Assembly: GCA_001661245.1 (NCBI GenBank)
Contig: KV454016.1
Span: 606,648 to 670,647, forward strand
DNA: 64,000 nt
Direction: 5' to 3'
DNA from: Pachysolen tannophilus NRRL Y-2460
Lineage: Eukaryota
In this document: piece by piece, positions 1-64,000 of the stretch
Numbering within the stretch: the first letter of the stretch is position 1
How the letters are laid out: every line of letters begins with the position of its first letter
Notes under the pieces: generated by a model
The model's input: the letters and a program-made list of their open reading frames with translations, nothing else
What the model was told of the DNA's origin: nothing
Databases searched by the model: none
Program-made: the position numbers and the translations under genes

Positions 1-784
1 GTTTTTTTTTTTTTTTTACAATTTCCAATCAATTAAATTAAATTCTATTACCTGAAAAGAAAAAATATATTTCAATGGTAATGGAACTGTAACATCAATT
101 GATTAAAAATTGTAAATTGATTGTATCTTCCTTCCATTTTCTAAAACTTTTTTTTTTTTTTATATATATACATTGCCTGATCTCCATGTTTTAACTCAAT
201 AACTCTAAGAAACTAAAAACAATTTTCATGTTTATAAAGAAAGAAAAAAAATTCTAGTTGTACATACTATTATTATCTTGTTTTCTTGAAATATAGATTT
301 AATAAGTAAAGAAGTGAAAAATTAAAAAAAAAAAGAACAAAAAAAAAAAAAAAAAATATAGAAAAACACGAATTGATAAATAAATATAAAAAGTTGTATA
401 TATAAAACAATTTAAATTAATTATTATTTGATTTTTTTTTTTTTTTTTTTTATTATTGTCAACGGCGATTTTTTTTACTACCTTTTTTTTTTTTTTTTTT
501 TTTGAAGCTTGCCAAACAAAACATACACACAACACACAACACACAACACAACACATAATACAACGCAGTATAGAATGTATATATGCACAGCATAGCACAG
601 CGTATGAGAAAATCTTAAAAAGAAAAGGGAAAAACAAAACAAGGAGATATGTGAGCGGGTGCGTGGTAGGTAAGTAAGATGACAGATTTTTTTTTTTTTG
701 TCAAGAATTATGGAACGACGGGTGGGGACATGGGATTGATACCGGGAGCATGTTACAGGATACAAGCACGGAGAAAAGTTACAG

Positions 785-869
785 GTCATAAAAGTCATAA
801 AGTCATAAAGTCATAAAAGTTATAAGTCATATAAATCATAAGGGCATGGGCATGGGCATGGGCATGGGC
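785..869. repeat. Adjacent short tandem repeats: degenerate GTCATA(A)AA units, then (GGGCAT)x4
   Basis: Read directly at 785-840 and 842-869. Confidence 0.85.
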
Positions 870-1298
870 GCAGGTTAAAAAATAAATGGTAAAAGGTGCT
901 CGCTCTATTAGGCAAGAGTACTAGGCAAGAATTCGAGCGGTAAAGAGCAGGTTCTTAAATTCAAGAATAACCAAACTAAGAACAAGAACAAAAAACAAGA
1001 GCAAGAAAACGAGGGGCGCAGGGTAGCAGGGTAGAAAGGCAGAAGGGCAGAAGGGCAGAAGACAAAGTAGAGAAAAAAAAAATTTTTTCTTTTCTTTTCT
1101 TTTCCTTTTTAGTTACCCGGATATTTATCTCTTTTTGTTTTTTTTTTTCTTTTTCTTTTTTTGGTGCATTGGTGCAATAGTTAAGGTAAAGGAAGCAAAG
1201 GTAAGCAAATAATACAATAATATAATTGAGCTTTAGAGCTTTAGAGCTTTATTAAAAGAAATTATGATATTGAAATTGAAATTGAAAAAAAAAAATAA

Positions 1299-1329
<31 letters not shown>

Positions 1330-1420
1330 GAGAAAGCTGATAATGAAAAAAAATAAAAGACAAGAACAAAAAAAAAGGAAAAAAAAAAATGTTTCTATCT
1401 AAATATAAAGTTTACTAATC

Positions 1421-2574
1421 TTAATCTATTTGCATAGTTTCTTCTGATGATATAATTAAAGCACCTTCCGATTGTAATTTTAATGGGTTTACTTCTCTAA
1501 TTTTTAAACCAAATCTTGTATCATTACTTAATTGTAACAATTGTAAAATAGATTCTTTGTAATCACCAGTTATTTGATGGTTAGAATGGACCCAACTTGG
1601 TTTTGAAATTTTTGATCCTCCAGTTAATCTTAAAATTTCTGGTACTTGAGATTTATTATTTAAAATAATAGTTGTTAATTCTCTAGAAACTGGAATTGGT
1701 TTTGAATTTTTCAATAAAGATTTGATCTTTAAAGATGTTAACCCTAATTTAGGTAATGGTAATTCTAATCCAGGTAATGAAGGAGTTTCTGCATCATAAC
1801 CAACTGCTCCAGTAGGATTTGCTGCATTTAATATTACTTGTAATGGAATAAATCTCAGAGCTTGAATAGGTCTTGCAACTGCTAAATGTCTATTTGTTAA
1901 TTCGCTTAATCCTAATCTTGCAGGTAAAATATCTTGTAAAATTTTTTGAAGTTGAATTTCCATTGATTCATTTACATTATCAGTTTTAGAAGATATTGGG
2001 AAATTTGATGAAGTATGAGCCAATTTAAAAGGATAAACAGATAATTGTTTATCAATCTTGGTTAATAATTTTCTAGAATTTTTCAATTTTAATTGATGAT
2101 TTATAGCAAAATCTCTAACAAATATAGAAGGTCTTGCACTCAATTCATTTTCATTATGATTTCTATCTGAATAATTATTAACAATCTGTAAAGTAACAAG
2201 ACCTGGTTCTGTTAATTCGGATATTGGTGCCATCCTAATATCAATAATGTATACTTCACCTGCTTCCACAACAAAATCATCTGTAGGTATATTACATAAA
2301 GAATCTGTAGTATCTTCAATCTTTGATTCAGTTCGTGTAATCAAATCTTTCTGTTCTTCATTGTTTGAAACTCTTGATAATAACTTCAATTCTTGATCTG
2401 CTTCAGTCCAAACAACACCTTTAAAATCTCTCTCTGCAACTAAACCTTCAGATTGACCAGCTAAGAATCTTCTGATTCTACGAACTCTCGATCCTGGCAC
2501 CACAACACAATTGAATGATTCCGCAATGCTATCAACAATTTGTCTAATTTGTGAACCCGTTATGCTATTATTAC

Positions 2575-2611
<37 letters not shown>

Positions 2612-3229
2612 GTTTTTATTGTTATTATTTATATTTTTCAATTGTTGAGGAATGTTTGCAGGTGATAATGTCAAACCTAACAAATTCACCAGAGCTTCTG
2701 TTGCAATATGAGCAGCACAAATAGCATCGGCATTAGCACCTAATAATGGTCCAGAAGGCTTCAGTTCCACCTGAGTCTTATCAACTGGAGGATAAATAAC
2801 TATAGTATGTGAAACATTTGCAGTATAACCATCAATATGACAACCTAAAGAAATAGTTACAATATCACCCGGTTCAAAGAAAATTTTTCCTTCATCATCT
2901 AACTCTGGCGCAAACCCACAAACAACATCATTGCGATCAATAGTCACCGGTTGTGATATACCTCTTTCTCTAACAGCATTTGAACCTCTCTTGTAAGAAT
3001 TTTGTAAAGCATGAGCCATATAACTATCACCCAAGACACATAACTCAGCTACCGTGTATAAAGGATGCTTCCCCAAATGATACGAATCATTTATTAAACC
3101 TACCAAATACGAGCAACAGGTCTGAGCTATTTGGCCAGATAATCTATATTTATCCAAAATCGAATCATTTAAAATATTTTTATCTTTTAATAAGAGATCA
3201 GAATCTGCTGGTCCAACCTGAAGTTCCAT
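1421..3229 (-). CDS. ARX1: Pre-60S export factor Arx1 (MetAP-like fold), 602 aa, with a poly-Asn insert
   Basis: Motifs LDKYRLSGQIAQT, ISLGCHIDGYTANVSHT, GPLLGANADA, VRRIRRFLAGQSEG-VAE, PSWVHS. Confidence 0.93.
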
Positions 3230-3453
3230 TTTTCTTTTATTTCTTTCTTTCTTTCCTTCTTTCTCTCTCTACTTTTCACCTATATGGAATTCTAAGACCT
3301 GAATCTTTTATTCCTTCAAAACCTAGATATAAACAAACAGCAATAAGCTAAGTTATATCAAAAAAAAATTTTAAAGCAAAGTTTGATTCTATATAGGCAG
3401 TAGAATTTTTCACTTTTTTTCTTTTTTTTTTTCTTCTTCCTTTACGCACAAAT

Positions 3454-3483
3454 AAATTTTTCACTTTTAAGATGCAAGATGAG
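3454..3483. promoter_or_regulatory. RRPE plus PAC-like ribosome-biogenesis elements upstream of ARX1
   Basis: AAATTTTTCA at 3454-3463 (another copy near 3403) and GATGAG at 3478-3483. Confidence 0.55.
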
Positions 3484-3565
3484 GAAGATCCGAAAACGGT
3501 CATTTGATATTCTTAAAACTACTCTTGTTTAGAAAGAAAAAAAAAATTAGAAAATAAAAAAATAA

Positions 3566-3647
3566 CGACAACGGCAGGACTCGAACCTGCGCGGGAAAAT
3601 CCCAAAAGATTTCTAATCTTTCGCCTTAACCGCTCGGCCACGTTGCC
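3566..3647 (-). tRNA. tRNA-Ser(AGA), intronless, long variable arm
   Basis: Reverse complement GGCAACGTGGCCGAGCGGTTAAGGCGAAAGATTAGAAATCTTTTGGGATTTTCCCGCGCAGGTTCGAGTCCTGCCGTTGTCG (82 nt), followed by a T-run Pol III terminator. Confidence 0.97.
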
Positions 3648-3889
3648 TTTAATATACAAAGAGCAATGTTTGTGCTATTTTTCAGGTCATAATCATTTTA
3701 ATACGGGTATTAAAAGATTAAATAGGTTTTTCTTTTTTCTCTATACGAAAGAATGCAAATTTATAATATACTCTTGAGAACAGATAATTTATGAATTTTT
3801 CATAATTTGGACAACAATTGATAAATAAGTTTTATTTTCTTTTTTTGTTTTTTTTTTAAAGAAAGATTTCCTGAAAAGATACTATTAAT

Positions 3890-4222
3890 ATGGCTGATAA
3901 AGTTTCTGAAAGCGGTATTAATTCTTCAACTCTTGAAAAAGTTAAGTCAACAGAACAAAAACTTGTGAGTGATTCTAAGGATATTGATTCTAGCATTGAT
4001 GGTTCTATAATGGAAGGGCCCGATAAATCGGTTGAGTCAATTGGAAAGACAAAGGATGAGTTATTACAAGATATTTTATTGAAAAAATCAATGATTGATT
4101 TTTTAATCAATGATATCCAGAAAACTAAAAGATTATCAGAAAAGTTGGAAGTGGAAAATAAATATTTACAAGATTATTCAGGTAGCTTGATGGCAAGTAA
4201 TGGGATGACTGATAAAAAATGA
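3890..4222 (+). CDS. SLO1: Short coiled-coil protein, SCOC/Slo1-like, 110 aa
   Basis: C-terminal KLEVENKYLQDYSGSLMAS resembles the SCOC/Slo1 ENxxLxxYIxNLM motif. Confidence 0.6.
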   Translation: MADKVSESGINSSTLEKVKSTEQKLVSDSKDIDSSIDGSIMEGPDKSVESIGKTKDELLQDILLKKSMIDFLINDIQKTKRLSEKLEVENKYLQDYSGSLMASNGMTDKK

Positions 4223-4481
4223 TAAAGAAAAAAAAAAAAAAAAGAACTTTTTTTTTTTGAATTTAAAGATCAACGAACGAACAATGAGTTTTATTGACAA
4301 TTGTTACACAAAAACCATAAATATATTCTTAAAATGCTTTACAATAACACAAAAGCAGATTGATGAGTAATTTTTTTTTTTCGTTTTATTGGAACAATTT
4401 GTTTAGAAAGTTTTTGTTTCAATATAAAATTCTGGAAGGTTGTCTTTACATCATTGTCAATTTACAAATAAGTAATTAAAA

Positions 4482-6004
4482 ATGAGCCAAAAAGTACATT
4501 TTGAAAAAATATTGAGTTTTTACGATAATTCAACTACCAATAATAATAATGGTGGTAGTAATAGTAATAACAAAAGTAATGGTTTACAATTCCCAATTCA
4601 AAATGTTCAGTTCCCAGTTAATGAGAATGAATTGATAGAACAATATAACGAAAATAAAAGTACAAGCAAATATTCAAAATCATCTCCTAATTCTGCTTAC
4701 CAGAGATTTGAAACACCAGGTTCATTTAAAGCCTATGATTTGAACAGGTTTAGCTCTGTGAAATCAGCTGGATCGCTGAAGTCAGGGAAAAGTGGTAATG
4801 TCCATCCATCTAGTGCTAGTGCTTCGAAATTTCAAATCAGCAGTGGTGGTAATAATATTAATAATAATATTATTATTAGTAACAATAATAATAATATTAA
4901 TAATAGTACTAGTAATATTAACTCCAATATTACACCTTATACTAATGGTAATTATTCCCATTATTAAGAAATATAGGTTTTCTACTTCTTTTTCATGAAT
5001 TTTGATGTACTAATTTATTAATTTTATTTACAGTGGTTATGACTAAAAGAGATCTCAATAGGCAACAAAGTTTAAATCACATGAGAAATAATTCTAGTAT
5101 TCCGGTTGATGTTAATACTAATTTGTTACAACAAAGATTTGATCATACTGATGAAATGGAAAATTTCAGTGATAACGAATTGCAAGATATTAAAAATGAG
5201 ATCAAGTTGAACAAGGCCAGATCAAAAGAGAATGAAGAATCATCATCTTCAAGATCTTCATCTCACAATCAATCAGTTATAGAACAAAGTTCTTCTGCAA
5301 TTCCATTGGCTATTTCTGCTTTGTATGCTATTGATAGTTCAGAAGATATAGTTGCTATACCTGGTCATTATTTACATTCTTCATATCAAACCGATGATCA
5401 TGATGGTTTGCATATGAATTCTTTGCAAGAAAATGATGTGGCTTCAACTTCCACTGTTAAAGTTAATTATCCTCCTCAAGGTGGGAAATTAGCTGCTAAT
5501 GATACCTTGTTGGATTTAAGCACGATAGAACCATCAAAAAATTATTCTGCACCTCCATTTTTTGATTGTATTGAACTTTCTGGTAATACTCAACAGGATG
5601 ACGAAGCTACTTTGTTTACAATTTTGGATTTTGAACTCTCGGTTAAACCTTGTATTAAATCAACTGATTCTTGGTGGTTAAAAAAATTACATAGAATTTT
5701 TAATTTTGGTGAAATGTCTTCAGCTGAAATCATTGAAAAATATCCTTGGGCCAAATTTGTTCATTATGATGAGGATAGTGTTGAGGGATCCTATTATTTA
5801 ACTGATAATAATTCACAAATACGTGAAAATTATGACATGGTTCCTGATTTTGAACCAATTAAAGTTAAAAGGAGATTAAATAGTCCATATGAGTTTATAC
5901 CGTCTGATGATTTAATTGGAACTGTTGGTACTACAAATATTCAATCTGAGGCTTTAGATATGAACGAACATTTGGAGTCAATAGAGATGAGTCGTTTTTC
6001 TTGA
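4482..6004 (+). CDS. Uncharacterised spliced protein, 478 aa; exons 4482-4947 and 5034-6004
   Basis: Intron 4948-5033 (GTAATT...TACTAAT...CAG) joins two ORF-track entries in frame (G+TG GTT ATG). Confidence 0.75.
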
Positions 6005-6088
6005 AGAAAAAAAGAGTAAATATAAAATTTTATTAATAAATTAAAACTTTTTTATTTTTATTTAATTATTATCATTATTATTATTAGT

Positions 6089-7420
6089 TTAGCCCAGCAA
6101 ACTAAATCTATGTAAATTATTTGACCAATCTTGAATTCCAATTTCCCCATTTAAATATTTATCTCTATTCACTTCTATATTTTTAGTAATTCCCGAACCT
6201 GACATTAAAAAAGTTGAACCATAAAGACTAGCACCCGACCATGGTCCCAAACTATGTACTAATTCAATTGGTATAGTTGTTAATTGTTGTAATTGTTTGG
6301 CAATATATGATTTAATACCTGGAATATGAGATAATCCACCAGTTATAATAATATTACCAAATAATTTTGTCCTTAAATCAATTGGTAAATTGATCAAAAT
6401 TTTATTTATAATTAAATCAATAATTGATTTTTCATTTGAATCCAAATTTGGCCAAAGATCTTGTGGTGGGAATAATAACTTTTTAACCAAATCACAACGT
6501 AATTTATTTGGAATTTTACAATTATCGGAAATTATAAAATCACCTTCAATATTTTCTTTATCATTTATATAGCAACATTTACTAATAAAATTTTCAATAA
6601 ATTCAAATAATTTATATTTATCATTAAAACTTGGTAGTTTTTCAAATCCAACAACTTGAATCAATTTTTCCAAAATCTCATAGTGCAAATATTTACCGCT
6701 TCTGTTTGTTGATTCAATATTATTATGAATTATTCTTAAATCATAAACTGGGACAATTGTTGTCAGTTCCCAACCAAGATCAATCACCAATGCATTTTGT
6801 ATACCAGCACCAATACAACACATAGTAGGCTCTGATACATATATCAATGACCTTGCATGTATATGGTTCAATAATGTATAACTTAATATATTTTTTAAAG
6901 GAATTGGTAAAAAAATATTTTCTATCAAGATAATTTTACACATTTTTGCATCAATCAATAATTCTGTTTGATAAATATCATGAAAAATTCTTTCTAATAA
7001 ATTTTCCAAAAATTTAGAATCAAAATTAGATGAGATATCATAATTCCATAACCATTGGGAGTTGATTAAATCTTTACAATAAATTGTTGATATTAATAAT
7101 TTTTCATTATTATTCTTTAATTTCGAAAATTCATCACCATGAGGATCAATTGAATGATCATTAGTAAGTATCAGTGAACCAGTTTGAGTTAATTCATTGA
7201 TTTCATCCGTAATACAGATTTCTCGATTCAAATGTTGATTCCATTTTAAATTATTTGTTTGTAAATTACATAATGGTGTAGCATCGCCTGCAAACCCCGC
7301 CTTAATAAACCTCGAACCTATTTGCAAAACCACAGGAAAATACTGATTGAGTTGTCTTTTCTGAAAATCCAGACTAAACTTCGGAACCGCCAGCTTTGAT
7401 TCTGAAGTCAACAAAGACAT
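6089..7420 (-). CDS. ARP10: Divergent actin-related protein, probably dynactin Arp10, 443 aa
   Basis: Actin-fold motifs VLQIGSRFIKAGFAGD, ALVIDLGWELTTIVPVYDLR, NIIITGGLSHIPG, WSGASL. Confidence 0.7.
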   Translation of the reverse strand: MSLLTSESKLAVPKFSLDFQKRQLNQYFPVVLQIGSRFIKAGFAGDATPLCNLQTNNLKWNQHLNREICITDEINELTQTGSLILTNDHSIDPHGDEFSKLKNNNEKLLISTIYCKDLINSQWLWNYDISSNFDSKFLENLLERIFHDIYQTELLIDAKMCKIILIENIFLPIPLKNILSYTLLNHIHARSLIYVSEPTMCCIGAGIQNALVIDLGWELTTIVPVYDLRIIHNNIESTNRSGKYLHYEILEKLIQVVGFEKLPSFNDKYKLFEFIENFISKCCYINDKENIEGDFIISDNCKIPNKLRCDLVKKLLFPPQDLWPNLDSNEKSIIDLIINKILINLPIDLRTKLFGNIIITGGLSHIPGIKSYIAKQLQQLTTIPIELVHSLGPWSGASLYGSTFLMSGSGITKNIEVNRDKYLNGEIGIQDWSNNLHRFSLLG

Positions 7421-10145
7421 CTAAATTTTTTTAAAAACAAAAACCAAAAAAAAAAAGAAAAAAAAATAAATGTAATATTATTTCTTTTATTTACTTTATT
7501 TATTTTTCCTCAAAATAAAAGTTGAGTAATAGTAATAGTAATAGTAGTAGTAGTAGTACCTCATTTACCACTTTTGTATTATTTATTTTTTATACAACAG
7601 CGGTTTCTTTCATGTTATATGTTTCTTTCCATATTATGTTTTCTTTATGTTACCTTTATTGATAACAGAGAATTAGTTGATGATGAGACAAGAGAAGCAC
7701 AACTCTGTAGTGTTCTAACGAACATCCATTGTTCCATTGATGCCAAACTCTGCTTGAGGAAGACTGTCTATATATTTTATTTTTTTTTAAAAAAAAGAAT
7801 TCTTCTCTTTTTTTGCTGAAATTCCCGGTTGCCCATTGGCGCTTAGCTTTGATGAAGATACAGCTACAGCTTACGTCTTTTCACATGTACCGTATAGAGT
7901 AGATCAGTTGCCGAATCAGGAAGCATCCATATTGATGTTGTATCTATCTGGTTTCATTATAGAACGCGGGACAAAACTTTAAAATTAATTTAAGTTGACT
8001 AGTAAAAATACGGTTGAATAAAAAAAATTAGGAAATCAACTTACAAAAAATCATTTTAACTCAACGGCGATAACGTATAATTAATAACTAAACCTCGGAA
8101 TAAAAGAGATCTACAAAACTACAAAAAAAAAAATTAAACTAATTCTGATGATATCTGGGACTTGGACTTTAAATTTTCAAAAATTGTTAAAACAAAAAGA
8201 AAAAAAAATTTAGCTTTTTTTTTTTTTTTTGCTTTGTTATGTTTTGTACATTTTTATTTTTTTGTTTTTTTTTTTTCTTACATGCTTTATTTGATGTATG
8301 GATGAGAGACAATTTGAAAGACATTACATGAAAAACTTAGTCCCCTCTGTGAGACCAAGAAAAAAAAACCCAAAAAAACAAGAAAAAAAGGCGATTACGA
8401 CTGCATATATTATTGTATTGTATTATATTATATTGCATCCAATAGTGTTATTCAGTAATTCTGTCATTTTAATCAGAGATAGTTTCCCAAGTAATTTTTT
8501 TTTTTTTTGTTTTTTGTTTTGTTTTTGTTTTTGTTTTCTTTTTTGTTGTATTGCTGTATTGCTGTATTGTTTGTGTATTTGCCTCTTTTTAACAATAAAA
8601 TAAGATGTAGAATTAAGTTAGTTTCATGTGGCGGTGGTGGTTGTTGCTGCGGAATGGTGCCTCATGATGAAAACAAAAAGATACAAGAATGTCTCATTTC
8701 GAATCTTACGTCTCATATTTAAATAGAGATATGCCCTTGGGTATGTTTGAAAAAAAAATTTAAAGTTTATTGTTTTTTTTTTTTATTTCTTTTCTTTATT
8801 TATGGTTGAACAATCAATCAATTAAAAGATTTATTTATTTATTTTTAATAATAATAAATTTAACTCAAGATTGTTGCACACCTTTATTTTTGTGTCTTTT
8901 TTTTTTAATAAAAAAAAAAATTTTTTGATGCGCCGATTAAGAAAACATATAGGGAATGCACAAGATATAATGCAAAATTAGGCAATCTAACGTCAAGTTT
9001 GTATCGACATGCATGATAACCAACATCCGGAAAACCACAACTTGACCAATGGTCAAATTGGTTTCTTTTTTCTTTTCTTTTTAAAATACAGTTTAAAGCT
9101 CATAATAATGATAATGCAAAAATTATTCTTTATATTGAATAGTAATACCTCCTGGTTATTTTTTGATCTTGTTCCCATTCATTTAGTTTATTGTGAAAAA
9201 ATTGCTGATCGTTTATCTAACATTGAATCCCACCTCTCACCCCCCTCCCTTTTCATTCTCTTATTTTTTTTTTTCGATTCGCAAAAAACTGCAGAATCTC
9301 TCAGAAATTGAATACAGTTTAATGCATAAACGTTAGAGCTAAATAATTTTCACGCATATTGTTCCTCTAACTAATTTAATAATTTTTCATATTATCAAAC
9401 TAAAAAAAAAAAAACAAAAAGTTCAAAAGTTTTAATCTCTGTATATACATATATATATAATGGAGTAGCCCAGGAAAAAAGTACTATGAAAAAAAATAAT
9501 ATATATACATATATATATATTATTTTGAAAAGAAAAAAAAATTAACAAACTTCTTACAAGAAAATCATTTGAGTATATCATCTGAATATCAATTTGAATT
9601 GAAAACTTAAAATGTTAATTTTTTCACTTCACCACTGAAACAATCTTCATATTGCTGTGTTTTCTTGAAAAATAAATCAAAAGAAAATTTATTTTATTTT
9701 AATTTTTTTTTTTCTTGGGTATTTGATTTTTGATTTTCCGCTATCACTATTATTAGTACCTGAAAGCAGCAGCACTCAACTAATTAGCCTAAACAGTTAC
9801 ATTAATATCCACTATACACCTCACTATTTACAAACTTTTATTTTTTGGCTTTTTTTATTTTTTTTTACTTTTTCTCGCTCATTATATCATTGTCTCATTC
9901 TTTGCAGCCGTTTTTAAATTTTTCGAGTTTCTCCCTGCAAGACAGATAAGATACATTATTACCAATTTTTTAAAAATCTTGATTTTATTAAAGATAAAGA
10001 ATTCTATATATTCATATATATGATTTGGTGTTAGAGCTGTATATTGATTGTTACTGATTTTTTATTTGAAAAAAAATACTATTCAAGAACGAAAAAAAAA
10101 AGCCAAAAATCGAGAAAGAAAAAAAAAAATTTTTGATTGTGCTGC

Positions 10146-10742
10146 ATGTCTACCACTATCAGAACAACAGAGATGTCTACAATCAATTGTAAACCTTTCA
10201 AAGAAGCTAGCTTATCAATTATTGCGGATGGCTCTACCAGTGCTGGTGAGGAATTACAGGAGACTGAAGAGTGTATTTCGTTGAGTAGTGACTCTTCAGA
10301 TGAGGAGAGTAGGGTGCTGGAAACCGTGGAAGAGATACAGGAACTGGAAAATTCTGATGATTCAGAGGAACCACAAGAAATTCATTCTCGATCAGAGCGG
10401 CCACCATTAAGCATACCTAAATCACATATGATAGCAGCATCTTCAAATCCAAGGAGAACTCTGTTGCTTTCCCCTTATATATTGCAAAATCAACTTGGAT
10501 CAAGATTTCCATATCACTCAATACATGGAATACACCAAAGACAAAATTTGAATTGTACTCCTTATTATTATCATGGACCAGCAAGATGTGGTATGAATTC
10601 ACCTTATTTACAACCTCCAAACAATTTTTTGTCTTCCTCTTTATCATCATCATCATCAACATCATCACAACAAAAAGATTCTCTGGATCTGGGTATTCAG
10701 CCAGTCTCATCTTTTTTCAAGAAAACTTGTTACAAGTGTTGA
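10146..10742 (+). CDS. 198-aa acidic/Ser/Pro-rich ORF ending in half a zinc knuckle (KKTCYKC*); likely the 5' part of a split GIS2/CNBP-like gene
   Basis: ATG at 10146; ends AAA ACT TGT TAC AAG TGT TGA. Confidence 0.65.
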   Translation: MSTTIRTTEMSTINCKPFKEASLSIIADGSTSAGEELQETEECISLSSDSSDEESRVLETVEEIQELENSDDSEEPQEIHSRSERPPLSIPKSHMIAASSNPRRTLLLSPYILQNQLGSRFPYHSIHGIHQRQNLNCTPYYYHGPARCGMNSPYLQPPNNFLSSSLSSSSSTSSQQKDSLDLGIQPVSSFFKKTCYKC

Positions 10743-11017
10743 ATCGAATAGAATAGAGTTATCGTAAACATCTGAAACTTGGATTAAGTATTTACAGTTG
10801 AAAGTTTATATCAGTAAATTTAAAAACCACTGCATTTTTTTTTTTCTTTTTTTTTCTTGGCTTTCATCTCACGGACTAGAATTTGTCTTTTTCTTTCTAG
10901 TATCAAAGAGTGGGAAGTGATATCTTTTTATTAAAGCCTCTCAAACTGTTATTGATAATAAGTATAGTGATTTAAAATTAAGAAAGCAATGATAGCTTTT
11001 GAAGTATTTTTCATAAA

Positions 11018-11834
11018 CTAGCCCCTTGGTGAACTTTGCTGTGCCCTGAAATGGCAATACTTGCTAATGTGACCTCTTTGTTGGCAAAAATGACATACAA
11101 CATCAGAAGCTTCAACAACATTCCAATCACAATTATCCATGAACGAAGTTAATCTTGACCGATTAACTCCCACAGCACAATAACTTTGATAATATACATA
11201 ACCTGGAGACAGAACACAATTCATTGGTAACTGATTGTGATAATATTTTTGAGCCAAGGCATCACCACTTAAGAACAACAAAGATTGTTGTTTTAAACTA
11301 GAAGAAGGATCGCTAGATCCTAGTTCAAGTTTCTGATGTGATGATAACGGCGTTCCGCTACTTGAAGGATATGGTGAGTTTGAAGATGGAGTTGTCATTG
11401 ATGATTCGGAGAGTGTGAAATACTGCTGTGATTGCTTTGTTGGACTCAATTGAAATTGTAAGTTGTAATATGGAGGCGGAGGTGGGTAATTATTAGGATG
11501 CAACTGTTGCTGAAACCGTTGTGGCAATTGCAGTTGCAGTTGCAGTTGCAGATGCAGATGCAGATGCAGCATCAGCAGGTGTTGTTGTTGTTGTTGCTGT
11601 TGATGATGTTGGTGTTGGTGATGCAGCGAATGTTGCGCATGTTGTGCATGTTGTTGCTGAGATTTTCTTGGGCACTGCGATTGGAGATGTCCAATCTCTC
11701 TGCATATATAACATTGTTTCAAAGTAGTTGACCTAGGGTGAGGACAATCAGCAGTCTCATGTCCAGGTTCTTTACAATTATAGCATAGTCGTTCAGTTGA
11801 TTGACAATTCTCAGCGTAATGACCAAGGTTTCCG
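11018..11834 (-). CDS. 3' part of a CCHC zinc-knuckle (GIS2/CNBP-like) protein with no ATG before its knuckles: half knuckle, two knuckles, Q/H/A-rich linker, C-terminal knuckle
   Basis: GNLGHYAENCQSTERLCYNCKEPGHETADCPHPRSTTLKQCYICREIGHLQSQC matches the Gis2 N-terminal knuckle array; in-frame TGA just upstream; ends CHFCQQRGHISKYC...*. Confidence 0.8.
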
Positions 11835-12246
11835 CTTCGTCAAATTTTTTTTGACCCACCCTTGTATGATTTACATTATACATTTTTCAATATGAAAAAA
11901 TTTTATATGTTTAGTCTTTTAATTGATATTTTTCCCCCTTTTTTGTTTTTAATAATATTTTTTTAAAAATATTTTTAGAATTCAATTCTTTTCTTTTTCC
12001 TTTCCATTCCTTCCCTTTCTTGTTTGTTGATTAGGAATTAATATAATAAATAAGCATCTTATATAATGATTGATCTGTTGATAATGTTATAGATACAACA
12101 TTCTGAATGTTGTATTCCAAAAATTTTTGTATTTTTTCTGCATGAAGCAAATTTGAAATATTCGCCCCTTTTTTTTTTTGGCACTTATAAATAGGTCCAA
12201 ATATTGGCTTCAAAATAACTTTTAATGATTTATACATTAAACAAGG

Positions 12247-13876
12247 ATGACTACAGGTGAGATTGAAGATGGCCTAACAGGCCCTGGAACTATTATTTCA
12301 GTTGATGAGTTACAAGATCATGGAATTAATGCTGGTGATATTCAAAAATTAAAAGCTGTGGGTATATGCTCAATTTCTGTAAGTTGATATCAATAATTTC
12401 TTTTATTTGCAAAATAATAAACAATGACAGAATTATCTAACAAAATAAATCTTTTTTTTTTCTAAAGACGGTGTTATCTACAACACGTAGAAATTTATTG
12501 AAAGTTAAAGGTTTGAGTGAAGTTAAAGTTGAAAAAATTAAAGAGGCAGCAGGTAAATTAGTTCAGGCAGGTTTCATTCCTGCAACAATACAAGCAGAAC
12601 TCAGAAGCAGAGTTTTTTCCTTATCTACTGGTTCAAAATCTCTTGATGCTATATTGGGTGGTGGAATCATGACAATGTCAATTACAGAGGTTTTTGGAGA
12701 GTTTAGATGTGGTAAAACTCAGTTAGCACATACTTTATGTGTTACTGCCCAATTATCAAGGGTAAGTCTCCCTTTTTTCCAAAAAATGATAAAAAGTAAC
12801 AAATACTGACTAGTAATTTAATTCAATTTAACTTTTAGGAAATGGGAGGTGGAGAAGGTAAAGTCGCATACATTGACACTGAAGGTACATTTCGTCCGGA
12901 AAGGTAAGTATATGTCGATAAAAATGAAAAAAAAAAAAATGAAAAAAAATTTTACTAACCCCTAATCTTAGAATTAAACAAATAGCCGAAAGGTATGAAG
13001 TTGACCCAGAAACATGTTTATCAAATATTTCATATGTCAGAGCTTTAAACAGTGAGCATCAATCAGAATTAGTTGAACAATTAGGCATCCATTTAGCAGA
13101 AGGTAGCTATAGATTGGTTGTATGTACAAGGTTTTGAAAAAAAAAAAAATAACAGGAGTAACTTAATACTAACTCAAAACTAGATCGTTGATTCAATTAT
13201 GGCAAATTTCAGAGTTGATGTAAGTTCACCTTTAAGTTTTAGATAGTTTAGGTGGAATAATAGAAACTAACTTTTTTCTTTTTCATTTTTTTCATTTTTT
13301 TTTTCAGTTTTCTGGACGTGGTGAATTAGGAGAAAGACAACAAAGGTATGTACTGATAGAAAAAGTTCTAATTAAGAGGAATAATACTAACAAAGATTAA
13401 ATTTTTTTTTTTTTTTTTTTTTTTTTTTCTCTTTCAAGACTCAATCAGCATCTATCAAAGTTAAACAGAATTGCCGAGGACTTTAACGTAGCAGTGTTTT
13501 TAACTAATCAAGTTCAATCAGATCCTGGAGCAAGTGCCCTTTTTGCCTCGGCTGACGGAAGGAAACCGTAAGTAATTATAATTGTACAACCATTTTCAAT
13601 TTTTGAATACTAACATTTTTGTGTTTTAAAATATAGGATTGGTGGTCATGTTTTAGCTCATGCTTCACAGACAAGAGTGTTGCTTCGGTAAGTTTTAATG
13701 GAACAATAAATAGTTTATGTTCAAGTACTAACAAAATCGTATTTAACATTATTTAACATAATAGTAAGGGAAGAGGAGAAGAAAGAGTCGCTAAATTACA
13801 GGATAGTCCCGACATGCCGGAAAAAGAGTGTGTCTATACTATTGCTGAAGGTGGTATTACTGATAGTTCAGGCTAA
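12247..13876 (+). CDS. DMC1: Meiotic recombinase Dmc1, 334 aa, 9 exons: 12247-12378, 12468-12761, 12839-12903, 12972-13119, 13184-13219, 13308-13345, 13439-13567, 13637-13687, 13765-13876
   Basis: Spliced frame gives [28 protein letters not shown] (Walker A), [62 protein letters not shown]; exons total 1005 nt. Confidence 0.96.
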
Positions 13877-14160
13877 CTTTAAATGAAAAGCAGGATTAAA
13901 AACTGTTCTCAAACCTGCCATTGCTAGAAAGAGCTAAATAGAAAGTTTCAAATAAAATATGTAATTTATAGTATTTTGAGGTCACAAATAAAAATTAAAA
14001 AAAAAAAAAAAAAAAATAAAAAGTGTGTAAAAAATAACTAAAAATTGACTAAAAAGATGGATTTTATAGATATAATATCTATTAAAAATATATATCATTA
14101 ATCAATATCAAACACAATCAAATACAATCAAAAAAAGAAAAGGCATTTAGATTAATCAAT

Positions 14161-15672
14161 ATGGGTGCTGCTATTTCGATTCCACTTGCTATTCCATCGA
14201 TGATTGCTTCTAGTTTATCATCATGTTTTGGGGCAGCGATGTGTTCGGCTTGTTTGAGTAGTACGAATCCTTTATCAAAAACGTTTAAATCATCAATAGC
14301 TACAAGAATAACTTATGCAATTATATTTTTAATAAACTCTGTTTTATCATGGGTTTCATTATCTAATATAATATCAAAGAAATTAGAAAAATTAACTTGG
14401 GGACTATTTAAATTTGGTAGGAGTTTTTGTGATGATGATAACAATTGTACTGGTTTTACAAATGTTCATAGGTTAAATTTATCTTTAGGTTTTTTGCATA
14501 TTATAATAGGATTATTATTGATTGGTGTTAGATCAACATCAAACCCAAGAGCTGTGATTCAGAATGGTTTTTGGAAAACTAAGATTTTCATTTGGTTAAC
14601 TTTTATTACTTTGAGTTTTATGATACCAGATAAATTTTTCGTTGTTTGGGGAAATTATTTTTCTATTATTTTCTCGACATTATTTATTGGAATTGGTTTA
14701 ATTTTATTAGTTGATTTTTCTCATGAATGGGCAGAAACTTGTTTGGAAAAAATTGAAGAAGGTGAGATTTATTTAGGTGATGGTGAAGATGGTGTTTTAC
14801 AAAATGGGAATTTTTGGAAAACTGTTTTAGTTGGAGGTACGATTTCTATGTATCTTGGTTGTATTATCATGTCTATATTGATGTATATTTATTTTTCACA
14901 TTCTGGATGTAATTTAAATACCACTGCTATAACATTAAATTTGGTTTTCACAATAGTTATCACGACTTTATCAATAACACCAATTGTTCAAGAATATAAT
15001 TCAAATGCCGGTTTAGCTCAAGCTTCAATGTGTTGTATTTATTGTACTTATTTAATTTTTAGTGCATGTTTGAGCGAACCTGATGATAAACTTTGCAATC
15101 CCTTGATTAGAAGCAAAGGTACAAGAACTATAAGTATTGTTATGGGTGCATTTTTCACATTTGTCGCTGTTGCATATACAACAACAAGAGCAGCTGGGAA
15201 CTCTGCTTTTTCTCATAGCTCTTCCAACCTGGCATACACAGATTCGCAATATGACTCAGTTGCTGATATAATAACGTCACAACCTTCTTTAAGGAACGAG
15301 ATGCGTCTTGAAGCTATAAGGCAAGCTGTTAATGAAGGATCATTACCTGAAAGCGCTTTAAATAACCCTGGTTATTTGTATGATGATGATGATGAAGATG
15401 AATCAGGGGTAGGTGAGGAAGTTGCTTATACCAAGTACAATTATTTCTTATTTCACATTATATTTTTCTTGGCCACACAATATATTGCTGCATTATTAAC
15501 AATAAATGTTGGCGCAGATGAAAATGGTGATGGTGAAGGATCAGATTTTAGACCAGTGGGTAGAACCTATTTTAATACCTGGGTAAAAATTGTCAGTTCA
15601 TGGGTATGTTACGCTCTATATACTTGGAGCCTAATTGCTCCCGTTTTGTTCCCAGATAGGTTTGGTTCTTAG
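14161..15672 (+). CDS. TMS1: Serinc/TDE-family membrane protein Tms1, 503 aa
   Basis: MGA start, SSIATRITYA, RAVIQNGFW, LILLVDFSHEWAE, EPDDKLCNP, WVKIVSSWVCYALYTWSLIAPVLFPDRF. Confidence 0.93.
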   Translation: MGAAISIPLAIPSMIASSLSSCFGAAMCSACLSSTNPLSKTFKSSIATRITYAIIFLINSVLSWVSLSNIISKKLEKLTWGLFKFGRSFCDDDNNCTGFTNVHRLNLSLGFLHIIIGLLLIGVRSTSNPRAVIQNGFWKTKIFIWLTFITLSFMIPDKFFVVWGNYFSIIFSTLFIGIGLILLVDFSHEWAETCLEKIEEGEIYLGDGEDGVLQNGNFWKTVLVGGTISMYLGCIIMSILMYIYFSHSGCNLNTTAITLNLVFTIVITTLSITPIVQEYNSNAGLAQASMCCIYCTYLIFSACLSEPDDKLCNPLIRSKGTRTISIVMGAFFTFVAVAYTTTRAAGNSAFSHSSSNLAYTDSQYDSVADIITSQPSLRNEMRLEAIRQAVNEGSLPESALNNPGYLYDDDDEDESGVGEEVAYTKYNYFLFHIIFFLATQYIAALLTINVGADENGDGEGSDFRPVGRTYFNTWVKIVSSWVCYALYTWSLIAPVLFPDRFGS

Positions 15673-16252
15673 GAGTTTTGTTTTTCAATTTTCAATTCAT
15701 TTTTGTTTGTATCTATCTATCTATCTATCTATCTTACTTTATTTTTTGTTTCGTTTAAACTTTCCAATTTGTGTAGTCTCCATTCTGCACGGTCAAAAGT
15801 CTAACTACCAACTAGCTGTAAATTTTACACTTATAAACCTCCAGAATTGGGGCGTTAGCGGGACCCATATAATTAATTTTCCACAGAAAAAGAAGTTAAA
15901 AAAAAAAACAAAAAAAGTCGGGTAACACCGATACCGATACTGTAAACGACAAAATGAAAAAAATAAAAAAAATAAAAAAAATAAAAAAAATGAAAAAGGG
16001 CAAGAAGGGCAACTTAACTTAGCTCAACACTTTGCTTAATTTAGTTCATAAGCCCAAGATTTAAACTTTTTATCAAGACATCATCTACTGCAAATATAGA
16101 ACATAGAAATGTAAAAACAGAATACATGAGTTAGTTAGTTAGAAACTTTACACATCAAGTAGAAACAGAATCTGAATTAGAAACAAAGTATTTGCAAAAT
16201 TACAAATTCAAATTATTCAAGCTAGCTTATAAGTAGGTCTTTTCTTAAAGGC

Positions 16253-16288
<36 letters not shown>

Positions 16289-16694
16289 CTATATATATGT
16301 TCCGATGTCATTGGCAAATCATCTCTCTTTAAATATATTCATTTTTTGTAAGTCTTGAATTACCCTGTCTTTGTATGATTTTCAGTGAATCCAAAGAAAA
16401 TAGAACGTTACTGGACCGAAAAGTTTGCCCAAAAAAAAAAATATAAAAACCGTAAATGTTGCCTAGAGAAAAAGTTGCCAGAAAAAGTTGCCAGGCAAAA
16501 AAAAAAAAAAAGCGGAAAACAGAAAAGCCAAAAAAAGTAAAACAACAAAACAAATAGAAAAATTTGCACGACTTTGTTCTGAGTATAAATTAATTGATTG
16601 AGTGAGTCGGAAATAGAAATAGTAAGAGAAATAAAGACATTTGGTATTGGTATCTGTGTACACTACATATAATTCTTTTAAATATTCTAAAGAT

Positions 16695-17015
16695 ATGTCA
16701 GAATCATATGAGAAGATTAAAACACATTTCCCGTCTGCGAGGATTAAGAAGTTGATGCAATCCGATGAAGACATAGGGAAGGTTGCACAGGCAACTCCTG
16801 TGGTTGTTGGAAGGGCTTTGGAGTTGTTTTTGTGTTCTTTGGTTGAGAAATCTTGTCATGAAGCAAGAGAAAATGGTAGTAGAAGAATTACCTCTAGTCA
16901 TATAAAAAGTGCTGTAACCAAGACAGAAGAATTTGATTTTTGTGTGGAGATTGTTGAAAAATATGGAGGTGGTGGAAATCACAGTAGTTCTAATAATGGT
17001 GCGATAAGCAATTAA
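16695..17015 (+). CDS. BUR6: NC2 alpha subunit (histone fold), 106 aa from the first ATG
   Basis: IKTHFPSARIKKLMQSDEDIGKVAQATPVVVGRALELF. Confidence 0.92.
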   Translation: MSESYEKIKTHFPSARIKKLMQSDEDIGKVAQATPVVVGRALELFLCSLVEKSCHEARENGSRRITSSHIKSAVTKTEEFDFCVEIVEKYGGGGNHSSSNNGAISN

Positions 17016-17896
17016 AGAGAACTTTTTAAGATTTGAGATTTGAGATTTAAGATTTGAAAAAAAAAATAAAAAAAAAAAAAAATATAAAAGTTGGGGTTGG
17101 TGCTTTGGTTGTATAATAATAATTAACGTTACCTTGCTACTATAATGTACATTATTTAGAATTTTTTTTTTTTTTTCTTTTTTTTTTTCCGTTTTTTTCT
17201 AATTGTTTAAAACTAAACTTTTTAACTTTCTTTTTTGTTTTTGTTCACGTTGTTATTTTTTTGGAGTTTATTTATAGTTTCTGTAATTTGGGGTTAAAAA
17301 GTGTATGTACATACATATATTATATAGTATATATTATATTATATATATTATATGTATATATATATGAGTAATGAATGTAGGTAGAATCACTTTTTTTGTA
17401 AATAAAGGATTAATCCGAAAGATGGGAGAATATGGGAAAACACTAGTTTCAGTTCTATTGGGAAGGTAGTTACGAACATAAAAGAATTTATATTACTGCT
17501 AGTTTGTTGTATGAAATGTCTCTCTTTTTTTTATATTTTTCGTGCAGTTACCAACTCCTTCACATGTAGCAGACGGAATTCAGCTAGGCAATTTACGCAA
17601 CTTTGTGGGGAAATCCAATAAGAACTCGAATTAAATACATTTAAATATAAAATATATTTAATGGATTAAAAATACTCGAGGTTTTAATATTTATGATTTA
17701 TATATTGTGATATATTGGCTCATTTAAATTAGTGAAATTGGCAAATAAAAAAAAAAAAAAGAAAGAAAAAATTTGAATACTTTTTTTTAAATTTATTTTC
17801 AAAATCCACAAAATAATTAAAAAATTGGTATTATTATTTCTTTTGCATTGATTTGTAAAACTAAATATTTCAAGTTTAAGTTATATTTTCTAGCCA

Positions 17897-20227
17897 ATGC
17901 CACCAAGAGATAAATCGGCAACTTCATTGCTGTCCAATAAGTCCTTTACCAATCCTTTTAACTTATCATTGCTGCAATTACATGCGAATGTAGATACACC
18001 TGTTTATTATGTTGGGGTTGATGTTGGAACTGGTTCAGCAAGAGCCGCAGTTGTTGATCAAACGGGATCAATTTTGGGTTTAGCTGAAAGACCAATTACA
18101 AGATGGGAGTTGAAACAAAATTATATTAATCAATCTACAACTGAGGTTTGGCAAAGTATTTGTTATTGTGTTAAGACTGCTTTATCGCAATCACATATAG
18201 ATGCTTCATTAGTTATGGGTATTGGATTTGATGCAACTTGTTCTTTGGCTGTTATTAATGAGAGAAATGATGAACCTGTCCCTGTTGGTCCAGATTGGAG
18301 TGCTAAAGAACAAAATATCTTGTTATGGATGGATCATAGAGCTGGGAATGAAACTGATATAATCAATGCAACAGGTGATAAATGTTTAAAATATGTTGGA
18401 GGTAAGATGTCAATTGAAATGGAATTACCAAAGATGAAATGGTTGAAACATAATATGCCTAAAGATGAACTGACTGGTAAAAGTTTATTTGAAAGTTGTA
18501 AATTTTATGATTTGGCAGATTATTTAACTCATAGAGCAACGGATAAAGAGACTAGATCTTTTTGTTCTGTTGTTTGTAAACAAGGTTTTGTTCCACCAGG
18601 TGTTGATAACTCTGCTCATGGTTGGTCAAAAGAATTTTTAGAAAAGGTTGATTTGCCAGAATTAGTAGAGGATGATTTTAGAAGACTTGGTGGAATTCCA
18701 GGGAAAAATGGAACATATTTGTCTGCTGGTGACACTGTAGGTCCATTATCAGAAAAAGCTGCTGATGAATTAGGATTAACAACAGATTGTTTTGTTGCAT
18801 CTGGTGTTATTGATGCTTACGCTGGTTGGGTAGGTACTATTGCAGCAAAAACTGAAATTCCAATTCCTTCTTTAAATAAACAAGATCTGCAATTTAATGG
18901 AATTGATAGAGCTTGTGGTAGATTAGCAGCAGTTGCTGGTACTTCTACTTGTCACATTGCTATGTCAAAAGATCCAATTTTTGTCCAAGGTGTTTGGGGC
19001 CCATATAGAGATGTGATGGCTAAAGGTTATTGGCTTGCTGAAGGTGGTCAAAGTTGTACAGGTGCTTTATTGGCCCATGTATTATCTACTCATCCAGCTC
19101 TTACTCAATTAAGTACTTCTGCAGAAGCTTCAGGATTATCCAAGTTTGATTTTTTGAATTCTAGACTTGAACATTTGAAAAAAACAAAAGGTTCAAGATC
19201 AGTTGTTTCATTGGCTAAAAATTTTTTCTTTTATGGTGATTTCCATGGTAATAGATCTCCAATTGCTGATCCACACATGTCAGCAGCCATTATTGGTCAA
19301 TCTATGGATGTCTCGTTAGACGATTTAGCTATTACATATTTGGGTGCTTGTGAATTTATTGCTCAACAAACAAGACATATTATCTCAGAAATGGAAAAAG
19401 CTGGACATGAAATATCTTGTATCTTTTTAAGTGGTGGTCAATGTCGTAATGGTTTATTAATGAGATTATTGGCTGATTGTACTGGTTTGCCAATTATAAT
19501 TCCAAGATATATTGATGCAAGTGTTGTCTTTGGAGCAGCATTATTAGGTGCTGTATCTGCAGAAGATGCTATAAAGGCAAGAAAGCAAAATTCTTCAAAA
19601 AAAAATAGTAGTACTTCTTTATCAAGAAAAGTTTCATATCAGGATCTTAATGCAACTTCACCATATACTGTTCCAACTGCTACGGCTTCTTTAACTTCCA
19701 TCTCAGCAATGGCTGCTGCTAATTTTGCTCCACAACAACAAAGTGGTCATTTCCCATTTCCTTTAATGACACCTATTGAAGATGAAAGTAAACAATTACA
19801 AATTCCAAAGGATAACTCTTCGGATGAAGATAATGATGGTGAAGATGAAGAGGAAATTGTTTCATTTGGTTCAAAGACAAACACACAAGCCAAATTCACA
19901 GATAAATTTATTAAGGATAATCATTTAAATGCCACTAGTAACCCAAGAACTATTAACGCTTCCAAACCAACTGAATCAAAATCAAATGAAAGATCAGGTG
20001 ACAAGTTATGGAAAGTAATGGAGACCTTATCCGGTATGGCTAGAGTCATTGTACCTTCGAGCGACACTGACCCTGATAGAAAGTTATTGAACGTTAAATA
20101 TAAAATCTTTTTAGAAATGGCAGATGAACAGAGAAGGTACAGAAGTTTGGTTAGTGATATTGAAGATGAAATTAAACAAGAATCTACAGCTGCAACTACA
20201 AGCTCAACTACAACTGTCACTGCTTAA
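17897..20227 (+). CDS. FGGY-family carbohydrate kinase (D-ribulokinase, YDR109C-like), 776 aa
   Basis: YYVGVDVGTGSARA, GIGFDATCSL, WMDHRA, IDAYAGWVG, AGTSTCH, GDFHGNRSPIADP. Confidence 0.9.
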   Translation: MPPRDKSATSLLSNKSFTNPFNLSLLQLHANVDTPVYYVGVDVGTGSARAAVVDQTGSILGLAERPITRWELKQNYINQSTTEVWQSICYCVKTALSQSHIDASLVMGIGFDATCSLAVINERNDEPVPVGPDWSAKEQNILLWMDHRAGNETDIINATGDKCLKYVGGKMSIEMELPKMKWLKHNMPKDELTGKSLFESCKFYDLADYLTHRATDKETRSFCSVVCKQGFVPPGVDNSAHGWSKEFLEKVDLPELVEDDFRRLGGIPGKNGTYLSAGDTVGPLSEKAADELGLTTDCFVASGVIDAYAGWVGTIAAKTEIPIPSLNKQDLQFNGIDRACGRLAAVAGTSTCHIAMSKDPIFVQGVWGPYRDVMAKGYWLAEGGQSCTGALLAHVLSTHPALTQLSTSAEASGLSKFDFLNSRLEHLKKTKGSRSVVSLAKNFFFYGDFHGNRSPIADPHMSAAIIGQSMDVSLDDLAITYLGACEFIAQQTRHIISEMEKAGHEISCIFLSGGQCRNGLLMRLLADCTGLPIIIPRYIDASVVFGAALLGAVSAEDAIKARKQNSSKKNSSTSLSRKVSYQDLNATSPYTVPTATASLTSISAMAAANFAPQQQSGHFPFPLMTPIEDESKQLQIPKDNSSDEDNDGEDEEEIVSFGSKTNTQAKFTDKFIKDNHLNATSNPRTINASKPTESKSNERSGDKLWKVMETLSGMARVIVPSSDTDPDRKLLNVKYKIFLEMADEQRRYRSLVSDIEDEIKQESTAATTSSTTTVTA

Positions 20228-21042
20228 TGAGCTTCAAATTCCAATTTCTTCCTTTCATATTTTTTTTTTATTTTTTATTTTTTTTTAACCTTTTTTATTT
20301 AATTTTTTTATTGCAAACGTTTTGTATTTTCAGTTATCCTTTTAATAAAATATCATCTTTTAAATATGATTAAACTTCTCTCTCTGTCTGTCTTTCTGTC
20401 TGTCTGTCTGTCCATTCATGTAGTTTGGTTTAAATTATTAAACTTAAGACATGTCGTGCATGAAGCACAAACCATCCAAAAGAGGAAATGTTTTCTTTTT
20501 TCTTGGTGAAAAGTCTCTTGACACTCGACAACGTTTAAAACCGGCTGGTATGTTCATATTCATCGACTAAATTTGAGACCAAGGCAGAAGATGAAAATAC
20601 ATGAATTTTGAGCAACCCAATCAAAGAGCCATACTGAGAGCAGAATAGCAAAAATCAGGATTCAAAGCACCAACATTCTCTAAAGTTCAAAGAAAAAAAA
20701 AAATTTTTTTTGTAAAGAAAACTGGTGGAAAAAAACGGTCGTTTGTGTTTTACAAAGTGTCCTTTTCAGGAAACATGTAAATAAATGAAATATAAACAGG
20801 CAGCAGCCAAAAAATTTATCTTAAAAGTCCTTCGATATGGATTCATTGTAACTATTAGCTTCCTTTAAGAAAACTCTGAAATTCCCTTTGAAGGGATAGG
20901 CGCTTTTTTATCTACTTTATTTGATTGTGTGTGTGCGTGTGTATTTTTGTTTGTTTGTTTTTTGTTCTTTTAGCTTATTTTTGCTTTGGTGTTGAGAGGT
21001 GTTTATATATTTACATATATTAGGGAAAAAAAGGAGGAAAAG

Positions 21043-24000
21043 ATGGTGCTGTTTGGGATTACTCCAAACCACTTCTTGCTGCTTCTAAGACAATTTTTTC
21101 TCCTAGGTGTGTTTTACCAGGTGGTTCTGGCCGATGTCTATAATTTCAGTCAAGTTGAACAGCCAGAGATATCGTATAGTAGTTTCAACAATAGACTAAC
21201 TGTATTGGGAGATTTTGATTCTGTTTCTTTTTATGATTATGTGGGACAGTCGAATATTTCTTCAAGTGAGACCAATGGTTCAAACTACTTGTATGTGATT
21301 AATTCTCAGGATCAATTCCAGCCTTTGTATGAAGTTGAAGGTGATATTGAATTTTTTTACAAAATTGAAGATGATAGTATATTAATGACAGGAGATTTTT
21401 CAATAGAAAATTTAAGTTCTCCATTACTTTTCAATACTACTACTAATAATCTCACATCCATTAAGGATTGGAGCTCGAACGTCACTGGGACAATTAAAAC
21501 TGTTTTCTATGATGATTATTACAAGTTAATATATTTTGGAGGTGACTTGATATATAATGATGAAATTTATGGGGTGCTGATCTATGATTGGACAGATGAA
21601 AAATTTGTTAATTCTCCCTTTAAAGGTTTTAATGAAAATGCCACTATTAATACAATAATAAAAGTTGAAGACTATGAAAATACAGAATACGGAAGTATCA
21701 TATTTGGAGGCTTTTTTTATAGCTTGGGTGATGAAGATTTGTTGATTCATACTTTTTGGGAATCTGAATCTGAATTAAACGAAACTGGTTCATATATTAA
21801 CAAAACTAATACCACTGTAACTGCTGACCCTGAAAACTTGGTGAGCTTGAAATTTGCAACAATATCAACTGTTAATACCGATTCAAGCTCATCTGATCTG
21901 TCAACAGGAATAATTTGTCCTGGTAATGAAGATACTTGGTTATTAGCCGACGATAATTTAGGTTCTTGGACAGCTACTTTACCATTTGAAGTAACTCCTT
22001 CAAAGTTAAGAATATATAACTCTCAGTCAGATGGTACTGGTGTTCAGAGTTTTAGAGTGATAACGTCTCCTTCAGATGGTATAATGAATTTAACTTATAT
22101 TGACCCAAATACTGAAAAATTTGTATATTGTGATGCATATTGTCCATTATTGAATTCTACCTATTTGGAAGATTTAGTTGAAAGTAATGGTATTAGCTTT
22201 TATGCAGTAAATAATACTAGAAATGAGGGAACTTTAGGTTTTGGTAAAAATTATCAAGAATATGAATTTGTTAACGAATTGAGTATTGACAAATTCACCA
22301 TTCAAATAATGGAATATTACGGATCACAAGCTGGTTTATCAGGGGTCGAATTATACCAATATGGTGTGGTAACGTATGCAAATGATTCTCTTAACCAGCC
22401 AAGTTGTAGTGACAGTGAGACATCAGCAAGTGCTGATCTTACAGATTCGAGTGTATGGTCTGGTTATGAAGATGTCAATGGTGCCCATCTTACCACAACA
22501 GTTGATATTTCAAATGGTGTTCCAGAAAATTTTGGTGTAATTTTTTATCCTAATATCACTTATTCGGGAAATTATTCTATTGACTTGTATACCCCTGGTT
22601 GTGATTATGATAATTCTTGCAGTAAAAGAGGAATTGTTAACGTCACTCTATACGATTCTTCAAGTGAGTCATTAGCATCTCAATTGATATACCAAACAAA
22701 TGAAGAAGAAAAATATGACACAATTTATACCGGTCATTTGACTGTGGATGATGGAGCTATCCCTTATGTTGATATGTTTTTATCAGATTTAACTACAGTA
22801 ACTGGTGACGAAGTTGTATTTGTTGCGGATAGAATTCAATTCAACATTATAAGTATCGACGAAAGTTATTATGAAACAGTTTCTAATAACTCAAATTCCA
22901 CATCTAATAGCACGATTGAAGAATATTTGAGGATATCTATCAACGGATTATTTGAATATTCTTTAGCTAATTTCTCAGATTTCGATTACGATAATGGCCA
23001 AGATGTTCTGGAAAATGGTACAACCAATACATATGTTGGAAACTCTACTATAAATTTGATAGGTTCCACAATTCTATCTGAGAATGCAACAGTTAATGGT
23101 TTGGCTATATTAAACAGTTCAATATATGTAGCCGGAGAGTTTGAATCATTATACGGTGATAACTTTATTGGAATCGATTTGAACGGAAACTATGGATACT
23201 ATAATGATACTTCTAATTCATCTTCTGTAGAAGACGAATTCGTGATAGACGGAGGGCTCGATGGTAGTATCACTGATATTTTTGTTTACGCCAACGATTC
23301 ATTGATTCTAGTTGGAGATTTTGATGCTACTGTAAATTCCACCACTGTTAATGAATTGAATACCACAACAAGTACCAATGATTCAATTCGAGGAATAGCT
23401 TTATTCAACGGAGAATGGTATTCATTTGGAAATGGTACCGATACTGAAGATGATATTTATTCATTTACTAATATTATCTTTAATAATAATAACGAATATT
23501 TTATATTTAACGGAGATAATTCGAGTTTGCTAATATGGGACAATAGTAACGATTATTGGATTGAAAGTAGCGATTTCACACTCAATATTTCGCAAGCAAT
23601 TACTTTGAACGGGTACACTTTTGCAAGTGGTCAACTTGCCTTTATGGATTTGTACAATGCAAACAATGGAGCTTATGTTGTAGGTGATCCAAGTTTACAA
23701 AGTTTACCATTTGAACTCACATCCGAATCTAGTATATATTCCTCAGGAATTTACTTGAACAGTAGTATGTCAGCTATTGGGGGTAACTTTGTTGCAGAAG
23801 GTTACATATATAACTTGATCTTTATCGACTATGGGGATAATAATTACACATTTGGTATTCTGGATGTACAATGGGATGATGAAGTAGAAATTTTAAGCAT
23901 GCTATCATACGAAGACAGTTTGTTAATTGGAATGCAAAATGGTGTTACCATTGATGACACCAAATATGAAGGTTTAATGATATTTAATTTAAGTACAAAT

Positions 24001-25002
24001 TCCACTTCATCATCACAACCAGAATCACTTACGATAAACGAAGGAAATGTCACGGTTAATTCTTTTGTTATTGATTCGTCAAATAATACTTTGATTGTTG
24101 GAGGTGGATTTAATCAAGCGGGAGATCTCACATGTAACGCATTATGTATTTATGATATGACATTATCGGAATGGATTAGCCCATCATTTTCTTCATCTAT
24201 ATCCGGTACAATTTATTATATGCAAGCTTATTCATCATCAAAATTGTTGATTAGCGGGAATTTGACAATAGGAGATGATACAGGTTATTTTGCCACATAC
24301 GATCTTTCTAAAGATGAAATTTCGTTTAATGACGATTTAAATAAAAACTTAAATGATAGTGTTAAATATTTCATATTGGTTGATGAAGATGACATAACAG
24401 GAAGAATAATAGGTATTGGAGAAAATTTCATTGCTTATTCAAATGGTGGGAACGGATGGACCAGAATCGACGACGACCTAATAATGAATCTGACTACTTT
24501 CAGTGATATTCAATTAATAACTTTGGAAACAGATGATGACAACAATGATGAAACCATATTCAATAAAAATCAAACTTTGTTGGTCTCAGGTTTCTTGTCC
24601 CATGAAGTTTATGGCAATTTCTCATCAGGTTTCTATAACTCATCATCATGGATCCCATTTTTATTCACAGAATCATCAAGTGGATCTTCAACAAAAATTA
24701 ACCAAGTATTATTGAATGAAGAATCTACTATTTCGGAAAGCACATATTCCTTATCAAAAGGTGGTAAGGTTATGCTTATACGAAACGTCGTTGGTGTCGC
24801 TTTTGCATGTGCTCTAGGAACCATTTCATTGATTGGTGTTGCTTATGCATTATACGCAGTAATTGGTAAAAATAAAAACTACAACTCCAAGACACTAGAA
24901 TCTAGAGTAGCTGAAAAGGAAATGTTGGACACTGTACCTCCTGAACAATTGATAGATAGCTTAGATCATGCTAAACATTTTACTAAAACTACTGCAAATT
25001 AG
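21043..25002 (+). CDS. RAX2: Bud-site/polarity type I membrane glycoprotein Rax2
   Basis: Signal peptide after ATG 21043, PSKLRIYN, DGIMNLTYIDP...CDAYCPL, YTPGC...CSKRGIVNV, single C-terminal TM. Confidence 0.9.
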   Translation: MVLFGITPNHFLLLLRQFFLLGVFYQVVLADVYNFSQVEQPEISYSSFNNRLTVLGDFDSVSFYDYVGQSNISSSETNGSNYLYVINSQDQFQPLYEVEGDIEFFYKIEDDSILMTGDFSIENLSSPLLFNTTTNNLTSIKDWSSNVTGTIKTVFYDDYYKLIYFGGDLIYNDEIYGVLIYDWTDEKFVNSPFKGFNENATINTIIKVEDYENTEYGSIIFGGFFYSLGDEDLLIHTFWESESELNETGSYINKTNTTVTADPENLVSLKFATISTVNTDSSSSDLSTGIICPGNEDTWLLADDNLGSWTATLPFEVTPSKLRIYNSQSDGTGVQSFRVITSPSDGIMNLTYIDPNTEKFVYCDAYCPLLNSTYLEDLVESNGISFYAVNNTRNEGTLGFGKNYQEYEFVNELSIDKFTIQIMEYYGSQAGLSGVELYQYGVVTYANDSLNQPSCSDSETSASADLTDSSVWSGYEDVNGAHLTTTVDISNGVPENFGVIFYPNITYSGNYSIDLYTPGCDYDNSCSKRGIVNVTLYDSSSESLASQLIYQTNEEEKYDTIYTGHLTVDDGAIPYVDMFLSDLTTVTGDEVVFVADRIQFNIISIDESYYETVSNNSNSTSNSTIEEYLRISINGLFEYSLANFSDFDYDNGQDVLENGTTNTYVGNSTINLIGSTILSENATVNGLAILNSSIYVAGEFESLYGDNFIGIDLNGNYGYYNDTSNSSSVEDEFVIDGGLDGSITDIFVYANDSLILVGDFDATVNSTTVNELNTTTSTNDSIRGIALFNGEWYSFGNGTDTEDDIYSFTNIIFNNNNEYFIFNGDNSSLLIWDNSNDYWIESSDFTLNISQAITLNGYTFASGQLAFMDLYNANNGAYVVGDPSLQSLPFELTSESSIYSSGIYLNSSMSAIGGNFVAEGYIYNLIFIDYGDNNYTFGILDVQWDDEVEILSMLSYEDSLLIGMQNGVTIDDTKYEGLMIFNLSTNSTSSSQPESLTINEGNVTVNSFVIDSSNNTLIVGGGFNQAGDLTCNALCIYDMTLSEWISPSFSSSISGTIYYMQAYSSSKLLISGNLTIGDDTGYFATYDLSKDEISFNDDLNKNLNDSVKYFILVDEDDITGRIIGIGENFIAYSNGGNGWTRIDDDLIMNLTTFSDIQLITLETDDDNNDETIFNKNQTLLVSGFLSHEVYGNFSSGFYNSSSWIPFLFTESSSGSSTKINQVLLNEESTISESTYSLSKGGKVMLIRNVVGVAFACALGTISLIGVAYALYAVIGKNKNYNSKTLESRVAEKEMLDTVPPEQLIDSLDHAKHFTKTTAN

Positions 25003-25352
25003 GTCAGAGTTTTATGTATACATTTTTGTTTCTTTTCTTTTCCTATATATATTTCCTAGAAACAATTGTTAATAGTTTTGTTAAAGTTTTCTCTACTTTT
25101 TACGTTTTTCTTTTGACTTTTCTTTAATACTGACTTTTAATCATCATTAATAATTCAATTTTCCTCTTCTTTAAATATGTTTTCATCTTAATTACTACAT
25201 TTATGTCCGATAATGTTTAGTACTGCAAATATCGAAATTTAGCTCTCTTATCTTGTCCTGGATTGAATTAAATGAAAAAATACCAAAGAACTTAAAGTGA
25301 AATAGAAAAATATAAAAAAAAAAAAAAAAAAATAATTAAAAAAAATTTTAAG

Positions 25353-25363
25353 TGAAAAATTTT
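25353..25363 (+). promoter_or_regulatory. RRPE element upstream of RPC40
   Basis: TGAAAAATTTT about 60 nt before the ATG. Confidence 0.6.
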
Positions 25364-25421
25364 TAACCGAAAAGATCAATGTTTAATCCAGGATAGAGAG
25401 AAGAATAAAGCGAGATTGAAT

Positions 25422-26441
25422 ATGGCTAGTAATATTGTTGGGATTAAACATGACAGGGTCACTAATACCTCATCTACCGATTTTCCTGGTTATACAAGTA
25501 ATACAACTGAAGATTATTCATGGAGTTTAGCAAGGTTTAAAGAAAAATTTGATATCAAGATATCTTTCATAGCAGATAGAACTGCAAACTTTGATTTGAT
25601 TGGTATAGATACTTCGATAGCGAATGCTTTTAGAAGAATTATGATAGCAGAGGTTCCTTCAGTTGCAGCTGAAAACGTCTATATATTCAATAATACCTCT
25701 GTTATTCTGGACGAAGTATTGGCTCATAGAATTGGGTTAATTCCCTTAAAAGTTGATCCAGATTTACTTACATGGATAGATCCAGCTGCTGATGAGAAAG
25801 ATAGATTTACTGATGAAAACACTATTGTTTTAAGTTTAGATGTGGTATGCACAAAGAATCCACATCCTTTGAAAAATAATAAAGAACCTACAAATTTATT
25901 TAGAAATTCAAGTATATATGCCAGGGACTTGAAATTTGAACCACAAGGAAGACAGTTGGAAATTTTCAAAGATTCTCCAGTTGTTCCAGCTGATCCGGAT
26001 ATTTTATTAGCTAAATTAAGACCTGGACAGGAAATATCTTTAAGAGCACATTGTATATTAGGAGTTGGTGCGGATCATGCCAAATTTTCACCTGTTTCAA
26101 CAGCTTCGTATAGATTGTTACCAGTAATTGATATTTTGAAGCCAATAACCGGAGAAGACGGTGCCAAGTTTCAAAAATGTTTCCCATCTGGTGTTATCGA
26201 TATCAACTCTAGAGGAGAAGCTTACGTTAAAGATGCCAGAAAGGATACCGTTTCTAGAGAGGTTTTAAGACACAAAGAATTCGAAGGAAAAGTTAGTTTA
26301 GGAAGGAGAAGAGATTATTTCATCTTTAATGTGGAAAGTACTGGTGCAATGTCTCCAGAAGAGATATTTTTCAAAAGTGTTAGAGTATTGAAAAATAAGG
26401 CTGAATATTTGAGGAATTGTCCAATTGGAAATTTAAACTAA
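25422..26441 (+). CDS. RPC40: RNA polymerase I/III shared subunit AC40
   Basis: DTSIANAFRRIMIAEVP, DEVLAHRIGLIPL, ILLAKLRPGQEI, DHAKFSPVSTASYRLLP. Confidence 0.97.
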   Translation: MASNIVGIKHDRVTNTSSTDFPGYTSNTTEDYSWSLARFKEKFDIKISFIADRTANFDLIGIDTSIANAFRRIMIAEVPSVAAENVYIFNNTSVILDEVLAHRIGLIPLKVDPDLLTWIDPAADEKDRFTDENTIVLSLDVVCTKNPHPLKNNKEPTNLFRNSSIYARDLKFEPQGRQLEIFKDSPVVPADPDILLAKLRPGQEISLRAHCILGVGADHAKFSPVSTASYRLLPVIDILKPITGEDGAKFQKCFPSGVIDINSRGEAYVKDARKDTVSREVLRHKEFEGKVSLGRRRDYFIFNVESTGAMSPEEIFFKSVRVLKNKAEYLRNCPIGNLN

Positions 26442-26581
26442 ACCAATCAAAACCATTTCTATTTAATTAATTCGACTTGACTTATAATTGTACCTTAATA
26501 AAAACATAAAAGCTTCTTGTATAAGATAGAAAATATCAAATAATCGTAGTATTGTTTTTTTTTTCTTTTTTCTTTTTTTTT

Positions 26582-27490
26582 CTATACAAAATCATCAACA
26601 TTAAATGATCTGCTTGCAAAACTTTGAAACCCTCCTGGCATGGTCCCACCAGCTGTTGGAGCCGAACTATTAGTGCTACTATTCATAGTGCTACTATTTA
26701 TATTACTCGAATTATTATTAGAAGCATCATCTCTCTGAAAGCTTTTGATTCTCTGGTACATCTCCTTTGGATTTATTTCAAATATTAGAGCATTACCGCA
26801 ATAACCATCGTATTCATCATCGTTATCGTTAAATTTTCCCTCAACCGGCTCCCCACCTAATCTATGCTCCACTTCCTGGGTACTTCTGCTATTGTTGTCC
26901 TCATTTCCTGCCTCTATTAATTTTTCATTGTTGATGCAAGTGATACAGTATAAAAAATACTGTAATGCTAAAATCAAAAAATCATTGAATAATATGAAAC
27001 ATTTGAATTTGTAATAATTTTTGAAAACTTTCTCTCCAATTATCTGTAGTGTGAATCCTCCTGAGAGATAATTACCTCCATTACTTACACTTGGTGGTGG
27101 TTGCTTGAATAAAAAAAGATGATATAATATTTTAACCAGATTGAAAAAAATCAAAAACTGAAGTATTGATTTACTAATTAATCTCTTGACATCAAAACTT
27201 AAAGAAGCCTGTTGACGATTTTGTAATAAATCTCTTGGAAATGGCTTGGAAAGGATAATTTGCAAAATACTTTGTAATATCAATTCAAATAATGACAAAT
27301 TATTTGAATAATTGATAATCAATATTGAATATATTAGTACTTCCAAATTTTTAATAAAATGATTATTGAAATATTTCTTCCTCTTCTGTAAAATGCTTCT
27401 ATCATTTAATTTCAATTCTCTCTGTAGTACTATTGGGAAATGCTTATCCTCCTCCGGCTGTGAAGAAGGTATATATATCGATGATGCCAT
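26582..27490 (-). CDS. DUF1746 membrane protein, Dsc ubiquitin-ligase adaptor family (Gld1/Vld1/Dsc4-like), 302 aa
   Basis: Four hydrophobic segments, GGFTLQIIGE and NDFLILALQ motifs; convergent with RPC40, as recalled for YPR109W/GLD1 in S. cerevisiae. Confidence 0.6.
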   Translation of the reverse strand: MASSIYIPSSQPEEDKHFPIVLQRELKLNDRSILQKRKKYFNNHFIKNLEVLIYSILIINYSNNLSLFELILQSILQIILSKPFPRDLLQNRQQASLSFDVKRLISKSILQFLIFFNLVKILYHLFLFKQPPPSVSNGGNYLSGGFTLQIIGEKVFKNYYKFKCFILFNDFLILALQYFLYCITCINNEKLIEAGNEDNNSRSTQEVEHRLGGEPVEGKFNDNDDEYDGYCGNALIFEINPKEMYQRIKSFQRDDASNNNSSNINSSTMNSSTNSSAPTAGGTMPGGFQSFASRSFNVDDFV

Positions 27491-27850
27491 TATTTTATAT
27501 AATCATGTATATTTATCTAAACTATAATTTTTATGATATCGTCCTTAATTACTAATAATCACTCGGAAACTCATTAATATGGCCTTTTCAAACCAAGAAC
27601 TACCACTAGAAAAACAACTGACCTTTATTCCAATCAACGTTTAGTAAAGTAGAGTACGTCTTTAACGAAGATGATAATTTATTATATATTATTATTTGAT
27701 AAAAAAAAACGTAGTTTGGAATACTACAAATTTAAAGGCTAAAGAGGTTATACCAACTAATAGTAACGGTAGAAGTAAAAATACATGTCATTAATAATAG
27801 AAGAAGAAGGTTTAAAAAGAAAAACAAAAAGAGCTATATGTGTATACTTT

Positions 27851-30800
27851 TTATGGTTTGAAGTTCATTCCTTGGATTAAATCACCACCTAGTCTAAATA
27901 TCTCTGTGATAACAGCTTCCTTATTAAATTCGACTTTATCTTCTTCATTACTTGGCTTCAAATTGAAGCCCAAGTTGACTTTAAATTTTTTAGTTCCTGT
28001 TGTGATTCCAGGATAGAATAATCCTGAAATGATGTTTTCATCTCCTGAAGGATTTAAACCAGTGAATTTGCTTGATGAGAAAATGATACTGTCCTTGAAA
28101 TATTTGTTCAATTCTTCTAGTAATTTTGAAAGTGGATCTGAAATGATTTCTTCAGGGAAAGATGTTAATTGAATTAAATTTTTAAAAGAATTTTGCGGTA
28201 AAATCCCTGAAGATGAATCTAATTTAAATGGGAGTTTCAAGTTAATAATGAAATCATAATCGTTTAATGCGGGCGTAAATAACAATTTTATAGTTTCGGA
28301 ATTTAATCCATTTTGTTTCAATATATTGATTGCAGCTCTCGATAAAGCAGTTAATCTCACCGATAAAGGCAAAGAATGTTCGTTAGACCATAATATTCCA
28401 GAATAGTCATCTTTAGAACCAATAAAAAATTGCAATTTCGAACCTGAAGGATCTTGTTGTCTTAATTTCTCAAAATTTGAATTTATTAACTGGTATGATT
28501 GAATTGTTAAACGATCTGATAATTTATTAGTCATTTGATCTTCATCTTCTTCTGGATCAATCTTTCCTTTGACCAAGTCCAAAATTAAAGCATCCTCTTT
28601 CCAGTTCCATCTACTTAAGAATTGTAAAATCCTCAAAAACCCAGATTCAACACTGGATGGTACAGAGTATGGTGCTGGATCCACAAATACCTTAATAGCA
28701 ATTAATTCAATTAATTCATCACTGAAGTGAACTAATAATAGTTGAGAGTCCAACCATTTTTTGAAAAGTCTGACAGATGCAGAATAAAATACATAATGAT
28801 GTGATAATGTTTGAAATGTTCTGTGATGCTTTATTGCTCCCATGTAGTTACGAACAAATTCTAAATAAACTTTCTTCAAAATTTGTTTCTGTCTTTCAGT
28901 GCTATTTTCAATAGCCCTTAAGTATAATATTTCATCTCTTTCTGTTAATATTCTAATTTTGAAACCATAACCTTCCGGAGTCAAAATAGTCAACGATGTG
29001 GCAGAATCATTGAATTGGATTTTATTAAAAGTTGTTAAATTTGATTTATAATTGGTTTCATTATTTAGCAATTCATTAATTTTTAGTAAAAACGCAGTTT
29101 TGGTTTTTTCTAAAGCTATCAATTCATCTGGCCATTTCGTAGAACTCTCAAATTGTAATATAACTTCGTTATAAAAATCTGGATTCGAATAGGCAAATGG
29201 AACAGGTTGTAATAATGATGTGTATCTCAAAGCTGGAGAAATTGGAGAAAACGATCTTATTTTCAAAGGTAATTCCAAATTCATTAAAAGTTTCGTCAAT
29301 GACTCATATGATGCATTCAATGATTGATACGAGTGTAATGATAGAATAGATTGTTTTGATGATGCTGGTAATAAAGGTTGAGGTAAAAATTTCTGGAGTT
29401 CGTTCACTGATGTCTTGACATCTATATCTTTTTCGTTATTGCATAAATGCAACTTGAAAATGTATTTTATAATTTCGACTATAATTGGTTGTTCAAAAGA
29501 ACTTTCCCAGAGACAGCAAAGTTGAATTACTCCATCTTTAAATTTTCTCAAAGAGGCCCTTTGACCCCAAAATGATTTGAATTTCAAACACAGTTCCTGA
29601 TCATCATTATTTGGACCCTTAGTTATTAATTTTTCACATTCAAGTGGATTTAAATATAAGCCAACAACTAAACTGTTTGTTTCTAAATTACTATTCGGCT
29701 TTCGCCTAGAAACAGAAAATATATTGTCATTTTTTTCTAAATTTACCGAAATTTGTTTTACTCTATCACCTAAAGCTTTTCTTAATACAACATAGACCTT
29801 GTTTTTAATATAGTTTTCAAATGTTAAAAATGAAATTTTTTCTAAAGGTCCAAAATTTTCGTTTTCCAAAAACTGATTAAGAGGACATTTAATCACCAAA
29901 TCATACTTGAATAAATCAGAAGAGATATTTTCCAAGAATATTGATTCAAATCTATCTCTAACGACATCATTCAATAATAATAACGATTCAGATGCATATT
30001 TTTTCAAAATTTCATAAGAAGATTTTGTCATCTTCCATAAAATATTTATCTTTGTATTTTTATCAAATATAGTTGGCACATTGAATCCATTTTTCTTATA
30101 AAAGGCACCATTTGTTTCTACAATCAATGAATTAAAAGACAAATAACCTTCTTCAGATAAATCTTGAGTTGCCAAATATTTAATGGTAGCCTTGAACAAC
30201 TGGTAACTAGAAAACCCATGAAGCAAAATCTTATTACCATTAACTCCACCACCTTGCAATAATGCACTCATCAAGATGGCAAATTCAAAATGTCCAAAAC
30301 CACCATCAGCAAAGCTCGAAGAGAAGCCTCTCTGTTGTAACCACAATTTTCCTAATATAGATGCATCTTTGAAAGCTTCTGTAGTTTTTTTCGTTGTGTA
30401 TAAGTATTTCAAATAATATTCATAAGATGTCGATGATAAAATAGATGAATTATATAGCGGTGTTGGAGGCAAATTTTTGGAATCATCAGAAGTTTGAACT
30501 CTGATACAATTTCTATCTGGTAATAATTTTTTGGTATCGAATATTCCAAACGGGAAACCTACAATTAATCTAATTGAACTTTTAGTCTTTGCAAAAATTA
30601 AATCATCTTCATTTTGAGTATCAACGCTGACTATCTTGAGAGCTGGACATAACACATCGCCATTGACATATTCATAAGAGATTTTAATAGGTAAATGATT
30701 TTTCTTGGATAATGAGTGTAAATGTTCACATAAGTAACTCAAGTAAAATGATCTTTTATATAAACATCTATAATTCAAATAGTCTTTTTGTTGGAAAATG

Positions 30801-31375
30801 GATTTGGGCATTGTTAAAGCAATATCAACAGTTACACCTTTTGGAGTTGTAATTCCTGTTTTCAAACCAAAACTTCCAACTAAAGAAACTTCTTCTGGCT
30901 TTAAATATGAAAATTGATAATTTAATTTAGTTGGTTTTGGATCTGGGAATGGAACCGAGACTTTTGAATTCTTCAAATAAGTTTCAACATGTTCTAATGA
31001 TAAGTCTTTAATCTCAGGAATTTGTTGTATAACGTCATATAACCTATGTAAAACTTTTTCAATCAAACTAACGTGTGAATCTTTTAATTTTAACTCTTTA
31101 ATCAATTCATCTATTTGTAACTTGAAAATATTAGACTTGAATAATTCAGCAGTCTCTCTAGCGACCTGAACATCCTGGGCAGATAACTGCTGTTTTTGTC
31201 TCTTAGTATTAGGTGGAGCAGTATCATCAACTTCGTTTTCTTGTTCAAAAGATGAAGCCGATGATATATCTTCATTATTGTCCTTTTTCTCATCCTTTCT
31301 CGATTCCACCTCAAACGATTCAACACCGTTAATCTCTTGAGACAAAACCTCTCCACCCCTACTTCTTTTAACCAT
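27851..31375 (-). CDS. UTP22: SSU processome UTP-C subunit Utp22 (Nrap family)
   Basis: VARETAELFKSNIFKLQIDEL, KDYLNYR, GGFGHFEF, LRKFKDG, FESSTKWPDE. Confidence 0.95.
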   Translation of the reverse strand: MVKRSRGGEVLSQEINGVESFEVESRKDEKKDNNEDISSASSFEQENEVDDTAPPNTKRQKQQLSAQDVQVARETAELFKSNIFKLQIDELIKELKLKDSHVSLIEKVLHRLYDVIQQIPEIKDLSLEHVETYLKNSKVSVPFPDPKPTKLNYQFSYLKPEEVSLVGSFGLKTGITTPKGVTVDIALTMPKSIFQQKDYLNYRCLYKRSFYLSYLCEHLHSLSKKNHLPIKISYEYVNGDVLCPALKIVSVDTQNEDDLIFAKTKSSIRLIVGFPFGIFDTKKLLPDRNCIRVQTSDDSKNLPPTPLYNSSILSSTSYEYYLKYLYTTKKTTEAFKDASILGKLWLQQRGFSSSFADGGFGHFEFAILMSALLQGGGVNGNKILLHGFSSYQLFKATIKYLATQDLSEEGYLSFNSLIVETNGAFYKKNGFNVPTIFDKNTKINILWKMTKSSYEILKKYASESLLLLNDVVRDRFESIFLENISSDLFKYDLVIKCPLNQFLENENFGPLEKISFLTFENYIKNKVYVVLRKALGDRVKQISVNLEKNDNIFSVSRRKPNSNLETNSLVVGLYLNPLECEKLITKGPNNDDQELCLKFKSFWGQRASLRKFKDGVIQLCCLWESSFEQPIIVEIIKYIFKLHLCNNEKDIDVKTSVNELQKFLPQPLLPASSKQSILSLHSYQSLNASYESLTKLLMNLELPLKIRSFSPISPALRYTSLLQPVPFAYSNPDFYNEVILQFESSTKWPDELIALEKTKTAFLLKINELLNNETNYKSNLTTFNKIQFNDSATSLTILTPEGYGFKIRILTERDEILYLRAIENSTERQKQILKKVYLEFVRNYMGAIKHHRTFQTLSHHYVFYSASVRLFKKWLDSQLLLVHFSDELIELIAIKVFVDPAPYSVPSSVESGFLRILQFLSRWNWKEDALILDLVKGKIDPEEDEDQMTNKLSDRLTIQSYQLINSNFEKLRQQDPSGSKLQFFIGSKDDYSGILWSNEHSLPLSVRLTALSRAAINILKQNGLNSETIKLLFTPALNDYDFIINLKLPFKLDSSSGILPQNSFKNLIQLTSFPEEIISDPLSKLLEELNKYFKDSIIFSSSKFTGLNPSGDENIISGLFYPGITTGTKKFKVNLGFNLKPSNEEDKVEFNKEAVITEIFRLGGDLIQGMNFKP

Positions 31376-31770
31376 ATTCACTTCTATGGAGACAAAAAGA
31401 TTAGGCTCTAACTAATTAAAAAAGATCTATTGATTATTACTTACTACCATACATTCATTTTTACCTACTAAAAAAAAATTTTTTTTTTCCTCTTTTCACA
31501 AAGTGTGTAAATTTCAGAACACCGAAGAACATGGCAGAATGAAAGCATTTCATAGCAACAAGACGAGATCATCATTTAGGAGTTGCTAATGACTTATCAG
31601 ATGGAGATGTTTTGATGAGTATCAGGCTTTGGGATCAAAAATCTTTTGGAGGTAAGAGCAAAAAGAAAAAAAATGGGTCAAGTGTAAGTAGAGAGTTCTT
31701 TCTATTGAAAGGAAATATAAAATTCTATTCTATACTATACATATATCATTAAGGAAAGATTGAGCTCAAG

Positions 31771-34700
31771 TTAACCAAGGACAGTATACCAATCTGAATG
31801 AACAGAATAACAGTCATGAGAGTTTTCAATGACACATTTCTTAGTTATTAACCATTGTAAAATTTCTTTTAATTCGGGAAAACTTAGAACTGCCTTGAGG
31901 GTGTTAAATAGTACCCATGATGAGATATTTGGTCTAAAGTAAATATTATGTATCATCGTTGCTATAATTTTTTTCCATAACTCAATGTTGATATTACCGT
32001 TCATATCGATCCATATCTTTGAGCAAGGTTTACCCAAGGGTAAAGCGATTTCATTGAGAGGAAATTCTTCAACATGTTTGTTACCTTTTGCTATAATGAA
32101 GTCACAGTCCAATTTTTCCTTATCGATATTACGAGAGACATAACTATCAAATAAATTTTCCATTGATTTGTCAATTCTAATTAATTTTATTTTATCACTG
32201 AAAAGTAAATGGAGTAATGGTGGGATTGTATAATCAGGAGTGACTTGTGATAAAATCATACCTTTTGAGTTTTCGGTAACTGAACATATAGCTCTGTGGA
32301 AACTTGAAGCTCCAATCAAAAAATTTTCATCAATTTTATTTTCAAGTAATTGATAAACTCTATCAGATAAGGTAAATTTAATATCCGAATCTTCTCCTAA
32401 ATACACAATTTCTTTTGCTTCTTCCAACTGTTTTAAGACTTGACGGCAATTGGAATCACCAAGTTGTTCCAAAATGGTTTTCGATTTCTTAGAATTGAAT
32501 TCACTACGTGGAGATGCAAACATCGCTTTCACTGCCACTTTTGTTTCTGTAATCGGATCATCCTTTTGAATTTCCAGTTTAAGCGGTAATGTAAAAGTTA
32601 AACTGGCTAAAATGTGTTCTCTTTCAATCATGGAACTTTCTTTGGAAAAATCAATTTCTTCAACAGGTTCAACTGTAAAAGAATATTGCGAATAATTGTC
32701 ATCAATATCGGCAAATAACGAAATAGAATCCTTATCTAAATAAAATGATTCACTATTTTTCCATAAATCAATCATATGTTCTAAATCAACATCTTGTAAA
32801 TCTTCTAATGTAACTATACCTTTCTTAATCGAATTCGTTAAAAAAATTTCCCATGCACTGCTGACTTTTGCAATTGTCTTAGATCCAACAGATTTCCTAA
32901 TTGTTGGCCATTTTTTTCTAAACTTTTCATGTTCTGAGCGTGGATAATTGAATAGTTTGGCTATCTTAATCCACTCGATTGAATTATATGGAGCTAATGA
33001 CTTACTTATGACAACTGCCTTTATAGCTAACATTATATCATCTGCTGTAAACTGAATTGTAGCCTTTCTTTGACGAGTTATTCCTACCTGAGACATTTCA
33101 TTACTATTTCTTTCTTTTTTCTTGAATTGTTTTCTTCTTTTACCTTTGGTTGTAGATAAATAAGATAAAAGCGGATCGATATGTTCCCCTTCTTCGGCCT
33201 TGTTCAATTTCAAAGTTTTATTTTCAGTCTCTTGAACCAGATCTTGAACTGGCAGTTTGTTAAATTTGTTTGGTTTGCCAATGGATTTTGCTTGCCTTTT
33301 AACTTGGTGACTCGAAGCAGTTGGAGCTACTAAACTTTCAGCTTTATCATTCTTTGTAGTGAGCTCTTGTAATTTTTTTGAAGGAGAAATTTTTGATAAT
33401 CTTGCTCGTTTCGGTGGGTTTTTATCAAAGGCTCTTGGAATCGGAGTCATTAAAAATTCAAGATCTGGCTGAATCAAAGTAGGATTCTCTAATACTGCTC
33501 GCGATGTTTTATATTCTCTAATATTTAATTTGTCTATGAAAGATTTAATTTCTTCATCACTTGGCGTATTATTAGTCGATATAAACAACGTTTTATTAGT
33601 CGTGACTTCTCCCGTACGATTTGAAACTAACTTTGTTGATAATGTCTCAATTTCTCCTTTTTGAACCAAAACCATTGAATCTCTTTTCAAAGTCTTTTTA
33701 TCAGTGGAATACAGATTATTAATTCTATTATCCAATTCTCTGCGAAATCCTTGATCAGCAACAACAATACCTCCATTTTCTTCCAACATTTTAAGAATTT
33801 CATTTTGCCTTTGAATTGACTTTAAGTTTCCACGGTATCCATCAAAACTCATAGAAAATTCCTTGGAATTGCTTAATAAGTCTCTTGGATTAGTTACTGA
33901 TGGATTTTTCAGAAAATGAGATTCAGATATTCTAGGGTTTGTAGAGAAAATTCCTTTCAATCTAAGGGCAGTTGGCTTTGGAGTAGGTGCTAAAGATGAA
34001 GTAGCTGTCAAATCAGTTTCCGAATTATTCAATTCAGGATTATCATTTTGTAAAGTAGCATCAATGGATGCAGGATTATAGTTTTCTTCATTAGCAGTTG
34101 GTGACGAAGAATCTTCAGATGGAGCTTGTTTCTTTTTCTTTTGGGAAGGTTCTTCTTCTGCAATAGGTGCTTCAGCAACATTTGACTTTCTTGGTCTCCC
34201 ACGCTTTTTAACAGATTTGTTATCATCAGAAATCAGACCTGAATCACCTTTTCCTATTTGCTCATCAATACTACCTACAGTTTCATTGGTATTATCAATC
34301 ACCACCAGAAAATTCGAGGTTTTTGCATCATTTCGTTTCAATAAATGTTGAGTTTCTTTCTTCAAAACTGGATCTTTAATTCCTCCCCAATAGACTCTCT
34401 CTATACCATCTCCACATTTGACAATATCAATTGTATTTCCAATGGGTTTATAATTCTGTAAGCTTAATTCCACAAGTGAGCAATCATCGGAAAAATCTTG
34501 TTTAGAAAATTCTCCCAATAAAGATGAATTTAAATAGTATCTAAAGAATTTCGACTTCCCATCGGAATCAGTAACTCTAAAGATTGGATTAGCTGAATTT
34601 TCATTTCCCAGATCGGAAAAAGGTAAGGAAGAAAAGTATCTAGAAAACCATTTATTATTACTTCCTGTTAAGTTTTTAGTTAATTCCATTGATGTAATAC

Positions 34701-35712
34701 CTTTATTTCCGCTTTTAGCCACTGCTTGCATGATTTGACTGTCTAAAGTAAACAATTGATTCATTGACGGAACAGGATCTTGTTTGTCATTGGAAAATTT
34801 TTCTTCAGAATCCTCATCTTCATCTTCGTCCTCATCATCAACAGCATCTTGTTGTTCATCTGAAGAAATTTCTTCACCATCATTTTGAAGATTATCTTGA
34901 GCATCATAATCTTTTACATACATTAAAGCTCTTGCTTTTACTTGAGAATTTTCTGAAGGCATAACGTAGACAATTTTAAGAAATCCATTTTCCACTAAAC
35001 TAACTATTAATTTTCTAAATCTTTTCAAGTCTTGCTTAGAAGTAAATCCCAACTGTCTTCCTAAATCATACTGAACTCTCAATTTGTTTTTAGAATCTTT
35101 AACTGCTTCCACTATGGATTTCAATATTGCAGGGCGATTAACTATTTGTGCTTCCCGATTTTCTTCAAACCATTTTTCATCGAAAAACCTTTTATGAACA
35201 AGTAAATTAGTAGTTACACCAGGACGTATTATTGGTATTTTCACTATTAAATCTTGAGAAATTAAAGTATCTAAACGTGAAGTAAAACTTCTCGGATCCT
35301 GCCCTGAAGCCTTTGCTAATTCACTTCCAGTTATACCTTCATTTTTCTTTTTAATGATTATAGATAAAAGATCAAAAGGATTAGAACCTATTGGGTTCCC
35401 AGTCTTGGGCATATTTGTAAGAAATAACCATCTTTTTTCTTCACTTATTTTAATAATTATATCTTGTTTCTGATTTAATATATAATTAAAATCTGTTTCC
35501 CTAGCAAGCAATCTATTCGATTCAAAAACATTTATCTCTCGATTCTTCATCAAATATGTCCAAATAATCATCTTGAAAACATTATTTAACGATATTATTC
35601 TATTAGATACAATTTCCCATACATTATCTAATTTCGCCCCATCAGGAAAGTTAATGATTAATTCCTCAATTATATAATCAACAAGTTCATCAGGAGATGG
35701 AACTGCCGACAT
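31771..35712 (-). CDS. TFC3: TFIIIC B-block-binding subunit (tau138), 1313 aa
   Basis: PDELV N-terminus, ELAKASGQDPRSFTSRL winged-helix motif, C-terminal PLGKPCSKIWIDMNGNINIELW. Confidence 0.85.
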   Translation of the reverse strand: MSAVPSPDELVDYIIEELIINFPDGAKLDNVWEIVSNRIISLNNVFKMIIWTYLMKNREINVFESNRLLARETDFNYILNQKQDIIIKISEEKRWLFLTNMPKTGNPIGSNPFDLLSIIIKKKNEGITGSELAKASGQDPRSFTSRLDTLISQDLIVKIPIIRPGVTTNLLVHKRFFDEKWFEENREAQIVNRPAILKSIVEAVKDSKNKLRVQYDLGRQLGFTSKQDLKRFRKLIVSLVENGFLKIVYVMPSENSQVKARALMYVKDYDAQDNLQNDGEEISSDEQQDAVDDEDEDEDEDSEEKFSNDKQDPVPSMNQLFTLDSQIMQAVAKSGNKGITSMELTKNLTGSNNKWFSRYFSSLPFSDLGNENSANPIFRVTDSDGKSKFFRYYLNSSLLGEFSKQDFSDDCSLVELSLQNYKPIGNTIDIVKCGDGIERVYWGGIKDPVLKKETQHLLKRNDAKTSNFLVVIDNTNETVGSIDEQIGKGDSGLISDDNKSVKKRGRPRKSNVAEAPIAEEEPSQKKKKQAPSEDSSSPTANEENYNPASIDATLQNDNPELNNSETDLTATSSLAPTPKPTALRLKGIFSTNPRISESHFLKNPSVTNPRDLLSNSKEFSMSFDGYRGNLKSIQRQNEILKMLEENGGIVVADQGFRRELDNRINNLYSTDKKTLKRDSMVLVQKGEIETLSTKLVSNRTGEVTTNKTLFISTNNTPSDEEIKSFIDKLNIREYKTSRAVLENPTLIQPDLEFLMTPIPRAFDKNPPKRARLSKISPSKKLQELTTKNDKAESLVAPTASSHQVKRQAKSIGKPNKFNKLPVQDLVQETENKTLKLNKAEEGEHIDPLLSYLSTTKGKRRKQFKKKERNSNEMSQVGITRQRKATIQFTADDIMLAIKAVVISKSLAPYNSIEWIKIAKLFNYPRSEHEKFRKKWPTIRKSVGSKTIAKVSSAWEIFLTNSIKKGIVTLEDLQDVDLEHMIDLWKNSESFYLDKDSISLFADIDDNYSQYSFTVEPVEEIDFSKESSMIEREHILASLTFTLPLKLEIQKDDPITETKVAVKAMFASPRSEFNSKKSKTILEQLGDSNCRQVLKQLEEAKEIVYLGEDSDIKFTLSDRVYQLLENKIDENFLIGASSFHRAICSVTENSKGMILSQVTPDYTIPPLLHLLFSDKIKLIRIDKSMENLFDSYVSRNIDKEKLDCDFIIAKGNKHVEEFPLNEIALPLGKPCSKIWIDMNGNINIELWKKIIATMIHNIYFRPNISSWVLFNTLKAVLSFPELKEILQWLITKKCVIENSHDCYSVHSDWYTVLG

Positions 35713-36041
35713 CTTTCTGGAAAAAGTTATTTATAATTAATTGTTTCCACTTAAATATGATATAGAATTCAAACTATATTGTATTCCATATTTCTCTTAA
35801 AACTCAATAATTTGTTAAATAAAATAACGATAAACAACTTTCTATTTCCTAATTTGGAAGACAGCTTTACTACTATTAAATATCAAATAAATCGACAACA
35901 ACGATAAAGAGAATGATGATGATGATGATGATGATGAGGATACTGATGAATATTTTTATTTAAAGATTCTTACAGGGGAGAGATTTGAAATGACATATTT
36001 GTGTTTTTCCGGTACTATATACAAATTATCTATATATCTTA

Positions 36042-36893
36042 TTAGGTGTAAAATTTGATTGCATCTTGTATCTTAACATAGGAGCCTTTTGGACCTGCTA
36101 CTGGACCTTTTACCAATATATATCCCTTTTCATCATTGATATCGACAATTTCGACATTTTGTATTGTTACATTATCACCACCTAATCTACCAGCCATCTT
36201 TTTTCCTGGTAAAACTCTTCCAGGAGTTTGATTTTGTCCCGTAGAACCAGCAGATCTATGAGCCAAGGAAACACCGTGACTTGCTTTTAAACCATGGAAA
36301 TGCCATCTTTTCATAACACCAGCAAAACCTTTACCCTTTGATACAGACTTCAAGTCCACAAACTTCCCAACTTCAAATAAAGAAGGTTTTAACACGGTAC
36401 CTACTGGTAATAAATTTGATTCATCTTTAATTTGAAATTCAACAATTTTTTCCTTTGGAGAAACTTCGGCTTTACTAAAATGGCCCAACATTTGTTTTGT
36501 CTGGTTTTTCAATTTATAACCATATCCAACTTGTTGTGCCACGTAACCGTCATTATCTAATGTTTTATTATGAATAACTTCTACTTGATCAATTTCTAAA
36601 ACTGTACAACCAATTTTATCTCCATTTTCACGGAAAAAAGGAACCATACCTTTCTTGACTCCAATTAATCCACATCTTGCTAGTAATCTCTTTCTATGCC
36701 TTGCTGCTTCTGGTGATTTATCAAAAGTAGGTGTTTCTGTATAGACATAAGGAATAGCACCTGGTGAAGTTAAAGAAGCTTTTGTTCTCAACTGTTGTTG
36801 TTGCTTCAACGGCAGTTGCAACTGCAGTTGAAACCGCAACAAACCTTGCTGCGAGAATCTCAATCTCAATAAAGACTTCAGAATATTACTCAT
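36042..36893 (-). CDS. MRPL9: Mitochondrial ribosomal protein uL3m
   Basis: GLIGVKKGM, SKGKGFAGVMKRWHFHG...SHGVSLAHRSAGSTGQNQTPGRV; basic presequence from ATG 36893. Confidence 0.95.
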   Translation of the reverse strand: MSNILKSLLRLRFSQQGLLRFQLQLQLPLKQQQQLRTKASLTSPGAIPYVYTETPTFDKSPEAARHRKRLLARCGLIGVKKGMVPFFRENGDKIGCTVLEIDQVEVIHNKTLDNDGYVAQQVGYGYKLKNQTKQMLGHFSKAEVSPKEKIVEFQIKDESNLLPVGTVLKPSLFEVGKFVDLKSVSKGKGFAGVMKRWHFHGLKASHGVSLAHRSAGSTGQNQTPGRVLPGKKMAGRLGGDNVTIQNVEIVDINDEKGYILVKGPVAGPKGSYVKIQDAIKFYT

Positions 36894-37224
36894 TCTATTT
36901 AGCTTTAGCTTCAAAGATATATTAACACAATAAATAAAATATAACAAATCTTGTATACTATCTTTCAATTTCGCTTCTCGTTGAATTTAATAAAAATTTT
37001 TCAAAAACTATTGACTCTTAAATGATACACGACCATATTTTTCTTTGCAATTTTTCATTTAATACTACGAATCAATGAAATAAATGAAATAAATTAATAA
37101 CTACAAAGATCAGTTTCTATATCTTAGATCAAGTATTTGAAACTGTTATGACATTGAAAAAATTAATAAGCTAAAATAAAATAAAAAAATAAATAAAAAA
37201 AAAAATTATGCGCTATGTACAAGT

Positions 37225-37908
37225 TTATTTTATTTTTTTATCTTTCAATGTAATAGTTTCATCATCAATATATATTCCTTTACCTTTATAAGGTTCTGGT
37301 GGGTGGAATTTCCTCAAGTTTGCAGCATAAAGCTTCACCTGTTGCTTATCGATTCCTTCAATTATTATTCTTGTTGTAGAAGGAGCTGATACAATTAATT
37401 TTTCAGGAACTGGGAGTCCTTGTAATACACATTTACCAACTTTCATCATTACATAATTTTTCCCATCATCTTTTTTTTCAATTTGAGCTCTGTACCCTGT
37501 ACCAACAAATCGTAACATAGTAAGATGGCCTTCACTTACACCTACAATATTATTTTGTAAAATTGATCTTACAGTTCCCCACATGGATTTTTGAATCTTA
37601 TCATCTAAATCAGGTACTGATACATTCAATTTACCTTCTAAATTTTCAATTTTTACAAAATCAGGAATAATTAAATCCAAAGCACCTTTTGGTCCCTTTA
37701 TCGTTGCAACTTGCGACAACTTAATTGTTGATCTTCCCTTTTTAATAATCTTAGGTATTAAAATTTTATTTAATTCAAAACTAGTTTCCGCTGTCATATA
37801 AATTGGAGCCGAACCTATATGTGACTGAACATATCTACTAGTAGAGAAAAACATCCGGCTACTAGTGAACATCGCTCTCCTCGAGCAACCAACTTGACCA
37901 AACAACAT
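37225..37908 (-). CDS. MRPL6: Mitochondrial ribosomal protein uL6m, 227 aa
   Basis: SHIGSAPI, IKGPKG, MWGTVRSIL, FVGTGYRA, HPPEPYKGKGIY. Confidence 0.95.
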   Translation of the reverse strand: MLFGQVGCSRRAMFTSSRMFFSTSRYVQSHIGSAPIYMTAETSFELNKILIPKIIKKGRSTIKLSQVATIKGPKGALDLIIPDFVKIENLEGKLNVSVPDLDDKIQKSMWGTVRSILQNNIVGVSEGHLTMLRFVGTGYRAQIEKKDDGKNYVMMKVGKCVLQGLPVPEKLIVSAPSTTRIIIEGIDKQQVKLYAANLRKFHPPEPYKGKGIYIDDETITLKDKKIK

Positions 37909-37934
37909 TTTTTAACCTAACTCTCGAAGACCTA

Positions 37935-37980
<46 letters not shown>

Positions 37981-38306
37981 AGAGTTCATTCATTTTCGTA
38001 TTGTCCGTCAATCTTTTGTTGATGGAACGGAACAAACAAAAAAAAAAAAAAAAAAATTTTGTTTATTTGCCCGCTACAAAAACAAAACCAGAAAAAATCA
38101 AATTTGGCAGATTTTTATTTTTTATTTTTGAATCTGCCAAATTGTCAGTTGTTGTTTGCCCGTGTTGTTATGTGAATGGACCAGACCACAGGATGACCCC
38201 TTATTGATCTCTATGACCCGATAACAATTTAACCGCCGATAAGATGAAAATGAAAACAAAAGATATATATATATATAGTTTATATTGAATTTGTTTAATC
38301 ACGAGG

Positions 38307-41300
38307 ATGTCAACATCTTTGTTGGCGTATAGTCAACAAAGGTTGACATTAGGAGTGGTTCTGGTGGTTGGTTTGAAGTTTGGAGATGGGAAGTTGGGTT
38401 TTTCAAAATTGAAATCATTACGAGGTTGTTATCAGATGGGGAAAAGGTTTATGGCGTTTATGCCGCCGCCGCTGCCACAATTAGCAGCATCAGCTTCATT
38501 AGCACCTTCAGGTTCATTAGCGCTGCTACCGCCGTTGTTGAATAATGGTAATGATTACGATAATTTAAAAGTTGATGATGAAATTTTTCTCAAAAATTTA
38601 TTGTACAAAGCAGAATTCCGATCAACTTTAAATTATTACTCTAAATTTAAATATAATAGGATATTTAAGCATTTTCAAAAATCTCCTCAATTAATTCAAG
38701 AATTAACAGCGCTTAATGAAAAACTGTCTTGTTTTGAAGATAATGAAAATAAATTACCCGATATAGGTTCTCTTGTGGAGGCACAACTTAATTCAGGTGA
38801 AGTTATCTTTGGTATTGTTATTAAACCATCAATTGGTAAATTTAACGAATCTTTAAATTGTTTACAAGTTTTCACAATAGATGGGAAATTTATTAATATA
38901 AGACCTTGCGATGTTACTTTCCACATTTATAAATTTTATAATGTAAAATTTTTACAAAATTTTTTAAATTCAGAAATTGAAGATTTTAAATATTCTCATT
39001 TACAACAGGTTCAATATTCTTTAATTTTATTTATTGATTATTCATTAAGTGTTTTTGAAAAATTGAATTCAACATCAATTTTTGATTATGTTTTTGCAAA
39101 TATTTCCTCTGACAATATCATGAAAAGTTTAACTTTGCAAAATGCTTATAGATCTATTCCTAAAGAAGGTTTGAGTAATCGAAAGATTACACCTTTTGCC
39201 GTTTTATTTGCTTTACATTTAAAATTAACAAATGATCCAATTAATTATCAATTTTATAAATCATCATCCAGTTTTAACTTAACTTCAAATAATAATTCCA
39301 ATTTTACTCCCACATATTTTGTAAATTCAAAAAATTTGCAAGATAAATTATATGATGTAATATATAATCTTCACCAACAAGACTTTGACGAATTTAATGA
39401 TTATGTTAAGTTACTCTTACAAGAAATAGCGGTAAATGGTGTGCTAAATAGCAATTTACTCAAATCATTTTATTATACTAGTAATATTAATAAGTTGATT
39501 GTTTCTTTTCTAAAATATTACATAGTGTACCCTCATGAATTATTTGAAAAAACATTGGCAAAAGTCATTAAAAATAACCAAGATAGGTCACCAGCAGCTG
39601 TTTTCAAATTATTAGTCAAATTAAATATTTATAGAGATGATGAAATCAATGGATTCGATGATCCACTATTATCTACAGATAATTTTTTTGTGCATCCTAA
39701 AAATCAAACAACATTGGCAGTTTTAAACACAAATCAACTATCTGATACTCATAGTAAAGTTTTCAATAACTGGAAATTCGCCAAAGATGATGAAACTTAT
39801 AAGTCTAATGATGATAACAATAATAATAACAATAACAATGAAAGTATGTCAATGGAGTATCAAGATTTTTTTAAGCATTTAAGAAATCATAATGACTTAA
39901 CAATGCATAAAAAGGATATACAAGTTTTTGGAATACCACTTCGTGGAAACTTACTTGAATTGGGATTTAACAAACAAACTAGCGACCTTTGTTTCTCAAT
40001 TGAAAAAATTAATAGCAGGAACTGGATAGTAAATATTCATTTACCTGATGTAGGTAGCTTTATATCACCAAATTCTAATATTTTTAAACAAATTTTGGAA
40101 AGATTTATTGTTAAAGATTTCAAGTTGCCAAACGGATTGATGTCTTTCTTACCTAATGATATCATCAATGGACTAGTATTTAAAGAAATTGATCAACAGT
40201 TTGAAGATTATAATGAAGATGAAAAAGTGTTTAACTGTATTACGCTAAGTTTTCAATATAGACCTAGAGATGACGAGAAAAATTTTGAAAATCCTATTGT
40301 TACTTTAAAATTAGATAAAATTAACGATGTCAAGATCTTATTAAAAGAGGAGTTGGATTATGCTCTAGGAAATTCATCTTCATTTTTTGACACATATACG
40401 AACCCAAATATTCGAACATCATTAGATCTTACTCCCATAACAGATATTATTCAAGTTTTACAGTTGAAAAGGAATTTCAGAAAATCTTTTGGATCACTTA
40501 ATATAAATTTTGCTTCACAGTCCTTGAGTGTTAATAACAACCACATTAAAGATGATGATATTTTATTCGATGAATCAAAATTACAATTTAAGTCTTCATG
40601 TAATCTCAAACCATTTTCGACTGAACTGTTTTATGAGGAATTGTCTTTAATGATTGATGAGTTTTCTTCAATTTATTCTTCAAACAATCATATTAATGCA
40701 TATTTTCATACTCAAACTTTTAGGGAAGAAACAACAGATAAAGATGATGTAGTTATTGTTAACCCAATGAATTCGTTAACACCAAAATATACGGCCTCAA
40801 TTTTTGATCATTTTTTATTTGAAAGAACTTATTCAAATAATTTGACTCCGACTTCGTATTTTTGCTGTTTGGAATTTTTATCACAAGATGAGTTATTCAC
40901 TGATCGAGGTAACACTTCTAATGGCGGTGGTTATATGTTATATGGATTACACAATAATTTGATGAAATTTGGTATTCCACTCTCATCTTTAGAAAATTTA
41001 ATTAACCAGTGGCAAATTTTAAAGTTTCTTGAAAAACAGTTCTTCTTAGAGAATCCAGGATTTGATGAGTCGCATTTATTTTTAAACGGATATTTATTAA
41101 ATGAAGAAGATAAAGTCACTAGGGAAAGAAACCTTGATTTGAAATCTTTTCATAAAAAGTATATTTCTAAGAATGAGAAGGTTATAGATTTCATGACTCA
41201 AAACTCTAAACGATACTGGGTTTTAAAATGGCTTGAAAATTTTTACAAACCAGTAAATCGAAAGTTTTATGAACAAAATAATCTTGATAATACTGTTGAG

Positions 41301-41549
41301 ACAGAATCAGAGTTTTTCCCGATCTTATCATCACCAGAGGCCAAATCTGCTTTACCAGTTTTTTTCAAATGCGTAGTATTTCAGTCTAATGCTTATCCAA
41401 GGTTGGCAAGGGCCTATTGCATGGAGTTGGGAATTGAGGTGGAGATTCTTTTGTTTTCTGACACAAAAGTTGTTGTTGGAGACAGATTGGTTTGCACCAC
41501 TATAGTTTATCTAGATAGCATCTCTAAAAGATTGGTTTTGATGCAATAA
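38307..41549 (+). CDS. Divergent RNase II/RNB-family protein (Dss1/Cyt-4-like), probably catalytically inactive, 1080 aa
   Basis: DFFKHLR, FSIEK...VNIHLPDV (HIAD-like), CITLSF, ENLINQWQI, SKRYWVLKWL, C-terminal S1-like region. Confidence 0.65.
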   Translation: MSTSLLAYSQQRLTLGVVLVVGLKFGDGKLGFSKLKSLRGCYQMGKRFMAFMPPPLPQLAASASLAPSGSLALLPPLLNNGNDYDNLKVDDEIFLKNLLYKAEFRSTLNYYSKFKYNRIFKHFQKSPQLIQELTALNEKLSCFEDNENKLPDIGSLVEAQLNSGEVIFGIVIKPSIGKFNESLNCLQVFTIDGKFINIRPCDVTFHIYKFYNVKFLQNFLNSEIEDFKYSHLQQVQYSLILFIDYSLSVFEKLNSTSIFDYVFANISSDNIMKSLTLQNAYRSIPKEGLSNRKITPFAVLFALHLKLTNDPINYQFYKSSSSFNLTSNNNSNFTPTYFVNSKNLQDKLYDVIYNLHQQDFDEFNDYVKLLLQEIAVNGVLNSNLLKSFYYTSNINKLIVSFLKYYIVYPHELFEKTLAKVIKNNQDRSPAAVFKLLVKLNIYRDDEINGFDDPLLSTDNFFVHPKNQTTLAVLNTNQLSDTHSKVFNNWKFAKDDETYKSNDDNNNNNNNNESMSMEYQDFFKHLRNHNDLTMHKKDIQVFGIPLRGNLLELGFNKQTSDLCFSIEKINSRNWIVNIHLPDVGSFISPNSNIFKQILERFIVKDFKLPNGLMSFLPNDIINGLVFKEIDQQFEDYNEDEKVFNCITLSFQYRPRDDEKNFENPIVTLKLDKINDVKILLKEELDYALGNSSSFFDTYTNPNIRTSLDLTPITDIIQVLQLKRNFRKSFGSLNINFASQSLSVNNNHIKDDDILFDESKLQFKSSCNLKPFSTELFYEELSLMIDEFSSIYSSNNHINAYFHTQTFREETTDKDDVVIVNPMNSLTPKYTASIFDHFLFERTYSNNLTPTSYFCCLEFLSQDELFTDRGNTSNGGGYMLYGLHNNLMKFGIPLSSLENLINQWQILKFLEKQFFLENPGFDESHLFLNGYLLNEEDKVTRERNLDLKSFHKKYISKNEKVIDFMTQNSKRYWVLKWLENFYKPVNRKFYEQNNLDNTVETESEFFPILSSPEAKSALPVFFKCVVFQSNAYPRLARAYCMELGIEVEILLFSDTKVVVGDRLVCTTIVYLDSISKRLVLMQ

Positions 41550-41786
41550 TTCTTGAAGCTACTATCCCATTCATTCGTATTTATTTAATATTTCTATTTA
41601 TTTATTTATTTATTGCTTATCATGATCCATGGTATTATTTATTATTTCTATTTATTTATTTATTTATTTATTTATTCAAAAGGTTATGATGGTATGCAAT
41701 ATATCTCTACGTTTACATTATTGCACATTTACATTATACAACAAAAGTAACAATAATTTATAGAGAATGTGTGAAAAAATACTAAC

Positions 41787-42338
41787 TTAATACAATTTTA
41801 AATCCTTCGTGACTTGATCTAGTACTGCTTTTGGAGCTGGACCTAACCCCAAGACAGTAGCGGAACCAGCAGCAATTTGTGTTCTACCAGCATCATGAAC
41901 TATATACGAATTTATATTTAACGAAATTGCTCTTGCATATAATAAATCCATATCCTCCTGGTTATCACATTTCAAAGTTATCTTTGCTTGACCTGAATTT
42001 TCCCAACGTTCTAATAATTGTAAATTTTTAGAAAATTCACCTGTTAACATTAACCTATATAGAGCTATAGCAGCATGACAACACTGAGCTGCCGCTTTAC
42101 CTTTTCCCATTTGTAAGTCGGTTCTAACTATTAATGCAATTCTACACTCACCCGGTATCTCATTCAAAGGTCTTGAATCAACTTCAAATATTTCTTCTTC
42201 TTCTTCTTCTTCTTCTTCTTCAGTACTTCCTCGACAGATGGGGTTTTGCAATAATGGGACTTGAGATCCTAAAAATACTCCAACAGCTAGGGCAATAGCC
42301 GACACAGCTACATATCGAACCACTTGATTCGATGACAT
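41787..42338 (-). CDS. PTH2: Peptidyl-tRNA hydrolase 2, 183 aa
   Basis: VRTDLQMGKGKAAAQCCHA, HDAGRTQIAAGSATVLGLGP, N-terminal TM. Confidence 0.95.
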   Translation of the reverse strand: MSSNQVVRYVAVSAIALAVGVFLGSQVPLLQNPICRGSTEEEEEEEEEEIFEVDSRPLNEIPGECRIALIVRTDLQMGKGKAAAQCCHAAIALYRLMLTGEFSKNLQLLERWENSGQAKITLKCDNQEDMDLLYARAISLNINSYIVHDAGRTQIAAGSATVLGLGPAPKAVLDQVTKDLKLY

Positions 42339-42537
42339 ATTTTCTTCTATAACAACTCCTAGAAAATCAATATCTCAGAACAGTTTAATTGTTTAATATA
42401 AATTATATTTATTTATATTCATATATATATATATTACTTAAAGGAGAGAGATAGAAAAAAAAAAATCTTAGCATAACTAGCATACTTTTGGATCAAATGA
42501 TCAGTTACAATTATATTCATTATTTCTATTTAAATAG

Positions 42538-43277
42538 TTAAACTAATACTTTTTTTTGAGCATTTTTCTTCTTTGACTTCTTCTTTTCAATTCCTTTGGT
42601 ATAGTTTCTCCAATTATGAACTCTTTCATCTCTAGTGTCTTCCCATTTTTTCTTCAAATCTTGCTTCACTTTTCTTTCTTGTGTGATTTCTTCTAACCTT
42701 TGCTTTTCTCTCCCTTCTTCTTCCATTTGTTGTTTTAATTGCAATTTCTTTATCAATTGTTCATCTATTATCAAATCTTTGACTTTTTCTCTCCATTCTT
42801 TTAAAAAACTTTGACTTTTCAATCTATCGTCATCAACTGACCAATTTTTTTCTTTTATCAATACTCTCCTTGCTTCTGTAAATTTGTTGTCTAATTTCAT
42901 TCTTGTCTCCTCATTACTTAGATCATTTTGAGCCTTCTTCAACAAGTCAAAGGCATCTGGTGCTCTTGCATTTTTTGTTTTATCCGGATGAATCAATAAC
43001 GATTTCTTCCGGTATACCTTCTTGATATCAGATTCTGAACAACCTGGTTGTAAATCTAAAACCGAGTAAGAGTCTAGCCTAAAGCAAGACAATATTCTAT
43101 TAATTTCTTTATCCTAAGACAATTCATACAGCTTGACTGTTAGTTTATCTAATCACTTTTTTTTTTTTTTACAAATAAATAATTTAATCACAAATTTCAA
43201 TGGAATATACATACTTTTATAAGTTCATTTTGCTCTTCACTTAAAATTTTTTCAATATCATTATTCTCTTCACCCAT
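42538..43277 (-). CDS. J-domain protein, Spf31/DNAJC8-like, 212 aa; exons 43215-43277 and 42538-43113
   Basis: Intron 43114-43214 (GTATGT...AACTAAC...TAG); YRKKSLLIHPDK, WEDTRDERVHNWR. Confidence 0.85.
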
Positions 43278-43773
43278 AATTAACTGACTATAAATGGAAA
43301 CGTAATTCGTATCTTCTATAACTATCTTCTTTGTATTTGATTTATTTATAACTTAGGTAAAATGGGAAGCAAAGTTGCATATTAATTTTTCAATAGTGGA
43401 AAAATGAAGTATTTATATGATAACGGTTTTGATATAAATCAATTCACAATATAGTCTCTTAAATCTAGTGAAAACTTCAGCTTCATTAGAGTACGTAAGG
43501 AGTAAGGAGGCTAAATTTGCTTATTTCATCTCTACTTTTAAATAATTCTCTACATTTAGTTTAATACATAAATGATGATGAATAATTGGATTGTCTGGTA
43601 CATCTAAATAACAAAACCTTCATCAACACTTTCGGGAAGCTTAAATAACAAAAGAAGAAGAAGAAAAAGAAAATAGTTTAAAATTCAAATTAGAAACGAA
43701 GTATAAGTAATCATCCAAACGTCGAATATAGTAAAAGCACATATAACATTTTATTAACAAATTCAATCTTTTT

Positions 43774-46400
43774 TTATAAATTGAATAAATCAGGTAAAAA
43801 ATCTTTCCAAAGATCCACAGGATAATCGTAATTCATTAAAACAGGTGGCCCTCCAATGAAGTTTTGATTCATTTTAGAATGTAGCAAATTATTATTAGTG
43901 TTGTTGTTGTTGTTGTTGTTGTTGTTGTCGGCATTACTGGAAGTACTAGCATTCCCGTAAGCACCACTGATGTTGTGATCGCTTTCAATATTTTGATCAA
44001 TGCCACTGTTAGATTTTTGCTTATTATTACTAATATCTTTGCCATTATTATTGTTATTATCAGTAACCAGACTGTTATGTGTCCAATACGATGGCCTGTT
44101 ACTCTCCTGAGTAAACTGATTTATTTCAGCAACATTATTATTTCCATCTTTATTCAAGGAATTATGAATAGGATGAGCAAACTGATCACTTATCAAGTTA
44201 CTAGCAGCCCTTTGTGAATTGAATCTATTTATTACGCTAGCATAAGCTTCTTTCCTTGATGATGAGCCCTTATCATTATCAGCTTTAGCAGCATCCTGAG
44301 ATTCAATTTTGTCCAACTCTTTAAAAAAGTTTTGAAATTTATCTTCATCTCTACTGTCTCTCCAAACTTTCCTAATTTTTGAGATGACAAGATTAAACGA
44401 TTTTTCAGCTAGTTTCCAAGACTTTGAGCAGTTTTTCAATACTTTTAGGAAAAATTCCAATTGATTTTGTTCTTTCGGATTAACAGGAGGTGATTGATGA
44501 TTTTTGATCAATATACAACTTATACTTAAAATCACAGAATACACCATAAACAAGGAAGCCTTTCTCAAGCTGTGTACAGAATGGAATGCGCTAACAGCGG
44601 TAAATAGATCTCCAATGGATTCTTCACAAATCAAAGCTGGGACTATCTCTTTACAATCTTTTGTCGTAGCAATATCGGTGATTATAAATGGTCTATTGAG
44701 ACACAAGAGTATAATGTAATAATAATATTTTAAACTTGTAAAAGTTGGATTTTCACCTCTAGTTTTTAAATCGTTTTTAGTCCATTGTAACTCCTTTGGT
44801 AAATTTTCCCTCCATTTCATCAATTTAATATTGTAATAAGCTAACAGCTTTTCCCTTGACGCTCCATTCCATACATCCCTCGAATTTGAAAAGACGTCTG
44901 TCAATATTCCTTCAGCTATTTTACTTAAATCCGCTAACCATTTGGCAGATACAGCAATTGTTATATTTGGGCTCTCCAAAGTCTCTAGATACCGATAATC
45001 ATCGATATTAGATAAATCTGGTAACATACCCGAAGTTGCTACTGTTGTATCAGATAATTTCAAAGTAATTGGCCTTCCTAATACAAGACTGATAAAATGA
45101 TCACACAAGTAACACCCCCAATAAATTCTTGACCTAATTGCTATGTCTTGAGCTGAAATTGAGGTTCCATCGTTCAATAACCAATTTTTAGGGTCTAAAT
45201 GGAAACCCAAGTCATAACCCATCCTGAATGCTAGCCCCGACAATAGCCAACCAGAACTAGTATAACCATTACTAATATCATATACAGCTAGAAACAATAA
45301 AGCTTGGACTGATGTTATACAAGGATATTCAAGTTTTTCGCTTAATAACTTTTCTTTTGCAATGTGATAAAATTCATCTGCTTTCTTATAAACTTCCTCA
45401 TCATCAGATATTCTTGCACCAAGTGCTGCTATTGCAAATATCAAGTCATCTGAGCAATAAACACTGTTTAAAGTTGGATGGAAAAAATCTTTTAAAAAAC
45501 TTTCTCTGTAAATAAAACAATTCATATCTGGATATTGCCATTTGAAAAAATTGGAAAGACATTGCAAAATAAAGGGAGAATTTAATAAAGGCATATTGAA
45601 AGTTGGTACTAATTTATCTTTTCTTGTAGGATCGATTATATTATCATAGACACTAGTTGGTCCATACACTGATATACCTCCATTAATATTAGATTCTTCA
45701 ATGGCAACAGGTGAAAATTTTTTAGAGGCATGTGAGCTAGCAGTTAGATAATTATAACCATCATTTACTCCATTTAGTTTATTATTGTTTGGTAATTTGT
45801 CCCCAGATTCAGTTCTATCGTTCGGATACTCTGACTCAGTTTTAATGGTTAATGATGATGATGATTCACTATGATTCCAAGAATTGTCTCCCCTCTGTTT
45901 ATGGGAAATGTCTCCCCCTGCAAAACTTTTATCTCCTCTTAACTCATGAATCATGTCTTCTAAAGACTTGATTTGAGATTCAAGCGTTTTCACGTATGAA
46001 CTTTTATATCTTTTTGACCTTCCATCTTTTTGGGCTCTTTCACACACGGTTGAATTCCTGCGACAGTTACTACACGGAACATTAGAATCACATTTAATCT
46101 GGATATTCAAAGTTAGTATTTCATCTACATTCCTTCATAAACAATATTCGATTAATTTATTCTTTACGCACTTTTTTCGAACGACAATAAGTACAACTGT
46201 TGTAAAAATAATTTAAAGTTAGTAAGATAAACAATATTAATTTATAAAAAATAGCAATAATCAACAACAACAACAACAACATCTTTTTCTCTTTTTTTTT
46301 TTTTTCTTGATAAGACTTACGAAGTTGTGCAATGAGAAGTTTTCTTCCTTGTCTGCTTCTTAATAATTTGATTTGTATTACCTTCCTCTGTGCTCGTCAT
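43774..46400 (-). CDS. Zn(II)2Cys6 transcription factor with Fungal_trans domain (Cha4/Tea1-like), 809 aa; exons 46321-46400, 46172-46196, 43774-46098
   Basis: Splicing introns 46197-46320 and 46099-46171 completes CTYCRSKKIKCDSNVPCSNCRRNSTVC; GWLLSGLAFRMGYDLGFH, RSRIYWGCYLCDHFISLVLGRP. Confidence 0.88.
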
Positions 46401-46727
46401 TTATAGCTTTTGTAAAGTAAACTGATAAATAAAGAGATAAAGTATTTTATTTTAATTGTATGTACGATTTTTACAATTCGGTTCAAAGTTTTAAACCTAC
46501 AGAAAAAGCAGTAAAAAATGAAAACCAAAAAAAAATTATTGTTTTAAATGATAAATAAATTATATATAAATATATATAAATATATATTTATATTCTTTAC
46601 AACTTTTTATTTGATACAACACAAAACCAGAGAGGTAGTAACTTCATCTAGCAAAGACGAATTCCAAAAAGATGAAATTATATATATATATATATATATA
46701 TATGCAACATGGAAACTCCCTGGTTGA

Positions 46728-49700
46728 TTATGAATTTTGATACTTTTTGTATTTTTCTAACGATTTCTCTCTTTCCTTTGGATTCATTTGATTGATACCA
46801 CCCAATAATGCTCTTGATATTGCCTCTGTAGTACCGATCATAGGTCTTATAACAACGGCTGGTGTAGCTTTTGCAAACATCACGGCTGCTTTTCTTGCGC
46901 TACCACTTTCTGAAGCTCTGGATCCAGCATCAACCATAGCATCTCTTGCTGCTGTAAAATTTCGTTCCAATGAGGTATAAGCTAATTGGAAACCTTCTCT
47001 CATATCGTTTGGTTGATTTGCATACAAACTTATTGTTCTTGGGGTTTCATCTTCATCTTCTACTCCTTCCAATTCATCTTCTACTTCATGATAATCATCA
47101 TCTTGGTTGAATAAAATTTCATCAGACGATTGTTTACCACCACCTTTGTTTTTGGATAATGCGTAATCTTCCTCATCACTATCCATTTCATCATACATGT
47201 TTAATCCTGCTGGGAAATTAGAATGTGAATGCCGGAGATCATCGGATGTCTTGTATAAGCTTCTTCCAATCAACGAAGCACCTAGATCATTATCACCTTT
47301 CTTCAATTGAGATTCTACAAATCTTCTGTTTGCAAGAATATATATCTCCTCGTCATCATCAGATAATCTATTGGAACCTCCATTTTTAGAATAGTTGATA
47401 GGTAACCTTGCTGCCGATCCATCACCACCCAAGGCCTCTTCAGTGTTTTCTAAAAGTGTTTGCGTACCAGCCGCTAGTTTTACACCAAATTTTAGTAACT
47501 CATTACTAGTTGTTCTAGCAAAAGTAAATACACCTTTTTGTAAACTTCTCATGGCTCTTCCATCCTTTCTATATTCTTTGATAGGAACAGCTACCAAGTC
47601 TTTGAATCCTGACCCAATTTTCACTATCGATCTTACCGGGGCTAATCCAGCTAAAACACCTCCTAACTGAGTAGATTTAATGTCTGGCATCCAACAGTCA
47701 TTAAGCATCTTATTTAATCTAGGAAAGCCAGGTATACCATATAAAACTAGTTTCTTTAATGTCATTTCTGCCTCATCCAAAATAAAAAAATTCATGAATT
47801 CTCCAGTACGACCCGATCTTATTCCCGCATAGTCAACTTTTTTAGGTTTATAGTCCAATTTAATTCTCACAGCATTAACTTGAATCTTCTGAATAAATAA
47901 AATATCATCATCCAAATCTACCAATAAAAATCTATTATCCTTAAATTCTCCAAATCTAGTTAAAAAATCTAAAGTATCTTGATCTACGTGCAAACTTAAA
48001 GGCAAGATTGAGACCTTCAAAGCTAATTCAGTTGCAGCTAGTGAAGAAACTGGTCTAATTGTATCAATCACAATATGCAACATACTTACCCCAACCTCTC
48101 GATCTCCGAATTGCCTTAAGTATGTCACAAATTTATTCCAAGTTGATGTTGGGACGTTATCTATAATTTCAAAATCACGTACTTTGATATCCATGGTATT
48201 TATAGTTTCAGAACAATCTTCATCTTCGTCTTCGATTTTTCTCGGTCTCGGTGGGTCTTTTAATGGATCATAATTAGTTAAGATTTTCATTTCGAAGTCA
48301 ACATCATTAAGCTCAACTGAAACCTTGTGATATTTCGAGCGTCTCAATTTTAATTTTTTATCATTTTTATGTTTGCCCAACTCGATGTTATGTACAGGAA
48401 AATTCCGCTCATTATGAGTTCTACTACCGATATTGCCATTAATATTGTTAAGGTTTCCATTATTAAACAATGATGCTGTGTCAGTAAAGCTTTCATTAGA
48501 AATGGAAGAATCATTATCATCTACACCCATCTCACGATTAATGGCATCAGTTAATAGCTGACCATCAGAGCCTATCGGTAAAGATACATGAATAGACTCA
48601 TACAAAGTCTCACCAACTATATCATTTCGGTCAATAGAAGAACTATTTAACTCGGGCAAAATTATATCAAGAGAATCATCTGTAGTTCTACTACCCTGAA
48701 AAAGTAAAGAAGAAGTTGATGAGTCCGTTTCTTGGCTGAACTGATCTGGTTGTCGTTTTGACTCTCCTTCAACTGTTTCCGCTTCTTTTGCTCTATTTTG
48801 GACTCTCTTAATGGCCTGACTAATTGTTCTTCTGGTTTCTTTCCAGTCATAACCATCAAATAAATTAATAGTAATTTTCGATACACTAACATACAATGAC
48901 ATTGGATACACCTTGTTTTTTACTTCTTCTTCTTCACCTGTCTCGGAAACTTTTGACTCGAAATGATCATCAGCAAACAAAATACCGCTTTCCAGAACAT
49001 GTTTCTGAGCGCCAGTTCCTCCTTCATTATTGTCTCTGACGAGTTGTTTAACATCGTTTGGGTTAGATTTAATTTTGTCATCAACATTTTCATTTTCATT
49101 TTCATTTTCATCTACAGCTAATCCTTCAAGTTTTTCACCTAAACTCAAATTATTTTCAATAGTAGAAACCAGTTCGTGTCCCGAGTTGATGGTATGCGAA
49201 CTAGATTGAATACGATTTTTAGTAACATCGGAATCGTAATAGCTTTCAACGAAGCTTATGGAGTGTTTATCGCTTGCATTATGATTTGTCTCTAATGAGG
49301 AATTTCTGGTTTCTAAGTCTGCAAAATCATTTGCTATCTCAAAATCATCATTTGCTGTGGGGCCAGTAGCAAAAGCAGTGACATCTACATCAGAAAAAAC
49401 ATTAAGATCGTGATCGACGGTTGGCTTATATCTATCATCAAAAGTAATTGAGATAGGCTGCTTCAAATCATTGAGCAACTGAATCAAACATTGTGAGGAG
49501 TCAGCACATAGTTCAACATTCCAAGTATCTGAACTCAACTTAATATCGATCAAAGATTTATGATTTAAAAAATTTTTTCTTGAAAGTAATTGCAGTTGCG
49601 TCAAAACTTTTGAATCATTTATAATTACACTAGAATGAAGAGAGTTCATAGTACACACGGGCACAAATCCTTTTAAAACAAACCTAGAGACTTGAGTCCA

Positions 49701-52700
49701 CGTTTGTGCTATTAAAGGATTACCATTGACACTATTAATATCATTGGGGCCAGTATTATTCCAATGCCGACGATTTCTGACCTCAGAGTCACTTAAAATA
49801 TTTGAAATATCATCTATCAATAATACCGAGACAGATCTTAATGAAGACTTTATTGATACTTCTTTTGTGCAAGTTACATCTGCACTTCCCTTTCTGATAA
49901 CCATTAAACCTTTAGATGATAATCTCCCAGGATTCAACCCAATTATGCAGTCAGAAAACGATGACCTAATTTCGAATTTCGGTGACGAGCTTTTTATGTT
50001 AATATTTGTTTCTGTGTTCACTTCCACCTTGTTTACAACATCCTGCTTGGTTTTCGTTTCTATAAAGGATAACCATTTAGTATAATAATCAATGCTTAGA
50101 TTTCTCAAATAAAGATTAATCAAAAAAGGATCCTTAAACTTAGCTGCAATTACTGGTGACCTATTATCCTCTGGGTTTGCAACTCCAAGGAAGACTTCTG
50201 TGATATGTTCGAATTTTCTATTTATTTGACAGTCCACGATAAACATTTGCGATAATCCATCTTTAAAAACATTAAAGGATATTAACTTGAAAAAACCATT
50301 GATATTTCCAAATTTTGGATTTGCGTCAGTCAAATCTATATTGAAACAATTTAATTGTAAAAACATCAATAACGATTTGTTAAGGAAAAATACTGAACTA
50401 TTCATCCTGACTTTCCTTTTTGTACTAGAATGTGACAGCATAAGATTCGAATACTTGTTATTGGAATTGTTGACTTTACTATTATTATTATTATTATTAC
50501 TGTTACCATTATTATTATTAATTCCATCGTTGTTTTTTAATCTATTTGGTAACTTTGAAAAAAATTCCTTTAAGTTATGAATTAATAACTTAAATACGTT
50601 GAAATCACAAGTCAACGAAATGTAGTCTAGTTTTGATACCGCTAAAGTTGTCAAATTTGTGACATCACATTGATTATTATTGGTGATGTCAAATGATTTT
50701 ATCTTTTTCTCTATATGTTCTAATTTTATATCACTAATTGTAAATAGTAAACTTTTTGTATTATTGTGAATTAAATCAATTAGAATAGTTTTACACTGCA
50801 ATAAACTCGTTAAACTGTTATATGAAATAGGATAAATTAATGTGCTTAATGAAATGCTCTCTGATATTTTCAAAATTAAATTTAATGACTTTGTAGATAA
50901 TACAAATTCCGATGAGGATTGTTCTTTATCAGTCCGTTGTTGCTGATTTTGTTGTTGTTTAAATGCTAATTTATTCAATCTTTGTCCATCCATTTGTTTT
51001 CTTAAAGATGAACCTGTAGTAATAGCAGATGCTTGTTTGCTTGCGTTTGATGAGCTTTTAAATTTTTTCAAAGATTCAAAAACGGGAGACAACTTATAGA
51101 AGAATTTTAATAATTCTGAAAGAGATGAATGATCCAAATTCAAAATCCCTGATTTGAAATAGTCCAATGAGTATTTAGTATTAGTCAGATTGGTCAATAT
51201 TGGAATTTTTTGTTCTTTCAATATTTTCAATTTTATATCACTTAATTGCTCGCTATTATTGTCCTTCGACTCTTGATTAAAATGGAAAATAACATTTTCG
51301 TTTTGCAAAATCTTAAATTTTTGAACATCGGCATTTATTAAATTTGCAGTTTCTTGTATCAATTTAATATTAGTTGCTTTCACTCTTGAAGAATCTGGTA
51401 TTGAAAAATCCCCATTTGTTAACAAAGCGGATGCCAAATTGATTTCAACTTCATTAATGCATAAACTGTTGAAAAATAGTTCTTTGCTTTCATCTGAATC
51501 TTCTCCAACGTCAATATCGATTCTCAAATTTTGTGGTGGTTGAGGACTTAGTTCTTTCTTTTGATTTGAACTATTATTAAAATTCATATTATTAATGCTA
51601 CTGCTATTGTCGTTATTGTTGCTACTGCTACCACTATTGAAACGTTTTTGATTCAAAGAACTCAATTTTGTCAATCTGGAAATTGTATCTATAATACTGG
51701 ATAATGCTGTACAACATGGGTTCCCAGCTATATGCATTTTATCTATATTGATTTGTAAATCTTCTATATCTTGAAACCCTTGAAAGAATATTTCACCTTC
51801 ATTTATGTGTAATAATCTGCATGGTATTTTTTCATTGATATTACTATTAAAACCATAACCAGACGTTTTAGAATTTGTGATTTTTGAATTAGCGCTCATG
51901 TATAATGAACTGGCTTCTTCATGTGAGAAGATAGTACTTTCCATTAAAGATGATCTCTTGGGAAGTGGTTTTAGTACTGAGGAATTCGTCATTTTATCAT
52001 CAACTTCCTCATCATCGTATTCGTCATTGTCATCCAAATCTGTTTCATTTTCACTATCACTAACTTCATCATCATCCTTATCTTCGTCGGTAGAGTTTTC
52101 AGGAACACCTGTGCTCTCAGTAGTCTCAGTATTCTCACTGCTTTCGCTGGTCTCGCTGTTTTCAGTACTCTCACCTGGAGAAGTTTCTGGATTCTTCAAG
52201 ATAAATTCTATATTTTTAACCTTTATGTTTCGTACACCATTCTCGCTTGAAAATGATACATCTCCGATACGTACTTCAATTGTAGTCAGATCCGCCACAA
52301 TGGTAATTTTAATATCATGTAATTCTAATTTCAATCTAGCTAAGGCCATTTCTACTGCTCTATTCATAACGCCACCTAGCCTTGAGTTATTTTCATTGGT
52401 TGCATTTTGCAGGTAGCCTTGTTCATCATTATTTTGATTATTTCCATTATTATGATTTCCCTTATTATTATTATCTTTACTTTTATTGTTGTTGTTGAAG
52501 TTGTTGCTCTTAACATTAGGATTGCTTTCTGACGATTCAGAACTTGACTCTAACACATCGTCTTCATATATTTCTTGGTCTTCATCTGTATCCAATATAA
52601 CACTATTTGCTAAATCTGCTGTACTTTGTGCTAATGAAAATTGATTTTTTTTCAAATCATTTATATTTATACGATTTGATGGCGCTAAAGTCAAATTTAT

Positions 52701-52958
52701 TCCATATGCCTCTATATTAACTCCACCACTTACTGTTAAAAGTAACTCCATATGTTTAACCTTCCCATCTCGCACATAAACCCCGGGTAAAGATATTTTT
52801 TCTGGATCTAATTGTACATCTCTTAAATTAAATTTTGAATTTGTTCCTAATGAAACATCCAAATTAGATAAATCAATTTCAGAAAATAATGATAACTGTT
52901 GTAGCACATAACGCAATAAACGTTTCTGTAAATTCTGGGGCATCCATTGAGGCGCCAT
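46728..52958 (-). CDS. ATG2: Autophagy lipid-transfer protein Atg2, 2076 aa
   Basis: WMPQNLQKRLLRYVLQQLSLFS, LFDGYDW, IDNVPTSTWNKF, LHVDQDTLDFLTRF, KLDYKPKKVDY. Confidence 0.97.
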   Translation of the reverse strand: MAPQWMPQNLQKRLLRYVLQQLSLFSEIDLSNLDVSLGTNSKFNLRDVQLDPEKISLPGVYVRDGKVKHMELLLTVSGGVNIEAYGINLTLAPSNRININDLKKNQFSLAQSTADLANSVILDTDEDQEIYEDDVLESSSESSESNPNVKSNNFNNNNKSKDNNNKGNHNNGNNQNNDEQGYLQNATNENNSRLGGVMNRAVEMALARLKLELHDIKITIVADLTTIEVRIGDVSFSSENGVRNIKVKNIEFILKNPETSPGESTENSETSESSENTETTESTGVPENSTDEDKDDDEVSDSENETDLDDNDEYDDEEVDDKMTNSSVLKPLPKRSSLMESTIFSHEEASSLYMSANSKITNSKTSGYGFNSNINEKIPCRLLHINEGEIFFQGFQDIEDLQINIDKMHIAGNPCCTALSSIIDTISRLTKLSSLNQKRFNSGSSSNNNDNSSSINNMNFNNSSNQKKELSPQPPQNLRIDIDVGEDSDESKELFFNSLCINEVEINLASALLTNGDFSIPDSSRVKATNIKLIQETANLINADVQKFKILQNENVIFHFNQESKDNNSEQLSDIKLKILKEQKIPILTNLTNTKYSLDYFKSGILNLDHSSLSELLKFFYKLSPVFESLKKFKSSSNASKQASAITTGSSLRKQMDGQRLNKLAFKQQQNQQQRTDKEQSSSEFVLSTKSLNLILKISESISLSTLIYPISYNSLTSLLQCKTILIDLIHNNTKSLLFTISDIKLEHIEKKIKSFDITNNNQCDVTNLTTLAVSKLDYISLTCDFNVFKLLIHNLKEFFSKLPNRLKNNDGINNNNGNSNNNNNNSKVNNSNNKYSNLMLSHSSTKRKVRMNSSVFFLNKSLLMFLQLNCFNIDLTDANPKFGNINGFFKLISFNVFKDGLSQMFIVDCQINRKFEHITEVFLGVANPEDNRSPVIAAKFKDPFLINLYLRNLSIDYYTKWLSFIETKTKQDVVNKVEVNTETNINIKSSSPKFEIRSSFSDCIIGLNPGRLSSKGLMVIRKGSADVTCTKEVSIKSSLRSVSVLLIDDISNILSDSEVRNRRHWNNTGPNDINSVNGNPLIAQTWTQVSRFVLKGFVPVCTMNSLHSSVIINDSKVLTQLQLLSRKNFLNHKSLIDIKLSSDTWNVELCADSSQCLIQLLNDLKQPISITFDDRYKPTVDHDLNVFSDVDVTAFATGPTANDDFEIANDFADLETRNSSLETNHNASDKHSISFVESYYDSDVTKNRIQSSSHTINSGHELVSTIENNLSLGEKLEGLAVDENENENENVDDKIKSNPNDVKQLVRDNNEGGTGAQKHVLESGILFADDHFESKVSETGEEEEVKNKVYPMSLYVSVSKITINLFDGYDWKETRRTISQAIKRVQNRAKEAETVEGESKRQPDQFSQETDSSTSSLLFQGSRTTDDSLDIILPELNSSSIDRNDIVGETLYESIHVSLPIGSDGQLLTDAINREMGVDDNDSSISNESFTDTASLFNNGNLNNINGNIGSRTHNERNFPVHNIELGKHKNDKKLKLRRSKYHKVSVELNDVDFEMKILTNYDPLKDPPRPRKIEDEDEDCSETINTMDIKVRDFEIIDNVPTSTWNKFVTYLRQFGDREVGVSMLHIVIDTIRPVSSLAATELALKVSILPLSLHVDQDTLDFLTRFGEFKDNRFLLVDLDDDILFIQKIQVNAVRIKLDYKPKKVDYAGIRSGRTGEFMNFFILDEAEMTLKKLVLYGIPGFPRLNKMLNDCWMPDIKSTQLGGVLAGLAPVRSIVKIGSGFKDLVAVPIKEYRKDGRAMRSLQKGVFTFARTTSNELLKFGVKLAAGTQTLLENTEEALGGDGSAARLPINYSKNGGSNRLSDDDEEIYILANRRFVESQLKKGDNDLGASLIGRSLYKTSDDLRHSHSNFPAGLNMYDEMDSDEEDYALSKNKGGGKQSSDEILFNQDDDYHEVEDELEGVEDEDETPRTISLYANQPNDMREGFQLAYTSLERNFTAARDAMVDAGSRASESGSARKAAVMFAKATPAVVIRPMIGTTEAISRALLGGINQMNPKEREKSLEKYKKYQNS

Positions 52959-53175
52959 TTATCAAGGTATATATATATATAATATAATATATTTATATAT
53001 TAAAGTATCCTCTCTTGTACTATTTCTTGTGAATACTGTTGGTTTCGGTAACGTATCAGTCACCACCAACCTAAAATAACAAACAAACAAACAAAATAAA
53101 AAAAAAATAAAATAAAAAAAATGCAAAAAGAATATTAAAAAAAAAAAAAAATCTTTTAAAACTTTTAAAATAAAG

Positions 53176-53183
53176 TAGCCGCC
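53176..53183 (+). promoter_or_regulatory. URS1 (Ume6) consensus upstream of ATG2
   Basis: TAGCCGCC, 218 nt upstream of the ATG2 start. Confidence 0.55.
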
Positions 53184-54417
53184 CTTTAAAGTTCCAGTCT
53201 TTAACTAGCTGTTAACTTAGTTGATATATATATATATATATATATATAGATAGATAAGTATTATATATTAATAATTATATATATTTATATATATGTAGGT
53301 CATCTCTGTCTTTCTTTCTCTCTATCTTTCCGTTTATTCTTATCCGCCTTCTGCTTCAGTTTTCTATACAAAACGAGAAATTTTGATTAAAACAGAAAGG
53401 ATGGGTTGGCGATACACGACCTCCCAGAAAGAAACAAAAAAAAAAAAACAGCAAATAAAGGGGCGCTCGCCGTTTTTAGGACACAAAAGACTAAAGCCCT
53501 AAGCTATAAAAAGCCCTAAAGTGGCTGCTTCTTAACTGGCTTGCTAGCCGAGAGTCCTGCTATTGGAGTCTTGCTATTGGAGTCCTCCTTCGAGAGATAG
53601 AACCCTGGGGGAAAAAAAAAAAGTTAAATGTTAAATAATATTCCATGTCTCTAAATTCTTAAGAGTTTGCATTATTATTTTAAAACTATAGTGATATTGT
53701 AACGGTGTGGTAATTGTTTATTTGCAGGTATTTGTTTATCAAAGAAGAATTGGAAAAAAAAAGAGTCTGGTTCTAATCTCTTTTTCACACTCGCTGTGCT
53801 CATTGCATCTATTGCATCTATTGCATTACTCTTGTGCAGAAAATCTTTTTTTTTATTTTTTTTATATTTCCCGTAATGGCGGTTATTAAAGGCATCGGCG
53901 ATACCTTGATTCTATAGCCGGAATATAGAATCATCAATTATTTGTGGCTCTAGTAGGCCTTTAAACTTACTACATTTTTTTTTTTCAAATCAAAAGGCCA
54001 CCACCAATCAGGCTCAGCATTTAAAGCACTGGCCACAATATTTAACTTTGATTTAAACTTTAGCTTTGCTTGCTGCGAACGAAGTCAAAAATTTTTTTTT
54101 TTTTCTAACTTACACAACACATGCTTTTTATTCTATTAAAATCTATTAAAAAACTTGTACTAAAAATGACTCAAAAAGAAAAATTTTTGAGATTTACCAA
54201 ACAAAACAAACCCTTTAGTACTCGGTAATTATTTAATCACGTTTGTTTTGTAGATTGTAATATAATCTAATTGGTCATATAGTGTGAAAGTTCGTCTTTT
54301 CAACAAGATGTTTAACAAAATTTTAAAAAAAATTCTCCTGAAACCTTTTAAAACTATAGAGATGGGATAGAATTGTTTGGAGTTTTTGTTTTATCAAAAA
54401 AAAAAAAAAAAAAAAAA

Positions 54418-55712
54418 GCAAAACAAAGAGAAAAATACCAATAACTTTCACTAATGTCCCTATTGCATAGATGATACATAAATTGTTTTTTTAAATGTAA
54501 TTATTATTTTTAAAATAGAAAAAAGAAAAAAGAAAAGAAAAGAAAAGAAAAAAGACTCAATTAATCAAAAGTTATATTTATATAATTTTCCTTTTGGAAA
54601 GTGATATTTTGTGGTGAAAGGTATAAATATAAGAATATTTCTTTTTTTAAAAATACATTTCTTTGTCTTTTGTTTTTAATTGTGTAAGTTTAGATGCAAT
54701 TCTAATACTTGACAAATTTAAGCGCCCATACACTTTATAAGAGTAAAAGAGTTAAAAAGTTTTATTTTTATTTTAAATAAANNNNNNNNNNNNNNNNNNN
54801 NNNNNNNNNNNNNNNNNNNNNNNNNNNNNNNNNNNNNNNNNNNNNNNNNNNNNNNNNNNNNNNNNNNNNNNNNNNNNNNNNNNNNNNNNNNNNNNNNNNN
54901 NNNNNNNNNNNNNNNNNNNNNNNNNNNNNNNNNNNNNNNNNNNNNNNNNNNNNNNNNNNNNNNNNNNNNNNNNNNNNNNNNNNNNNNNNNNNNNNNNNNN
55001 NNNNNNNNNNNNNNNNNNNNNNNNNNNNNNNNNNNNNNNNNNNNNNNNNNNNNNNNNNNNNNNNNNNNNNNNNNNNNNNNNNNNNNNNNNNNNNNNNNNN
55101 NNNNNNNNNNNNNNNNNNNNNNNNNNNNNNNNNNNNNNNNNNNNNNNNNNNNNNNNNNNNNNNNNNNNNNNNNNNNNNNNNNNNNNNNNNNNNNNNNNNN
55201 NNNNNNNNNNNNNNNNNNNNNNNNNNNNNNNNNNNNNNNNNNNNNNNNNNNNNNNNNNNNNNNNNNNNNNNNNNNNNNNNNNNNNNNNNNNNNNNNNNNN
55301 NNNNNNNNNNNNNNNNNNNNNNNNNNNNNNNNNNNNNNNNNNNNNNNNNGCAAAACAAAGAGAAAAATACCAATAACTTTCACTAATGTCCCTATTGCAT
55401 AGATGATACATAAATTGTTTTTTAAATGTAATTATTATTTTTAAAATAGAAAAAAGAAAAAAGAAAAGAAAAGAAAAGAAAAAAGACTCAATTAATCAAA
55501 AGTTATATTTATATAATTTTCCTTTTGGAAAGTGATATTTTGTGGTGAAAGGTATAAATATAAGAATATTTCTTTTTTTAAAAATACATTTCTTTGTCTT
55601 TTGTTTTTAATTGTGTAAGTTTAGATGCAATTCTAATACTTGACAAATTTAAGCGCCCATACACTTTATAAGAGTAAAAGAGTTAAAAAGTTTTATTTTT
55701 ATTTTAAATAAA
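54418..55712. repeat. Direct duplication of about 364 bp (54418-54781 and 55350-55712) flanking an N gap (54782-55349); probable unmerged contig overlap
   Basis: The only difference I found is one T-run length (7 vs 6); both copies abut the gap exactly. Confidence 0.9.
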
Positions 55713-55716
55713 GAAA

Positions 55717-58700
55717 ATGACTTCACTTTCTCATGATATTTCAAAGCTAACGTTGAATAACAACTTTAGTTCATCTTCTTTCCAAAATGTTAGTTCTGAA
55801 GATTTGAAAACATCAGGTTATAAATCAAAACCTTTTAGTGGTAGATCAAAACAATTGGAACTGGTTATGGATCAAATTGATTCTGCTGGATTTATTCCTG
55901 AGAATTTGATTGAAAGAGAAACAAAATGGTTTTATAATTCATTGGGTATTGATGATGTTTATTTTGGAAGAGAAACTGTTGATGGTATAGTTTCTCATAT
56001 TCATGCCTTATATTCTGCAAAATTAGATGCATATTCTAGAGGTGTTTTTGATAAACCTTTTTTACATCATAAAAGAGAAGGCGAAGATCATGCAGTATAT
56101 TTTGAAACTTCAAATTATAATGATATTTCAAATGAAACTCATGAACAAAGAATTGATGATAGGTATTTGGATAATAACAATTTAGATACAAAATATAGAG
56201 TTGAATCTTTTACTTCACCTTTAATTTTTGGTAGTAATAAAAATTCAAATGATATTAATATTAGATGTCATTTTGTTTATAAAAATTCTTTTGCAAAAGA
56301 TAAAGTTGATTGGACTACAACAGATTTATCATTAATAGGTGATAGTACTTTTTTAGAAATCACATCCGATCATACAAAGAAACTTTATGGTGAAGTTATT
56401 GGTGAAGCAGTCAAGACAACAGGCCCAGTTATTAAACATTTCTCTATTGCGCATAGTAATGAAAGTAGGGTTATTATCGGTTATAGAACTAAAACTTCCC
56501 CACGCTATAATTCTGCTTTAACAACTTTATGCGATTTTTATAAATTAATCATTAATCGTAAATATGTTGAAAATTTCGCAAATGGTGTAACTGTGATTTC
56601 AATGTATATCTCTCAACGTGATCATACAGATGCAAGTGATTTATCAATTTATCAAGTTATTAAAGAAGCTTCATTATTATATTCTATTCCAAATAATTTT
56701 TTCCAAGATCAATTTGTTAAAAGTGAATTATCTTTACAAGAATGTATTTACGCACATTGTGGTTCAATCTTTGTTACTCATTTTCTTAATAGATTGGGTC
56801 CTGAATATAACTCATTATTATCTTTATTAGACCCATCAAAATCTATTGCTCATGCAGAAGTCTTGGCAAAATTAAGAGAAAGATTAAGATCAGAAACTTT
56901 TACTCAATCTTATATCTTGGAAATCTTAAAATCTCAAAAAAATATTGTTCAACAATTATATCGTCAATTTGCTGATATTCATTACATTCAATCAAGTATT
57001 GAAAAAACTTTATCATATCAAAGATTGACCCAAATTCCTCCAATTGAAAATGATGAAGATTTTGAAAATATCTTAAATCGTAGTTATCCACAAAATGAAC
57101 ATCATTCTTTAGTATTAAGAGCTTTATATACTTTTAATAAGGCAATATTGAAAACTAATTTCTTTACACCAACTAAAGTTGCAATTTCTTTTAGATTAAA
57201 TGCAAATTTTTTACCAAGAACTGAATATCCAGAGACTCCATTTGGTATGTTTTTCGTTGTTGGATCCGAATTTAGAGGTTTCCATATAAGATTTAGAGAT
57301 ATAGCGAGGGGTGGTATAAGAATTGTTAAATCAAGATCTTTAGATGCTTACGCAACGAATTTAAGAAATTTGTTTGATGAAAATTATAACTTGGCTAGTA
57401 CACAGCAACGTAAAAATAAAGATATTCCAGAAGGTGGTTCTAAAGGTGTTATCTTGTTGAATCCAGGTGTAGCCCAAGATAATCCAAAAGATTCTTTTGT
57501 CAAGTATATTGATTCTTTAATTGATTTGTTAATCGATAACAGGATCCTGGGAGTTAAAGAACCTATAGTTGATTTATATAAAAAACCAGAAATTTTATTT
57601 ATGGGACCAGATGAAAACACAGCAGGTTTTGTTGACTGGGCAACATTACATGCTCGTCAAAGAGGTGCTCCTTGGTGGAAATCATTTTTCACTGGGAAGC
57701 AACTTGGTGGTATTCCACATGATGAATACGGTATGACTTCTTTATCAGTTAGAGCTTATGTTGAGAAAATTTATGAAAAATTTAATATTTCAGACAAGCA
57801 AATCACAAAATTCCAAACTGGTGGTCCAGATGGTGATTTAGGTTCAAATGAAATTTTATTATCAAAAGGAGAGAATTATTATGCCATTGTTGATGGTTCA
57901 GGTGTAATTGTTGATGAAAACGGTATTGATAAAAATGAATTAATAAAATTGGCTGAATCAAGAAAGATGATTTCATTCTTTGATAAAAAAAAATTATCTC
58001 CAAAAGGATATATTGTTTTAGTTGATGATACGGATATAAGGTTACCTAATGGTCATATTGTCATTAATGGTACAAATTTTAGAAATACCTTCCATTTAAA
58101 GATTAAAGAAATTTTTGGACCTGATAAAATTAAGTTATTTGTACCTTGTGGTGGTAGACCAAATGCTATTGATACCAATACTGTTCATGATTGGATTGAT
58201 GAAAAAACGGGCAAGTGTATAATTCCTTATATTGTTGAAGGTGCTAACTTATTTATTACACAATCAGCAAAATTAATTTTGGAAAAAGCTGGAGCTCTAA
58301 TTATTAAAGATGCTTCTGCTAATAAAGGGGGTGTTACATCTTCTTCTTTGGAAGTCTTGGCTTCCTTATCCTTTAACGATGAAGAATTCTATAGTAATAT
58401 GTGCCTTGTTGATGGTAAGAGACCAGATTTTTACAAACAGTACGTTAAAGAAGTTCAGAAAATTATTGTCAAGAATGCTAGAATGGAGTTTGATGCTTTG
58501 TGGGTATTAAGGGAAACAACCAATAAACCATTGGCTGTTCTATCAAATGAACTCTCTGTTGCTATTAACAAATTGGGAGACGAATTAGCAGCTTCAAAAG
58601 AATTATGGGAAGACGAATTGTTCAAAAATAAAGTCTTAAAGTCAGCATTACCTGAATTACTCTTAAATAAACTAGGATACGAAACTATTATCCAAAGGGT

Positions 58701-58818
58701 TCCAGAACCTTACTTGAAGGCAATATTTGCTACAAAATTGGCTTCAAGTTTCATTTATACTAATGGAATGGATGCCAATCCAGCTACTTTTATTTCTTTC
58801 TACAAAAATTTTAAATAA
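55717..58818 (+). CDS. GDH2: NAD-specific glutamate dehydrogenase, 1033 aa
   Basis: FRGFHIRFRDIARGGIRIV, TQQRKNKDIPEGGSKG, GPDENTA, QTGGPDGDLGSNE, EGANLF, DASANKGGVTSSS. Confidence 0.97.
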   Translation: MTSLSHDISKLTLNNNFSSSSFQNVSSEDLKTSGYKSKPFSGRSKQLELVMDQIDSAGFIPENLIERETKWFYNSLGIDDVYFGRETVDGIVSHIHALYSAKLDAYSRGVFDKPFLHHKREGEDHAVYFETSNYNDISNETHEQRIDDRYLDNNNLDTKYRVESFTSPLIFGSNKNSNDINIRCHFVYKNSFAKDKVDWTTTDLSLIGDSTFLEITSDHTKKLYGEVIGEAVKTTGPVIKHFSIAHSNESRVIIGYRTKTSPRYNSALTTLCDFYKLIINRKYVENFANGVTVISMYISQRDHTDASDLSIYQVIKEASLLYSIPNNFFQDQFVKSELSLQECIYAHCGSIFVTHFLNRLGPEYNSLLSLLDPSKSIAHAEVLAKLRERLRSETFTQSYILEILKSQKNIVQQLYRQFADIHYIQSSIEKTLSYQRLTQIPPIENDEDFENILNRSYPQNEHHSLVLRALYTFNKAILKTNFFTPTKVAISFRLNANFLPRTEYPETPFGMFFVVGSEFRGFHIRFRDIARGGIRIVKSRSLDAYATNLRNLFDENYNLASTQQRKNKDIPEGGSKGVILLNPGVAQDNPKDSFVKYIDSLIDLLIDNRILGVKEPIVDLYKKPEILFMGPDENTAGFVDWATLHARQRGAPWWKSFFTGKQLGGIPHDEYGMTSLSVRAYVEKIYEKFNISDKQITKFQTGGPDGDLGSNEILLSKGENYYAIVDGSGVIVDENGIDKNELIKLAESRKMISFFDKKKLSPKGYIVLVDDTDIRLPNGHIVINGTNFRNTFHLKIKEIFGPDKIKLFVPCGGRPNAIDTNTVHDWIDEKTGKCIIPYIVEGANLFITQSAKLILEKAGALIIKDASANKGGVTSSSLEVLASLSFNDEEFYSNMCLVDGKRPDFYKQYVKEVQKIIVKNARMEFDALWVLRETTNKPLAVLSNELSVAINKLGDELAASKELWEDELFKNKVLKSALPELLLNKLGYETIIQRVPEPYLKAIFATKLASSFIYTNGMDANPATFISFYKNFK

Positions 58819-59126
58819 TTTCTTATGAATTGCTTGGTTTTTTTCTTTTCTTTTTTTTTCATATATACAGAGGTCATAATTAAAGTCTAATTGAGTTGGA
58901 TTTTAGTTAAAAAAAATAAAAAATGAATAAATAAATAAATACATTACTGTGTGCTTTCGTTATTTCTTTTTCGTTTGATAAATAAAAGTTTAAAGTATTA
59001 TCAAGTCTAAGTTTCTACACAATATGAAATAAATAAGTTAATAAATAATTGAATAAATAAAAGAATCATAAAGTATTAGTATAAATCCGCCTGTGTAAAT
59101 TGCCATTGAACTAGGATTCTTATTTT

Positions 59127-59408
59127 TTATTTTACTCTTTTTAAAGCTGAAGTTTCAATGTCAACTTCTTTTTGAGCTTCCTGATTTAATCTCGATCTTT
59201 CATATATGTCACTAGAAATTTTATCTCCAAAATAGCAAACTAATATTGTGGATAAACCAAGGTATAATTTCAAACTCAAAGATAAGTTTTTATATCTTGT
59301 CCATATTTTGGAAATAGGATTTTCTATCAAATCACTTGAAACTGTCTTATTCCCTGAAGATGGTTTAAAATGGGGAGCCTTATATAAATTTATCATGGAT
59401 GGATTCAT
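59127..59408 (-). CDS. Small single-pass membrane protein of unknown function, 93 aa
   Basis: ATG-started ORF with one hydrophobic segment (LYLGLSTILVCYFG) and a charged tail; AT-rich flanks. Confidence 0.6.
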   Translation of the reverse strand: MNPSMINLYKAPHFKPSSGNKTVSSDLIENPISKIWTRYKNLSLSLKLYLGLSTILVCYFGDKISSDIYERSRLNQEAQKEVDIETSALKRVK

Positions 59409-60037
59409 GGTTATAGTTTTTAAATTGAATTGTAGTTGTAAATGAAGGTATTTTGTATAGTAACTAAAGCTAACCTCTTCATATGACTAGTCAAATGTTT
59501 TGGTGATTAATCACACTACAATCCAATCCAACTAAATAAAATCTCAAGTTAAAATTAAATTAATTGGTATATTCAAAGAACAAAAATGAAAAAAACAGAA
59601 TAAAAAAACTAGTTCTAAAGTAGCCATGAAACCAAAAGGCTTATTTCTTTCTTTCTTTGCTTACACATTTCTGTTGTAGCAAAGAAAGTGTTTTTATACA
59701 AAATTTCCTTTTTATCTTGTGTAATAAAAAAAAAGATCTAAAAAGACAAAGAAAACAGATTAGAATAGACAGAATAACAAGAAGCAAAATAACAGAACTG
59801 TAGATGCATGCATAACGAAAGGATATGAACCCAAAGAAAAAGGAAACAAAAAGGAAAAAAAAAAAAGAAGAAAAAGAAAAGGAAAAAACGAAAAAAAAAT
59901 AAAAATAAAGAAAACGAGGAAAACAGTATTGATTTCCGCCTTCTCCAGCTAATAAAATCGGGAAAAGACAAAACAAAGTTAAAAAATGTAATGAAAAGGT
60001 TTATGATTGCTTTTTTTTTTTCTTCTTCTTCTTCTTC

Positions 60038-61045
60038 TTATAAAACAGGATCCATAATATTTTTTCCTTCAGCTTTTATTTTCTTTGCCCATTGTCTTGC
60101 TAATATACTTACTTTAAAAAATTTTTTTGAAGCATATTTTTTAAAAAATTCTTCATGAATAATTGGACTAACAAGATAATCTATAATCATCTCACAACAT
60201 TGTTTCATATCTTCTTCCCTATATCCTCCACTATAATGTATCAAGTTACCATTCCAATCAAATCTACCCAACATTTTTCTTGAAATATACATTGCTGAAG
60301 CTGAACATAATGAGGGTAAAATTCCAATAAATTTATAATCTATTATAGAAATTTCTAATAAATATTTACCAATAGTTCTTGATTGTATATCATAATCATC
60401 AGCTTTTGAAATTCTTCTTAAAAAATTCATAGGATTTGGATAACTCATATTAAAATCGAGTATTTCTAATATAAATTTTTCAGCATTTAAAATATCATCT
60501 TCAGTAAAACCACCATCTGTAACATAAGCATAATTTCTTATAGAAGGAGAATAAACTTCTTCATATTTAGCAGCAATAAACAACGATCCTGTCGCCAATA
60601 ATTGCAATTTGTCAACTTGAACAATTTCCTTTGACATAAATCTATCCATTATATTTATTGCTAAAAATAAAGTTTCTGGTAATAATCTAAACCTCATATG
60701 AACTTCAACCATCCAATCAACTAAAATTGATCTCATTTTTGGTTTTAAATTTTTTTGCCATGTTAAATAATTTGGATCTGGTAAAGTTATCTTTTCTAAA
60801 CGATTTAAATATTGGAAAATTTCAATTACATATTCACTAACCATTAAAGGATCATCAATATCTTCTTCATCTAAATCTTCCCATACATAATCAATTTTAG
60901 GTTTCTTGTTTTCTTGATAATTACCCAGTTCAATTAAATTAGTACTCGATTCAGTAGCACTTCTTTTCAAAGACAGTCTTCTTGGTTCTTCCTTTGCAGG
61001 AGTCAACTGGATCAATTGGACACCACCATTATTTATATTAATATT

Positions 61046-61080
<35 letters not shown>

Positions 61081-61543
61081 TTTCATTATTATTTTCTTTA
61101 TCTTCTAATCTGTCAATTTCATCTCTTTCTATTATTTGGTTATCTCTCTTTATTGGTATTTCGCTATGTTGAAGAGACTTTCTTATAGGTTTAGTATTAT
61201 TGCTAATATTAGATGGTCGCCTATTATCCTTTTTGTTCAATTTTGAATACTGAGATTGTGCTTGTTGTAAATGTTGTTGTTGTTTCGAAGAAGACGCTGT
61301 TATTACACTGGAAGTCACCGTGTTTGATCTATCACCTAAAACAGCTCTTGTTCTATCTTGAATTACCACCGATTGTTGTGTCTTTGATCTTGTAATACGA
61401 CCATTGTTATTATTTTCATCCACTGGAAGTGAATTACGTGAATTTGTAGTCTGAAAAAAAAGTAAAAACACGGTTTGTTAGTATTCAAATTAACACATTT
61501 TCCAATATTTTTTTTTTATAAACAATAAACTTACCTGAGGCAT
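60038..61543 (-). CDS. CLB2: Mitotic B-type cyclin, 473 aa; exons 61535-61543 (MPQ) and 60038-61450
   Basis: Intron 61451-61534 (GTAAGT...TACTAAC...CAG); D-box RAVLGDRSN; cyclin box MRSILVDW, FIAAKYEE; NPMNFLRRISKADDYD. Confidence 0.9.
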
Positions 61544-62636
61544 TGTATACTATACCATAAAAATTCAATCAAATTGGAGAAAAAAAAAGTAATAATAATA
61601 TTAATAATAATAAAGAAGTAAAAAAAATAAAAGGAAAAACAATAGAAACTAAACCTTCTGCTCTTGTAAATAGATAGTGAATGTAAATAATAGTAAAATT
61701 TTAATAGAATATTTTTCTGAAAATTGATAATAATATATATAGCTAATAAACAGATTCACAACAAGTAGCTAAATTATTTTTTTTTTTTTTTATTTTATTT
61801 TATTTTAAAAATAAAAAATGTGATTAATATTTCATAAATACTACCAATATTTATCACTATTATAGCTTTTACTTTTTTTTTTTCTTAAAAATAAAAATAT
61901 TTAAAAAAAAATAAGAGTAATATTAAATAAACTATAATATATTATTATTATTCATTGAATTATATGAATTAGACTAATTGTTTTTGTTTAACTCCAAAAA
62001 GTTTTTCTCCTTTTGTTTAAACCGTTTTTCACAAACACGAAAAAAAACTAAAAAGAAAAATAAAAAAAATTAAAAAATTTAAAAAAAAAATGAAAAAAAT
62101 CATCCATACATTTTACAAATTAGGAAATACCAAAACAAAAGAGATAAAGTGAGCTGTAAAATGAATTATAAATGCGCTGGATAAGTGCACGTGTGTTAGC
62201 GCTTAATGCGCAAAAGTGCGTAAAGTGCGCATTAAGCGCACTGTGCAATTCTAATTTTAAAAGCGTATCATTAAGTGCACTATTTGATGCGCTTTACTAG
62301 GTAGTTGCTCAAGAGCGTATTTTTTTTTTTTTTGGTCCTTGGGGGTTCATAACCTTTTGTTCCAATACTCTTAGTTCATCTTAAACAACTATCGAATATC
62401 ATTTCATTAAGGAAAGTAGACTAAAAAAGACTAAATTTAAGACTATAAAACGTTAAAAAAAATTCCTACAGTTTCAATGACGGGAACAGCATAAAAATGA
62501 AAATAATAAAAAAAAAAAAAAACAAAAAGACATTTGGAAAAAAATATCCTTTAAAAGAAAAAGATTCTTAAATTTTCCTTTTGTAAATTTTTTTTTTTTT
62601 TCAATTTTTATAGATCATGTCATTGTAAAAACTTAA

Positions 62637-64000
62637 TTATATCTTTGGGGAACCTGGATTAGTCAAGACCTTCTTTGGTCTAGTGATTGGCCACTGGTAT
62701 ACATCATCGGATTCAAAAACATATCCATGTTTTTGTAAGAAAGCACTTAAATTTTTTGGACCTCTTGAACCATATGGATATTTCTCTGGGACTGGTGCAT
62801 TGTCACTTTCTAAGTAATTCAATAATGGTGTGAATAATGCCCATGAAACTTCCAATTCATCACTTCTAACGAAATTAGAATGATTACTATGTAATACATC
62901 CATGATTAAAGATTCATAAGCTTCTGGTAAATAAAAATCTTTATAACGATTACTATAAGTCAAATCCAATTCAGTTAAAGTAGTAGAAGTACTAACACCT
63001 GGTAATTTGGCATTAAGTTTCATATAAATTGCTTCATTTGGTTGAACTCTAATAACCAATTCATTTCTACTAATATTATGAAACATACCACTAGGAACCA
63101 GTTTAAATTGAATACGTATTTCTACTTTACCCTCATTTAAAGCTTTACCAGCTCTCAAGACAATTGGAACACCAGACCATCTTTCATTTTCAATTTCACA
63201 ACCAATGGCAGCATAAGTTACACATTTGGAATTAGGATTAACAGTTTCATCATCAACATATGCTGGTTTAGAACCATCTTCTGATTTTGTATATTGACCA
63301 ACCAAGATATCTTGATTATTTAATGGTTTAAAAGCTTTTAAAACTTTAACTTTTTCATCTCTAATATCTTCAGCATCAAAACTAACAGGTCTTTCCATAG
63401 TTAATATTGTTAAAACTTGTAACAAATGATTTTGCATAACATCACGAATTATACCAATATCATCAAAATATTGACCTCTACCTTCAGTACCAAATGGTTC
63501 TTTAAAAGAAATTTGTACTGAACTAATATGATCTTTATTCCATTGAGAATTTAAAAATTCATTACCAAATCTTAAAACTAATAAATTCTTAACCATATCT
63601 TTACCTAAATAATGGTCAATTCTAAATAATTCCTCCTCTTTCCATATTGGAGCTAATGATTGTGTCAAAGCTTTTGCAGATTCTAAATCATGACCAAATG
63701 GTTTCTCAATAACAATTCTAGCCAAACCTTTTGATTCTGGATGAACATTTTTTTTCAAATTTGTTGCAACAACAGTGAATACTGAAGGTGGTAAAGCCAA
63801 ATAAAATAATCTATGAGATTCTTTAACATTTCTTGAAGTTTCAAATTTTTCAATTTGATTTCTTAATTCAATGTATCCATCATCTTTATCATAAGGTGCA
63901 GAAACATAAGAACATAATTCTAAAAATTTTGAACATTTTTCCTTATCCAGTTCATTTGGTAATTTAAAATAACCTGATATTCTTTCTTTAAATTGAGAAT
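62637..64000 (-). CDS. ZWF1: Glucose-6-phosphate dehydrogenase, 5' end beyond the window
   Basis: RLFYLALPPSVF, EKPFGHD, RIDHYLGK, FKEPFGTEGRG, IRDVMQNHLLQ. Confidence 0.97.
   Translation of the reverse strand, partial: SQFKERISGYFKLPNELDKEKCSKFLELCSYVSAPYDKDDGYIELRNQIEKFETSRNVKESHRLFYLALPPSVFTVVATNLKKNVHPESKGLARIVIEKPFGHDLESAKALTQSLAPIWKEEELFRIDHYLGKDMVKNLLVLRFGNEFLNSQWNKDHISSVQISFKEPFGTEGRGQYFDDIGIIRDVMQNHLLQVLTILTMERPVSFDAEDIRDEKVKVLKAFKPLNNQDILVGQYTKSEDGSKPAYVDDETVNPNSKCVTYAAIGCEIENERWSGVPIVLRAGKALNEGKVEIRIQFKLVPSGMFHNISRNELVIRVQPNEAIYMKLNAKLPGVSTSTTLTELDLTYSNRYKDFYLPEAYESLIMDVLHSNHSNFVRSDELEVSWALFTPLLNYLESDNAPVPEKYPYGSRGPKNLSAFLQKHGYVFESDDVYQWPITRPKKVLTNPGSPKI

Follow-up and report, generated by a model that had tools for sequence, protein, structure and literature searches.

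The window, the 64,000-nt stretch of DNA that was analysed, contains two parts of a zinc-knuckle gene, on opposite strands, upstream of DMC1. The 5' part (10146..10739, plus strand; codons 1-198) was deposited as protein P0008, and its translated tail aligned with the sequence F-K-[KR]-T-C-Y-x-C of related proteins. As had been described in an earlier interpretation of this DNA (the sequence-only reading), the corresponding ORF (10146-10742, plus strand, 198 aa) closes with C-Y-K-C, which contributes the initial cysteine pair of knuckle 1, followed by TGA. This stop codon (10740..10742, plus strand) is due solely to the junction and is the first triplet of a 1,094-nt segment (10740..11833) that had the opposite orientation in contigs of all four sequencing runs compared.

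On the minus strand, an in-frame TGA (11842-11840) and two further codons precede the missing second part of a CCHC knuckle; thereafter the frame encodes two full knuckles, a tract rich in Q and H, and finally a knuckle at the C-terminus. The 3' part of the gene (11021..11833, minus strand; codons 199-469) encodes what remains of knuckle 1 together with knuckles 2 and 3, the tract, which is also rich in alanine, and knuckle 4. Also in agreement with the sequence-only reading, no ATG lies ahead of the three N-proximal knuckles of this frame; the earliest in-frame ATG is at 11572. The gene's stop codon (11018..11020, minus strand) is followed by its 3' flank (10740..11017, minus strand), which lies inside the flipped segment and includes a T-rich run (10835-10867). 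In the minus-strand part, Pfam zf-CCHC (PF00098) was detected in two stretches (E 6.2e-13; 48.6 bits, with a gathering cut-off of 20.8), and PDB sequence matches were to generic knuckles (retroviral nucleocapsid, Lin28) at E 4e-6 or weaker, which gave no clue to function. The 198-aa 5' part, of which 194 aa precede the knuckles, had no Pfam match. Inside the gene, positions 11517-11628 form a repeat rich in CAG, CAA, CAT, and CTG; with CTG read as alanine, this repeat encodes Ala-His and Ala-Gln dipeptides rather than Leu-His and Leu-Gln.

A spacer (11834..12246) separates the segment from the start and first exons of DMC1 (12247..13700, plus strand; many introns). The assignment of this downstream neighbour to DMC1 was borne out by the one exon tested (12468-12761, 98 aa), which matched Saccharomyces cerevisiae Dmc1 at E 3.1e-49 (167.9 bits) and was closer to it than to the best-matching Rad51 (E 2e-25, 92.1 bits). 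By eye, DMC1 showed at least seven short introns with GTAAGT or GTATGT donors and ACTAAC branch sites, which is many for a budding yeast. Further neighbours were an ORF for a Serinc/TMS1-type membrane protein (14161-15672, plus strand; E 1.3e-155) and one for an actin-related protein (6089-7420, minus strand; E 7.7e-23). These two ORFs, ordinary housekeeping genes, had no match to a recombinase family.

In NCBI, UniRef, nr, and MetaClust, each half was entered as a protein in its own right, one with 198 aa and the other with 184 aa. Under NCBI translation table 26, P0008 was an exact match to the plus-strand ORF 10146-10739 and the 184-aa P0001 to the minus-strand ORF 11572-11021. With tables 1 and 12, the two proteins deviated from the window ORFs at every CTG codon (5 and 8, respectively), all 13 of which are alanine in the deposited sequences. 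These results indicated that the source record was annotated with the CUG-Ala code. NCBI table 26 is named after Pachysolen. Pachysolen tannophilus, Peterozyma, and Nakazawaea together make up the CUG-Ala clade (PMC6692504; PMC5951914). A tRNA gene scan of the window yielded tRNA-Ser(AGA) (3566-3647, minus strand) as the sole tRNA gene, and the reading of CTG as alanine therefore rests on the deposited proteins rather than on a tRNA. The window holds a single run of N (568 N, 54782-55349), which, if not a masked stretch, represents a gap in the scaffold of the source assembly.

The restored gene and its relatives

When positions 10739-11834 were reversed by script, the 1410-nt ORF predicted by the sequence-only reading was obtained, encoding 469 aa with four CCHC knuckles. 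A one-base shift of both ends to the same side gave products of merely 204 or 236 aa. The earlier placement of the breakpoints, given there with a 1-nt ambiguity, was correct in that this flip joins the halves, and the run contigs refined it. At these junctions the contigs left no letters ambiguous and placed the breakpoints at 10739|10740 and 11833|11834, one base further inside on each side, and a flip of the resulting segment (10740-11833) left codon 198 as TGT and yielded the identical 469 residues.

In this virtual product, CX2CX4HX4C knuckles start at residues 195, 215, 239, and 445 (n = 4), so that a low-complexity tract rich in Q, H, and A separates three tandem knuckles from a fourth at the C-terminus. 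Judging from the domain type, the 469-aa protein probably binds single-stranded RNA or DNA. With the segment in its intact orientation, the gene and DMC1 form a tandem pair, the stop codon of the former preceding the start codon of the latter by approximately 690 nt.

A protein search with the minus-strand part as query (2,102 candidates) returned seven proteins at E ≤ 0.001: the 184-aa ORF of the window itself, plus six relatives. The relatives covered 20-32% of the query, and local alignments placed the match in the knuckle region. Named cluster members among them were from Wickerhamomyces anomalus, Cyberlindnera fabianii, and C. jadinii, while one match was from Rhizoctonia solani. All six were encoded by a single ORF in which the knuckle that is broken in the window was whole. 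In BLASTP comparisons with the virtual product, each of the six alignments began between residues 127 and 186 and extended beyond residue 198, and hence spanned the break. The sequence F-K-[KR]-T-C-Y-x-C-G-N-L-G-H was present in five of the relatives and in a looser form in P0004. The first three knuckles were spaced n, n+20, n+44 in all six, in agreement with residues 195, 215, and 239 of the virtual product. A late fourth knuckle occurred in P0003 and P0007, and P0004 had five knuckles. Only after the virtual flip did the window gene show this three-plus-one arrangement. The Wickerhamomyces and Cyberlindnera proteins that shared motif and spacing had lengths of 268-346 aa and belong, as does the restored product, to a family without a curated name. 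Since the tail of the plus-strand ORF and the head of the minus-strand frame matched a stretch that is unbroken in the relatives, they are two halves of one conserved element. Judged by its relatives, the intact form is ancestral.

A second search, with the 5' part against 1.84 billion representative proteins, gave two matches at E ≤ 0.001: the query itself and a 377-aa low-complexity protein (E 8.4e-4) that was taken as spurious. As the 5' part thus had no credible relative, the N-terminal region yielded neither orthologues nor a synteny comparison. The 469-aa product did not appear in the results of either search.

GIS2/CNBP is a small protein that consists almost entirely of seven tandem knuckles. 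The restored product shares tandem CX2CX4HX4C knuckles with it, and one relative, P0005 from Cyberlindnera jadinii, was named GIS2 in its source. In contrast, the product has 469 aa, a 3+1 arrangement of four knuckles, a 194-aa N-terminal region, a long low-complexity tract, and a 5' part that matched no family. Based on this architecture, orthology to GIS2/CNBP was rejected.

An arrangement of two independent genes was also considered, in which the CxxC at the end of the plus-strand ORF would be fortuitous and a short 5' exon, joined by splicing, would supply the minus-strand gene with its first CxxC. An AG just upstream of the minus-strand fragment and the abundance of short introns in this organism are in line with such a model. 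However, between 11834 and the DMC1 start at 12247, the minus strand contained no CxxC-coding 12-mer, no GTAAGT or GTATGT donor, and no ACTAAC branch site, signals that are plain in the introns of neighbouring DMC1, and a separate 5' exon for the minus-strand part was rejected. Moreover, the plus-strand tail matched the conserved residues ahead of G-N-L-G-H in five of six relatives, and the run contigs joined both parts as DNA, which by itself refutes the model unless the contigs of all four runs share one and the same error. Two independent genes are therefore exceedingly improbable.

Orientation of the segment in public sequencing runs

The stretch was contained in five public sequencing runs, of which X1-X4 were from one study (2010-2011) and X5 from a second (2023); none was recorded as RNA. 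Logan contigs of X1, X2, X4, and X5, representing three samples and two studies, were compared over positions 9500-12800. X3 was left out because its sample was that of X2, and X6 and X7 held next to none of the words of the stretch. Orientation was thus assessed on contigs of public runs, from which rare variants are dropped, rather than on the raw reads behind the assembly. The contigs covered intergenic DNA and DMC1 introns and totalled about 13-17 Mb per run, which indicated that they were derived from genomic DNA.

A comparison of read orientation had been proposed as a check by the sequence-only reading, for which reads with the intact orientation alone would refute its proposal; in the contigs, this outcome was obtained, with only the intact orientation found in four of four runs, three samples, and two studies. 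In X1, X2, X4, and X5 alike, position 10739 was joined to 11833 and position 10740 to 11834, on opposite strands and with no inserted or ambiguous letters. A single 3,394-nt contig of X1 spanned 9535-12800, with collinear flanks and only 10740-11833 reversed. X2, X4, and X5 each contributed two contigs, each of which crossed one junction; the ends of these contigs fell in or near the T-rich run (10827-10865) and not at the junctions. Both junctions were crossed at full contig depth and without branching. Among the listed contig matches of the four runs, no piece, joint, or loose end supported the junctions of the window itself.

Apart from orientation, the window and all four runs showed 0 substitutions over 3,301 nt, a comparison in which the repeat at 11517-11628 was skipped. 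Five one-base differences in homopolymer length were found between the window and the runs. At 9857, 10091, and 12168, the window agreed with X1 against X2, X4, and X5, and at 10119 and 12452 with X2, X4, and X5 against X1. These differences suggest residual homopolymer errors in the assembly. The absence of substitutions, together with the restriction of differences to five homopolymers, indicated that the runs were of the window's strain lineage or nearly so.

Origin of the inverted arrangement

The sequence-only reading had offered a recent inversion, a reversible DNA switch, and a mis-assembly as possible origins of the split gene. Its description of a single gene that a clean 1.1-kb inversion has divided stood and was confirmed by the relatives; the switch, which it had put foremost, was not supported, since inverted repeats were lacking, the inverted form occurred solely in the window, and the contigs were intact only. 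It had also taken the open state of both halves as evidence against old pseudogenisation. This holds insofar as the break is recent or artificial, and nothing further follows from it.

The absence of inverted repeats at the borders, already remarked upon in the sequence-only reading, was corroborated. Within ±40 nt of the borders, exact inverted matches did not exceed 6 nt, a length reached in 75% of 500 shuffles. Neither a repeat scan of positions 9800-12700 nor one covering the entire window (pairs of at least 60 nt) detected an inverted pair bracketing 10740-11833. The borders accordingly lacked the paired inverted repeats or recombination sites expected of a programmed switch. In the contigs, no letters were shared by both sides of the breakpoints, which thus lacked microhomology, and the flip was fully reciprocal, with 0 bases lost, gained, or duplicated. 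The borders of the flipped block were free of N and lay apart from the breaks in the run contigs (10827-10865 and 11517-11628).

In a reversible programmed switch, the ON orientation would encode the 469-aa protein and the OFF orientation would be the split form, by analogy with flip/flop mating-type switching. The flip is in frame and exactly reciprocal, the locus adjoins the meiotic gene DMC1, and the source annotation reads CTG as alanine, as in the clade to which P. tannophilus belongs. This yeast is described as inverting an 8-kb MAT region, with 2-kb inverted repeats, upon nitrogen depletion (PMC6692504), and mating-type switching in Ogataea polymorpha as a 19-kb inversion (PMC5720833). 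Such flip/flop systems have a segment in two orientations, one of which alters gene expression, and the present locus would resemble them in this if the inverted form given in the window occurs in DNA of the organism. They differ in that they recombine between long, kb-scale inverted repeats and that both orientations occur in cultures, whereas no repeat was found here at the borders or around the locus. In addition, the break in the present locus falls within coding codons, and the contigs, unbranched at both junctions, displayed the intact orientation alone in all four runs; with rare variants dropped from the contigs, the inverted form was seen in the window only. None of the relatives had the split form. 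Because contigs hide a minority form, a very slight probability is retained for a reversible switch. An equally slight one attaches to the statement that a clean, repeat-free, reciprocal inversion is real in the isolate and silences the gene beside DMC1, perhaps reversibly, in a minority of cells.

Alternatively, the 1,094-nt inversion could be real and private to the assembled isolate, in which two breaks and a flipped rejoining would have become fixed and have knocked out the gene. The window gives this arrangement without gaps at the borders, and both halves are still open, so that any real event would be very recent. Blocks with repeat-free borders are, furthermore, seldom inverted by assemblers, which counts against an assembly error, as does the position of the block's borders, free of N and away from the breaks in the run contigs. 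Against a private inversion, the contigs of four of four runs, from three samples, were intact and had no substitutions relative to the window, so that a carrier would have to be nearly identical to non-carriers. Among the intact runs was X1, which was closest to the window in homopolymer lengths. Clean junctions without loss, gain, or microhomology are, moreover, atypical of end-joining repair and of spontaneous rearrangement in the absence of repeats. A private inversion is consequently considered unlikely, if considerably less so than a switch.

An erroneous orientation of segment 10740-11833 in the assembly is the most likely explanation, and the split gene would then in all likelihood be an artefact rather than a feature of the cell. 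In that case, the locus would be one ordinary gene for a 469-aa protein, and the block 10740-11833 would have been written as its reverse complement during assembly, scaffolding, or gap closure. Such a reversal would cut knuckle 1 between its second cysteine and the next glycine, create the false TGA, and deprive the 3' part of a start codon, after which annotation would have yielded a 198-aa and a 184-aa protein. An artefact is favoured because all independent read sets seen were intact and, homopolymer lengths excepted, otherwise base-identical to the window, and because the flip is perfectly reciprocal, as a reverse-complemented block would be. It is further favoured because the record bears marks of a draft, namely the 568 N and homopolymer miscounts relative to X2, X4, and X5 (two studies), and because six of six relatives are unbroken with the same knuckle spacing, while the minus-strand part has no 5' exon of its own.

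These features resemble local inversion errors of draft assemblies, in which a block is complete and base-perfect but reversed, independent reads of the same lineage disagree with the assembly, and the record contains scaffold gaps and homopolymer miscounts. The present case differs from such errors in that the borders carry neither N runs nor repeats, and the faulty step cannot be named from the sequence.

Should the inversion be real in the sequenced stock, it would have created a null allele, recent in origin, of this lineage-restricted zinc-knuckle gene. If, as is thought most probable, it is an assembly error, the split has little biological weight of its own, and an artefact has entered protein databases as two fragments. 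A repeat-free, in-frame "invertible switch" of this kind can be dismissed by comparing independent read sets across its two junctions. The corrected gene model would then be one 469-aa CCHC protein in place of two fragments.

Follow-up and report, generated by a model that had tools for sequence, protein, structure and literature searches.

How is the codon CTG read in the 64-kb stretch of DNA analysed here (the window)? The question arises from a short minus-strand tract at 11528-11581 that is rich in CTG codons and that an earlier note on this DNA had taken as a sign that CTG is translated as alanine. Our analysis indicates that the window very probably belongs to a budding yeast of the CUG-Ala clade (Alaninales, NCBI table 26), in which CTG means alanine. 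The CUG-Ala code is already known here and has already been applied in the public annotation of this sequence, and our results add nothing to the work of 2016-2018 that established it. What is new is an inverted 1.1-kb segment that makes one zinc-knuckle gene look like two.

The CTG-rich repeat

On the minus strand, the letters at 11581-11528 are exactly the CTG, CAT and CAA codons that the earlier note had described, and no ORF of at least 80 aa was found on the plus strand over the tract. Read with table 26, positions 11528-11581 give H-A-A-M-(A-H)3-(A-Q)4; the tract region as a whole translates as HLLMLHLHLHLQLQLQLQ with table 1 and as HAAMAHAHAHAQAQAQAQ with table 26. In frame on the 3' side of the tract follow TTG CCA CAA, and the final repeat unit is TTG, a true leucine codon one step from CTG. 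Upstream in the same frame, at 11653-11621, we found the units CAA CAT GCA, CAA CAT GCG and CAA CAT TCG and then CTG CAT. The peptide HAQHAQH is spelled by CAT GCA CAA CAT GCG CAA CAT at 11650-11630 (minus strand), after which come TCG CTG CAT. The description of this upstream repeat as written in GCN codons holds for GCA and GCG, but the third unit carries TCG (Ser).

Tandem Repeats Finder gave 11524-11569 a period of 6 (7.7 copies, 95% matches) and 11626-11653 a period of 9 (3.1 copies, reading QHA QHA QHS). Accordingly, the tract is a DNA repeat of the slippage type, with a hexanucleotide unit that keeps the frame. Its ten CTG codons have been copied from one another and do not count as ten separate observations, and the tract alone is weak evidence for any genetic code. 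A mixture of codons was also seen in the presequence of MRPL9, the homologue of mitochondrial L3 (36042-36893, minus strand), where codons 23-29 read Q-[CTG]-Q-L-Q-[CTG]-P-L and Q-Leu units stand beside Q-CTG units. The features of the window that bear on the code, together with the residues that face CTG codons in pairwise alignments, are collected in Table 1.

Table 1. Positions of the features discussed and residues facing CTG codons in homologous proteins
Feature	Positions	Strand	Remarks
CTG-rich tract CAC CTG CTG ATG (CTG CAT)3 (CTG CAA)4	11528..11581	-	9 CTG codons
Q-Q-Q-H-A-Q-H-A-Q-H-S-[CTG]-H	11621..11660	-	9-nt repeat (CAA CAT GCN) and one more CTG
RAX2 homologue, 8 CTG codons	21043..25002	+	column of site 179 60% Ala; public copy P0001 Ala at 8/8
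ATG2 homologue, 7 CTG codons	46728..52958	-	all in variable columns; public copy P0092 Ala at 7/7; used for tree
TFC3 homologue, 8 CTG codons	31771..35712	-	public copy P0362 Ala at 8/8
Actin-related protein, 443-codon ORF, 5 CTG codons	6089..7420	-	public model P0212 Ala at 2/2
ARX1 homologue, 3 CTG codons	1421..3229	-	E 7.6e-162 to S. cerevisiae Arx1
5' part of CCHC zinc-knuckle gene, 198 codons, 5 CTG codons	10146..10739	+	ends ...KKTCYKC
3' part of the same zinc-knuckle gene, 271 codons and stop	11018..11833	-	stop at 11018-11020
1,094-bp segment	10740..11833		orientation opposite in contigs of runs X1, X3, X4
G6PD-17			faces A
G6PD-300			faces R
RPC40-96			faces Q
TFC3-368			faces K (S. 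cerevisiae tau138)
TFC3-469			faces A (S. cerevisiae tau138)
TFC3-667			faces T (S. cerevisiae tau138)
TFC3-1046			faces A (S. cerevisiae tau138)
UTP22-595			faces E
FGGY-192			faces S
FGGY-331			faces A
GDH2-611			faces G
ARX1-156			faces L (S. cerevisiae Arx1)
ARX1-180			faces V (S. cerevisiae Arx1)
ARX1-458			faces A (S. cerevisiae Arx1)

Residues aligned to CTG codons

CTG is rare in the window. Among the 14,199 codons of the 23 ORFs of at least 150 aa there are 67 CTG codons (0.47%), compared with 740 TTA and 408 TTG, and the contexts in which they stand are mostly hydrophilic. One of these 23 ORFs is a run of N: a spurious 212-aa ORF (54773-55411, minus strand) lies over a scaffold gap of 568 N at 54782-55349, and the window therefore comes from a scaffolded assembly.

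We examined 41 of the 67 CTG codons, and 27 of these were usable, 13 as profile sites and 14 as pairwise sites. The profile sites remained from 20 CTG codons in the RAX2 homologue, the ATG2 homologue and the actin-related protein, and nearly all of them lie in variable columns. Used for the profiles were 87 of the 91 RAX2 homologues found, 119 of the best 120 of 213 ATG2 homologues, and 149 homologues of the actin-related protein among the matches listed (at least 150). For all statistics, the homologues were anchored on the query by BLASTP with CTG masked as X; columns from MAFFT and from the BLASTP anchoring disagree at the weakly aligned CTG sites RAX2-286, 656 and 940. A codon-by-column likelihood decoder built on RAX2 and ATG2 returned the standard meaning for 58 of the 61 sense codons and missed ATG, CGT and CTG. 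The pairwise set was taken from the best solved-structure homologues of seven further proteins, in which 14 of 21 CTG codons could be aligned. We took the facing residues from HMMER alignments by eye, and the stretches around TFC3-469, FGGY-192, FGGY-331 and GDH2-611 are weakly aligned. The search for TFC3 homologues returned one of 7,997 scored candidates, which was the window's own protein, and its eight CTG sites were comparable only pairwise with S. cerevisiae. For the ORF at 38307-41549, which gave no Pfam family and no solved relative, the five CTG sites were left unused.

These alignments speak clearly against leucine. The mean leucine frequency was 0.089 in the columns of 13 CTG sites compared with 0.438 in those of 351 other leucine codons (Mann-Whitney p 1.4e-7), and none of the 101 columns of RAX2 and ATG2 with at least 60% leucine holds a CTG, whereas CTA, CTT or CTC stand in 12 of them. 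Over the combined 27 sites, leucine was 17.1 nats behind alanine. The observed Ala-minus-Leu value of +4.49 compares with -4.33 +/- 1.06 for entropy-matched sets of true leucine codons, eight standard deviations apart. Leucine as the meaning of CTG in the window is thus excluded. If CTG were an ordinary leucine codon, the tract would be an (HL)n(QL)n peptide that arose by slippage. Single sites agree with this reading: the unit that ends the tract repeat is TTG-Leu, a true leucine codon stands as Q-L-Q between two CTG units in MRPL9, ARX1-156 is opposite leucine in S. cerevisiae, and leucine is the commonest aligned residue at ATG2-1263 (0.30) and RAX2-29 (9/29). Against the column frequencies, the empty conserved leucine columns, the likelihood difference and the entropy-matched sets, we give it next to no probability.

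Between alanine and serine the separation is smaller. When the 13 profile sites were taken alone, serine was ranked first with alanine 1.56 nats behind, and serine won 1419 of 2000 bootstrap draws. In the control, 13 codons drawn at random from the true codons of Ala, of Leu or of Ser were called rightly in more than 99% of draws. For entropy-matched sets of true alanine codons the Ala-minus-Ser value was 0.93 +/- 1.25, with 2.5% at or below the observed -1.56, and for true serine codons it was -5.03 +/- 0.87, with 0.1% reaching the observed value. The columns under CTG thus resemble those of no ordinary codon. Among the conserved columns of RAX2 and ATG2 (at least 60%), CTG occurs in none of the 42 serine columns and in one of the 25 alanine columns (RAX2-179, 60% Ala). 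Compared with background, alanine was enriched 1.82-fold in the CTG columns, the highest value of all residues, and serine 1.05-fold. Facing the 14 pairwise CTG sites were five alanines, one leucine, one serine and seven other residues; the probability of at least five alanines among 14 is 0.0015 if CTG is serine, 0.0001 if it is leucine and 0.56 if it is alanine. When the 27 sites were combined, alanine fitted best, with serine at -3.7 nats and leucine at -17.1 nats, and the bootstrap gave alanine in 73% and serine in 10% of draws. Taken together, the alignments argue with moderate strength for alanine over serine. A window of 64 kb was thus enough for a firm rejection of leucine and a moderate preference for alanine.

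Some CTG codons face glutamine. Codon 96 of RPC40 (25422-26441, plus strand) is CTG where the structures of S. cerevisiae, S. pombe and human have Gln, and codon 219 of the actin-related protein (6089-7420, minus strand) is CTG where 7 of the 12 nearest relatives have Gln. As CAG is one step from CTG, these Gln-facing sites suggest how new CTG codons for alanine arise. The scatter of residues facing CTG fits a codon that was recaptured after loss.

Two other readings have to be weighed against alanine. Were CTG serine, as in the CUG-Ser1 (Candida, table 12) or CUG-Ser2 codes, the tract would read (S-H)n(S-Q)n. The lead of 1.56 nats at the 13 profile sites, the 1419 of 2000 bootstrap draws and the mostly hydrophilic CTG contexts fit such a code, but the 42 conserved serine columns hold no CTG, serine is not enriched in CTG columns, the pairwise sites show 1 of 14 serine against 5 of 14 alanine (P 0.0015 under serine), and true serine codons reach the observed Ala-minus-Ser value in only 0.1% of entropy-matched draws. 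Moreover, both gene trees described below exclude the organism from the serine clades with support of at least 98, and the public records use alanine. We therefore consider a serine code very improbable. Alternatively, CTG could be decoded ambiguously, as alanine and another residue, or inefficiently, comparable to the stochastic Ser/Leu decoding in Ascoidea asiatica. Three observations would agree with this: no single residue fits the CTG columns as closely as is usual for ordinary codons, CTG stays ambiguous where 13 sites of true Ala, Leu or Ser are called rightly in more than 99% of draws, and the score observed for CTG falls into the 2.5% tail of true alanine codons. However, a like pattern is expected of a codon recaptured after loss, since Q, L, V, P, R and M codons at sites that tolerate change are the source of such new CTG codons; RPC40-96, opposite Gln in three Rpc40 homologues, and codon 219 of the actin-related protein, Gln in 7 of 12 nearest relatives, are of this kind. 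In addition, the proteomic data that Muhlhausen et al. give for the type species show 97.2% alanine (PMC4937558). Ambiguous or inefficient decoding is accordingly very unlikely as well. Likewise very improbable is that decoding in this lineage is not purely alanine, either because CTG has a second, minor meaning or because its meaning has not fully settled since its capture; the fit of CTG to alanine, worse than that of 97.5% of variability-matched sets of true alanine codons, would follow from it. Alanine remains the reading that we prefer.

Lineage, public records and decoding

The position of the organism was examined in two single-gene trees with SH-aLRT as the only support measure, of 18 rows for ATG2 (LG+G4) and 15 rows for RAX2. 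In the ATG2 tree the query groups with one relative, to which it is 48% identical, with support of 99, and this clade is sister (98) to Kuraishia, Komagataella, Candida boidinii, Ogataea, Brettanomyces and Pichia. The query lies outside the Candida/Scheffersomyces group (support 100) and outside Saccharomycopsis. The RAX2 tree gave the same picture with supports of 100, 99 and 98, and Ascoidea and the Debaryomyces group branch elsewhere. In the nearest relative, conserved alanine columns hold Ala at 7 of 9 and 16 of 16 positions and no Leu; Leu in such columns would have marked the relative as a CUG-Ala species translated with the standard code. On these trees the organism is sister to Pichiales and outside Serinales and Ascoideales, where the CUG-Ala clade sits. 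Because CUG has been taken from leucine and the lineage is sister to Pichiales, the lineage is identified as the CUG-Ala clade. Krassowski et al. 2018 describe the alanine clade as Pachysolen, Nakazawaea and Peterozyma, which in their account separated deep inside Pichiaceae from the Leu2 clade with Citeromyces, Kuraishia, Komagataella, Ogataea and Pichia (PMC5951914). Groenewald et al. 2023 treat the alanine clade as the order Alaninales, diagnosed by CUG as alanine; the diagnosis also names an order-specific protein family, OG0016373 (PMC11182611).

The public protein records agree with this reading. Between the public copies and a table-1 reading, differences occur at CTG only and always from L to A. 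The table-26 readings of six of eight ORFs are identical to public sequences, which adds 27 more CTG codons, and all 52 CTG codons checked in public copies are alanine, with none read otherwise. For the actin-related protein, the public model P0212 comprises 385 residues, which correspond to residues 22-406 of the ORF at 6089-7420; its start and end differ, and three of the five CTG codons lie outside it. The plain ORF of ARX1 is absent from the public collection under tables 26, 1 and 12, and the table-26 translation of the ORF at 43774-45954 is absent as well; the public models of these two genes therefore presumably differ from the plain ORFs. No leucine or serine versions are on record, and the 90%-identity clusters have one member each. 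These records show that the depositors had already used table 26, which is a choice of table and carries no weight as an independent measurement. Apart from this, the ARX1 homologue has an Asn-rich insertion around residues 198-220 that is absent from S. cerevisiae.

How the codon is decoded was taken from the literature. A tRNA-Ser(AGA) at 3566-3647 (minus strand; ARAGORN, Rfam 58.3 bits) is the only tRNA gene of the window, and neither Rfam nor ARAGORN returned a second one in the 64 kb. Muhlhausen et al. 2016 describe the tRNA(CAG) of Pachysolen as a tRNA-Ala with a mutated anticodon, which carries A73 and G3:U70 and lacks a long variable arm (PMC4937558). The same paper reports that CUG avoids conserved Leu and Ser positions in Pachysolen, that there are 16,824 CUG positions in 5,288 predicted proteins, and that LC-MS/MS in P. 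tannophilus found alanine at 97.2% of 907 fully supported CUG positions (PMC4937558). Following this literature on the clade, CUG would be read by a tRNA(CAG) descended from tRNA-Ala, and alanyl-tRNA synthetase would charge this tRNA through the acceptor-stem G3:U70 and A73, whatever the anticodon. Every CTG in the window's genes would then yield alanine, and 11528-11581 would be translated as the alanine-containing peptide given above. For this window, both the tRNA mechanism and the proteomic proof are inferred from these publications.

The features of the window can be compared with known reassignments. With the CUG-Ala code of Pachysolen tannophilus (table 26, Pachysolenaceae) it shares the avoidance of conserved Leu and Ser columns, the best fit to Ala, the position as sister to Pichiales and Ala at CTG in the public records; the rarity of CTG here (0.47%) is of the same order as the 16,824 CUG in 5,288 proteins counted in the cited study, and we found no feature that differs. 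The CUG-Ser1 code (Candida, Debaryomyces, table 12, Serinales) likewise has CTG off leucine, rare and at variable hydrophilic positions, but differs in that the residue in the window is Ala and not Ser and that the organism lies outside that clade. Ascoidea asiatica, for which stochastic Ser/Leu decoding of CUG has been described (PMC6041473), is also a case of CUG reassignment in budding yeasts, whereas the window gave no sign of two meanings and the Ascoidea and Saccharomycopsis homologues branch elsewhere. The claim that CTG means alanine is thus supported by the CTG alignments of the window, among them the tally of 0 of 101 conserved Leu and 0 of 42 conserved Ser columns, by the public copies and by the two gene trees. 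That Pachysolen, Nakazawaea and Peterozyma read CUG as alanine, which the earlier note had stated, agrees with the accounts in PMC5951914, PMC4937558 and PMC11182611. Table 26 is the proper choice for translating the window; the standard code or table 11 gives a wrong residue wherever CTG occurs, which affects 67 codons of the long ORFs, including 16 of the zinc-knuckle gene. The code was recognisable in bare sequence from a single repeat.

The zinc-knuckle gene and the segment 10740-11833

The tract lies in a gene that the window shows in two parts. The minus-strand frame from 11833 to 11018 is open throughout and is a genuine coding frame, with zf-CCHC knuckles that match Pfam PF00098 (E 6.3e-13). 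Its first ATG stands at 11572, a position inside the tract, and it opens with the half knuckle GNLGHYAENC directly after a TGA. On the plus strand, the ORF at 10146-10742 stops after ...KKTCYKC, the other (first) half of a zinc knuckle. In the public record only 11018-11572 is annotated of the 3' part, as a protein of 184 aa that starts with MAHAHAHAQ... within the tract, and the 5' part is a separate protein of 198 aa. We looked by eye for a 5' exon and intron upstream of 11833 on the minus strand as a source of the missing start codon, and none of the candidate splices agreed with the reading frame.

Position 10739 is connected with 11833, on opposite strands, in contigs of the public runs X1, X3 and X4, and a contig of 3,394 nt from X1 also contains the second joint, 10740|11834. 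At both joints, 10739|11833 and 10740|11834, there are zero shared letters. Because the joints link opposite strands, the 1,094-bp segment 10740-11833 is inverted in the window relative to the contigs of these runs. The three runs come from one study with at most two samples and may be the very data behind the window's assembly, and the place lies outside the coverage of X2. Over 9800-12400, the window and the run contigs differ by no substitutions and by three 1-nt homopolymer indels.

When the segment was turned back, both parts formed a single frame of 469 codons with no internal stop and with 16 CTG codons. This frame holds four C-x2-C-x4-H-x4-C motifs, of which three are complete in the present arrangement of the window; un-inverting makes the first motif, CYKC|GNLGHYAENC, whole across the joint. 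The inversion therefore accounts for the missing start codon of the 11018-11833 frame as well as for the annotation of one gene as two proteins of 198 and 184 aa. It could be an assembly error, or it could be a real strain difference or polymorphism. For the public record this means a correction of the annotation to one zinc-knuckle gene, now listed as two proteins. The gene resembles CCHC zinc-knuckle proteins (PF00098) in its four C-x2-C-x4-H-x4-C motifs and differs from them by a long Q/H/A low-complexity linker and by an acidic, Ser-rich N-terminal half. The tract, as an in-frame hexanucleotide slippage repeat, would then belong to the linker, rich in Q and H, of a CCHC zinc-finger protein with four knuckles.

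Two minor observations concern the surroundings of this gene. The single-base differences in homopolymer length between the window and the contigs of X1, X3 and X4 lie at 9857, 10091 and 10119, upstream of the zinc-knuckle gene. Moreover, a gene start was seen on the plus strand at about 12244-12390, followed by GTAAGT, which resembles an intron; the gene, which we tentatively take to be RAD51/DMC1-like, runs divergently from the region of the zinc-knuckle gene.
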